Below are positions 1-64,000 of a DNA stretch of 64,000 bases, one piece after another (position 1 is the stretch's first letter; every line of letters begins with the position of its first letter). The translations under genes and the position numbers were made by a program. Source of the DNA: Dipteris shenzhenensis (taxonomy: Eukaryota); assembly GCA_047967505.1 (NCBI GenBank), contig CM106538.1; one strand, given 5' to 3'. Below the pieces are notes generated by a model. The model made no database searches. It was not told the origin of the DNA and saw only the letters and a program-made list of their open reading frames with translations.

Positions 1-2132
1 AGGCCCTACATATGCTCTTCTTTGCGGATTGTGCGACCTCTCCAACTAATTCACTCAGATCTGTGCGGACCAATGCCGACCATATCTCTGACTGGGTCGC
101 GTGACTTCATGACTTTCATTGATGATTTTACCCATTTTACCATCATCTCATTCCTTCCTCAGAAGTCTGAAGCACTATCTCACTTCATAGCGTACCAGAT
201 TTTGGTCGAGAATCAATTAAATCGCCATATTTAAACAATACGCACGGACAATGGTGGGGAATATACATCAGGAGATTTCACTGCTTATTGTCAACAAATA
301 GGCATCTTGCATCAATATACTATCCCCTATCATCACCAACAACATGGTAAAGTAGAGAAAAAGAACGGCGATGTCATGGCGTCCTCTCGATCAATGCTCA
401 AACAAGCTGGTCTACCGAATTCTTTTTGGGAGGAAGCCATTTCTATGGCATGTTATCTATAGAACCGATTATCCACCAGCACATTGCCCAGCATGATGCC
501 ATATGAGGCCTGGATGGGCAGGAAACCAGTGATCACACATCTTTGCATTTTTGGGTCCCCTGATCTTTGCATTTTCGGGTCCCCTGCTTACTCGTTCATA
601 CCTCCTGAGCGACTACATAAATTGGATGATTGTGCAGCAAAAGGCATTTTCGTAGGCTACGGGGATCGGTTTGGGGTTAAAGCCTATCGAATCTACCATC
701 CAGGCACTCGACGTTTTTCTTTTAGCAGAACAGTCTTCATCAACAAAAATGCTCTACTCCTTGCTTGTGATCATGCATTGACATCTTCAGAGACTCCACC
801 TGTACAAAAAGAAACACCCTTGTCAATAACAGATGATTTTGGGGACAACCAATTTGAAGAAGAAACACCCGATGTAATTCACTATTTGATCGATCTAGCC
901 CCCTTGCCGGCACCACCTTTACCCCCACAAAACGCCCCTCCTATTGTTCCGGTTTCGACACAATTACTAACTCCTCAACCACAAGCGATGCCTTTACCCA
1001 CAATGCATCAACGACTCAATGCTCAATCTCCTTCAAGATCCGGCAATGCACAATTCCATAGCTGAGTCTTGCCAACTTCCCGCCACCAGACCCGCATGCC
1101 GGATGTGTTCACCAGCAGACAGACATACGGCCAAAGACAGTCATGCAATATCCGTCCACATGGCTCCTATGCAGTGGCGCAGCTTGGTGGACACGTGGGC
1201 GGTCAAAACCCTCTATTGTCAGCCCACGAACTACAACCCAATGAGCCACTACCCCCACATGCAAACTCGTCATCATGTCGCATGGATGACGAAACAGATA
1301 CAACAGCCGACGCATCTCTCGCTAGTCATGCAACAACGTCCACCTCTGAGACGACTTCACCTTTCGTAAGAGATAATGACCCTTGCAACGAGCAAGGTAC
1401 CCCTTCATCAGACGAAGACGCCACCCACCAATGGACTCGCCTCCTCACAGACGTCCTTGCAGAGGCTCACCTTGCTTCCCTCCCTAAAATACTACAAAGC
1501 GATCAATCACTCCTCACGATGGAAGGAGAACCGGACACCATCTTTGTCCAAGATGCTCTCTCTGGCCCTGAAGCACAACAATGGAGGGCCGCCATGAATG
1601 ACGAGATTCACTCCCTTCAGCAAAGCGAAACCTGGACCCTTGTTGACCGACCGACAGACCAAATAATAATCTCGTGCAAATGGCTACTTCGACACAAGAT
1701 TAACTCTGATGGATCTCTAGGCCGCTATAAAGCCCAACTCGTGGCTCGTGGTTTCTCTCAGATTGAAGGTGAGGACTACTATGAGTCCTATTCCCCGTAC
1801 TCAGTATGACCTCGTTTAGGGTGTTGGTTGCTCTCGCTGCCCATAATGGACTCCATATTCATCAAATGGATGTTCGAACTACGTTCTTACATGGTGACCT
1901 TGAGGAGGATATTTACATGGACCAGCCCCAGCATTATGTATCGCCCATTCACCCAGACAAGGTATGCAAACTTCGACGCTCTCTCTATGGGCTCAAACAA
2001 TCACCACAGTGTTGGTACCTGAAATTCCATCAGTTTATGATTGGTCACGGATACAAGAGGCTCCCTACAAAAGCAAACGTCTACATTTGTCACAAAGCTC
2101 ATGTGCTACTGATTGTAGCCATTTACATTGAC
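1..2132 (+). mobile_element. Ty1/Copia retrotransposon A, decayed pol (integrase core, then RT up to the YIDD motif)
   Basis: Integrase motifs LIHSDLCGP, FIDDFT, RTDNGGEY and KLD..A.KGIFVGY; RT motifs CKWLLRHKINSDGSLGRYKAQLVARGFSQ, HQMDVRTTFLHG, SLYGLKQSP and IYID. Integrase-before-RT order indicates Copia. Stops and frameshifts present; cut at IYID by a repeat array. Confidence 0.95.
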
Positions 2133-2134
2133 GG

Positions 2135-3830
2135 GTCTAGGGAGATTTGGCCATGCGGCCAAATCTTTTGAAAGCAGCAAGGTTTGGGGAGTTTTGGCTG
2201 TGGTGCCAAATCTTCCTAGCTTGTTTCTAATCACGAGTGTCTAGGGAGATTTGGCCGTGTGGCCAAATCTTTTTAAAGCAGCAAGGTTTAGGGAGATTTA
2301 GCTGTGGTGCCAAATCTTCCTAGCTTCTTTCAAATCACCAAGGTCTAGGGAGATTTGGCCGTGTGGCCAAATCTTCTTAAAGCAGCAAGGTTTAGGGACA
2401 TTTAGTTGTGGTGCCAAATCTTCCTAGCTTGTTTCTAATCACGAGTGTCTAGGGAGATTTGGCCGTGTGGCCAAATCTTTTTAAAGCAGCAAGGTTTAGG
2501 GATATTTAGCTGTGGTGCCAAATCTTCCTAGCATCTTTCAAATCACCAAGGTCTAAGGAGATTTGGCCGTGTGGCCAAATCTTTTTAAAGCAGCAAGGTT
2601 TAGGGAGATTTAGCTGTGGTGCCAAATCTTCCTAGCTTCTTTCAAATCACCAAGGTCTAGGGAGATTTGGCCGTGTGGCCAAATCTTTTTAAAGCAGGAA
2701 GGTGTAGGGAGATTTAGCTGTGGTGCCAAATCTTCCTAGCTTCTTTCAAATCACCAAGGTCTAGGGAGATTTAGCCGTGTGGCCAAATCTTTTTAAAGCA
2801 GCAAGGTTTAGGGAGATTTAGCTATGGTGCCAAATCTTCCTAGCTTCTTTCAAATCACCAAGGTCTAGGGAGATTTGGCCGTGTGGCCAAATCTTTTTAA
2901 AGTAGTAAGCTTTAGGGAGAATTAGCTGTGGTGCTAAATCTTCCTAGCTTCTTTTAAATCACCAAGGTCTAGGGAGATTTGGCCGTGTGGCCAAATCTTT
3001 TTAAAGCAGCAAGGTTTAGGGACATTTAGTTGTGGTGCCAAATCTTCCTAGCTTGTTTCTAATCACGAGTGTCTAGGGAGATTTGGCCATGTGGCCAAAT
3101 CTTTTCAAAGCAGCAAGGTTTAGGGAGATTTAGCTATGGTGCCAAATCTTCCTAGCTTCTCTCAAATCACCAAGATCTAGGGAGATTTGGCCGTGTGGCC
3201 AAATCTTTTTAAAGCAGCAAGGTTTAGGGAGATTTAGCTATGGTGCCAAATCTTCCTAGCCTCTTTCAAATCACCAAGGTCTAGGGAGATTTGGCCGTGT
3301 GGCCAAATCTTTTTAAAGCAGCAAGGTTTAGGGAGATTTAGCTGTGGTGCCAAATCTTCCTAGCTTCTTTCAAATCACCAAGGTCTAGGGAGATTTAGCC
3401 GTGTGGCCAAATCTTTTTAAAGTATCAAGGTTTAGGGAGAATTAGCTGTGGTGCTAAATCTTCCTAGCTTCTTTCAAATCACCAAGGTCTAGGGAGATTT
3501 GGCCATGTGGCCAAATCTTTTTAAAGCAGCAAGGTTTAGGGACATTTAGTTGTGGTGCCAAATCTTCCTAGCTTGTTTCTAATCACGAGTGTCAAGGGAG
3601 ATTTGGCCGTGTGGCCAAATCTTTTCAAAGCAGCAAGGTTTAGGGAGATTTAGTTGTGGTGCCAAATCTTCCTAGCTTCTTTCAAATCACCAAGGTCTAG
3701 GGAGATTTGGCCGTGTGGCCAAATCTTTTTAAAGCAGCAAGGTTTAGGGAGATTTAGCTGTGGTGCCAAATCTTCCTAGCTTCTTTCAAATCACCAAGGT
3801 CTAGGGAGATTTCACCGTGCAGCCAAATCT
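2135..3830. repeat. 104-bp tandem repeat, 16 full units plus a partial 17th, each with hairpin AGATTTGGCC-N4-GGCCAAATCT
   Basis: GTCTAGGGAG recurs at 2135, 2239, 2343, 2447 ... 3799, an exact 104-bp period. Each unit has one perfect and one degenerate palindrome. Confidence 0.97.
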
Positions 3831-3884
3831 TGTATGTTTTGAAAGAAGCTAGGAAGATTTGGCCATGCGGCCAAATCTCCCCAT

Positions 3885-4070
3885 TTAAAATTCAAAATTC
3901 AAATCTTAAGATTCAAATTTCAAATCTGAAAATTCAAAATTCAAAATTCAAAATCTTAGATTCAAAATTTAAAATTCAAAATTGAAATTTTGAATCTTAG
4001 ATACAAAATTCAAATTTCAAATTTCAAGATCTGAAAGTCAAATCATACATTAAAGACCCTACTTTCAAAT
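3885..4070. repeat. (TTCAAAA)-like A-tract array; inverted partner at about 5590-5760
   Basis: Repeated ttcaaaa/ttcaaat ending in agaccctactttcaaa (4054). The reverse complement tttgaaagtaggatct at 5595 is followed by tttgaa-type repeats. Confidence 0.8.
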
Positions 4071-5759
4071 CACACTTTGAGATTCGTACTTTTACAACTC
4101 TTGCTTTCAAATCGTGGTGTTTTGAAATGGAAAAGATGGAGAACATGTAAGAATCGGGTACACTTTCTATTTCTTTCGTTTTCTTACTTGGATGATTGAG
4201 TAGCCATTGTTGTTCGTGAGCTTGGCTCTTTGGATTTCAAGCAGGCATGGGATTGTGCTTCCGTGAAAAGCCAGGGGATTGTGCTTCCGTTTGGATGGTC
4301 GTAGTTCCAGAAACTTAGAGAAAAAGTTTCATCCGCTAGTAGGGTGGCCAAGATCCGCTCGTGGAAGTAGAGATGCCAGTGATGGAAGGAGAAGAAAAGC
4401 CACGATCCGTGCACTTAGAACAATAGCTTCTCCAACGGAAGGAGCCGAGAAGTAGCTTTCGGTGGAGATTATGGTTATTGCATTACAATAGCTTCTCCAA
4501 TGGAAGGAGCTGAGAGGCACAGTAGTGGAAAGGAGGGAGGGGCACAGTAGTTGAAGGAAGGGGCGAGGGGCGCAGCAGTGGAAAGGAGGGAGGGGCGCAG
4601 CAATTGAAGGGAGGGACGCAGCAGTGGAAGGGAGGGAGAGGCGTGCAGGCAGTAGTCATGCAGAGAAGGCTCTACGACGATGACAATGGGCAGCAGCACA
4701 ACGACGGGGCACGGTAGTGGAAAGGAGGGAGGGGCACAGCTGCTGAAGGGGGGCGTCTATGATGATGATGATGGGCGACAGCGCGACGGCGGGGCACGGG
4801 AGTGGAAAGAAGGGAGGGGCGCTGCAGCCGAAGGGAAGGACGCAGTAGTGGAAGGAAGGGAGGGGAGCGCAGCAGCCGTGTGGAGAAGGAGAAGACAGCC
4901 GTGTGGAGAAGGAGACGATGACGAGGAGGAGTGTGGAGAAGGAGACGATGTCCAAGAGGAGGAGAAGCATGCACCCAAATAGCATGTAGAGCAAAAACAA
5001 CGAGGATGAGGATGAGGATGAGAGGGAAAAGCAAGGGGTGGGAGGGAAGGAGGAATCCCCCAAAAAAGCATGCACCCCCCAATAGCATGTAGAGCAACAA
5101 CAAAAAAAAAAAAAAAAGACCTCTTTCTAATCCAACTATTGAGTGTGGAACCTATGGAATGTTTAATTGGTATTGGAATTTTAAAATCTACATAGTTAAG
5201 TGCACATTGTTAGGACATGGGGAACCTTCCGGGACCTCTCATTTTGACATAGTTTTGAAGTTTTTTGCTTGCAATTAGCTAACCAAGGGTGGAGGAGTGT
5301 TTTCCAAGAACTACCCCATCTAAGACATTGTCCTAAGGCTCTCAAACCACCCTAGTTACACATTTGATATCTAGGAAGGGAGAGAACAAGGTGAGCCTAG
5401 CACTTGATCCCCATGAAGATGAATTCAATTCCTTCTCATAGTTTTACTTTTTATGCTTGGTTTAAAAGGTTTGTTTAGCTTTGCCTTTTAAAGTTTTGGT
5501 TTTTTAATAGTTTTAAATTTTTAGGTTTGCTTTTAAAGTAAAAGTATGATTTTAAAGTGTAATAGCGTGAATCATGAAAAGCATGTACGATGTTTTTGAA
5601 AGTAGGATCTCTAGATACTAATTTCAAATTTTGAAACTTGAAACTTAAAATTTGAATTTTCAAATTTCAAATTTGAATTTTAAAATTTAAAATTTAAAAT
5701 TTGAATTTTGAACTTTAAATTTTAAATTTTAAAATTAAATTTAACGTTTGAATGTTTGA

Positions 5760-6520
5760 AGATTTAGCCATGTGGCCAAATCTTCCTACTGATTTGAAAG
5801 AAGCTAGCAACATTTGGCAGCATGCCAAAATTTTCCCAAACCCTGGTGCTTTGAAAGATTCAGCCACACGGCCAAATCTCCCAGAACCTGGTGATTTGAA
5901 AGAAGCATGCAAGATTTGGTTGCACGGCCGAAATTCCCCATACCCTAGTGCTTTGAAAGAAGCCTACAAGATTTGGCCACATGACCAAATCTCCCCAAGT
6001 TTGAAAGAATGCCACAACCAAATCTTCTCAGTGCTTTGAAAGAAGTCACCAAGTCTCGAAGGATTTGGCCATGCATCCAAATCTTGCTAGCTTCTTTGAA
6101 AGCACCAAGGCCTGAGTAGATTTGGCCATGTGGCCAAATCTTATTGCTTCTTTCAAAGCACTAGTGTCTTAGAGATTTGGCCATGTGGCCAACTCTTGTT
6201 GGCTCCTTTCAAAGCACCAGGGTATGGGGAGATTTGACCATGTGGCCGAATCTTGTGGGCTTCTTTGAAAGCACCAAGGTATGTGGAGATTTGGCTTCTT
6301 TCAAATCACCAAGGTCTAAGTAGATTTGGTTGTGTGGATAAATCTTGATGGTTTCTTGAAAGCACCAGTGTCTCGAGAGATTTGGTTGTGTAGACAAATC
6401 TTGCTATCTCCCTTTCAAAGCACCATGGTCTGTGAAGATTTGGCCAGGTAGCCAGATTTTGCTGGCTAAAATTCAAAGCACCAAGGTTTAGGAAGATTTG
6501 GTCGTGTAGTGAAATCTTGT
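5760..6520. repeat. Degenerate array of the same AGATTTGGCC..GGCCAAATCT hairpin units in mixed orientation
   Basis: Many diverged gatttggcc/ggccaaatct and tttgaaagaagc/gcttctttcaaa motifs; orientation flips near 6050. Confidence 0.85.
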
Positions 6521-6579
6521 AAAGCATTTTCATCCTAAGTCACACCATCAGATATCAATATTGAACTATAACAAATGTT

Positions 6580-7122
6580 ATGTATGCAAGTGCCACATTG
6601 AAAGTGGGGGTTAAAGTCAACTTGCTTGTCAGTGGAAAGATTGTTGCCATTGGGACAATATTCTCTACATCACATGATGACATGTGCCAAGGTGTGCCCT
6701 TGGGAGAAAACAATGTTTCAGTGGCGATCGATATTTGTATGGATGAAAGTGCACTTCTTCCATTTCCTACAATGGATGCATTCTTAGTCTATGAGGCTTT
6801 GGGTAGTGTTGTTCGTTGGAAAGCACGATCAATGAGTTGTGTGGACAATGTCAATGGAGCTATTTTACCAATGAATGATATAACATCAGATACCATTGAT
6901 GTTGAACCTCTATGTGAATATGATGAGTTTTCCATTCGAGAATCATGGAAGGACAAGAAAGTTTTAATATGGGATGAGCAGAAAACCAAGAGCATTGCTG
7001 AGGGTGTTGTTTTGTATGTCTACCCATTTGAACCTATAAACTTTGAGATGCTTGGTGAAGGTAATGTGGGTGTGGGAATTGAAAAGTATCATAGTGATGT
7101 ATCAGGCATCGATACCACTTAA
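6580..7122 (+). CDS. Transposon-associated protein with two Tnp1/En-Spm-like (DUF8039-like) domains; probably the N-terminal part of the downstream transposase gene
   Basis: VAIGTIFS..MCQGVPLGENNVSVAIDICMDESALLPFP and a second copy IAEGVVL..MLGEGNVGVGI resemble the plant transposon-associated beta domain. Confidence 0.55.
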   Translation: MYASATLKVGVKVNLLVSGKIVAIGTIFSTSHDDMCQGVPLGENNVSVAIDICMDESALLPFPTMDAFLVYEALGSVVRWKARSMSCVDNVNGAILPMNDITSDTIDVEPLCEYDEFSIRESWKDKKVLIWDEQKTKSIAEGVVLYVYPFEPINFEMLGEGNVGVGIEKYHSDVSGIDTT

Positions 7123-7184
7123 TAAAATGGCCCATTGCACAAATAACCTTTTTAGATGGAACTTCATTAAGAATCGATGACACC

Positions 7185-9818
7185 ATGAATTTTCCAAGTG
7201 GTTCTAGGCAAAAGCACATGGAAGATGAGGACCCAAATGAAAAATCCACAAAAAAGAGGCGTTACTACATGATAAAGAGGAAAGCTAAAAAACATGGCAT
7301 GCCATTAGCATCATCTAGACTCACAAGGGATGCAGTCACAAAAGTATCTATGATTGATTGTTGTAAACAAAATTGTTGTCAATTTGTCGATCGTCAAATG
7401 ATATCCAAATTACGCATAGAGTATTGGGGCCAAAGTTTGGAGGCTCGCACCAATTATGTATATGACACTCTTGGGGTTGCTTGTCGAAAAGATGACAATG
7501 GTGGGCAGTTCAAATATGTCTTTTCATTGAATGGTATTCAAGTTTGTTGTAGAGCATGGTATGAAATGCATGGTATTCCAAAAACAACATTTTATCTATA
7601 TAGGGAGCAATTTGAAATTGGTATACGAAGGTGCATGCATGGTAATAAAGGAATCGTGTGGAGAGGTTGGGACCACATAGAACTGGGTAGAGCCATAATC
7701 CAAGATTTTGTGGATAACAATTCTGAGCGTATGCCACACAAAAGTAGAACACTTCAGGATGGATCAAGGGAAACACAGCTCATGATACCAGATGTATACA
7801 AGCAGGTTGATATTCTCTATGAGGTTAACATCATGCAATTAAAGCATAGTTTGGGTTGTAAGGAGATGTCAACTTCCACATTCAACCGTATATGGAACTC
7901 TGAATTCAAGCATGTAACTTTGTCAAAAACAAGTGAATTCTCTAAGTGTGGTTTATGTAGTGCAATCAAGGCTTGTAGCGACAAAATGCCAAAATGAACG
8001 TGATAAGTTGATGGAAGATAGAAGAAAGCACATGTTACAACAAAAAAGTTGTAGAAATGTGTACTACACTTGGCGCAGATTTTCTGAAATGTATCCTCAG
8101 ACATACTTGTGCATTATCCATGATAAGATGGACCAAAAGGAGACAGCCATCCCTAGATTACGCAATCGTTCAAAGGACACATACAAATCCTTTCAGCTCC
8201 CAGTGGCTTTGACTGGCATGATAACACATGGACATGGTCAAGGACGTTATGGTCACTTTTCTTTATCCTTGTGGCCATCGGATCCTAACTTCACAATCGG
8301 TTCATTGGCTTTGTGTTTGAGAAATCTTGAAAGATTTGATAACCATGCACTTGGAGATTTGGTACATGATGGGATGCCAAGGTCTGATAACGCTCTGCTA
8401 AATGCACTAACCTCAAGAGAAGCATTGGATTCTCACTATGTTTCTAATGAAAAGCAACAACTTCATCTTGGAGCAGTGGGTGGAACATTCAAAGACCTTG
8501 GACTTGGAAGTTCCCATTAAGAAAATCCTTATAAGAAGCTACCCGAACACCTATTATTGCAGTTGGATAATTGTGGTTTTGAAAACAAGAATAGGTACTT
8601 GTTTGCTTACCTATCATTACTTGTCACTCGAGGGATTTTCAAGTCAATTCAATTGGGATTCTTGATGGTTGGGCATACACATGAGGATATTGATGCAATG
8701 TTCAGCAGCTTTTCAGAGAGGTTAAGAACTAGCCAAACATTGACATTTGCACATCTCATGGATACTTTTAGACAATGTGAGGAGTCTTCTCCAACGCCAT
8801 TTTTGGTAACGGAAGTCCCTGATTTCAAGAGCTATGTTGATGGATGCCTATGCATGGGCAAGATGCTTTAGTGGGACACTCAAAGCCTCTCCAATTTTGG
8901 TTCTTTATGCGAAATGAAGTTTCTATCATGCAATATAAAGTGCATCCACGATCATTAGATTGGCAACCAAGTGAAGGTGGCATTGAGTTGTGGAAGAGAC
9001 ATCTGGATGGTCATCCAATGCTACCAAGTGGAGAGCCACCTTGTGTACCCATGTTCGAGTATGTGAAGGATCACTCACATGTGATAGTTGGTATCAAGGA
9101 GTATGTACACTTTTGGGAAAAATGGGCACACGTGCAAGGTCCAGAAGCATCTTTCACAAAGTTTTACAAGCCGGTAGTGAAGTACTGGAAGAACATGATT
9201 GATGAGCTTCATAAACCAAACAATAGTGTAGAGGGCATGTACGAGAGATTTTGGCCAAAGACGCAACATATTGATTGTGTGCAAGTAGTTGATAATAAAA
9301 ATGATGAGTTTCAAGGAATTGAAGAGTTGAATGATCACTATTGTGGACCTCAAAGGAAAAAGCCAAAACAATCATTTGATCCAATGATTGATGTACAAAA
9401 AGGACACTTTCTTTTGGTCCGACCAACAGAAAAAATTTACCCAATTTGGCTAGGCATTTGGCTAGGCATTGCTCAAACTGATGTACAAAAGGATAATAAA
9501 TCTAAAAATTTCAAGAAGGTTTTCATACAATATTGGGCACCTATATGCAAAAGACGCAATGCACAAATTGAGGAGGTGTATGCAGATTGTTGGAACAAGA
9601 TTTGGATGTGCAATAAAGGTGATCCTCCACGTTGGGAATCTGTTGATGCTATTGTATGGTCATGGGTTCCAAAAGGTAACCTCTCAAAGAAGGTTTCCTC
9701 AAAGAGTAGCAACCTCCCCATCAAGGTGAAGATACCAACCATTGCATGCAAGCGAGCTTTATCTAGTTTGTCTCATAGTACAGATTCCAACTCTGATGTT
9801 GACTCCACAATGGAGTGA
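7185..9818 (+). pseudogene. DUF7869-family RNase H-fold transposase, frameshifted across four ORFs
   Basis: FSKCGLC..H, CIIHDKMDQ, QLDNCGFENKN and FLMVGHTHEDIDAMFS occur in consecutive overlapping ORFs (7185-7997, 7933-8520, 8557-8871, 8844-9818). Confidence 0.85.
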
Positions 9819-10559
9819 AGGGTACTTGAAAAGCTTGACTTTTTTTTCCTTGCACAACGATAATTTAATTGAATACTGACAAATATTTGGAAGGTATGAC
9901 ATTGATATTTTTTCTTTATCTTTTTTGTTTGTAGACCATTGCTTTGTGGTTGCAAGTTCTGCACACTTGACAAAATATCAAGGACTAGTGTTGCATTCTT
10001 ACTTTTTCTCCAACTAAACTAAAATGGTGTTTTTGAACACCACCTTTTTTCGCTTTGTTGTCCACACCGAGAGTCCACTCTTGTTGAAGAGTGTGTTAAC
10101 ATCCTCTAGAGTAAGTTGCTTTGGAATCATGTAATCTTTCTTGTTTCTCCCTTCATCCTTTCTATGTCATTCTCTCGCTCACCTCTCCCCATCTTGTCAT
10201 GCTTATGCAAAACCTTTTCTTCGTTTTTCGTTTTGCTTCGTTGAACTCAAACATATGATGTTTTTTTCTCGGCTAATGCAGAACATTCACACTCCAAACT
10301 GTGAGTTTTTATACATGGCCAAATCCAATGAGAAAGTCAATGGAGTGCACTCAATGCATTGTAATTGCAACCCCTCAAAAACTACCATGCATTGGTTGAA
10401 ACCTCAACATTTGACATTTTATTTATGTTGATGCAAACCATGCACATTTGTGAGATTTGGATGGACTGCCAAATCTATGGGAAAAATCAATGAAAATCAT
10501 TGAATGTTACATAATTACAACCCCTCAAAAATTCCCAAATTATCAGGATATTCCCAAAT

Positions 10560-11330
10560 TCTCTAATATGGTGTTCACTCGACTGGTTGGCTAGTCAGAT
10601 TCTGACTGGGGGGGGGGAGATTTGGATACACAGCACTCAGCATCTAGTTATATTTTTCTTCTAGCAAGGGGGGGGGGATATCTTGGCAATCCAGGAAACA
10701 AAACTCGGTAGCTCTCTCTTCAACAGAGGCTGAGTTTGTTGCAGCAGCGGAAGCCACAAAGGAAGGTACTTAGCTAAACAACCTATTGAAGGATCTTGCG
10801 GTTGGACTGGATCAACCCCTAAAGCTATACCTAGATAATCAATCATGTATCACACTCATTCAATCACCAAGGCATCACGAGAAGACTAAACATGTGGATT
10901 ATAAATACCACTACTTAAAGGAGATATATCAAGCAGGACACCTCGAGTTGGAATACACGCGCCAACACAAAACATGTGGGCGGATTTCCTCACCAAAGCG
11001 GTACCACGAAGGAAGCATGAAGAATGCAGCAGCTCAGTCGGACTGATCTCGGCATAGATTAGTTTTTTCTTTTTTCAAAAGAGTTCCTTTCAAGTTCTGT
11101 TCTAAAAAGAAGGGGGTGTGTGAGTTAGTGACAAATAAGCATGAAGTAAAATTATGAACAATAATATTTACAAATGACATAATGGAAAGGCATCTGGTGT
11201 GACGAAGAGTCACAACCGTATCTCTGTAACAAATAAGCCGGTTGGCATCATAATCAAATGTTTGTTTTCTACTATCTCTCTGTGTATGAGCAATCGCTCT
11301 CGTAAGTGTATGCTAGTTGAAGTTTTCACA
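10560..11330 (+). mobile_element. Copia A 3' part: RNase H, polypurine tract and 3' LTR (about 11119-11330)
   Basis: SDSDWGGDLDT, ISWQSRKQNSVALSSTEAEF, LYLDNQSCI and TKHVDYKYHYLKE; PPT aaaaagaaggggg at about 11104-11116 followed by TG...CA. Confidence 0.9.
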
Positions 11331-12215
11331 ATGTCTCCCATTGTTTGAGCAAAGTGTGGTCAGATCTGGTCGCGCATCTTCATGTCTTCGGCTCGCTTGG
11401 GACATTCTTTGTCAGTGTCCATTAACATTGCAATAGTAGTAGGTGGGCTCAACTTTTGGCTTGGGCTCCTGTCCATGCCATCTGTCAAGGTGTGGATGTT
11501 CTGATACCGAAGGAGGAGCTGAGGCCATCTTCCCAGTGAAGTATGGAGCTTTCTTGAATATGGGTGGAGGAGTAGTGAGTAACGCACAATCAGCTGCAGG
11601 AGTCATTGATTTTCGGCATGCTTCCTCTTGGAGGAGTCGATTGCTGACGAAGGGAACAGTGACTTCCTCTCCTCGTCCCTCAATTGTCATGATGAGAGCA
11701 TCGTAGGAAGGGGGCATACTGTTCAAAATGGTGAACGCGAATTGGCTTATTTTCTTTCAAATTGGTGTTGGCGAGGATATGCTATAGAATGAGGATGCTC
11801 CCTACGTTCTTTTCCTCGTACATAGATTGAAGGGTCATCCATGCTTCATGAGTAGTTAGGCAGTCTTGGACTTGGTTCGCTGGCAGGTCGCCTAGGGTCA
11901 AACAGATGATGAGTTTGGCTTGGCGTTCCTTAGCTTTGAAGGTGAAAATCTCCATTTCAGATGCAAGAACTTCTTCGACATTTGGTACTGTTGTGGGATT
12001 GGAAGGTGCAAGTACGCTAGGACCAGCTGTGCTGGAGGAGGAGCATCAACAGCTGCCAGAATAGCTGCAAGGGTGGACAATTCGCTACCAGCTTCAGGTG
12101 ATGGATTAATCACGATGGAGAGGCTAGGATCTCGTTCGGCTCTAGTCACAATAGCCCGTAGGTCTTTTTCTTCTAGAACCATCTTGATTTTCCATTTCCA
12201 GATGATGACCTCCTA
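11331..12215 (-). mobile_element. Copia B gag remnant
   Basis: WKIKMVLEEKDL, NSMPPSYDALIMTIE, RLLQEE and a decayed zinc knuckle YYCNVNGH. Confidence 0.8.
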
Positions 12216-13906
12216 GCATGTGGCGTCATCAGAAACACAGGAAATAGGTTCCTATCCTAGGAAATGACCAAGTATATTTTCCTTCTCCAGGAGGGACAAA
12301 TGGAAGAGGAGGCCTTGACCTGAAGCCTTGATCCTACTCCTGGCCTTTCTGATCCTCTTATTTCTATAGATGAGCCCAACATCTACAATGAAGAGCCCAT
12401 AGATGAAGAAGCTGAGGAGCGAGAAGTTTCATTGGCCCTAGAAGTGCTCCAGTGACCTCCTAAACCCCATTCTACTTCTCAAATTCCATCCACCTCGAGC
12501 ACCACCTATGTTGAGCCTGCAACAGTGATATGCTTTCTTGCTGCCCTTCTTATCGATGGAGAACAATACCTCTTTCTCCATGACATGGAGGTTATGTTTG
12601 GTCTCCAGGAGGATGAAGCTCTTGGTGGCTTGTGTGGATATGACTATGCAAGAAGCTAGGTTTTTGGGAGCAGATGATTCAATAGAAGAGGTTCTTGCTT
12701 TAACATTGGCCAAAATCAAAGATGCCTCTGACATCAATCTACTTCGACCTACTTGATGTTCTAGAAGAAGCCTCCCCATCTCACTCCAGATAGTAGGAGG
12801 CCTCTGGATCCATCCTCATTGACAAAGAGGAAGGGATCGAGCATGATGACTCCATAGTGGTAAGAAACTATGAGCTTTGAATTTCTTCTCTCTTGGTATA
12901 ATTTTGCTTTAAGGAATTCTAATGTAATGTTGGACTATTGCAGGAGGCATTTGAGGTCGACCTATTCTCATCTCCGCAACGCCTTGTTCATAGTAGCTTC
13001 GATTGAGATCACTCATTGGCACATTACCTTGGCAAAGAAAAAGGGTGCTTTGTGGTTATCCACAAAAAGTTTTCTCCACATAGCACTGATGACCTCCTGA
13101 AGTGCAAGGCCTTGTTATGAGTGATTGGTCATGCTGACATCAATCGCAATGCTAACAAGGTCATTTTGATGAACCGCATGGCTGCCCTCAATGCTTTTGG
13201 AACCAATTTTCAAGGTATGGCATTGACGGCAAGCCATGTCCCTGGCCAAGATGACAATAGTCTTGACTCTCTATCGACTAGGTTTAGAGCTAGGACTGTA
13301 TTTGGGAATTCAAAGCCCGATGTTCTTAGTGCTTTAGAGAAGAGAGAAAGGCTCTGAAGCCTTATTGTATAGAACTTTTATTTTATATGAATAGAGATAT
13401 ACTTTTTATACAGTGCCCCATTTTGTGTTCTTTTACAAAATTTATTTTATACTGTCATTGTATTTTGTAACTTTAATTGTTATTGGCATTACTATTTTCA
13501 TTCACTATTCTGTTCAAAAGCAAGCTATCAGATAAATTTTTGTGCTATAATGGTCATTTTTTAGCAATCCAGTAAGAATCTCACATGGCACAGAAGGAAA
13601 ATGCGTTTGGCATCGTGCGGGGAGCTCAGAATTGGTCAAACAAGCCTCATACATGCCATAGTGTGTTTTGACATTTTTGAGCTTCCCACACAATGCCGAA
13701 CACATTTGCCTTTTGCGCCATGGCAAAAAACACATCATTTGACCACTTAAATTCACACAACTTGCATAACTGATGGAAAGCATCATGTAACATGTATAAT
13801 AACATGGAAACAGTAATAGAACATAAAAATATCTTTTATTCATTGGCCTCAAAGGGCAGAGATTTACAAAATGATTGAAATTACACCAAATGAACCTAAA
13901 CAACAT

Positions 13907-14988
13907 CTAGGGCCTAAGGGAGGGATCGGAGTGGTTGCGCTTGGCGAGTGCAAGGTCCTTATCCATCACTGTTACTCTTTTGGCATGGATAGCACATAAG
14001 TTCGCATCTTCAAAAAGACCTACTGTCATTTGCTTCGTTGCCTCTTGAATTGCTCCCATAGCACCTGAAGTGAAATGCACATCATCCTTGTAATGCTATG
14101 CTATTTCACATACAACAAGCTGGAAGGGTGCACGGGGAATGAGATTGTCCACAGTGGTTTGGAACTTGCGGATCTCCTGAAGTGACTTCACCCCTGATTT
14201 TTTGCACCTCTTAATCTTTGGGGGACCTTGCACTGGCCTCTGGACATGGCCCCATGGCTGCTTGTCCGCTTTGAACTTCTTTCGCCTCTCCTCCCTTGCA
14301 ACCTCCTCTATAGACTCCTCTTCCTATGTCTGGTGGGTCCTTCGAGGTGGCTTGTCATGCCTAGGAGCCTTCTTTGTCCTTGGTCCCTTTTCCTTTTGGT
14401 GAGGCTATGAGACAGCAAGCTGAGGCTCTCGCTCAGCTCGTACTAGAGGCTCCTCATGCTCTTTCGTGCGATCTGCTTGGTTGGAGGATTGAGGCCAAGG
14501 TCTGTTATATCTCCGAGCCTGCCAAATACTTCCTCTTGTTGTGGCTCCTCTAATCTCTCCATCTACTCTCTTTTCCTTTCTTGCTCCCCTTGTTAGTCTA
14601 GATGCTCCATGCCAGGACCCCACGGAGCAGGGAGGGGCAGTTGATCACGATTAATTGGACTATTCTATCCCTCTTGGGAGACCTCTGTACTTCCACGGTT
14701 AGTTGTGTGGAAGGACCAAGAGGACCCCTGATCATGCTTGGATCTTTCATTGTGCTAGGATTCCTCATGGTGCTGAGATCCCTAGTATCCCCCATGAGAG
14801 TCCGATGGTGGAGACTCATGTTGCTAGGACTCCTAATGATGAGAACCGCCTTCAAATCCCTGCTGATCATTGCCCTCTTGGCCACTGGGGCTTGTAGTGT
14901 GTTCGGAGGCCATGGAGTTGTGAGGAGGAGAGCGGGTTGCATCTAAACGACGTCCAGTGGGTCTAGCAGTTTGTTTAACCCGTGCCAT
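13907..14988 (-). pseudogene. Divergent histone H3-like gene with a very long N-terminal tail (about 360 codons; stops and one frameshift)
   Basis: Manual translation: start MARVKQTARPTGRR; C-terminus [88 protein letters not shown], collinear without gaps with the H3 histone fold. Confidence 0.93.
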
Positions 14989-15002
14989 AGAAATGAGGGA
15001 TT

Positions 15003-15053
15003 TTAGGGTTTTGAAGTGCTTTATATAGTCTTTTTTAAGGCACTTTAGGGTTT
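15003..15053 (-). promoter_or_regulatory. Putative core promoter of the H3-like gene: TATA box flanked by two telo-boxes
   Basis: On the minus strand, CTATATAAAG about 35 bp upstream of the ATG, and AAACCCTAA at about 15003-15011 and 15045-15053. Confidence 0.45.
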
Positions 15054-15269
15054 TTCTTTTAAATTAGGTTTTTTTGAGTGCACCCCATCCCACTTCGATC
15101 TTTTGTTAGCTAGTTCGGTAATACTTAATCTTCACCACCCTCCCTTCTAACCCACTCACCCCTCCACCCTGCCATGTCGCACATGTAATTCTATAATTTC
15201 CAAACAAATTTGTGAATTTTGGAATCTATAATTGACTCAAAATAGTGTTAACTTTATTCATCAAACATT

Positions 15270-18157
15270 TTACATTTGGGGTTCTCTTAGGACCCAACGC
15301 CTCCCTTGTCTAACTCTATGTTGCAACAACCAAAGTGCAACCCCTTGGCTCCCTGTTGAGGACTTCCAAGTAGCACATCTCCTTGTCTTCTTGACATGTT
15401 GAACCACTTTTGCAATACTTGAGAACTCTACCTTATCGCGCTTGAGAGTCCTGGCCTCTAGACATCTATAAAACCAGTCGAACATTTCGTGTAGTGCATT
15501 GCTTCATGCGATACCACCCCCATGCCTTGTATTATTGAAGTATGATGCCTTTGCTCTGTAGTGTGATTTCTCCATTCCTTGAGTATTCCAAATGGACAGA
15601 GGGCCCCATTGCTCCACAAACCATGATGCATGTGCGTAAAGAATATGCTATAAAGAAAAACATCATATAAGAAACATAAACTGACTCAAGTTTAAACCAC
15701 AAAATTTCAACCTAAGGAGGATTACCATGTAATGTGTAATATGTGACTCCCCCCATGCTTCTACCATCAATGATATGAATTCTCCCAATGCTGTCCTGAA
15801 TCTCTCATAATAAAGCTCATCTATTTGACCTTGTCTAAGCAACTTTATAAATGCATCAAGCTTTGTTCACAATTTTTCTCTCAAAGTAGCAATTTGCGGA
15901 TGTGAAGCTTGATTTGTAGTGCACTCACACAAAGCTTGCTAGTACTCCCAACCCAGGTTGCTTTGAGCCAATGTATGTTTTTCTTTATCAACATTGTGGT
16001 TGGACAAGAACCTCCTTGCCTTTCCTCCACCCATGGACACTTTAGTAGGAAGATTTTATGTCTTTCCTGATTGTTTCTTGTCCTGCTTAAGCTTCACATT
16101 GCCTTCGTGAAGTCCCATTAGTGAGATTAGTTCTTCAGCTTTTGCAATGCATTGTGTAGATACTTGCAGTGGCCTCAAATTCCAAGCATAAACTAGATGG
16201 ATATAGAGTAACTTATCAAGTATGCACAGTTTAGCATGCAAAGTACACAGCGTACCCGATCCAATGGAATTGGTAGAATGGGGTCCCACTTAGGATCCTT
16301 TTTGTGATGATTAGGGGCTGCACTTTGGTTGCAAGAAAGGATGCCATATTCCCACTGTAGGCTTCCCTTTTGCATCTTCTGAGAGTGGGTGCAATACAAG
16401 CATGTCCATTTTGCATCTGCACCTGTATCACAACCATACAAGCACTTGAGGGTCTTCAAATCACCAGCTAGATGCCATTCAACTTGAAACATTCCATGCC
16501 CATCCACTTTTAATGTTTGCCTTATCTCTTGTCTTCAAATAATCGACGGGATGTCGGTTCTCTCCAAAACCCACTTCAATGTCTCATGGCACTCCTTTTG
16601 GGGTCTCAAAGGCTGCAAGCCACCATAAGTCCTTCTCAGATTGCACTAAGAAAACCTATTCAACTTCCTCATCCCCTTGAGCAAAACGCAAGGCATCATT
16701 CATAATACAAATGCTCACCCTCTCTAGCTTGTGCTCTTTTACCAACTGAGCTTCATCCATTTTTATAACAAATACTAGCTTGCCATCTGTACAATGAAAG
16801 AGAAATACAGTAAGGATATAGAAATGATAAGAAATAAAGTTGAATGCGAAGAGGCAATTTCTCTTACCTTCTTTTCTCATCCCATAGAATTTGACCATGG
16901 CTCTCTGCAAATTCTCTACATCCACGTAAACATTATTGAAAGCATTCATCTCAAACGTTTGGACGCCAGATTTCTTTTTACTCTTCCAAGTCATTGTGCT
17001 ACTTACACAATGGTATCCTCCAAGCTTTTCTCTAGCACATTGATTTGTTTCTTGACATGCAAGCATTACAGACCACGGTGTTGGCAATGACATTTTAGAT
17101 ATCTTATACTTTTCATCCATAGCAGACTTGAAAATCTTAAAAATAGAGTTGTAAGCTTCACGACTTACACCAGCGGAATCACAAGCTCCAAACACCTCCT
17201 TTGCTTGCACAAGGCTCTTGAAGTCCTTCATTACCTCTCCAGCAACTTGTTCACATAGCCCTTTTTATCAAGGGTCCTTCAACACTTCAATGACATCACG
17301 TGGCTTTACTAAACTTCTTAGACATATAAAGGATCACTATCATCCATTTCCATTGTTGCCATCACATCCTCCATGAAATTCCTAAAGTAGAGTACAAATG
17401 AGTCTTAGTGGAAACAATGCAACACCATGAATATTTTGGAGTAAGAAATTTCATTGAAAATTTGGGGAACTAACCTTGCAGCCCGTATTCTCCTCTTTTG
17501 GGCACCACTATTAGTTGATAATGCATCCATAGATTGCAATTGTCTTTTCCTCTCCTTTAGTCCCAAAGGTGTTCCCTTCAACTTTTGTACTCATTCTATT
17601 GACTTCTCTCATTCCTTCTCCACAACACATTGAACTTGGCCATAAATAAACCTTTCCAAATCCTGTTTGCTTTTAGTAAGCTTCTAGATTGATTCTTCGA
17701 ATTCTTGTTGCTCCAATTCCATTGCATGTGCTTTGTCACTGAGTTCTTTGTTTTACAATTGGAGATCTTGCATACTATTATGCATTGCCACAATAGTGAT
17801 ATTTCCCAAATGTGCAAGTTCTTCTGCTTGGGCTCTTTGCACCTCACTTGCTTGCATAGCCAATGTTTGAGAATGGTTCAATTGATTGCAATAACTGAGC
17901 AATCCAACATGTCCCTTGCCAACAAACCGAACAACATCATGCATTGTATGAAAAGGAGGACTCTTTGGGGTGGCAGGGTCTAAAGAATACAAGTTTCCAT
18001 CCACCCCAAGGTCAAGATGCTTCTTCCCTTGCAATCGAAGATTGTGGAGCACACTTTGAGGAGTTCCACTATATCCCAAAGAGTGTGTGCTTGCATATTC
18101 TGCCTCTAGTTGTAGGTTCACATGGTACTTGTTGGATATGTCCTTGAATGGTGCCAT
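15270..18157 (-). pseudogene. RAG1-core/Transib(Chapaev)-like DDE transposase, 4 exons, decayed
   Basis: Ordered motifs AQKRRIR; VSREAYNSIFK; VIKMD; VQSEKDLWWL..ECHETL; AGDLK..G..CLYC; TLHAKLCI; ITHYM/HILYAH..GPLSIWNTQGMEKSH. GT-AG introns at 17382-17474, 16787-16867 and 15648-15725. Confidence 0.88.
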
Positions 18158-18229
18158 GAGTTCTCAAAGAGAGGTATCAATGATGTAGGCTCAAATGTAG
18201 GGGAGAGCTAGCAAAGATGGAGCAATGAG

Positions 18230-18700
18230 AGTAGCAAGGAAGAGGGAGGAGGAGAAGAAAATGAGGGTAAGAGGAAGAGGAGGAGGAGAGTAGGGCAATA
18301 GATGTAGAAGGGAGGGAAGGAGCTACTGCAAAAGGGAGGAGGAGGGGAGAGATGCTACAGGAGGGAGAAGGAGGGGTGAGATTCTACAAGAAGGAGGGGA
18401 GAGATTCTACAAGAAGGAGGAGCAAAGGAGAGGGTGCCTGGGCGACTGGAGGAGGGAAGAGGAAGGAGGGCGGAGGATCCAGGAGGAGGAGGAGGGGAGA
18501 GGGAGGAGGAGGAGCAAGACGGAGGAGCAAAGAGGAGGAGGGAGGGGGAGGGAGGGAGATGGAGAGGGAGGAGGAGGGAGGGACGGAGGGACGGAGGGAT
18601 GGAGGGAGGAGGGAGGGAGGAGGGGGAGGTAGAGAGAGGGAGGGAGGGAGAGAGAGAGAGAGAGGGAGGGAGGGAGAGAGAGAGAGGGAGGGAGGCAGGG
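18230..18700. repeat. Polypurine (GA/GGA/GGGA) low-complexity tract upstream of the RAG1-like gene
   Basis: Strongly G/A-biased sequence on the plus strand; overlapping ORFs are low-complexity artefacts. Confidence 0.85.
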
Positions 18701-19851
18701 AGATTCGAAATTTGAAATTCAAATTTTAAAAAGTGGCCCCCTCCCCTCATTGATGGGGGAAGAGGTGGCTCAAATGTGGGCTTAACCCACCTAGGTTGGG
18801 CTGGTTAGGCCTCTTTGGGACCCTCCAAGCCCCTTGCATTAGCCCACTAAGCATTCCCTAATCCATTCCTTTTGAGACTCCAATTCTCCCCTAATGTTTG
18901 TCTTCTTACAAGTCATCCCTTTGCAAGGGTCACTCTCAGTAGCTTTGCAATAATAGCATTCAAGCCTCCATCCTTGCTGAATAAGAAGCTCTCCATAAAA
19001 CACTTTCAGGGAGCCTATAGCTTTGACCGATCAGCCAATGGATGGAGAGGCATGCTAATACAATATATTAAAATGTATGGACTTAACTCCAAAATACTTA
19101 GCTTAGGGATAAACATTTCTATTTGCATAATCTACGGATTAGTTCTACAATGGACTTCTCAATCAATTACACAGTTTGTAAACCTTTCTTTAATAGGCCT
19201 TCATGGATAGTGCAATACATTAATCATTTTTAGACCTCTTCTTCTCTTGCATAGATTGTTCTTTCTTTAGCTTCTTGCTCGCTCTTTCTCGTTCTAGCCT
19301 GTTGGCTTCTTTAGTCGCGACTTTCCTTCATGGTATTAGATATGCTAGTTCTCTCAATCAACTACAACTTCCTGGTAGACCTATCTCCTCCTCTTCATTA
19401 GTTTTTTCCCATCACCTTCATTTCTATGGCTTCTTCATCGACCTCCTGCATATAGAAAAGTAACGCAAACATTTATTCAAATTGTAAAAATATGAACAGA
19501 CGTCCAAGAGACATGCTGTTACATTTAGGAACTATGTATACCTCTTGAATCTCAATAAGATGTATCTAAGTTCTCTCTCTCTCTCCTAGAGTGTGTAATC
19601 ATTGTATCTAGGATCTAGATTTCTACATGGTATCATGCTTCTAATGGAGCCCAAACCACTCCAAGCACCCTAGACTTGAAGCGCATTGACGATTGACACT
19701 GATCCGGGCAGCAATCATCATGGCAAATGAACATTGTGAACCTACAAAGTGGACAAATTGTCTAATACAAACTTCCAACCATGAAAAATGACAATGGAGT
19801 TACTCTTGCGGAAACAAGAACTCCTCCCAATAGTCGAAGGCACCACACCGA

Positions 19852-20160
19852 CTCGCATGGATGTTTTTATCGAAGCTATACCTATATATTAATATAAAAT
19901 CTTGGTGAAAGTTTGTCGAGCTCTTTCTTTTAGTTTCAAAAAATTGATAGAATTGAGTACATTTTTATTTATTTTCTTATGAAATTTAAAGTAAGAGATG
20001 TAAATCTTGGCAAAAGTTTATATTTTTTCACATAAAAGTCTCAAATGCTAGCGAATATTTCAAACATTTATTTTTCTTAGGGCATTCAAAATTTTGACAC
20101 CAATATAAAAGTTTCGCTTCTTAACGAAACTAATACAAAAAAATCATCCATAATAGTGAG
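19852..20160. mobile_element. AT-rich MITE-like insertion in Copia C gag
   Basis: About 309 bp; imperfect inverted ends ctcgcatggatgttttt / aaaaaatcatccataatagtgag. Removing it restores the gag frame. No clear TSD. Confidence 0.65.
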
Positions 20161-20322
20161 ATGCCCGATCCCATCGATCTCGCAAATGCACAGGCACTGG
20201 CCGAGTGGAAGGAGAAAGACCTTAAGGGTGGTAGCAAGCTAAGGGTGTCCACTTCCAAACCACTTTCAAGTGAGTGTGACACCTGCTCGAGTGAAAATAC
20301 AAAGGTTTTGCTTCGGTCTGCA

Positions 20323-20904
20323 ATACCTCGATCGAGGTATTATGTCCAATGAAAATCACACACAAGGACAACTGAGCCAAGCCGATACCTCGATCGAGGT
20401 GCTGGGCTTTTTTCATCGAACCGAGCCTATACCTCGATCGAGGTCTGCTGGCATGCCACCTATACATGCCACCTATACCTCGTTCGAGGTATCGTGGCAA
20501 TCCAGCTATACCTCGATCGAGGTATTGTGGCATGTCCAACTATACCTCGATCAAGGTATGTGCCATCCGACAGGGTAGTTGACATACCTCGACCGAGATA
20601 TACTGGATCGATGACTTGGCCGCATGTCGAATACGTCAATCGAGACATGTGGCATCCGGCTGCTGCTGACATACCTCGATCGAGGTATCGTGGCAGGTCA
20701 ATACCTCGATCGAGGTACATGTACCGATGTGTATGGGCATGTCAAAATACCTCGATCGAGGTATCGTGGCATGTCTATACCTCGATCGAGGTATGATGGA
20801 GCGATATGTATGTTGCATGTGAAATACCTCGATCGAGGTAGGGGAACCCTAAATTTTCTTATAAAAGGAGAGTGACCCCCCTCATTCTTCATACCTCGAT
20901 CGAG
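20323..20904. repeat. Subterminal array of about 14 copies of the 18-bp palindrome ATACCTCGATCGAGGTAT with variable spacers
   Basis: Copies at 20323, 20385, 20429, 20475, 20508, 20542, 20584, 20631 (degenerate), 20671, 20701, 20747, 20777, 20824 and 20891 (partial). Confidence 0.95.
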
Positions 20905-21059
20905 CTCCTCCTCATAGACTGATTTCGGATTTGCGGGAGGTCGACGGAATTGCGACAGCGACGGAGAGTGATCGACGGACAACGACTGAGATGGACGGAG
21001 CGGGAGAGTCCAGGTAAGGTTTTTTTTATGTAGCTTTTTTTTTTGCTAAAATTTATTTA

Positions 21060-22220
21060 AATTTTAGTTTATAGGAATAATTATAAAATATTTCTAAATT
21101 TCAAATGCATTTTAAAGTTTTTTTTTTGAATTACGACATTTTTATTTAAAATGTGAAAATGTAAATATTTTATTTTTTAAAATCATCTTTTAAAAAAAAG
21201 AGATTAAAGTTATTTTTTAAATTAGAGCTATTTTTATTTAAATAAAAAACGTTTAAATTTTAATTTATAGGAATAATTATAAAATATTTCTCAATTTGAA
21301 ATGCATTTTAAAGTTTTTTTAAATTATTTTTGGAATTACGTAATTTTTTATTTAAAATGTGAAAATGTAAATATTTTGTTTTTTAAAATCATCTTTAAAA
21401 AAAGAGATTAAACTTATTTTTTAAATTAGTGCTATTTTTATTTAAATTAAAAAACGTTTAAATTTTAGTTTATAGGAATAATTATAAAATATTTCTAAAT
21501 TTAAAATGCATTTTAAAGTTTTTTAAAATTATTTTTTGAATTACGTAATTTTTTATTTAAAAAGTGAAAATGTATATATTTTGTTTTTTAAATCATCTTT
21601 TAAAAAAAAGAGATTAAAGATATTTTTTAAATTAGTGATATTGTTATTTAAATAAAAAAATGTTTAAAATTTATTTTTAAAAATGATCTTTTTAAAAAAA
21701 AAGAAAATAAGAGTTTAAGGTAGCTTTTATGTTATGTAAGTTATTTAAGTTAGTGAAGTTTTTATTTAAATGTCAAAAAGTATATAATTTGTTTTTTAAA
21801 ATCATCTATTAAAAAAAATTTATAACTGAAGTTTATAAATTACTGAAGTTTTGAATTAAATATAACGTTTAAATTTTATTTTTAGAAATCATGTATTAAG
21901 AAAAAGAAAATAAGAATTTAAAGTAGCTTTTATATTATTTTAGTTTATAGGAATATGTAATCTAATTATAAAATATTTCAAAATTTCAAATGCATTTTAA
22001 AGTTTTTTTAAATATTTTTTTTAATTACGTAATTTTTTATTTAAAATGTGAAAATGTATATATTTTGTTTTCTAAATTCATCTATTTAAAAAAAGAGAGA
22101 TTAAAGTAGGTTTTATGTTATTTTTGAAATTGGTGCTATTTTTATTTAAATAAAAAAACATTTAAATTTTAGTCTTCAAAATCATCTTTTAAAAAAAAGA
22201 AAATAAGAGTTTAAGGTAGC
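21060..22220. repeat. Extremely AT-rich tandem repeat of about 200 bp (3 clear units plus degenerate copies)
   Basis: tttataggaataattataaaatatttc recurs near 21068, 21265 and 21470, with a variant near 21945. Confidence 0.85.
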
Positions 22221-23106
22221 GGTGTGCGTTTATTAATCTTTATGTGGAATATTATAGATTATATAGTTGGTTAAGAGTTGTTTCATAATTTAGGTAGAGT
22301 AAGTAGGCTGTATAAAACACCACATGGGCATTATCCCTAAAACACCACACCACATGGGCAAAGACCCCAACACTAGAGTGGTTAGATGCATAAGCGTATG
22401 GCTAATTGGATCTTCTAAATGCATCAGCGCATGGAAAACACATATGTAAATGATTGTCCAAAGGTCTCCTCTCTCCCCAGGCATGGGAACCAAGTGATGA
22501 TCTATAGGAATGGCCACTAGTTGAGGTGGATTGCCCAACCAAAATAGATAATATTGAAAAGGCCTAATTATTTTCTCAAAGTTCTCACTTTAAAAGGTCT
22601 GTAGTGTCAACCCGCTCTCTTTTTTAATGTGTAGTCCGAGAAATACTAGATGCGCCTTGCTTGTGTATCGTTCAAAGTAATGTATTAGATATCCTTCTAT
22701 CTCCTCCATATCTATTGCAAACCCAAGGCAGTAAAGCATTCAAAGAAGGTCTTATTAATTAAACCTCTCCACTATCTGTCCTTAGTATAGGGGCCATAAG
22801 TGGACAATGTGGTCCTTACACCACATGTGGAAAAGTTTCCAAAGAGCGAGAAAGGCATTTAAAAAAATACAATTCTCCTTATTTTGGAAAATAAGTTAAA
22901 TCAAGTATAATAATACTTGCCCCAACCATGTGTATTATCTTGGGGAATAAAATATAGAGATTCTCCTCAATACCATCTCTTAAACCTATAGTCTTGTCAG
23001 AATGTGTATAGTTAACAAACACAGATCATAATGAGTCTTCTTACTAGGGTCCTCAAAGTACTGATAAATGCAAAGAAATACAAGGGTTACCAAGAGTGTG
23101 TTGCAT

Positions 23107-23220
<114 letters not shown>

Positions 23221-23639
23221 TTCCACACACAAAAAAAGTGTGTGTGTGCTTAGATTAAAAAGTCCCATCAATAATTGAGCCATACAGTTAATTCCATCGA
23301 TAAAATAAAAAGTAAAAAAAGGGAAACATATAAGGAAAAAATATTTGAGACATCTAAGTTTAAAAATGCAACAACTAGAGTTTGAAAAAATTTTAATCAA
23401 AATTAAGAATTTTTAATAATATTAAGTTTGATAAACATAATATTGAGCCACACATTTGGCCCATCTACCGGTAGGTGCATAGGATGATCCCAACGACATC
23501 CTACCTCATCAAGAAGTACATACAAATAGTTTTCATTATGTAAATAGATTATAAGTCATATTGAATAGAATATTATTTTCATTACCCAAATAGAATATTA
23601 ATTTCCATGTGTTTTTTTTGTGCATGCGCTAGCCAGCGC

Positions 23640-25510
23640 ACAGGTTCTGGCACCACTATTCATATGTAGATAGAGATTCTGAGAATTGAGATGAGGGCAC
23701 TGTAGGATGCTAGGGCACCCCCTCACTTGGTTGCGAGTCTAGATTCAGTTATTGAGGCTCTGGGTTGATTGGACACAATTGAGGACGTTGTGGATAGCTT
23801 TCAGGCACAGGCTGAGGCAGAGATCACTGGTCATGGCTTGGATTGGCGAGCCATTCGACAGTTGTTTGAGCGTGAGTCACATCACAGGTAGGCCTTAGAG
23901 GATATGTTTTGGGATGGTCACACTGAGGCAATGTGACCACGATCAGGGCTGCCCTTGCATATTTTACGTTGTAGGCACCCCATCATAGCAGCACACATTT
24001 ATCTGAGATATCTCGCTGCGAATGGTGGTCGATTGCCTCACAACCGTCAGATAGCCAGATCATATGCCATGCAACTATATGCTGAGTTTGTGCTTGGTCA
24101 TCGGGTAGACTACCTTAGTACCCGTCTAGGATCAGAAGCGGGTCATGGTAGGATGGGGCATCAAGAGCGTCAGACTACAAGCGTCAATGCAAGGCACCAG
24201 AGTTACACACTATCCCTGCACCGGCATTGCGAGCTGTTGGAGGACGGATTAGGGGGGATGTTCATTCAGTGGCATCATCCTTGCACCACATGGTCTCTAC
24301 CCTATTGAGATCACTTTCGATTCCACCTCCCCCACCTTGATCATCGATGGAGCCTCCCACATCTACACCACCTCCCACATCTACACTGCCTCAGCATGAG
24401 TTGGAGACTCGAGACGCATGGATTGCAAAGTTGGAGGCATTGTTGGCCGATTCTAGGGATGAGGTTAGTTATTCTGATTATTTTAGTTTATTTTTTTGTA
24501 GCATGTTTTGAACTGTACGCGACATGTTTGCATTGCAGGCACATCTATTGCGACAGGATATGGAGTCTCGTGTACGACTGTTGGAGGCAGATTTGGAGGA
24601 GTAGAGGATTCGGACACGCATAGCATACCATCGTGCGGAGCACTATATTTTGCAGTTGAGACATATTAGTCGTGATCCATCTCGCCATAGGATCGACCCC
24701 AGCATGGCCCCATACCCTGCTCCTCTTGTAGATGTGCCGACTAGGACACCCATAGATGCAGCAGTCATAGCCAAGCTTCCTACTGCCGCCACTTGCATCC
24801 TTTGCCACAAGGAGTTTGACACCGTAGGGTGGTTTGGACTAGGGTGCAGCCACATCGCACATCTCCATTGCATGACCTGCCACATGGTGGCACGATTAGT
24901 GTGCCCTGTATGCTTTGCTAACATTGATGTGGCCACATACAGAGGACTAGGCATGGATGATCTGTATCCTGGTCATCGTCAAGCCATTGATCCATTCGCC
25001 CACGTGGTCTTGACAGAGCACTATAGGGAGGAGGCACAGAGAGCTTTGCTAATGCAGGAGGGTGCTGATACATCTGTGGTTGCAGCGTGTGTTCCATGAT
25101 GCTTCTCATATGGTGATTTCATGCCAGGTGACGAGGCACGAGTAGAGGAGGCACACCGTATTGAGTGAGAAGCAGAGTTGCAGACATCATTGTAGTAGTG
25201 GGTGGAGCAGCAGCTTGGGCGGGGCCGACGAGACTAGCGTCTTCTACATGTAGAGACGATTACTCGCGCTGGATTTGAGGCACGAGTATTCGTAGATGCA
25301 CAACTATCAGAGCTGAGATGCACATACATAGAGGAGGCGAGGGAGGTAGAGATGGTAGCGGTGGCTCGTGCAGCATGCCCTCCTCTTCATTAGGATGAGG
25401 CTGGCCCATCTCATGCAGGAGATGAGGCTGGCCCATCTGATCCGGCTTTGCCTAAGGCACACAGCGGACGGTTGGGCAGTGGGTCATACAGGAGCCACGT
25501 CAGAGGATGA
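23640..25510 (+). pseudogene. Transposon-borne RING-H2 finger gene (decayed, spliced)
   Basis: CILC-x13-CSHIAHLHC-x10-CPVC at 24795-24913 fits C3H2C3. Probable intron about 24464-24538; possible first exon at 20991-21013 followed by GTAAG. Confidence 0.75.
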
Positions 25511-25873
25511 CTAGAGGATCATATGTGGAGTTATCAGATTTTGATTCAGGATGATTGTTTAGGCTTCACACATTTCTTGTTTAGGGATGCACTTCTGCAC
25601 GATGATGATGATGATGTACACATTCATTTTGGTACTTTCATGATATTGTTCTTAAATTTATGATGTATGAGCATTTTCATACTTTCATGATGTTCTTCAC
25701 ACTTTGTTTATCTCAGTTTATAGTTTGTTCAAATCTAACATAAACATTTAAAATTAGGAGTATGATTTTGAATTTCGAATGTCTCAATTCACACATCTAA
25801 TACATAAGGTATTTAAAAAAGAATGCCATGTGAAGTAATTGTAAACATTAAGCATTGAAAAAGTGTTCAAGTA

Positions 25874-25877
<4 letters not shown>

Positions 25878-25936
<59 letters not shown>
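25878..25936. repeat. (CT)n microsatellite
   Basis: Directly visible. Confidence 0.98.
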
Positions 25937-25942
<6 letters not shown>

Positions 25943-26174
25943 ATGCTATGAACTTTATCATTTTGAATATCATATTGAATTTCATATATATCAATGCTTA
26001 CAATTATTACACTAAACCTAAGAGCTGTGCGAAGTTTCATCCCCATGTGCGTATTTAAAACTAAGAGTATGATTTTGAATTTCAGATATCTCAATTCACA
26101 CATCTAATACATAAGGTATTTTAAAAATGATGCCTGTGTCGTAATTGTAAACATTAAGCATTGAAAAGGTGCTT

Positions 26175-28960
26175 GCAAAAATGTACGCATTATACCTTCC
26201 ACGTGGTGCATACCAAACCAATTGGAGAACAAATCTTGTGTGGATGTACGTCTAGGGCAGCCTAAGAGCCGTGTGAAGTTTCATCCCCAACAGGGTTTAG
26301 GATTTAGGGTTTAGGGTTTAGGGTTTAGGGTTTAGGGTTTAGGGTTTAGTCATGCTAGTAGGGATTGTAAAAATGTATGCATTATACCTTATACGTGGAG
26401 CAAAACAAATCAGTTGCATACCAAATCTTGCATGGATGTACGTCTAGGTAGCCTAAGAGCCATGTGAAGTTTCATCCCCAACAGGGTTTAGGGTTTAGGG
26501 TTTAGTCGTGCTAGTACGGATTGTAAAAATGTATGCATTATACCTTCCACGTGGCGCATACCAAATCAGTTGGAGATCAAATCTTGCGTGGATGTACGTC
26601 TAGGGTAGCCTAAGAGCCGTGTGAAGTTTCATCCCCAACAGGGTTTAGGATTTAGGGTTTAGGGTTTAGTCGTGCTAGTAGGGATTGTAAAAATGTATGC
26701 ATTATACCTTCTACCTGGTGCAAACCAAATCAGTTGGGGACTAAATCTTGCATGGATGTACATCTAGGGTAGCCTAAGAGCCGTGTGAAGTTTCATCCCC
26801 AACAGGGTTTAGGGTTTAGTCGTGCTAGTAGGGATTGTAAAAATGTACGCATTATATCTTCCACATGGTGCAAACCAAATCAGTTGGACACCAAATCTTG
26901 CATGGATGTATGTCTAGGGTAGCCTAAGAGCCATGTGAAGTTTCATCCCCAACAGGGTTTAGGTTTAGGGTTTAGGATTTAGGGTTTAGGGTTTAGTCGT
27001 GCTAGTAGGGATTGTAAAAATGTACACATTATACCTTCCACGTGGCGCATACCAAATCAGTTGGAGACCAAATCTTGCGTGGATGTACGTCTAGGGTAGC
27101 CTAAGAGCCATGTGAAGTTTCATCCCCAACAGGGTTTAGGATTTAGGGTTTAGGGTTTAGGGTTTAGTCATGCTAGTAGGGATTGTAAAACTGTACGCAC
27201 GTGGCACAAACCAAATCATTTGGAGACCAAATCTTGAATGGATGTATGTCTAGAGTAGCCTAAGAGCCGTGTGAAGTTTCATCCCCAACAGGGTTTAGGG
27301 TTTAGCATTTAGGGTTTAGTCGTGCTAGTAGGGATTGTAAAAATGTATGCATTATACCTTCCACGTGGTGCAAACCAAATCAATTGGACACCAAATCTTG
27401 CATGGATGTACGTCTAGGGTAGCCTAAGAGCCGTGTAAAGTTTCATCCCGAATAGGGTTTAGGGTTTAGGGTTTAGGGTTTAGTTGTGCTAGTAGGGATT
27501 ATAAAAATGTATGCATTATACCTTCCATGTGGTGCATACCAAATCAGTTGGACACCAAATCTTGCATGGATGTACATCTAGGGTAGACTAAGAGCCATGT
27601 GAAGTTTCATCCCCAACAGGGTTTAGGGTTTAGTCGTGCTAGTAGGGATTGTAAAAATGTTCACATTAAACCTTCCACGTGGCGCATATCAAATCAGTTG
27701 GACACCAAATCTTGCGTGGATGTACGTCTAGGTTCTTCGAAGAGCTGTGTGAAGTTTCATCCCCAACAGATAAGTCCACATGCGTATTTCATTAGTACAT
27801 GCGCCATTTTTCATACGTAGTCGTGCTAGTAGGGATTGTAAAAATGTACGCATTATACCTTCCATGTGGCACATACCAAATCAGTTGGACACCAAATCTT
27901 GCATGGATGTACGTCTACAGTATCCTAAGAGCCGTGCAAAGTTTAATCTCCAACAGATAAGTCCACATGCATATTTCGTTAGTACGTGTGCCATTTTTCA
28001 TACGTAGTCGTGCTAGTAGCGATTGTAAAAATGTACACATTATACCTTCCACGTGGTGTATACCAAATCAGTTCGAGACCAAATCTTGCGTGGATGTATG
28101 TCTAGGGTGGCCTAAGAGTCATGCGAAGTTTCATCTCCAACAGATAAGTCCACACATGTATTTCGTTAGTACGTGCGCCATAGCTTTGTCGCAGTCGTGC
28201 TAGTAGGGATTGTAAAAATGAATGCATTGTACCTTCCACGTGGCACATACCGAATCAGTTCGAGACCAAATCTTGCGTGGATGTACGTCTAGGGTAGTCT
28301 AAGAGCCGTGTGAAGTTTCATCTCCAATAGATAATTCCACGTGCGTATTTCATTAGTACGTGTGCCATTTTTCATACGTAGTGCTGCTAGTCAGGATTGT
28401 AAAAATGTACGCATTATACCTTCCACGTGGCACATACCAAATCAGTTGGACACAAAATCTTGCATGGATGTATGTCTATGGTAGCCTAAGAGCCGTGCAA
28501 AGTTTAATCTCCAACAGATAAGTCCACATGCATATTTCGTTAGTTTGTGCACCATTTTTCATACGTAGTCATGCTAGTAGGGATTGTAAAAATGTATGCA
28601 TTATACCAAATCAGTTAAAGATGTCTAGGGTGGCCTAAGAGTCATGCAAAGTTTCATCCCCAATAGATAAGTCCACATGTGTATTTCGTTAGTACGTGCG
28701 CCATAGCTTTGCCGCAGTTGTACTAGTGGGCATTGTAAAAATGTACGCATTATACCTTCCACGTGGCGCATACCAAATCAGTTGGAGACCAAATCTTGCA
28801 TGGATGTATGTATAGGGTGACCTAAGAGTCGTGCAAAGTTTCATCCCCAACAGAATTGTCCACATGCGTATTTCGTTAGTACATGCACCATTTTTCATAC
28901 GTAGTCATGCTAGTAGGGACCAACAGATAAGTCCACACGCGTATTTCGTTAGTACGTGCA
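26175..28960. repeat. Satellite with an approximately 135-bp core: first 9 units end in (GGGTTTA)2-8, later units (187-bp period) end in a fixed approximately 50-bp segment
   Basis: Core gtcgtgctagtagggattgtaaaaatg...gaagtttcatccccaacag is repeated about 16 times. Telomeric tract counts are 8, 3, 4, 2, 6, 5, 4, 4 and 2. Confidence 0.96.
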
Positions 28961-29279
28961 TAAATTTTATTAGTCACGTTTTTAAAATGTCCTAAAGTAC
29001 AAAACAAATTACAACATTACTACTAATAAATAATTTTTTGTTTTACAAACACAACAAATCCCATTGAGAAGACATTGGACATCATGTATAAAATAGAATC
29101 TAATACAAATTATGTGTATGAATGTGTATACAACCATCAGAGTGAAATACAAAATATGAGTCCATGAAAATTACAATGGTATGGTCACACAGTGAGCCTA
29201 TACATATCGAATACAAAAATGTGTAATCAACTAGTGATACCCAATAAAAATCAATCTGATCAACTGATGATCCCAAATA

Positions 29280-32222
29280 TATGATATGTAATGTGCTACT
29301 CCTCAGGATCAGCTCTCATGCCAATAGTTGCAAGTATGCTCTCATGATTCGCCACTGCAAGGTGCCATCATGGAGTGGACGTCGCCTTGCGAGTGCGAAT
29401 ACGACTCAAAGTAATCTTGATCCCAACAACAAGATGAGAATACATGTATGCCTCCTGATCCGCCATGTACTCCTGGAACTCAATATAGTGACCACGCCTC
29501 TGTATCTGCTGAAAATAGTGGCCACCTACGATCATGCTATGAGCATTGAAGTGCATCCCATGCCCATCCACTGTATCCTCATTCAGCACACTCTTCAACA
29601 TAGAGCATCGCAACAAGTAATAATCCACACCCTCCTCATTGCCCTCCGAAGCAATAACCACGAAGATATCACCAATACGCAAAATATCTGTAAGTTGGTC
29701 ATAATCTCTAGAGGAACTAAATCCCACATCCTGATCATCATGTACCTCCTCCCAAGGCTGGAAGGGAGAAAGCACTCGTCGTACCCATGGATCGGCCCAT
29801 GGTATCATGGAGCACCCTCCCCAATCATCATCAATGCATGCAGAGCAAAAACATGCAAACCGTCGAGAAAAGATCACGGGGTGAGACTCACCTATGCTCC
29901 TGATGGAATGGAAATCAAGAGTGCCAGACACATAACTACAATCAAAAGGCCTAGACCGATCAAGACTCCCAATGTCCACGCACCAAAAATATTGGCTCAC
30001 CACCCTATCATCATGCGACTGAAACGAGGAGATAACACTAGTGGATAAGTGCTGGCTGCACCACCGAACCACATCATGTGCATCCTTGAAGCGATCGGCA
30101 CTGTGACGCAACTGGTATCGACACAAAGCACGCTTCACGCAAGCACCTGCACCATCGTGCTCTCCCTTACCATGCCATGTCTCGAAGTAGCTCCATGTGA
30201 TCGGAATGCTTGTCTCACGGTGCCATCTGCAGAACCAATAAAACTGTCTAGCAGATTTGAACTAACCACCACAGCCGTCTGACCAGATCCAGCACCGCTG
30301 CCATGTGACACCATGATCCCTCAAGAAACTATCATGCAAAGTGAAGCAATGCTGCACAAAATGGGCATCATGCGATCGATCATCACTAATGTAGAAGTGA
30401 TACTCTCGCACAATGACACGTGAGTCCATGGTGCTATCAATGCCATCCACATGAGCCTGTGCATGATGATAGCTAATGTGCAAAATATAGCAACCTACAA
30501 TATGGCATTGAAAAAAAATATGACTATTGAAATAATTCAATATAACGAGGTAGGGAAAAAATCAATACTCAATCACACGTCACCTGTTTGGAGAAATAAT
30601 ACTCCGATTGGATCTCATGCTGTGGTGCAAAGGTGTAATTCTCCGCAAAGTCCACCACTGAGACAACCACCCCTGTAGGAAATGTCCTCAAACATGCACG
30701 AAACTGATGATCCTCCCATTTCACAGTGTGCGAGTGGCGTATGTAGCGGTACAGCTTCCCTCGAAAATTGTCAATGAATACAACACGTGGTGTCTCCTTC
30801 CCCACAAGCTGCAACCTCCTCGACTGTGCACCACCATCTAATGTCAAGGTACTGTACTCATACTGCTGCCAACGAACCATTTGCACATCACAAGTATCTA
30901 GTGCAACTCTAGCAAAGTCACCACACAAAGTACACCTGCCTTCCACACAATCAAGGGAGTGGAATAAAGCATCACCATCTCGTGTACACAATATGGAATG
31001 AATGAAGTCGCGAGGGCTAGTAGGAACCACTCCCATATGACCATCAAGGGAACGGAATACGTCATACATCAATCCAAAATCCACATGGTAGCGACAACAA
31101 CATGTGTCACACTCCTAAGAGCATCGCACAAACCATGGCCTGCATCGCTCGAATGACCTCTACCCAATCCTGAACTCCGAGTGCGCCTCTACAAACTGAG
31201 TGTACAACTCAGTCTGGGTACACTCCAAAAAACATGCACCATGCTCAATGTACACACCGCGTGACACCCTCTTCCGCAATGCCTTCTTAAACACCGGGGA
31301 TGCTCTACAATGCTCCTCCTGAAACTGTTGTATGAAGGACCTAGTGGAATCATCCAACAATCAATCGCTGTGAGGTGCACGACCACTCGAAGCCCAAAGA
31401 GCATCAGTCTCACTATCCTCTAGACTCTACCTCCTAATCATGCCTGCTCGCAATGTGCGCAGTGCAATCTCAAGAAGACGTGAAGCGGTACGCACATGGC
31501 CTATCATATGAGGTCTACTAATGGCAGCCACAATAGCACGACGTGCTGCCAAGGCATCACTGGAGTTCCTATGCTTAATAGAAGCATAGGAATGTCGAAC
31601 ACTGCTAAGGACCTCACTAGATACAACCCTATCTCTATGTGCACCAAGACCAGCAAGCCTCCTACACCCTACCAAGTTAGGGTGATCAATCAGGGATGTG
31701 AGAAGAGAAGACTGTGAAGCTGGCGTGAGGTCACAAAAAAAAGACTACACAATCTTGCTAGTACGATGATGGATAGTGGACTTCAGCGTCGTGAAGCAAC
31801 ACTGTTGTTGCAAGGTGGGGCAAGGGGATCAATGGGAGATGGTAGGGTGGACGGGGGAAGGGATGTGCCAAGGGGAACGGGGGGGGGGGGGGGGGGGGGG
31901 AGGGGGAGGGGGAGGGGGGAGGGTGGAGGGGGAAGAGGTAGAGATGGAGGCCAAAATGTAGGTGGCTAGGGGAAGGGCGGAGGCTAGAGGTAGGCGAGCG
32001 GATGAGGATGGGGGGACAATGGAGGTGGGGGTGGGGGTGGGGGCAGAGGTGGAGGTGGAGGTGGGATGTAGAGGTAGAGGTGGAGGTGGATCGGTGGTGG
32101 CAGCACGAGCTCTAGCTCTAGAGGCTCTCTTGCACTCACGAGCCTTTCGCTTGCACTCCTCGTCAATGAGATTTGGGGGGGGGTTCCTACATCTTTCACG
32201 TCTACTAGCTCTACGAGGTATG
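29280..32222 (-). pseudogene. Sola2-like DDD transposase, decayed and spliced
   Basis: VVDFAENYTF..EIQSEYY, YISDD..HD..FV, WSDGCGG*FKS and FETWHGKGEHDGAGACVKR; Cys clusters CVEGRCTLC and FACFCSAC; basic N-terminus and Pro-rich linker. Confidence 0.85.
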
Positions 32223-35200
32223 CCAAGGTGGCAAGGTGTGATGACATGGCTCATGATGTGGAATGATGAGGTGGCACATGTGGCAACACATGTGGCAATG
32301 TAAGGTGACATGGCAAGGAGTGATGTCACATCTCCTTGATGACATGGCACCACGTGGTCTAACAACGTGGCATGGTTGCAAGGCAAAAATAGATGACTCA
32401 GCCTTCCGCATGGGTAGCATCCACACTCCAAAGGCTTGCCACTAGGGTCGGTGATGCTCCTAGCCTACCTCACAAGCCTAATACCAAGCCTACCTTGTCT
32501 TGGTATTAGGCTTGGGTGGCCCTTTTTCCCCCACAAAAGGGAGATTTCACTCTTGGAGGCCATATCGTACGTTTCCCTTACTCAAATTTAACCAAAATTT
32601 TTTCCTCTTATTCATCATGCGGAGGACTAAAAATATTGAAATTTTTGAAATGTTTGGTCATGTTTGAGAATTACTAGATTAATTTTTAATATTCTTTGTT
32701 GATCCTCTAAGGAGTAAAAGTAAAAATTAAACTTCAATCTTCCTAAATCTAATCGTTGGATTTGGGATTTGATGATTCAACCACACAACATGTGCCTACT
32801 AACCTTCCACTATATTGGATTTGCTTAATTATTCAAAATACTAAAAAAATGTGGTGTGCTACTAAAATGCATGTATTTTATGACTTTATTTATTATAAAT
32901 AATTATTTATAATTAGATAAATCATTCAGAAAATTGCCAATAAATCAAGTTAAGCTCTACATAATGCAAAGAGACAACTTACAAAGTTTCAATAACATTT
33001 AATCTAAAATGAGTGAGAAATTTATAATTTAATATGACACTCTCTGTTCGTGACAGACGTGTGACCACCCTTGAACCATGCCGTGTGACACAAAGAAATT
33101 TTTTGTGTGTGCATCGAATTTTCGATCAGACTATACGATTGTGTGCACAATAGCAAGTGTGATGTTGTTCAGAAGACTTCAAAGACTAGATCCATAGGGA
33201 AGTAGGTGAGATTTGCATTTTTGTGTGCTAAAAAGCTTGTTTTTCCACCTCCTAAGGATTGGGGAGTGAACAAAAAGTGGACACCCTTAGCTTGCTACTT
33301 CCCTTAACGCATGCTTAGAATTATTCATCTACATGGAGGATGACCAAAAATAAGTGGTACATACTCTTACTATTGCTCATGCAATATGGTCTCAATTAAA
33401 ATAAAATTACAAGCACACAAATGTCTCGTCTCAAGTTTCCAATTTGAAGAAGCTTATGCAAGTTTCAATGAAAGATACGGATGATGTTCCCAAATTTTTA
33501 TAGAATTGGAGAATGCCCATCGATGATCTTATAATATCTGGGCTAGTATTAGCCCAGAACGTTCAAGCAATTTGTTTGCTTGCCGCACTACCACCCTCAT
33601 GAGACGATAATGCCAAAGTAGGGTCTTATAAGGATGATGAGCGTAATGCTCAGCATTGTGTACTTCCTAGTGTTGTCCTACCCAAGAAAATACAAGCGGC
33701 CAATTTTGGGGTAGGTTACTCTATAGACACTGCCATCAAGTAGTGTATGATTTATAGAGTAATGTGAATGCTGCTAACCCGCATGGTTATGCAATAACAG
33801 GCTCATGAAAATAAATTGCAAATATTAGTTTCTCATTGGCCAATTCCTCTATAATACTGCAAGTTTGTGGTAGAGGCAATGCTTGATGAGTTCTTTCTCC
33901 CTCTATCTCTCTCTGTAAGCCCGTTGCAATGCATCTTGCCACCATCTCTAAAAACATACACACAAACTTATCTCTCCCTCTTTTCCCTCCTTCATAATCT
34001 AGCCTATGCCCTATAACATTATCCTTGTTCAATCTGCATCATTTTAGTGATAGAGTAGCTTATCTATAAATCTCCATGAGAATGAACAACCATTGCCAAA
34101 GTTCTCTTGTGTTGCATGGCTTGTTTTGATAGAGGAGGCAAAAGGTTAGTACTTATATAGCATAGACCATTGATAAACTTTCCCTCTCCATGGTGGTGTC
34201 CCATTATCTACATCATTCAATTCTTAGATGGCAAAGCACCTAGGATGGTGCAAACTAGGTTCACCATATGAAAAACACATGATGGCATCAAGTGTGCCAA
34301 TGTGTACATTAAACACAATTTCTAAGTCAAGAGGAAACGTGCCATGCAACTCCAGTAGACATTTTCAATTTATATGTTATGCTAAGGCCATTTTCTTGAT
34401 GTTCATATATGGAGGAAAGAAGTATGCCCTTTTACTAAAAAGGATTGCTAGAGGATACATTGATTCTCACATTGGTGTCTTGATTTGATGGACTTTCTTT
34501 GTGAAAACCTAATAAAGGATGCATGAATGCTAGTTGATTTTTACTTCTATTCATATACGGAGGAATAAAGTACGTCTCTTGCACTACAGTGAGAATTGAC
34601 AAGGATGTGTATATTCCACCTTAAATGGCTAGAAATACCATGAGTAAAGAGATGTTATGATTTCTTGATTTGATTATCTTTCTTTCTAAAAATCTAATGC
34701 ATTGCTAGTTGATTTTTATTGTGTTAGCTACAAATTACTACTAACATAAAGATTCATTTCTCTTGCACATGCATTCAGATAGCCTATGCTCTATGCTCCA
34801 TAAAGGAAATATACCTATGCTCTATGCTCCATGAAGGAAATATACGTATTCCATACTCTCCACAACACATGCCAATTCATATGTTTGATTGTATGTAACT
34901 GTCATGTGATTTCCCACTTGGTCCTCCTTGTTCATCTTCTCGAATGGGGTGCTTCTCTTTCTCATCTGGTTCCTACTACTCTTCTTGTGCCTATCCTTCC
35001 TTTTTCTCTTCAATCACTTCTTGGATCCACATTGGGTTCACTAAGTCTCTTGCATTGCTACTTGTTGGATGGACTCGATGGTTCTAAAGGCTTTTGGGTT
35101 GCTTTGGTAAAAAGATCATCTAAGAGATCCGAGGTCACACGTGCATGCTCCACTTTGGCCTCTTTGTGAACAATAAATGGTTTTCCCTAACCTCACATGA

Positions 35201-35399
35201 TGAGAAGCATTTCCCAAATCATTTTTTCTCCTAGAGTGCATCCTTCCCACTGTGACATTTGATACATCAAGAGTGCCAACTAGCACCTCTATTGTTTGTC
35301 ATTGTAATAGAGCCTCTTTTGAGGTAGCTCAATTTGTAATCATGCAATTGCTCATTGCAAACTCCAAAGCTTCGAGATAATCAAGCTTTTATTTGCAGT

Positions 35400-37550
35400 T
35401 CTTTGTGCGGGCATCTTCATCTCCAACAGCGGTTTTGGCTGGTTCTTGCAATCTCTTCTATCAAGGAGGGCATCAGGTGGAGGAGCACCAAATGTTAGAG
35501 GCGCCGCGATGGTGGGCCAAGTCAAGCATGCCCAATTTTCGAGGGAAAAATCTAATGACCCGAATGCTCCTGTCTGACAGTTTGAGAAGGTGTATGCAGT
35601 CAACAATCCACCACCCTTGGTACCACTCCAACAGGAGGCAGTTTTTGAGTCAACTTTAGTAGGAAAGGCTACATGGTGGCTAGCTAAGTATGCGGTGGAT
35701 TTCTTCACCACATATGATCTCATCTGTGAAGCATTCTTGAGATGGTTTTGTTAGGAAGAAATGATTCCACAAACTCTAGATAGATTGCAATGCATGGATC
35801 AAGGAGATTAGGATGTGGAGAATTATGCATCTGAATTCAACTTACTCATGCGATGTGTGCCACAAGCGAATCGGCCTGCTCAGGAGGTACTCAATGACTA
35901 CTTCATTTTGGGGCTATCCCGAGATCTGTGGATGACATTGGCCACATTGGATCAGACATAGACGACGCTCACAGCGGTCATGGCACAAGCAGTGCGAGCA
36001 AGGGAATCTCTGCATGGGAGGATAGCCAAGAACCTCAAATCATTTAAAAGTAAAACCAAGAAGAAACTAGCGAAATCTAAGAAGTCGGATGATATCGATG
36101 AAGACTTAGACGTGGATAGCTCTGACGAAAGCTTTGAAGGAAGTTCGGAGGAATCTGACTCAGTCTAAAGCGGGCAAGAGCGCTCCAGTGGCTTCCGGAG
36201 AAGGATCAGTGCCTAAAGGTTTGAAAGGTATATGCTTGACTAATACACACAACACAGTGGGATGCCACTATAATGGCCTTGGCCAAAGAGTGATTGGTCA
36301 ACAGCAGGATCCGAGTGTGTCTTTTGTGCAAGAAGAGCAACCACAGCAGTCGTTTCAACCACAACAATCATTCCAACCACAACAATCGTTCCAACGAGGC
36401 GAGCGCAGTGGGGGCCGCAAACGCGGACGCGGAGGTGGAGGTCGTGGTCAAAATCGATCGAAAACCTCCCTGTTCTACTTAGGCAAAGTCCATTGGCAGA
36501 ACAAATGCCTGGATGCTCAGGAATGGGATCGGCAACGAGCGGAGAGGCAAAAGATGACAAGGAAAATGCCCAGCATTTCTATGGTACACATTGTTGATGA
36601 TGATGCATTGGTGTGCCCAAAGATTAGCATAATCACCTGTGCGGGTACCAAGTTGCAAGGGCTGCCCAAAGATTAGCATAATCACCCGTGCGGGTACCAA
36701 GATGCAGGGGCTGCCCAAGAAAGGTGACAAGCTGCTAGATTGGCTAGCACATGAGCAAGTACGACGACAAGTCCACGAGTTGGTGATGGAGGAGCCACCA
36801 TTGATGCAACTAGTCGAGTCCGCAAAGTAGCCCATTGGGGCATGCAAGGTGCAGTTCACGGAATCGATTGTCCAATTAGAGTCGAAGATGGCACAAGGCA
36901 AGTTTAAGGTGCACTTACCGGGGAACGGCCCAAATGATGTCGAAGAAGCTCCCTTGTTGGTGGCTAACCAAGCCAAGAAGCAGGCAAATTCCCTGCAAAG
37001 GGAGACGGGGTTGGAATGCATTCTTGAAGCACCGATCCAGATCTCACTAGGGAGATTACTCAACTTGGTTCCTGGATTCGACTGGCAATTGTTGCACTCC
37101 CTTCACCTAGATCTATGCCAAGTGGATTCCTCTCGAGTACTGGTGGTCCCTCTAGCAGACATGAGAATTTCGGTGATATCCACAAAAGCACAAGGTCAGA
37201 CCTTTGCTTAGGTTCTGGGTAGATGGAGGTTCGGTTCAATATAGTCACTTTGAAGACTTGTCAAGAAATAGGATTGATTTCCTGGGAACCGCGGCGCCAT
37301 TCCTAGTCTGCATGGCTGATCAATGTTGAGTTCGACCACTCGGAATCTTATGGCAGTGGTCTTGGAGGTGGTGGGCATCTTGTTTGTGGTTTCATTCATG
37401 GTGCTCAATATGGAAGCTGCAACACCGAAGTATAGTGTACTCTTGGGTAGGCCCTAGTTGCGGCAAGCAAAGGTCAAGCAAAATTGGGAGCAGTACTTCA
37501 ACAATGCACAATATGCAAATCAAGTTGATGGACAAACACCTCTCGTTTAG
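35400..37550 (+). mobile_element. Ty3/Gypsy-type gag-protease remnant
   Basis: FEKVY..LVGKATWW, DVENYASEF and DYFILGL (gag-like); ISLGRLLNLVP; VLVDGGS and LLGRP (aspartic protease). Confidence 0.7.
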
Positions 37551-40339
37551 GGACAAACAACACCCTTTCAAGAACCTGCAAATTTGGCTAAGAAAACTAG
37601 GTTTATAGCTTTGTTTTCTTCAAAAGAGGTAACACATACACCTTTGGTTCACGATAACGAAACACAAACCTCTAGTCCGGGGACAAATAGCACATGCTAC
37701 ACACTTTCAAGGACATGGAGGTTTGATTGAGAAAATGGGATTGCAGCTCTAGCTAAAGAACCTATACATAAGATAGGACATGCAAAATTGCTTCAAGGAC
37801 TTGTAGATGTGGGTGATGTGGGTGATGTGGATGATGGCACTCAAGAACCTGAAGATGCAAAAATCTTAACTGCACATCAACTAAAGAAAATAGAAGATCA
37901 AGAAGCAAGGTCCAATGCGGTCAGGGTAAAGCCCCTCCAAAATAAACCATGACATCGAATGCAAAAGGTGAATAGTTTAAGAACCATTATACTAGTCGCA
38001 AGTACTAGAAAAATACATCACTTATCTACAAAAAAGGGTCAAAGGAAAGTTGAAGGAAAAGATTAGAATGTGCAGAGCAACAAAAACGAAATGACATCAA
38101 TGAAAACATTGAATCTTCGTCTCAATGAGGTGGTTATTGATGATGATCCATTTGGGAACACCTGCTCTACCCTATGAATGCCACCTCTGTGGGGACAGGA
38201 GGCCTCTATACTAATAGTAGGATGTTGGATAGATCCTTTGCTATAAAAAATTTTAATTCTTTGGTGGATGGAAAGACACCACCAGTACCATCAAATGTAG
38301 TGCTATGTTCAACCCTATTTATACCACACAAAATAGCTATGAATGAAGCTATCTATTTGATAGGGCCTAGACAGTTTCAAGAACTGTTCACCAACTTCCT
38401 TGGAGCAAAAGTTTTGGCTGTGGGTACATTTGGCATAGGCATAGATGGATACCTAATGATGAGGCAAAGAGATATATTTTAATGCACTAGAGATTTGAGT
38501 ATATCGATGGTCAACATTTTGCATATGCTTGTAAAAGAATGGCTAAAGATGCACTCCCAAATGAAAGAATTACACAAGCAATAGGGTTTCTCAATTTTAT
38601 GTCTTTACTGTAATGATATGTATCTTTGATTGTGAGTACAAATATCTGATTAAGTAAAAAAGACTCAATCATGATTCTATTGCCTTGTGAAATTATACCT
38701 CGACTTTCGAGATGTTGATGAAAGCGAGGACATTATGGAAAATATGTGGGCAGCTGATAACCACTCTCCAAAGAACTACCACTAAGAAAGAATTGGGAAC
38801 GCTCATTGCATTTTATACATGCCTAAGTTGTACCAAGGGCAAATCAAGGTAGAGATGAGGTGATGACAAGATTCTAGGTGGTAAGGGATAGATACCAGGA
38901 CTACACAAGTACTATATTTTGTCTTGATGATGTGTTTACCCAATCTTAGGGTTCTCAATGTAAATGGCATGATGAAGAGAAACTCATTGTAAATGATGAG
39001 GAGGTAGAGAATGACAAAGAGAACCTCAATTTTGGCCATCATGATGAGATAGAGAGTGATGAAGAATAATTGAATGATGTCAATGATGAGGATATAGAGA
39101 GTTCCTGTGATGAGGATGCAAAGATGACAGAGAGGATAGCAATGATGCCTCACAAGATGATGATGCATCACAACATTTCGTAAAGAGACCATGAAAACTC
39201 CTATAGTTATGAAACCTTAATCTTATCTTTGCTTTTGATATTTCTATAAATCCTATTTAAAGATAAAGACTCGTGCAATGTAGACCAAAAAAGAATGTAG
39301 CTTGCAATCAATATGTAGATTGTGGTATACCGTAACAATTGATTTACTAAGCTTGCACATTCAAATAATTTGATTGCAAAAGATAGCACAACAAAGACAA
39401 TGTTGTTGCAAGATCGTAGGCACGGTGGACTAATCAAAGGTAGAAAAACAGTCACATTTATACTTTCAATGGTTGTTCTATAGAGTTGCAAAAATCCTTC
39501 CCAGCTTCGATGCATTTACATAACGGTGTGCTACACGCACAAATCTAAAATGTGATCTACAAATTACTTGGGCAAAGATTCTATATGGCATGTGTAAATA
39601 ATTAGCTACTCTAGATATAAGTGCACGTTCATGATGGCAGAATACCTAGCATATTTGCAGTAGTATGTGCACAGTCTACGATTCGCAAAGAAAATTCATG
39701 CACATTACTCCATCTTTGAGTGTCGGAGAAAAAGAGAAGAAAAAAACAAAAGCACTACGACTCACCGACTACCTTCAACGTAAGCCTCCTTTGTAGAGCA
39801 AGCTTCAAAGCCCGTCCTAGAATCTTTCTTGCCACCTTGCCAATACTGCCTTTTTTCATGCCAATAGCTTCCTTAGAGACTAGCTTGGATGGCATGGCCA
39901 CTGCCCCACTGGATACCGTTGCAGTTTCGGTTTCACGTCATCGATGTCGGGTTCTTCTTCTCCAACTTCGCAAATGCCCTTCAACTTTGTGTCGCAAGCT
40001 ACGTCTTCTGTCTTCACCTCCACCAGAACTATCCTAGTGCCAGCACCACCTCTACAAACATGTTGGTGCTGCCAACAGATTAATTCTACTATAACTCACT
40101 GGGTTGGGTAAGAAGGCAGGACTGCACGAGGCTATGGCGTGGGCGACAAGGCATAATAAAAGCAGATAAGGAGGGTCAATGGGGCACCAACAAGAGAGGA
40201 AAGCACAATGATGGGTTGGAGAAGACTGTCAAGAAGAGATCGGGGTCTCGAAGGTTGGATGAAGCAATTGTCGCATGAGCTCTCTTCGGACTTGAAGAGG
40301 AGGGCGTCTACTGACATGGGCAAGATTTCTCAGGAGCTG

Positions 40340-40620
40340 AAACATATGTCAGTTGGTTCCATTAGATCTGCTATGACATTGGCTGCACCGGGATAGTAGA
40401 AGAATCGGCATCCATTCTTCTGAAACCGCTGACGAGCATTGGAATGAGCGATGCTTTGGCGGTTGTCTGATTGATGATGACTTTGCTTCCGAGGTAAATG
40501 TCGTAGCAAGTCCGGATAGCATTCATAAGCCTTTCTCCGTGCACTCACAAGGGCATAGAAGTAACAGCTGAAAGCAGCCTTTTGAGACGCAAAACCTCAA
40601 TGACTTTCATCGATCTAGCC
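40340..40620 (-). pseudogene. Fragment of a BIG-type (Sec7) ARF-GEF gene, N-terminal DCB region
   Basis: LKRLLSAVTSMPL*VHGERLMNAIRTCYDIYLGSKVIINQTTAKASLIPMLVSGFRRMDADSSTIPVQP resembles plant BIG2/BIG3; carries a stop and a frameshift. Confidence 0.8.
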
Positions 40621-42173
40621 TCGCACGCAACGACTAAAATGAAGACAGCGTCGTCTGCAAGGAAGCAGCCAGAGCCAAAAGCTTGCCATCGGTGGTTCTC
40701 GGAGTCAATCAGCGAGGCAAATTATGGATGAACCTCCTTTCAAAACTTCCCAAGTGCCCAGGAATCGCAAGGTCCACGTCAGGAGCAAAGTATGGCTTGG
40801 AGGGGCTTCGGTTCTCATCAGCAAGAGCACAATCACTACAAATGCTTCAAAGCTTCTATTTAGTTAACTTATGGATGGATGGAAGCACACGAAGAGAAGC
40901 GGAAATCGTGGACGGAGGGAGTGATCTAGGGAAGAAGGCATTGATTACGAGACGAAAAAATAATTGTGCCTAGTGAACAACAAAAGTACTCGAGCACATA
41001 ACACAACGGAAGCTCTCAATCACAGCAGCAACAATAAGAAGGGCGATGATGGTGCATGCGCAGAAGCATTCGGATCGATTTCACTCCTCACCTTTGCAGT
41101 CAGAGTTCGCCTCATCATGGTAGAACTCATACACCTCTTCCGAAAAGTCTATCACGATCGAAATAATATACGATTTAGAATGAAATTGAAGTTCAAAACA
41201 CAAAGGGAAGGAAGTTACGAATCAACGCAGTAGTCACCTCCTCGGAATGCAGAGCTCTCAATATCCATCGTCTCGTTGGAGACACCCATTGCAAAAAAGG
41301 CAGCACATAGAGAAAACACGCTCGTCCTTCATCTTTATCCTGTTCCTCCAGCGCTATATTTAGACAGAGTAAACGATGCTCTGTGTCATGCCCTTCGAAA
41401 CGAACTTCCACTTCCGAATTGGCATCCCAAAATTGGTGTGGCAAAGTCATATGGCATTCTCATGCCCCATCTCTTCCTAACCTCAGTGACACTTGCAAAG
41501 CCACACGTCCTTGCTATGCAGCGACTCACAGTACCGCCAATCACAAACTAGGAGTTCCAGCCAATGGGAAATAAAAGTGCGAAAATTTGTTCAAAATTAA
41601 TTTTGGTTTTCCTTAGCAATAGCGCCTTTACAATAGCCTACCCCATCGAGGGCAAGCCAAAAATTTGCAAGTGCTCTAGAAAAACCTTCAGAATTTTGGA
41701 AGCTCAAGTTTTTGTGATTTATTTGAGGACACGGATTAGGACTTGTATACTAACATTAGATTAGGATTAGGACTTGTATTAACATTAGATTAGGACTTGT
41801 ATTAACATTAGTCTGCCGGGAACCTCGTGCTTTTCTTGTTTTCCCAAAGGTAATTTACAGTGTACAGTGTGCAATTGGGTCTCTTTACAGAAGGCATTTC
41901 AGGGTGGAGATCGATCTCTTAGAGACGTCTTTCTCTGCTATTGCTCAAGAATCGACATCCCTCAGCCAATTCGTTGCCCAGGTTTCTCTACCAAGTCTCT
42001 TGATCTGATGCTAACCTTCTTGTTGCTTTCAAGATTCCCGATTTTTGGGATGCTCGATGATTGCTCTGTAGCTTGCAGTCGTCGTTAATTCTCTGTTTGT
42101 GTCGAGCCCGATGAGCTCCTCTCACCATAGTTTCCTTCGGCAGGGAATCGCCCGACTTCTTGGATGATCCTAG

Positions 42174-43040
42174 ATGGCAGACTGCCCGCCTTATTTTGGT
42201 GGTTGTTTCCACTCTTGCAAGCTTGCTGGGTTGGCGCTTCTGCTTGCAGCTGCTATTATATTGCAGATACTGGTTCGCAGTCTTACTCATAAAATTTCCC
42301 ACTAAATGAAGAATCATTTTCGTTGTGTCTACAGGAGCTTCTTCGTCCTTGTAAATTAATAGTTTTTTAATCTCTCAAGCAAGCTGACTACCGTGAAGCT
42401 GGCAGAAGACTTAAGATGTAGATCTGAACAGGCGTTTCAATCCTTTTAACTGACCACTTCTAATGCGTTGATAGAATTATTGCAGGCATGCGCACTTTAC
42501 CATAACTGGTGGCCCATGTTGACTGGTATGCCATCCGCATGGAATTATCTGCAGCTCATTTGGAATGTGTTGCGAATTTCTTTGTTGAACATGGTCAACT
42601 TATGAACACACTTCATCGTTTTGATACAGTGATTATGTACGTTCTGTTACCCATGCCTTTTTTGTTCTTCAGAGGTGGTTCTACAGACATATTGAGTTCT
42701 GACTCGGGAGAGTATGTTTCTACGAGCTATCTTGCCATTGGTGTTCTTCTATGTTGTTTTGGTTTCCAATCTGATTATCGTCAGCAGTCTTGACTTGTTC
42801 AGAGGATCTTTTGTATTGCATAGCGTGTTGATGATTCTCTTGCATGATGACAGCTGGGCAGATGCTGCAAAGTTTCTGACTGGATTTTCTGCAATTGGAA
42901 GTATTGCTATCCCATCGATCTTGTACCATGCCCAGCTCATCAGGGCAGCTGCAATGTGCTTGGCCTTTGCATCTTTCTTTGTTCTTGTTTTGACTATATT
43001 TCTTTTTTATCAGACACTAAAAGGAGATGATGACTGGTAA
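42174..43040 (+). CDS. VPS55: Vacuolar protein sorting 55 (Vps55/LEPROT family), 135 aa; exons 42174-42272, 42486-42525, 42630-42711, 42854-43040
   Basis: Spliced GT-AG reading frame MADCPPYFGGCFHSCKLAGLALLLAAAIILQIL-ACALYHNWWPMLT-VIMYVLLPMPFLFF..-DWADAAKFLTGFSAIGSIAIPSILYHA; 408 nt, no internal stops. Confidence 0.93.
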
Positions 43041-46000
43041 TTTTATCACTTCTCATGATTTTGCCAGTATCATGATCCAAATTAACAAATATGCTCAAGC
43101 AAGAGTCTGTGGTGAGAATTGCCTAGCGGTTTGAGTCAGGGGGCAACCTGAAAAAGTTTTGTGTGCAGCAATCACAACCCAAAAAGTTGGGTCATTCTTT
43201 GATTTACTAAAATTCTTTTGGCAATCAGGGTTATGAATCTTTGTTATGCTCCTATGGGATATGTTTATTCAAGCTTTGAAAACAATGCTTACTTCCTCTG
43301 ATACATATACATGTATTCATTCTGATTTCCACCTACACCTAGCAGCTACGTGAGGTTATATGAAGAATACTAAGTGTATGTTTAAAGTCTCATGATTTCT
43401 TGTGATTTTACAACTTACATGGTAAGCATGGACATGATGGCATGGTTTGCGTGATACTCAGGGCATGCCACGTATGTGAGTGCCCCTAGTATCATGCCAT
43501 GTCCTGTCGTTTCATTTCAGGTTTACATTAGAATGTGGGATTGACCAGGCTCTGGACACAATGATTGTGATTGTGGTTGAGTGACATTGTCATGTGCGCG
43601 GAGGCTACCTTCGATAGAAAAAGACAATGCCTCTTTTTTTCTTTATCTTTTTTTTTTGGGGAGAAGAAGGGGGGGGGACGGGGTAATTCCAAGAGCAAGT
43701 TGATGGTTGGACCAGTAGTTTGTGTCCAGCTTAGCTCTTGAGTGGTTGGTGTTTGTGTTTTTTGGGAAGTCATGTTTTGCCTGGTGGATCACAGGAAGCT
43801 TCTGATTTGCCATGTTGTGAAATGAGGCCATATAAAGCTGCGCGCACTGAGGCAGAGACCTTTTCCTGCACAGCTGCCATTGTCGCCAAGGTGCCCTTGA
43901 TGTTGCAGGTTCAAGCACCTAAGATGCCCTTTGTTTTGACTGTCTGTAAATCGTGCCATCTTTGAAGACACTTGCCCTTGCTGACTTGTATTGCTCCTCA
44001 ACTTTCTTTTCCTATCAATACTCGTTTTCTATGTGAAGGATTCTTTCTGTAGAAGATGTTACATGTCTCATACATGACAACCACATGCTGATCGGACTTC
44101 CTGGGTGGCCTGATAAGCGGTTGTGTAGCCTTGGTGCTTTCATGTGCTCATATGGGATGCTTACATCAGTGAAATGCTAGGATTTTGAAATGTCTGTGCT
44201 AAATGATGGTTGCTTAATGGGATAGTTCAAATATTGCATTTTGAAATGTCTGTGCTAATTGATAGTTGCTTAATGGGATAGTTCAAATATTGCATTTGTG
44301 TTCATATGCTTACCTGGAAATAGAATACCGTCTCTTACCCTTGAGTAAGTCCCCCTACTCAATGAAAAGTTAGCTTTAGTGGATGTGAAAGGTGACAAAA
44401 TTAAGGCAAGGTACGGGGGGAGGACAAAATACCTCTTGCCTCTCCTGTCATGTCCCTTCCCCTCAGCCTCTGCTGTCGGCTTTACTTGTTGCTCATTCAT
44501 CCATCTTCTCCCATTGGTGCTCCCCACTTCTGAGCCTCTGCAGCTCAGCAACCAATCCCCCCCCACCCCCCTGCCCGCAGGCGAGCCTTTCCTCCTAGGC
44601 TTTAAGATTTGTGTTTTTAAGTAGAGCGATTAAGATCGTCTTGCGTTGAAAGTGAAGAAAGAGAAATGATGACAATTGAATAGCTTTCAAGTGTCCTGCT
44701 TGTAGAGAATAATAAAAGGCAGCTCTTTATTGTCTGAGTCAATGTTTTCATGATCCATAATGTGTAGCAATTTGATTATAGAACAATGAGCAAATGCATG
44801 TGAGCAGAACTGTTTTTGGGAAAATGTGGGAGGGGTAAACCAATAAGCTGTCTACCCCCAAGGCATGCCTGAATGTGAGGCGGAAAGGGTGCAAGCCGAT
44901 GAGGTTGGGATAGGGTTTTGGACTTGTTTACACATGATCTTGAAAAACAATGTTTTTTGGGAAGTAAGGTCAAGATATGTTGCCTCACTATGAATGGCAT
45001 TTTATGCTTTAGATTGTTGTGTTAGTATTTTTTAACAATTCATACATCAACATTATGCATTCATCATAATGTAAAAAGAATAAGACATACATTGGATGAG
45101 AGAAGGTGCTTTTATTAAAAGTGATTAGTATGTTGGTTTATGTTTGACCTTTGTTAACCCTCGAAACGGGTTAGAGAAATTTATATTTGGCGTATCTATC
45201 TATTTGAGGCTTATTTGACATGCACCCATGAATACCTCTAAGATAAGTAATATTGTAAATCTACAAGCCATTTTAGCTAAAGTATAACTGGTGATCAATT
45301 GTCACCGGTGAGCAATGGTCGCTAGTGTTAGGAGATGTGTTTTTGTGTCTATTTGCATTACCCTACTCCAATGTCTATGATGTTACTCTTGGAAGTCGTT
45401 CTTGGGTGCAAGTGGACAAGGGGTGACTTGACAGAACCTCATATGATGCACACTTTCAAATTAATCATGAAATGAACAACAGAAGAGGTTTCAGAATCAA
45501 CTAGTCATCAAAATGAATAAGAGCCTGCTTAGTGAATGCTCCATGTGTACCCCACTCAAACACAAAACACTAACTTATAGGCTACCAAGTCTCCATCACC
45601 AACCCAAAATCCTATCCAAGATCTACATCCTCCAACCAACTTGATATTCAAATCCCAACACTACCACTCAACATGAAACTAGAGGAGCATCGCCAAATGA
45701 TATATGAAATGAGAGAAGCCTTTATCTACAGGGTTATTACAAGGTTTTGAATGTACTATAAGACATGGTATTAATTGGACACACTACATTACATAAGGAG
45801 AGTAGTGTATTGATTGAGGAAGATGACTCTATGAAGTTGCTTGACCTCCTCAAACTCCATATACCTTAGACCTTGGCCATCCTCATATAATGACCAAGTG
45901 ATTTGTACTTGGATATAATCGGCTAAGATTCGGCTTCCATGAACATGCTTGGGTTTCTCAGCATACCGTACCTCCTTTTGTGAAAAAGCACATAGCTCTA

Positions 46001-46400
46001 AACGAGGACACAATCCAACGCTATAAGCACACATCAAAGAGAAGATGAGAGAGATCACATACATACCAAATGTACACTCTCACATAACCAAAAAGATGAA
46101 GATGATACACAATATACGGAACACTAGGTGGATTGCCCTAAGTCCATAAGGACTATTCACACAAGGCCTTGGGATCCCTCCAGAGAACTCTATGGTCCTA
46201 ACTATCTACCCATCTATACCTCATAAGAACATATATTCAACCATATATACATAGGTGAGACCAGCCCAATGACCCATATACTTCAACTCCAAGGTCCACA
46301 TCCATCCATTTTGGCATTCAGAAGGCATCAATTTTTGGGGGAGCATAACTTTTTGCTCAAGACCCCAAATCCAAGGCAATTCTGGGTCATCAGAAATTCC

Positions 46401-47600
46401 ATGGGCAAATTTCGTGTGCCTGTGTTTGATGGAAACAACTTCCACATCTGGAAATGTTGCATAAAGAATCTGTTTGCCAGAAGGAAGTTGTGGATATTTG
46501 TTTATGGCAAAGTGACAACTCTAGGGGAGAATGCACGCAAGCACAAAGGATGCCTATGATGAGTTGAATCCAAAGTAATGGATATTTTTACAATATGCCT
46601 AAAGAACACATTGTTTGCCCAAGTGATGCATTTGATTAGGCATTTGAGGTGTGGACAATGTTGACGTCCATTTATAAGGTCAAGCATTGGTCACACGCCT
46701 GAATTTGAAGACACAGTTGGCAAATCTTCATATCAAAGAAGGTGATGCCTTGCTGGAACATCTGAACAAGATGAAGCTTCTCAAGGACAGACTGACTAAG
46801 GATGGCTTTGATATGGATGATGTGGAGTCGGTGGAAAGGATACTAAAGAGTTTACTCCTATCCTTTGAGAGCCTCAAGGTGGTAGTGAGACACGGCTATC
46901 AAGTCAGATGAAAAGGATTGAGGGATAACCATGTTGAAGGTGCACTGGTGGCAAATATGTGCAATATGAAATTCAAAGGAAAGAAGCCTAAGAGGAATGC
47001 ATAGCGGGGTGAAAGTTAAAAGTCCAAGCCTAGACATCACAAGAAGAATCAAAGCGAACAAAGATAGCAGTCTTTGGTAAGCAGAAGGCCTATGCAAAGA
47101 GCAAAGTAAAATGCTATGAATGTGACAAGTTGGGTCACATTGCAAGAGAATGCCATAGCAAGCAAAAGGCCAGACCTAGGAACAATGGTAACAAAACAAG
47201 GAGGGCACATGATGCAATAGAAGTTGTTTATGCTTCCAATGGGTCAAAAAGGGGTAATGCCTAAAGAAGAATGTGTTGTGCAAGGAAAAGGATGCCGATT
47301 GTCACAGACAGGTTGTGCAACGATGTATATGCCAAGGGCATCAAATTATGCGCACCATTGAGTGAATTAAAGAAAATTGATCGACATGTGTAAATATTGG
47401 ATTTAGATGCATCACAACAACATATGTGTTGCTGATGTGATTGGTTCATCTAGGAGATAATCATCCACTTCTAGCCAAAGGAATTGGTGATGTACTAGTT
47501 TAGCTTCCAAATGTGAAGAAAAAGTTCATTTTTGATGTTCTTTATGTGCCAAGACTTGCCATGATTTTACTGTCAGTTATCCAATGTGCTAATTAGAAGA
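46401..47600 (+). mobile_element. Copia D gag-protease remnant
   Basis: FDGNNFHIWK, RLNLKTQLANLHIKEGD, CYECDKLGHIAREC knuckle and DVLYVPRL. Confidence 0.85.
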
Positions 47601-47639
47601 TTAGAACGCTCTTGACCCCCATGAGAGTATCAAGTTGAC

Positions 47640-48359
47640 TATAGAGTTCTATTGGCGTTTGTTCTAGGTAGAGGAGAAGTCCCCCTAGTGATCTTATCGT
47701 CAGAGAGATTGTCTAGAAGCACATTCCACCTGTGGTATCGTAGAGCATGGGCAGACAACTAGATCTTCCTTTCAAAGATTAGGAGATCTTTGAGGCTCTT
47801 AGGGTCCTACCACTATAGAAGTGCCCCAAAGAGGATGCCTTTACACCAACTTTCTTCAAGTGCTTCTAGGAGCACACCTACACTCCTCTTTGAATAGCTT
47901 TCCAGGAGATCTTCGATATAGGCTTGCATCCTCTGTCTTTAAGTAGATGGTGGATTTGTTTGATCTCAAAGGGGGGAGATTGAGTGGACCTTTGGCAATG
48001 GAGGCCGATCACCCAGTTGGACATAGCCTACAAGATCTTGGCTAAGGTCTTGAGTCTACAACTAGGGTCTCATTTGGTGGACATCATTCATGATAGTCAG
48101 ACAGGGTCGTCCAAAAATGTGGCATCTTGGACAACATTTTCACTTTTTTGGGAGGCTTTAGAATAGGTCCAAGAGGAGTCACACCCTCTCGCTATCCTAC
48201 TCCTAGATTTCAATGAGAAGGCATACGACGGGGTGGACTGGCCCTTCCTAGAGGGCACTATGCATCGGTTAGACTTCTCTTAGAGGTGGATTAGGGGGTT
48301 CTCATCCCTTTACGTAGGTAGCTCGAGTCAGATGCTTATTGATTGTCATATAGGCAAGG

Positions 48360-48432
<73 letters not shown>

Positions 48433-51000
48433 GCCCAATCCTTTCCCTTTTTGTGGTAGAGGCTTTGGGTTATTTTTTACAGTGATAGGCCAGGGACCTT
48501 ACAGGGATGAGATTCCCAATCTAGTAGGAGGAGGAGTTGCTGCATTTAGAGTCTACAAACAATAATACTATAAGTGGAGGGCTCCGTAGAGGCTAGAGGC
48601 GGTAAGGAGGGCTTCGTAGATGCTGGAGGTGGTTAGGAGGGCTCTAGCCACACATCTAGAGCTAGGATTAATTGGGCCAAATCAGTGGGTTTCCTTACAG
48701 CATTGAGAAGGTCCAGGAATTATGAGATTGGGAGGTAGCCCTTGGTTTCAAATGGATTTCATGCTCATTTCATGGGGACAAACAATGAGATATTTGGGTT
48801 GCTAGGTGGGCATAGACATCACAACGGAGCAACATACATATATAATTTGAGTATGGTGCAAGATTCTCTATTAGAGCTCGACCAGACTCTCTTCAGCTGG
48901 GAGGGCATTAGTGGTGAACTAGATACTTCTCACCATAGCTTGGTACATCGCATCTTGTTGGTGATTTCACATGGGCTATATGTGGTAGCTAAGGCACCTA
49001 GAACAAAACTTCCTTTGGGCAAGCTCGGATGGTACCCAAAACACTCGAGCCAGGGTGGCATGGCAGACTATGATTTTGCCACAATCCCAGGGAGGCCTCA
49101 ACATCATTGATCTTGAGATGCAGAATAGAGCTCTCCTAGGCAAGCTACTAGTGAGAGGTCTCATCTAGGATTTGAGCCCTAGAAGCCTTGGAAGCCCTTG
49201 ATGCAGCGCGATCTTCCCAAGAACACCCCTTGCATAGGTGGTCAGTTGCATATCTTTTCAACTGTGCCTCTCATAGGGAAGGGATCCCCCTTAATAAGAA
49301 GCCTTCTTATAGTCTAAAAGCACTTGTTGCTTGGTGTTATTTGGGCCACTCCCACTTGCAGGGAGGAGTTCGATAGGCAACCACTCATGTGTCACCTAGA
49401 GGTTCAAGATTCAAAGGGACGCATGCTTGGGCAACATACACATATCGCTTGGGCACAATGGGATAGTGGCCCTGCATGATCCTTTGGGACCTAGAGGCAA
49501 CTTCTAATGGAGGATAAGGACAGGGATCAAGTACTCTTGCACATGAGAGGAGCGAAAGCCAAGGCAAGAGAGATAGATGTAACAATCTTGGAATCATGGT
49601 GGCAGGGACTTAGCACCACTTGGACATTAAATTGCTGGTCTGGGAAGTTCGCTCAAATGGGAGTGCCTCTCAGGGTATAGTTCCTTAAGCAGACTCTAGG
49701 GTGCTTTCACTGCTATAGGTACTATAGGGTAGGCTAGGCAATCCTTCTGACTACAAAGCTAGAGGGAGATTGTGGCACAAGGAGGCTTTGGATGGGCTTG
49801 CCTAGCAGAGGATTAGGGTCATGGGTCGATTGGGAAAGATTTGGTGTATCAATCTAGATTCAGTTCTTTTGGACTAAGAGGGAGTCTTTATGAGGGGCAC
49901 GCTCTTAGGGATGTCTAGTGGGATGTAGGATAGTGGTTTTTGGCCTGCTTGAGTAGGGCACATAAACAAGGTGGAGGAGGTTCCCTTATTCTCATATATG
50001 ACCCTGATCAGACGATGCTTGCATGGAACCCCTTGAGGGAGCACCACTAGGTTAAGCAAGAGGTCCCCAAAGAGATCATACCCCGATTTTGGTCACACCT
50101 TTGGTCCAGCCTGTGACCATGGAAGATTTCCTATTTCTTTATGATGATAGCACATGCAGGCCCATTGCCCCCTCATTGGACTAGGTGCAATTGTATGGCA
50201 GATGCCATTGTTGCACTGATGGAGTTACTGAGGTGATTCCTCACTGCCTTTGGGGATGCCTCGTAGTGCACAGGACCTAGTCAACAGCTTTGAGAATCAT
50301 AGTGAGCACCCAATCGATGGAGCTTGACTTCATGTGGGGGATGGTTGCATGGCTCACAAAGGGGGGGTGTGCTTGGAGGCAGTAGCATGGACCCCCTCAA
50401 GGGAGCACCCCACGGGGTTAAGCAAGAGGTCCCCAAAGAATATGTACCCCACTTCTGGTCACGCTAGGTTGCGACCATGCATGATTTCCTATTTCTTCTG
50501 GATGATAGCACTTAGAGGCTTGCCCATTGCCCCCTCATTGAACTAGATGTGGGTGGATGGAAGATGTCAGTGATACATTGATGGAGTGATTGAGACGACT
50601 CCTCACTGTCTTTGGGGATGCCTAGCAGTGTAGAGGACTTGGTCAATAGCTTTGAGAATTGTAGTGAGCACCTAACGGATGGAGCACGACTTCATGTGGG
50701 GGATGGTTGCTAGGCTCATAGAGGGAGAGCATGAATTTTTTATCAACCCTAGCGATCCAAGCTTTCAGATTCATAGCCAAACAATGGCCAAGATAGAGGC
50801 CCATGTGGCAATACCTCCGAGACGTGGTCACCCTGCTCTCTTAATAGAGGATAATGTGTGCATGGCACATTTGGGTTGCCCATTGCAATTTGGTGATGGG
50901 AGGCCAATAGATTACTCTGATGGCCACTCTTATCGCCATTCGGTAGGACATCATCTACATTCTGCAACCTATTTGGGAGCATAAATTGTCTGCCAAAAGG
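47640..51000 (+). mobile_element. L1-clade LINE ORF2 remnant (RT and duplicated zf-RVT region)
   Basis: WRPITQLDIAYKILAKVL, LLLDF..KAYDGVDWPFL; near-duplicate segments at about 50020-50340 and 50385-50710. Confidence 0.8.
48363..48431. repeat. (CT)n microsatellite within the LINE
   Basis: Directly visible. Confidence 0.98.
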
Positions 51001-51020
51001 CAAGAGCATTTTGGCATGCA

Positions 51021-52053
51021 TTTTTTTTCTGAGAAAATTACTTCATTAAGTATGAATGAAAACACATGAGAGCAAGCTCAAAATGCGGGAGTACATCATG
51101 CAATGCATGAGGAAAAAAACAACTCAAAAAGAGCTAATAAAAAACCAAGGCAAAGGCTAAAGATGCCACCTCAACCCTGAGGGAGACTTAGAGAAAAAAG
51201 GAGATCCTCTCCAAACTCTGAAAAAGTAACTCTCTTAGTAGTGGCTGATCTCGAGGATCCCTACATGCTCACCCATATGATCATCAGAGTGTGTACTGTG
51301 TCAGTCCAAATACTGGCCATAGCCTGGGAAGGGTGAACCTGGATACCCTCCATCACCTCTGTACACCTGGCTCTCCAAATATGCAAAGCTTCAATGCTAG
51401 CCATAATCTCCCAAGAAGTGTCTACTGAGGCATGAGTAGCTCTAAAAGGAGTGAAGGGAACATCCTAGAGGGAACAAGACTCCACTAAGTGTCACTATAC
51501 AATGAGAGCTGGATCTAAATCATGTCCCTCAAGAAACACCTAAGGGCTAGTAAGTGATAACCAAGCTATTGAACCCTAGGTCATATAGAAAGGTGTTGTA
51601 TGAGAGATAATAAAAATCCTAGCAACACCTTTCCAGATCGTCCTCGCCTGTCTGCACTCCCAAAGGCAATGCTGTACTAACTCAACTACAATGTGGCAAT
51701 GAGGACAAGTAGGGTCAGCCCCGAACCTGGATCTCCACAAGTCCACTGCAATCCCTCCATGAATAGAAATCCAAAAGAAAAGATTGATCTTTCTATTCCT
51801 AAGGTATTTCCACAGCCCATGCCAAAAGTTTTTGCACACAATTGCGAAAACTTGAAAACTATCTCGATGAGGTGCTCTGGAGGGCCTCCAACCTCTACTA
51901 CTGAGCTAAAATCTTCGGGCATTTCTGATTGTATAGCGAAAGAAGGGGAAGCTCTTCTCTAGGTGGCCCTCATCAATCCATCCCACTCCCCTAGGTCCCA
52001 CTACAAGAACCTAATAGGGTAACCGCCATATAACCAACATTTTTTGCATTTTC
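51021..52053 (-). mobile_element. LINE 3' end (zf-RVT and short poly-A)
   Basis: KINLFFWISIHGGIAV..TCPHC..ELVQHCLWECRQARTIW; A-tail appears as a T-run at 51021. Confidence 0.85.
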
Positions 52054-54110
52054 TGTGAAGAGAGTGGGAGAGAAGTAAGGAGACTCACTTGCAGCTTTCT
52101 CACATACACAATGGGGGAATACACACAAAAGGTGGAGCCTGAAAATAGTTTTCCTCTTCTTAGTTGCGAAAGCCAAAAGAACTCTCTCTAAGTACAAAAG
52201 GAATAGGTGAACCCTATATGTGGGTCTCAAACCAAACTCAGCTAACCTAGGTGGCATGCTAACTGAGCCACTAACTAGAATACATAAATATAGCTGTCAT
52301 CCAGCTATTATTCATGGGTGGTGTACCAACCATATCTGCAGCTAACAAGTCGGTGATATAAATGCACAACGGTCACCCTGGCATATCACAAGTGGAGCTC
52401 GATATCTCAACACTCCCCCTCGAGCTCAATCCCAATTCCTGCACACCAAGTAGGTCTCTGAACTTGCGCAGCTTCTCTGTGCCTAATGCCTTTGTGAATA
52501 TGTCAGCTACCTAATCCTCTATGCTGACATAAACTAGATCAATAAAACCTACTAGAACCTTCTCCCCCACATAGTGATAATGCACCTCAATGTGCTTTGT
52601 TCTAGCATGATAGATTGGGTTATTTGCCAAGTCTATACTGCTCATGTTGTCATAATAAATGACAACTAGCCCATCTGTAGACTAATGCATATCATAAAGT
52701 AGCATACGCAACCAAGTTACCTCACATGCAACCATTGCTGCACCCCTGTACTTAGCCTCTGTGCTCGACAAGGCAACTGTAGGCTATTTCTTGTTGCTCC
52801 AAGTGACTGCAGCACTCCCAAAAGAGAACACATATCCACTAGTAGATCGTCTATCAGAAATACTACCAGCCCAATCAGCAGTGTGTATCCATGCAATTGT
52901 ATCTGAACCGTAGTCTCATAAAATAGTCCATACTGCAATGTGGACTTCACGTACCTCAGTATGCATCTAGCCGCATCCAAATGCGATTTCCTTGGAGCCT
53001 GCATAAAATGACTTACCAACCCAATAGCATAGCTCAAATCTGGCTTGGTAATAGCCATATAAATCAAACTTCCTACTATGCGTCTGTACATAGTAGGGTC
53101 TTCTAGAAGCTCACCTGCATCTATGCTCAACTTCACATTTTGCTCCAAAGGAGCTGAAATAGTCTTATAGCCTGTCATCCCATATTTGGACAGCATGTCC
53201 AATCCATACTGCCTCTGCAAGAGCCATATCCCACTTGTGGATCTAATCACCTCAATGCCCCAGAAGTAATGCAGCTCTCCCAAATCCTTCATCTCAAATT
53301 TTTGCTTCAATGCATTTTCACATGAAGGATATCTTCATCACTATCACCTGTGATGATCAAATCATCAACATAAATGACAAGCAGCATAATGCCTTTCTCT
53401 GTTTTTCTCACATAAAGTGAGAAATCTGCCTTGGAAATCTGAAAGTCAATAGTGACAAGATACTGTTCTATCTTGTTAGACCATGCTCTGGGTGCTTGCT
53501 TCAAGCCATACAAGGCTTTCTTCAACCTGCAAACAAACTCAGGATGAACAGCATGGACATAACCTGGTGGCTGCTCCATATAGACCTCTTCTTGCAAATC
53601 ACAATGCAAGAAGGCATTCTTTACATCCATCTGATGTAAAGACCATCCCTTTGATGCAACCATAGCAATGACTGCTCTTACAGTTGCCATCCTTGCAACC
53701 GGACTGAATGTTTCTTCATAATCAATGCCATATGTCTGTGCATACCCCTTGACAACTAATCTTGCCTTGTATCTGTTCACCGAACCATCTGCATTGTGCT
53801 TCACCTTATAAACCCACTTGCAGCCAATTGCATTCTTGTCTTTAGGCAAAGGCACCAATTTCCATGTAGCATTTGCTTCCAAGGCATCCATTTCTTCATC
53901 CATGGCTTTCTCCCATTTTTCTTTTCCCATGGCTTGCTCAAAAGAAGTGGGTTCTGGTTCATGTATGACTTTGACCATATAGGAATAGTGAATGGCTGTA
54001 AATCCATCATATTTCAGCCTATCTACAGGATAACTCTGGTAGACCTGCGCAAAATAGGCTCACTACTAGGTGCTCTCAAAACATCCTAACTCATCATCAA
54101 GGCTCTGTTC
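52054..54110 (-). mobile_element. Copia E 3' half: RT, RNase H, PPT and 359-bp 3' LTR (52054-52412)
   Basis: GCKWVYKVK, YKARLV, QMDVKNAFL, LYGLKQAPRAW, IYVDDLII and TKHIEVHYHY; PPT gagggggag at 52413-52421; LTR TGTTGAG..TTCACA. Confidence 0.95.
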
Positions 54111-54115
54111 TGAGC

Positions 54116-55510
54116 CACATGATATGCCAAGGTGACCGTTGTGCGTTTATGTCATCGACTTGTTAGCTGCACATGCGGTTGGTACACTGCCCATGAATAA
54201 TAGCTGTTGGATGACAGCTATCTTTATGTACTCTAGTTATGGGATACCTTCCGTACAGCTATCAGTAACTCTGCACCTGGTGGAATAATTTCTCATTTGC
54301 AATTTGCGTCTCCAGATTCTGAATCTGCATCTGATTCATGGTCCTGCTGTGAATTCTGTGCAACATCACCATTTTGTCATCTACATCATCAATCACATTT
54401 ATTGGTTTATATCAGCTGCTCATCTCATCAAAAACAACATCTTTCCTTACTGTAAACTTACAAGTAGAAGGGTTATAGCATCTATACCCTTTCTGCTACA
54501 GATGATAACCAATAAAGATGCACTTCTCAGCTTTTGGATCCAACTTGGATCTCAACTCATGCATCAAATTATTTCAAGGTGATTTAGTGATATGAAATCA
54601 AATATTTCATTGACATAGCCAACTTAAAGGTGGCTCCAAAGGCAAGATAAACAAAGAAAATGAAAACTTACAAGGTGACGTTGTGGAAGATCAAAGTCTT
54701 TTGGATTAAATTAAAAATTATATTGGCTTTCACAACTAAGAAGAGGAAAACTATTTTCAGCCTCCACCTTTTGTGTGTATTCACCCATTGTGTATGTGAC
54801 AAGCTACAAGTGAGACTCCTTACTTCTCTCCCACTTTCTTCACATGGAATCAGAGCTCGGTTCGTGGTAAGGAGCTCAAGAAAGCAAACCAAGTTCGTGG
54901 TGTCTTGGTAAGAGGATCAGTGTTGCTTTCTTTTTTCGAGTTTGGGAGCAAATCTCTATAGGTAGCACAGCCGAAAAGTGCAAGAGTGCACTGTCTCAGA
55001 TTGGGAAGCCCTTGGTGACATTATTTTTTTGATTCGAGGCCATTTCGAGGCCCGTTTTGGTGGTGGAAGTTTTCCGCAAGCACTCAGATAAGTGCCCTGT
55101 TTTTGCTGTGCGACCACTGTTCTGCAGGTCTGTGAAAAGTTGCCGTAGAAATTGCATCGTATGCCTATGCGCAGAGATATTGGGAGTGACATAATCATTC
55201 TTATTGCCTCTTGATGCAAAATCATCACTAGGAAGTGACTGTGGTCAAATACCACTTTCGTCAGTTTTGTAGATTTGTCCTTGTGAGGTAGAAGTTGTGT
55301 TTTTTGCAGTGATAGAATATTTTTGCAGTGTTATGTAATGGCGTCTGATGCTCTTTCACAGATAGTCACTGAAAATCTTGACAAGAACAACTTCCAAGCA
55401 TGGAAGTTTAGAATGACGAATTTCCTTAAGGGAAAAGGCTATTGGGAGTTCATTACTAGAGCTAAACAAGAACTAGTTATTCCTAATGTTCCCAATCAAC
55501 AGGAGTTGTA
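54116..55510 (+). mobile_element. Copia E-family 5' part in opposite orientation: interrupted LTR, PBS (54845-54856) and gag start
   Basis: 54116-54240 and 54723-54844 match the 52054-52412 LTR; TGGAATCAGAGC PBS; MASDALSQIVTENLDKNNFQAWKFRM. Confidence 0.85.
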
Positions 55511-55869
55511 GGCATTTATCTGCAAGTCCATTAGTTGTGGGGTATGACTGCATGAATATTGCTACTTTATGCCATGCCCCTACTCTCTTTAAGTACAAAA
55601 GGAATAGGTGAACCCTATATGTGGGTCTCAAACCAAACTCAGCTATCACGGTCATCATCACATCCATGGCCATGATCATCCTCCATACGCTCCATATTAG
55701 TAAATGTACTATACATCACTTTGGAACGTGGCATAATAGGTATGACATGCCACCATCTATTATTATCCACCATTGGTTGATAGACAACCTAATTCAAACA
55801 CAAATACAATCATGTTATTTTTCTTGCATCAAATATTTAAAAGCGAGTATTTTTATATGTATGCACAGT

Positions 55870-58800
55870 ACCTGTTCACATTGTTGCGGTAGTACTAGTG
55901 TGTCCTTCCTACTTTGTCAAAACTTTGTGGAGTCAATAGTTACAAAGCCACTTGCATGGCGTTTGATTGTTGCCTTAGGGCCTCTTTCCACCATGTCCTT
56001 AAACCCCTTTACATCCAAAACATACACAAAGAAGCGTCGAAAGTCAAGCATAATAATATCTTGGATTATGCCACAATAATCATCCATGGCTCCATTGGCT
56101 CCCTCAAAGCTAGCAATGATGCCGCAGTCTTTTGTGTTTCTCTTATCATCAATCTGTTGTGTTCGAAAATGCTTGCCCTCACACCATATAGCATTGAACA
56201 TAGTGCGCTACACCAAGAAAAAATCAATTAAATAAGCAATCTAAATTATTGAAAGCTCATAACTTATGCATAATATTCTATATACCGACCTTGCTCATGC
56301 ATCCCCAAGCATACTCCCATTCTTCCATTGTGATATGCATCCCCTCGTCTTTCTCTGCTTTCTCCATTTCATCAAGTAGCCAATCCACATGAATATCCTT
56401 TGGAAGTGCTCTTAGATACTGAGGATATGGCACACGAGATCTGTGGTGTGTACGAAAGAGGGCCCTTTCTTCTTGTCTTCTTGCCTTTGCATCCTCGTAT
56501 CTTGTCACCCATCTTTTCATCACATCACTATTAAGCACGCAAAAGAGGTTGATACTATTATGCAACTCCGTGTCTATTACTTTGTTGCGTCCTTTGCCTT
56601 GAGGCACAATAGAGGTCATCCTTAGGTCTTCATCATCTCTCCATAGTCGTGGGAGAGAGCCTGCACGTGAAGACCATAAATGAGGAAAAGCATTCGAGTA
56701 ATTGACCCACTAGCATAATTCACCATGTTTGCAAAATAGACTTTAAAGCTTACTTGAGTAATGCATTCAAACTTGCATTGCTCCATCCATAGATGGTTTG
56801 CAAGTTTAGTAACTCAAGGGAAGCACGTAGAACAGAGAATGTGCACCCCTCAAATAGTGGAGTCGATGCTGCAGTAAAAAGATCATCCTACTCCATGCTA
56901 TCATCCTCCCTTGATGGACATATAAATCCCGCACCATATCATCAAACACCTCCTCCTCCACGGCTTCATGAGGTAATGGCGGAGGGCTACTATCACCATC
57001 ACTCCATGCATCCGTAACGGTCCCTCCTGAAGATCCCACCTCATATCGCTGACGCTTCGCCTCCTCACGGCGAGCATAGGGCAACATATGCGGGTGTGGC
57101 ACTGCATCCTGTATCAAATTAAAACGGGATCATAACTCAAACATATGAACACCCATAGGTATCTCAATCAACCTTAACTTACAAACCCTTACCCTGTTTA
57201 CGGTCACATCCCATTCTCCATACTTTGAGATATGATTGAGTGTAATCCTGCATGCAGGATACATGTTTCCTCGACATCGATAACACAGACATTTGATCTT
57301 TTGCTCCAACCACATTTCACGATGGTGGATACAGAGGGATTCATCCTCACTGGAGCTACTTGTTGAAGATGAAGACATCCTACAAACAAACAACCCACCA
57401 AATTTGCTCTTCTTCAAATGTTTAATTTAAACTCTGTGGCACGTCTAAAAGCGCGTCTACAGTCGCATCTAAAGGCGCATCTAAAGGCACATCTACTCTG
57501 TGTATTTAGACGCGCTATCGATGCACCATTAGACGCGATTATAGACGCGGCTTTTAAACCTACTTTTAGCGTGCTCGCTTTGCTTTTCTTCACATTACTT
57601 ATACTTGCGCGTCTAGCCTGTTTGCAGACACAGAAAAACACGCCTATAGACGCGCTATTAGACACGATTATAGATGTACTAATCAAACGCGTCTATAGAC
57701 ACGCTCTGACAGTAAGCCTCTTTTCCCTTCCCCTTTCTTCTCAGCTCATCAGTAATAGATTTTTTTCCTTTTTCAATTCAACATGTGGCCAGGAAGTGCT
57801 TCCAGCTCACCTGATCCCCAGGATTCTATTTGGAAGGACTTATATAACCTTTTAGGGCACCCTCCTAGTCCTGCGGAGTTATACGGGTATATGATGGGTA
57901 CTTTAAACACTCCCCAAGAGTCGGCACTACAGACTCCAAACCACCCCACACCACCTGAGATCACCCCAGCGGAGTCAGCATAGCCGTCTTATGCCCCTTC
58001 CCCCATACCGTCTTATACCCCTTCCCCCATGCCGTCTTATGTCCCTTCTGCCATCCCGTCTTATGCCCCTTCCCCCATGCCGTCAGGAGGTCCTTCTGTC
58101 TCGCAGAGCTGTCGACGTACTCCTGTGCCATCGAGACTCGGTTCTCCAGCTACAAGTGGTCAGCGTAGTCCCGTGGAGTCTCCAGCTACGAGTGGCCAGC
58201 GTACGAGCTCGACACGACAGGGTAGCAGGCGTAGTAGCAAGGAGAGCGGTGGGGGATGCATGGCACAGTGCTTTGGGCCATGTGGCGGTGGGGAGGATGA
58301 TGATTCAGATGATTTAGACGTGCCTCCGAGTGATGGTACGATATTCTATGACCTCACTCAGACAGGAGGCATCTTGATGGATGCGTGGGGGAAGGACATC
58401 ATGGCCTTCATGTGCTCTGTAATTGCTAACAATTACAGAGATTGCTTTATCCACTTCAAAGACCAGCCAAAGAGGTTGGCTAATGAGACCCTCGCTGCAG
58501 TTCGCTCTAGGTATCCTAACCCCCCCAATCGCCAGTTCACAGAGAAATGGGCCAAGTCAAAGATTGTTACGATACTTGGCAATAAAAGATCTTCGCTTAA
58601 GAGGCAGGCACTAGCGGAGCTTGCCAAGCTTGAGGGAGGTCAACCACCAAGGAGCCCGCCCCACACCGCTCACAAGTGTGAGTGGAAGAAATCAATGAAG
58701 TCAGCGAGGGAGGACCCCAGTCTGCAGCACGTGGAGGCACGGAGGATCCAGATGGAGGAATATGGAAGCGCGCATTTTGGAGCAGGGGGTGTTGAATCAT

Positions 58801-59858
58801 GGGAGGCCCAATTTGTAAGTATCGATCTCAAATTATATTGCTTATGTAGTTTATTAGGAGGTTGTTTCTTTGTGCTAATCCCTCCACAAAGTGTGTCGTC
58901 TTGCAGCTTGAGATCGTGGGCAGATACCCTACTCCTGTGGAGACAGCCTACCACCGCCACCATCGCAGAGGAGATACATGGAGGCACTTCTATGATGACG
59001 GGTTGATTATTGAGGAGCAGTATACCCGGGCTACTAGAGCGGCCCCTGAGGTATTTGAAAGTAATTAAATAATGCCGAAATTATAAGTAAAGATTTGATT
59101 TTTCATACATTGATATATGTTGTCCCTTGTTTACAGGCCCGTGCACAAGATGATGAGAAAGACGAGGAAGGAGGCGCAGAAGGGAACGCAGAAGGGAGCG
59201 TGGAAGGGAGCGAGGACCTAGAGAACATAGATTAGTCGTAGAAGTAGTGCTAGCTACTCTTTTTTGTACTTAAAGCCACTAGCTTGGCTTCATGCCTCTT
59301 GTATATACACTCCTCTTATTTTTTGTACTTGAAGCCACATGACGTGGCTTAGCTTCCTTATTTTTTGTACTTGAAGCCACATGACGTGGCTTAGCTTCAT
59401 GCTATATGTATATACAAGCACTTTTTGAGCTTTCAATTTTATTGCGTTTTGGAGTTGTAATGTTTTATTTGGAATTGTAATTAAAATGCGGTTGGCTATA
59501 AGAATTGAATTACACAATGTGGATATGGGATTCTTGTAACTATATAGCATACACAACATACATAGCATTCTGTAAATTTTATATTTAAAAAAATAAAGCA
59601 CGTATATCAGTGCATCTATAAATGCGTTTATAAGCACGTCTGTCTATTTGACCAGCGTCTATTTTTGCATTTATAAACGCGTTTATAAGCGCATCTATTT
59701 AAGCATCTAAGTGCGCGTCTATACACGCATGTGTCTGATATATAGACGCGCTGATAGACGTGGGTCTCCAGACGCGAAAATAGACGTGCCCGCAAGTTTT
59801 TTATTTAGTTCAGTAAACGCGTCTATGTGCACGTCTATGGGTGCTTTGTCTTGTTGTG
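55870..59858. mobile_element. CACTA/En-Spm deletion derivative: TnpD-like fragments (minus), TnpA-like gene (plus, about 57890-59230) and AGACGCG subterminal repeats
   Basis: DUF4216-like DYCGIIQDIIMLDFRRF..SGFVTIDS; KCLCYRC N-terminal motif; tagacgcg/cgcgtcta arrays at 57435-57705 and 59610-59840; right end reads CACAACAAGA on the minus strand. Confidence 0.75.
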
Positions 59859-60849
59859 TACAAAAGTGATGGGCCTTGAACTAGCAAAACATTGACTACA
59901 TTCCTTTTTGGTTTTGCATGTCCACTTATTAGTTTTCTCTGATTATTATACTTTCACTAACAATTGAAACAATATTTACAATCCATTCTTGTCTTATTGT
60001 CTAGATCAAGTGTCCACAAGAGTATGGTGCTTGAAACTTCCATTAGAACAACTTTCAACTCCAAGACAGCTCTACAATTTAATAAGGTAGCTAAAATTTT
60101 GGTTTGAATCTTATTATACATTGAATGAACCATTATGGCTCGTATGTTGCATAGATGCAATTATTACAACAAAGTGTTTTACTCATTATTCTTATTCATT
60201 TAATATTCTTGTCTTAGGAGAGCCACCATTTTGATCATGAAAATATAATAATCTCTATGTCCATATCATGTCATGGAATTGCATGAGATAATCCATTGCA
60301 TGTTTTATTCATCATGTCTCCTTACTGAAATATTTATCCATTCTAATCATTGTAGTTACAACTTCTTATTAAGACATAGTACACATGTAGGTGGATTTTA
60401 CTACCAACTGATGAGTCATCATTGGGGAATGAGGTCTCCCTAAAAAAACCTAGATGAACTTTGTCCGATGCTAGTGTGTTACCTGGGAAGGAGATGAGTG
60501 AAGTAGGTGGGCTGGAGGTGACTGTGAAAAATGTGGAGTTGGCTAAGGCAAGAGCTCGTGCCAAGCTAGGGTTCTTGTGAGGGAGAAGTCTAATCGAGTG
60601 AGTGTTCACTAATGCTTGTCATGATGTGCACCATAGTATGCTAAGGTGCTTGCAAAAAAAATGCAGAGTGGTTCTCCCCTTAGGTTAAAAATGTAGAGTT
60701 GTTCTCCCCTCTACCTGAGGAGGAAGAGAAAAGTATTCTCCAAGCTAAGGTGGTCAGGAGGGTGAAGGAGTTGGAGCACAAAATGCGGCTCAAGGGGAGG
60801 AAAGGCACAGGACAAGTCTGTGAACTCTAGGTGGAGGACATTACCCCGG

Positions 60850-61400
60850 AGTTCGAACGTCTCTCCAAAGATATGCTTTATCTTTTCTTTAGAGGATGTA
60901 CCCCCCTCGATGGATGAGCTCGAACACTTTATGTCCTACGACTGCGAATTACAAAATACCAGCTATGCAGGCCATTTCCTTGGAAAAGGCTTCTTTTTTT
61001 GGTCTAGTGCATCTTTGAAGGCATCCAAAATGAGCTGTTGGGGCACTCATTGCTCTTCTCTAGAGCCTTGGTGTTGGTGGTGCTACGAGTCTTAAGCTGA
61101 GTGCAGACTACTTATTACTACATGACTGCCCAATGTGGATTGAATTTCCATACATCCCACCATGGTTGGATGATAAGGTTGGCAGACTGGCGTTGACCCT
61201 GGGAAAGGTGCTGCACCTCAACTTGCTTGCCAACAAAAAGGAAGAGAGCGTGGATATTATGGGATAGGAAATCCTGAATTTCATCGATATCAAGTTCCTT
61301 GACGATCCAGTGATTGCACTCTAGGTCAAGTTCAACACATTTCCCGATGCATTTCATGTAGGCAAATGTTTTGGGCACTTCGTGAGAAACTGTCTACTCA
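60850..61400 (+). mobile_element. LINE ORF1-like remnant (DUF4283/zinc knuckle)
   Basis: HFLGKGFF and a terminal ..GHFVRNC motif; heavily decayed. Confidence 0.5.
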
Positions 61401-61699
61401 TCAAGGCCGCGAGGAACTTTGGAGGGTGGTGGGATGGAAAGAAAAGGCAAGGTGACCAACCAAAGCCATGAAGACCTACTAATCGACTAGTATGCAAAAG
61501 GCCTCCCAGCTCACTCCTAGCTCAAGCGGGCATGTCAAAAGATGATGGTCGAAGTGTTGGTCTTAAGACGCAGGCATTGTGGATGCAGAGCTACATTCTC
61601 GTGAGAAAGGACATACAAAAAATCTTTTCGAGAAAAGTGCTCCAATACATCAACACAGTCTTTCAAAACATATCAAAGAGGTAGCCATGGGAGGTGAGG

Positions 61700-63400
61700 A
61701 TAATAGGTTCAGTTCTTAACAAAACCAACATGAAAAAATCATCCATCCTCCACTAGCTTTTCAGCCTCATTTCGACCAATGGATGAGTCTATTTCGACCA
61801 GTGGCTCTTGCTACTTCAGCTCATGGTGGCTGATCTTTGTCGCCATCTTCTTTTCCTCCTTCCAACAAAACTGCTGCTCTTTTGGCCTCTTTCACATTTT
61901 GTAGTAGCTCTAGCTGCTTCTTCCACAATAGGCACTTACTTTTTTGGTGTCCCTCCTTCCCATAGAAGAAACACTCTGTAATGGGGTTCGTTGGCCTTTC
62001 ACCTTAATAGGCCCTTCTTGGCTCCTGTTCCACTTTGTGGATGTCCACCGTTCTCTTTTTTTTGTTGTACAAATAGTCTTCGATGTCGTGGGTCAAGTTG
62101 TTGCAGATTTCCCACCATTGGCCAACCAACACTTGTATGACCTTAGATTTTGCATTTGTGGCACTAGGGCTCACCCTTCTCTGGGTTTCCTTGGATGCCC
62201 ACTTCTTTTAGGAGTTTTTTGGTTTTCTTTTTGGGGTACCACCTCTTGTTCTTCTCTTCTTCATCTTTGCTCTTAACTTCTTGAACGGGTGGCTTCTTTT
62301 TCTTTCGAGATTCCATGTTTCTCTTTTCTAATGCAATCATGCCTCATTGGAAAAATTATCTCCATCTTGTGCAACTTCGTTCCCAAGGCAAGTCCACTCA
62401 ACAACCATGACCTTAACATTGTCTTGTCTTGTGCATTGGTATGTTGGTTGGTTTGTTTCCAAGGCAAGGCCACTCAACAACCATGACCTTGACACTATCT
62501 TGTCTTGCCTGTTGGTAAGTTGGTTGGTCAACACCCTCATCTTGGCTACAAAGTCATACACCGTTTTGATTTTCGCGTGGTCGATATTGTTAAGCTTTAC
62601 CAATACGTCTTCCTCATTGGATACATGCTAAAACCTCTTCAGAGACATAGCCTTCAACTCATCCCATGTGGTGAAGTGCCCATCGAAAATTCTTGGTCAT
62701 ACTATTCGATGGCCTTGCAGGTGAACGTGTACAATAAGTACTCCTGAGTGATCGCAAAAGTTCTTAAGAAATTTTGAACATGAGAATGGAGATGCTCTCC
62801 CTCGCTCCCTTTTAAGTTTGGAAACTTGATCCTTACTATCGACTCCTCGGTGTGAGCTGTTTGGTGACGTTGAGAATCAGTCCCCTCTCTCATCTCGCTT
62901 GGATCGATTGCCACCACTACCTTCCTCTTTGTTTCCGTCACATCTTCCCTTCCGTCTTTCATCTTGGTATTCTTCTCCTATCTCCTTGTTGTTGTTGTAG
63001 GCGTACCTCCACCGACTTCTTGCTCTTGCGTTTGGTCTCCATTAGCTTTTCTAGTGCACTCAAATTATACTCCCTAGTAGGACCACCAAATGTTAATGCC
63101 AAAATGCTAACTCCGAACTCCTAACATTACTACGCATTATCAAGTCAATTGGTTGTCCCATGAGCCCTTTGTTCGTCTAGGTGGCAGCACGGTTGCCTTT
63201 TCCAGATAATCAGAGAGGTGACTGAATGCGAGACAAATGGTGAAAACATGCTGCTATGTTGAGTATTAAATAGTGAAGAAGGAAAGATAGAGAAATGGTG
63301 CAAAGATGGACGTTTGCTTAAGGAAATGGGGATCCAAATGTCTAGATACAATAGCACACTGCCTACCCTCACACACATCAAAGAGAGGGAGTTACCAAGT
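61700..63400 (-). mobile_element. Gypsy-type LTR end, PBS and gag remnant
   Basis: ..TTAACA followed by TGGTGGTCCTAC (PBS-like, about 63075-63088); IKFPNLKGSEGE..HVQNF; TVYDFVAKMRVL. Confidence 0.65.
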
Positions 63401-64000
63401 CTCATAAAAAAATCAATCTCAATTTTCTTTGTTAGTAATTTTCATTTTTTTTGGGAAGAATTCAAGCATAGATTATGTATTCAAAAGAAAATCTTATATG
63501 AAAGTATATGTTTGTACAAGGTGTAACTAACTTAGCAAAACTAGCCTTTTCTTACATTTGTTTAAGATGACAAGAATACAACAATAATTGAGTATTGCAC
63601 CAATTATTACTTTCAGATGATCCACAACCATGTAAAATTTGACACATCAATGCAACGAGCAATGAGAGCATACATACACTAGTTTTAACCAAAAACAAAA
63701 AACTCATAAAGGAGGTTGTACGATGAGAGTGCACATAAACTCATTTTAAGAAAATAAAACTCAACATGAAGGTTACATCTCAAAGCAAAGCAATGTATTC
63801 ATTAAAAAAAGGGGTCGCGAGACTAGCATAAGAAATTCAATGAAGCTTAATGAAAGTCACGAATTGCAGACAAATTCCTTTTAAAACTTTGCGAAATGCT
63901 TACTGCGATACATCATAAGGGGGTGTGTGGTTTTAAAACACGAGTTGATTGGCGATGTGGTGCAACTAAATCTAACCTACAAAACGCACAACGCTCTAAT

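Follow-up and report, generated by a model that had tools for sequence, protein, structure and literature searches.

A dead, intronless copy of a long-tailed H3-like gene family next to transposase-like remnants

Layout and decay of the H3-like gene

The window, i.e., the whole stretch of 64,000 nt that was analysed, harbors on its minus strand (14988–13907) an intronless H3-like gene of approximately 359 codons, whose coding region is collinear with its relatives and needs no intron; the parts of the locus and the transposase-like ORFs described below also lie on this strand. The ATG (14988–14986) opens a reading frame, called frame A, that reads M-A-R-V-K-Q-T-A-R-P-T-G-R-R, so that the start codon and an H3-like N-terminus (M-ARVKQTAR-P, 14959–14988) keep K4 and carry a proline for K9-S10. 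This is followed by a low-complexity tail rich in S, Q, E and H (14518–14958) with seven in-frame stops (six TAG and one TAA), by a conserved internal stretch L-G-D-I-T-D-L-G...T-K-Q-I-A-R-K-S (14458–14517) identified by tblastn with the relative P0290, and by a frameshift zone (14390–14454) with one further TAG in each of two frames. A second frame, the fold frame, is in use from about 14389 and leads through a basic/acidic linker into an H3-type histone fold, after which comes a short C-terminal extension. Alignment with relatives places a family-specific pre-fold motif, R-E-E-R-R-K-K-F-K-A-D-K-Q-P-W, at 14252–14296; the region at 13931–14236 matches H3.3 residues 30–131 without gaps (alphaN, alpha1, loop 1, alpha2 and alpha3), and the extension S-D-P-S-L-R-P plus a genuine TAG stop (13909–13907) complete the gene at 13907–13930.

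Upstream of the ATG, a TATA box predicted from the sequence (TATATAAA, 15020–15027, 32–39 nt 5' of the ATG) is accompanied by two telo-box-like motifs (AAACCCTAAA), a distal one at 15044–15053, about 60 nt 5' of the ATG, and a proximal one at 15002–15011, between the TATA box and the ATG. This 10-mer occurs 25 times in the window versus 0.29 expected; 23 of these occurrences lie inside a tandem array at 26.3–27.6 kb and the remaining two are the pair upstream of the H3-like gene. On the 3' side, an AATAAA hexamer resembling a poly(A) signal, likewise recognized from the sequence, lies 67–72 nt past the stop (13835–13840) and is not followed by an A-run. Since the copy has promoter-like and 3' signals of its own (TATA box, two telo-boxes, AATAAA without a following A-run), a processed retrocopy was ruled out. 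Decayed, frame-broken transposase-like ORFs extend over 15273–18163, leaving about 220 nt between their end and the H3-like promoter, which lies downstream of them. The window is otherwise crowded with unrelated repeats, and a plant-type telomere repeat as well as copia remnants are present. In three-frame read-throughs of both flanks the only Pfam match was a decayed copia gag downstream, Rfam returned no match over the whole 64,000-nt window and no second copy of the H3-like gene was found within these 64 kb.

The coding region contains 9–11 premature stops, all but one of them TAG, plus one frameshift. The seven in-frame stops between the ATG and 14455 are the TAG codons at 14835, 14826, 14784, 14757, 14667 and 14565 and the TAA at 14595; the fold frame is interrupted by two TAG stops (14326 and 14098), and the stretch where the frame changes holds TAG at 14445 and 14407, one in each frame. 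The frameshift lies between 14455 and 14389, given that relatives align in frame A as far as 14455 and, starting at 14389, in the fold frame. The first-pass annotation of this DNA had described a dead copy with about ten stops, mostly TAG at likely Gln codons, and one frameshift. This count agrees with ours, and the TAG at 14098 occupies the Q76 column, which is Q in each of the three family members aligned. To judge from its reading frames, the window copy is very likely dead and without present function.

Such an excess of TAG might also be expected of a live gene in which TAG is read as glutamine, since all premature stops but one are TAG and one of them falls at a column that is all Q in the relatives. 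This code was rejected and deserves practically no credence: the TAA stop and the frameshift persist under it, the terminal TAG stands just where the relatives stop, a read-through of it would append 130 junk-like residues rich in Cys, Phe and Tyr, and arginines that contact DNA in H3 are also lost. The composition of the locus indicates what may have produced the stops. CpG and CAG have observed/expected ratios of 0.36 and 0.62 at the locus, and the window as a whole shows 0.45 for CpG, 0.76/0.70 for CAG/CTG and 0.35 for CCG/CGG, with TG/CA in excess. Nine premature TAG codons stand against 10 CAG left, whereas a single TAA stands against 13 CAA left (Fisher two-sided p = 0.021, on the assumption that every stop arose from a Gln codon). 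The bias from CAG to TAG, the low CpG ratio and the CAG depletion are what methylated cytosines deaminating at CG and CHG sites would leave behind, and they fit long-term CG/CHG methylation of the locus. Repeat-induced mutation of the RIP type was rejected as a source of the stops (TpA/ApT of 0.73, substrate index of 1.47 and CpA+TpG not depleted in the window). Considered along with the copia remnants and the telomere repeat of plant type, the mutation pattern suggests a plant-like, heavily methylated and repeat-rich region. The window copy was probably silenced long ago and decayed under cytosine methylation afterwards, as the CAG-to-TAG bias and the changes at arginines 72 (to Cys) and 83 (to His) indicate. 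The value of the locus lies in this clear record of mutational decay in CHG context and in its role as a pointer to an H3-like family.

Histone fold and duplicated H3 tip

The translated fold was matched by the Pfam family PF00125 (Histone) with an E-value of 3e-26 (92.5 bits vs a cut-off of 26.4), and a search of PDB sequences gave 179 distinct chains at E<=0.001, the 60 listed ones all being named H3 and none CENP-A. The best of them, H3.3 (E 1.5e-27), aligns its residues 30–131 with residues 30–131 of the query without gaps; therefore, loop 1 of the window copy is of canonical length. The predicted product has an H3-type histone fold, beyond chance. With respect to H3.3, Q68 (PFQ), F84 (HF), C110, H113 and T118 are retained and T107 is replaced by A (FEDANL); at the H3-H3' interface (four-helix bundle) CAIHAKRVT is intact and KDL is present, so that C110, H113 and D123 are all in place. 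The identity to the H3.3-like sequence P0034 is 46% over 124 columns. The DNA-contact arginines R69, R72 and R83 are L, C and H in the window copy and R in the relatives from ENA, which we read as a further sign of decay. These arginines being lost here but kept in the closest relatives, nucleosome competence must be argued from the relatives. In comparison with H3.1/H3.3, the resemblance includes the gap-free fold (30–131), the five retained residues and the first eight residues of the tail; the differences are a tail of approximately 250 aa, the proline for K9-S10 at its tip, the lack of a K27-type AARKSAP before the fold, T107A, the C-terminal extension and an identity of 46% only.

If the copy were instead a paralogue of CENH3, the centromeric histone, that has decayed, it would likewise combine a long, divergent and fast-evolving tail with an H3-type fold, as CENH3/CENP-A proteins do. 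Besides the tail, this origin could account for the replacement of T107 in the window copy, for the residues at position 84 (W in the ENA group, I in P0023), for the alanine at Q68 in P0023 and for one extra residue in loop 1 of P0012, these relatives thus departing from H3 at Q68 or F84. It would also account for a proline two residues past the 'LI' of alphaN, which we take to be a feature of plant CENH3. On the other hand, the window copy has the canonical loop 1 length, Q68, F84 and T118, its tail begins with the N-terminus of H3, its relatives consist of many distinct decayed ORF fragments and none of the 60 listed PDB chains is named CENP-A. According to PMC4359364, CENH3 is diagnosed by an extended loop 1 and by the absence of conserved Gln, Phe and Thr residues, numbered there 69, 85 and 118. 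The loop, the Gln and the Phe of the window copy are those of H3; as for the Thr, T107 has become A but T118 (RVT) is kept, and sources differ on which position is meant (107 vs 118), so that the copy shows at most one diagnostic feature, the replaced T107. By the features given in that paper, the window copy, as predicted from its sequence, is not a CENH3, and its relatives present a mosaic of these features; descent from CENH3 is consequently rated as improbable. The first-pass annotation had arrived at a similar view, having noted that most hallmarks of CENH3 were absent, and each residue on which it relied (Q68, F84, loop 1 of canonical length, T107A and CAIHAKRVT) is borne out by the gap-free alignment to H3.3.

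The tail measures approximately 250 aa, 752 nt separating the ATG from the residue aligned with H3 P30 (14236), and, together with the Pfam match, this length supports the H3-type variant with a long tail that had been proposed for the locus. After the N-terminus, frame A continues for some 165 residues in which S, Q, E and H abound; a basic stretch follows, a succession of spacer and basic segment already reported in the first-pass annotation and visible in the translation. The canonical N-terminus of H3 (M-A-R-T-K-Q-T-A-R-K-S-T-G-G-K in P0293 and P0305) compares with the window copy as ARTKQTARKS vs ARVKQTARP, in keeping with the earlier statement that K4 is retained and that proline replaces K9-S10. 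No AARKSAP motif of the K27 type was found near the fold in the window copy, again as had been noted, and the canonical layout of the tail (35–40 residues approximately, with K4, K9-S10 and K27-S28 in register) is absent from it. A protein search with the tail alone examined 125 candidates and none reached E<=0.01; hence no homologue of the tail as a whole was recovered.

Part of the tail is nonetheless shared. The internal T-K-Q-I-A-R-K-S (14481–14458) resembles H3 residues 3–10, including the K9/S10-like residues, and residues 2–26 of P0290 match frame A at 14529–14455 by tblastn (15/25 identical, E 0.001) collinearly with the match in the fold. The pattern common to both is L-G-D-I-x-D-L-G followed, after a few residues, by (T/I)-K-Q-(I/T)-A-R-K-S; no equivalent of the internal KQxARKS was detected in P0023. 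The earlier proposal that the variant could bear no N-terminal K9 marks stands for the extreme N-terminus; the loss of K9 has to be amended for the rest of the tail, where this ARKS-type motif had been missed. As read from the translation, the protein would present two H3 tips, the one at the free N-terminus having a proline after R8 and the one within the tail having ARKS. About 25 residues past the internal motif, K-K-A-P-R resembles H3 13–17, a likeness of four residues only that may be due to chance.

Long-tailed relatives of the window copy

A full HMMER scan against 1.84 billion representatives returned 10,928 matches at E<=0.001; among 17 sequences examined from the best 150 of these, P0012 and P0023 possess the pre-fold motif and the C-terminal extension. 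P0012 comprises 132 aa and shows 62% identity to the window copy (E 4.9e-41). P0023 is intact and much longer (335 aa), with residues 199–332 matching query residues 6–136; it starts with M-A-R-T-K-Q-T-A-R-P-S, continues with a long acidic tail, carries R-x-K-F-...-P-W before the fold and finishes with a similar C-terminal extension. The E, R, K, F, P and W of the pre-fold motif are invariant across the window copy, P0012 and P0023, the motif common to the window copy and its relatives can be written as REERRKKFKxDKxPW, and the relatives end at the same column as the window copy (...SDPALRH stop). A profile built from these three sequences and run on the 8000 candidates sharing most words with it added P0275, P0277, P0288, P0290 and P0291, which together with P0012 make six members among the 120 matches listed; all six are ENA sequences, and the five added ones lie on contigs of 550–1253 nt. 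A cluster look-up brought the total to 26 distinct ENA sequences, on contigs of 550–2175 nt. A search with P0023 gave no further member of the family among the 120 matches listed, which were dominated by mis-predicted mammalian multi-H3 fusions, and a degenerate DNA pattern for the pre-fold motif gave no match in viral contigs. The sole match of this pattern in metagenome contigs (L001) was discarded as a chance match inside a bacterial ORF.

A maximum-likelihood tree of 52 rows unites the window copy with the six ENA members in a clade with support of 100/99; with P0023 added, they occupy one side of a branch supported at 94/83 and found in 96% of 200 bootstrap trees, the other 44 rows being H3-like proteins from the searches, without a named CENH3, and the bootstrap being not fully settled. 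This result bears on a further possibility, a canonical H3 gene in decay with an unrelated tail insertion peculiar to the window copy, which the first-pass annotation had itself named as one of the outcomes that would overturn its proposal. The gap-free alignment of the fold and its 46% identity to an H3.3-like sequence speak for such an origin, but the N-terminus recurs in P0023, the internal motif in P0290 and the pre-fold motif in all relatives, and the family splits from the 44 other H3-like proteins in the tree. The chance insertion is contradicted by these recurring landmarks of the tail and by the tree, and it is very improbable. On the strength of these alignments, the locus is likely a member of a distinct family of long-tailed H3-like genes whose tip, devoid of K9, is conserved; a literature search at the level of abstracts found no account of a comparable family.

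The ENA relatives have the appearance of repeats in decay. In all 26 ORFs the first residue is an internal Met or a start-codon substitute; it falls at alignment column 85 or later in 23 of them and within the fold in 15, although the contigs are 550–2175 nt long. The group exhibits 29 singleton and 13 shared variants over 83 well-covered columns, with a median pairwise identity of 0.94 (300 pairs, minimum 0.81), and roughly one replacement in two is of a type produced by C-to-T or G-to-A changes (such as R to Q/H/C and A to T/V). P0391 and P0398 have divergent ends such as frameshifts would give, as judged by eye. Because the relatives are many near-identical, truncated copies, amplification of the family is probable. 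Against this, the window holds a single copy, and 26 ENA sequences on short contigs could come from several organisms or alleles. The many decayed relatives and the adjoining transposase-like remnants do not figure in the first-pass annotation.

The structure of P0023 was modeled with AlphaFold2 from an alignment of 34 rows (mean pLDDT of 61, pTM of 0.24). The model contains helices at 239–254, 260–273, 278–312 and 317–328 with pLDDT of approximately 70–80, in the order of alphaN, alpha1, alpha2 and alpha3, as well as a confident extra helix at 15–42 and a weaker one over the pre-fold motif (192–211); the remaining tail has pLDDT of approximately 42–62 per 10-residue block, mostly below 50. 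A Foldseek search of the PDB gave 20 matches at E<=0.01, and all 20 are H3-type chains of nucleosomes or H3-H4 complexes, with low TM-scores and rmsd of 12–16 Å. The model adds little beyond the sequence evidence. Intact members of the family, for which P0023 is the model, would have a free A-R-(T/V)-K-Q-T-A-R N-terminus followed by proline for K9-S10, a long, mostly disordered and fast-evolving tail, the conserved R-x-K-F-...-P-W motif before the fold, an H3-type fold with the residues of the H3-H3' interface and a short C-terminal extension. In the window copy and in one close relative, K9/S10-like residues are found within the tail (KQxARKS) and not at its tip. It seems plausible that intact members use their fold to enter nucleosomes and that their tip would present a K4-type epitope lacking K9, the predicted model of P0023, with its mean pLDDT of 61 and rmsd of 12–16 Å to nucleosomal H3, adding little on this point.

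Transposase-like neighbors and the probable spread of the family

The chain of ORFs at 15273–18163 encodes an Asp-containing strand, G-D-x19-CxxC, HxxxxH and a Glu about 20 residues further on, an order (D / G-D-x19-CxxC / HxxxxH...E) that we take to be the pattern of CMC and Transib/RAG1-type DDE transposases. In the Atlas, the nearest neighbors of a 202-aa ORF of this chain are unnamed eukaryotic clusters at 0.93, with a RAG1_RNase_H cluster at 0.88, and those of a 113-aa ORF are likewise unnamed eukaryotic clusters at 0.97–0.98, one of them with Plavaka on 11% of its members. The single-sequence fold of the 202-aa ORF was unusable (pLDDT of 42.7), and the upstream ORFs gave no meaningful match against Pfam (E<=10) or PDB sequences. 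These Atlas leads and the motif pattern point to ORFs of transposase-like nature, at the level of a lead.

Given that the immediate upstream neighbor on this strand is transposase-like and decayed, a DNA transposon is the most likely vehicle by which the family would have been amplified. That a transposon did carry it is possible, at rather less than an even chance: no terminal inverted repeats were found around 12.0–20.3 kb, the upstream ORFs lack a Pfam or PDB sequence match, their adjacency may be a coincidence in a window so packed with repeats, and a promoter with TATA box and telo-boxes resembles that of an ordinary plant gene. The same observations lend themselves to a different account, where the copy is a pseudogene of an ordinary lineage-specific H3 variant of the host (e.g., one of reproductive cells) that arose by plain DNA duplication and has transposase neighbors only by coincidence. 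The TATA box, the two telo-boxes and the AATAAA of the copy, the existence of an intact full-length relative (P0023), the lack of element ends and the abundance of unrelated repeats in the window are all compatible with this account, but 26 distinct, truncated relatives that are about 94% identical, two of them frameshifted in appearance, are atypical of single-copy host genes, and the transposase-like ORFs on the same strand end only about 220 nt away. A host pseudogene is hence considered unlikely, while keeping an appreciable share of the probability. The best explanation, held with moderate confidence as a joint statement, is that of a dead intronless copy of an amplified long-tailed H3-like family with a DNA transposon as its most likely vehicle.

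The closest known parallel is the H3-like gene (H3L) carried by fungal hAT elements, a comparison drawn by analogy. According to PMC3538342 and PMC6710886, fungal H3-like genes lie between hAT ends, have reached copy numbers in the tens or hundreds through amplification, with every copy in some cases inactivated by C-to-T changes, and can be classed neither as H3 nor as CENH3. The H3L genes of Pyrenophora tritici-repentis and Pseudocercospora fijiensis resemble the present family in that an H3-like gene has changes in its N-terminal tail, is neither a canonical H3 nor a CENH3 and exists in many copies, often C-to-T inactivated, beside a DNA-transposase gene (PMC3538342, PMC6710886). Unlike the fungal case, the genome context here is plant-like, the mutation pattern is not that of RIP, the neighbor cannot be recognized as a transposase of the hAT type, the tail, at approximately 250 aa, has a much greater length and carriage is only putative. 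The literature search, at the level of abstracts, found no transposon-borne H3 in plants; if carriage in a plant-like genome were true, the fungal H3L case would extend to another kingdom.

If a transposon did carry the family, the question arises of whether mobile elements turn their own histones against silencing. A plant or plant-like family of DNA transposons with its own H3 could have used it as a counter-silencing histone, of which the window copy would be a silenced fossil, a reading to which we assign a low probability. The K4 module would have been kept at the tip, K9-S10 turned into proline and ARKS moved inside the tail; the element would then seed nucleosomes, or decoy the enzymes that bind the tail, and such nucleosomes or enzymes would be without the usual entry to the silencing loop of H3K9 methylation and CHG methylation. 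Nature offers few experiments on the histone code, and H3 variants in which particular lysines of the tail are altered or lost belong to them; this family joins an H3 fold to a K4-only tip and, in some members, to an internal K9-type motif; with at least one intact member (P0023), the idea is testable at the bench. The family can also be set beside the H3 tail mimics among non-histone and viral proteins, which copy the N-terminal epitope of H3 outside its normal context; here, by contrast, the motifs appear to sit on a real H3-type fold, with a tip without K9 and an internal ARKS.

Sequences flanking the H3-like gene

Upstream of the dead long-tailed H3-like gene, on the same minus strand, lie decayed transposase-like ORFs (window 15273-18163) in which the residues are arranged as D / GD-x19-CxxC / HxxxxH...E. 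Searches of Pfam and of PDB sequences with these ORFs returned no match, and the leads from Atlas were clusters bearing RAG1_RNase_H and Plavaka. Farther out, at 20324-20907, the 16-bp palindrome TACCTCGATCGAGGTA occurs in a cluster of 13 copies (0.1 expected by chance) whose CpGs remain intact; the cluster resembles the subterminal repeats of a younger DNA transposon. No matching TACCTCGATCGAGGTA cluster was found on the opposite flank, across the H3-like gene. On the 3' side, an inverted repeat at 13584-13722, possibly a foldback or MITE-like insertion, comprises two arms of 59 nt (78% complementary) separated by a 21-nt spacer and lies 185-320 nt past the stop codon of the H3-like gene.

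Retroelement remnants and other long ORFs

Ty1-copia-type remnants are located at 463-1809 (plus strand), 52717-54059 (minus) and approximately 11.6-12.0 kb (minus); their integrase/RT-like ORFs were recognised by eye and a decayed gag by Pfam (Retrotran_gag_2, E 7.8e-09). A run of four long ORFs of 185-325 aa on the plus strand (6565-9818) is probably a single frame-broken gene of a large element. Two further ORFs of 297 and 181 aa (29368-31114, minus) are Cys- and His-rich and probably of transposon origin.

Histone fusions among database proteins

Any search with long H3-like queries is swamped by mammalian entries in which a single gene model fuses two or three canonical histone genes. Many such entries, labelled 'uncharacterized protein' or 'CSE4-like', are among the proteins listed (P0151-P0268) when the intact 335-aa long-tailed relative P0023 served as query.

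Tandem arrays and satellites

A satellite detected by self-BLAST at 2134-3831 consists of ~16 copies of a ~104-bp unit that are 92-95% identical. Another tandem array (26173-28919) has units of ~160-190 bp with an inter-copy identity of 78-90% and is interspersed with small stretches of plant-type telomere repeat, (AAACCCT)n: of the 25 window matches to the telo-box-like 10-mer AAACCCTAAA, 23 fall within this array, at 26303-27631.
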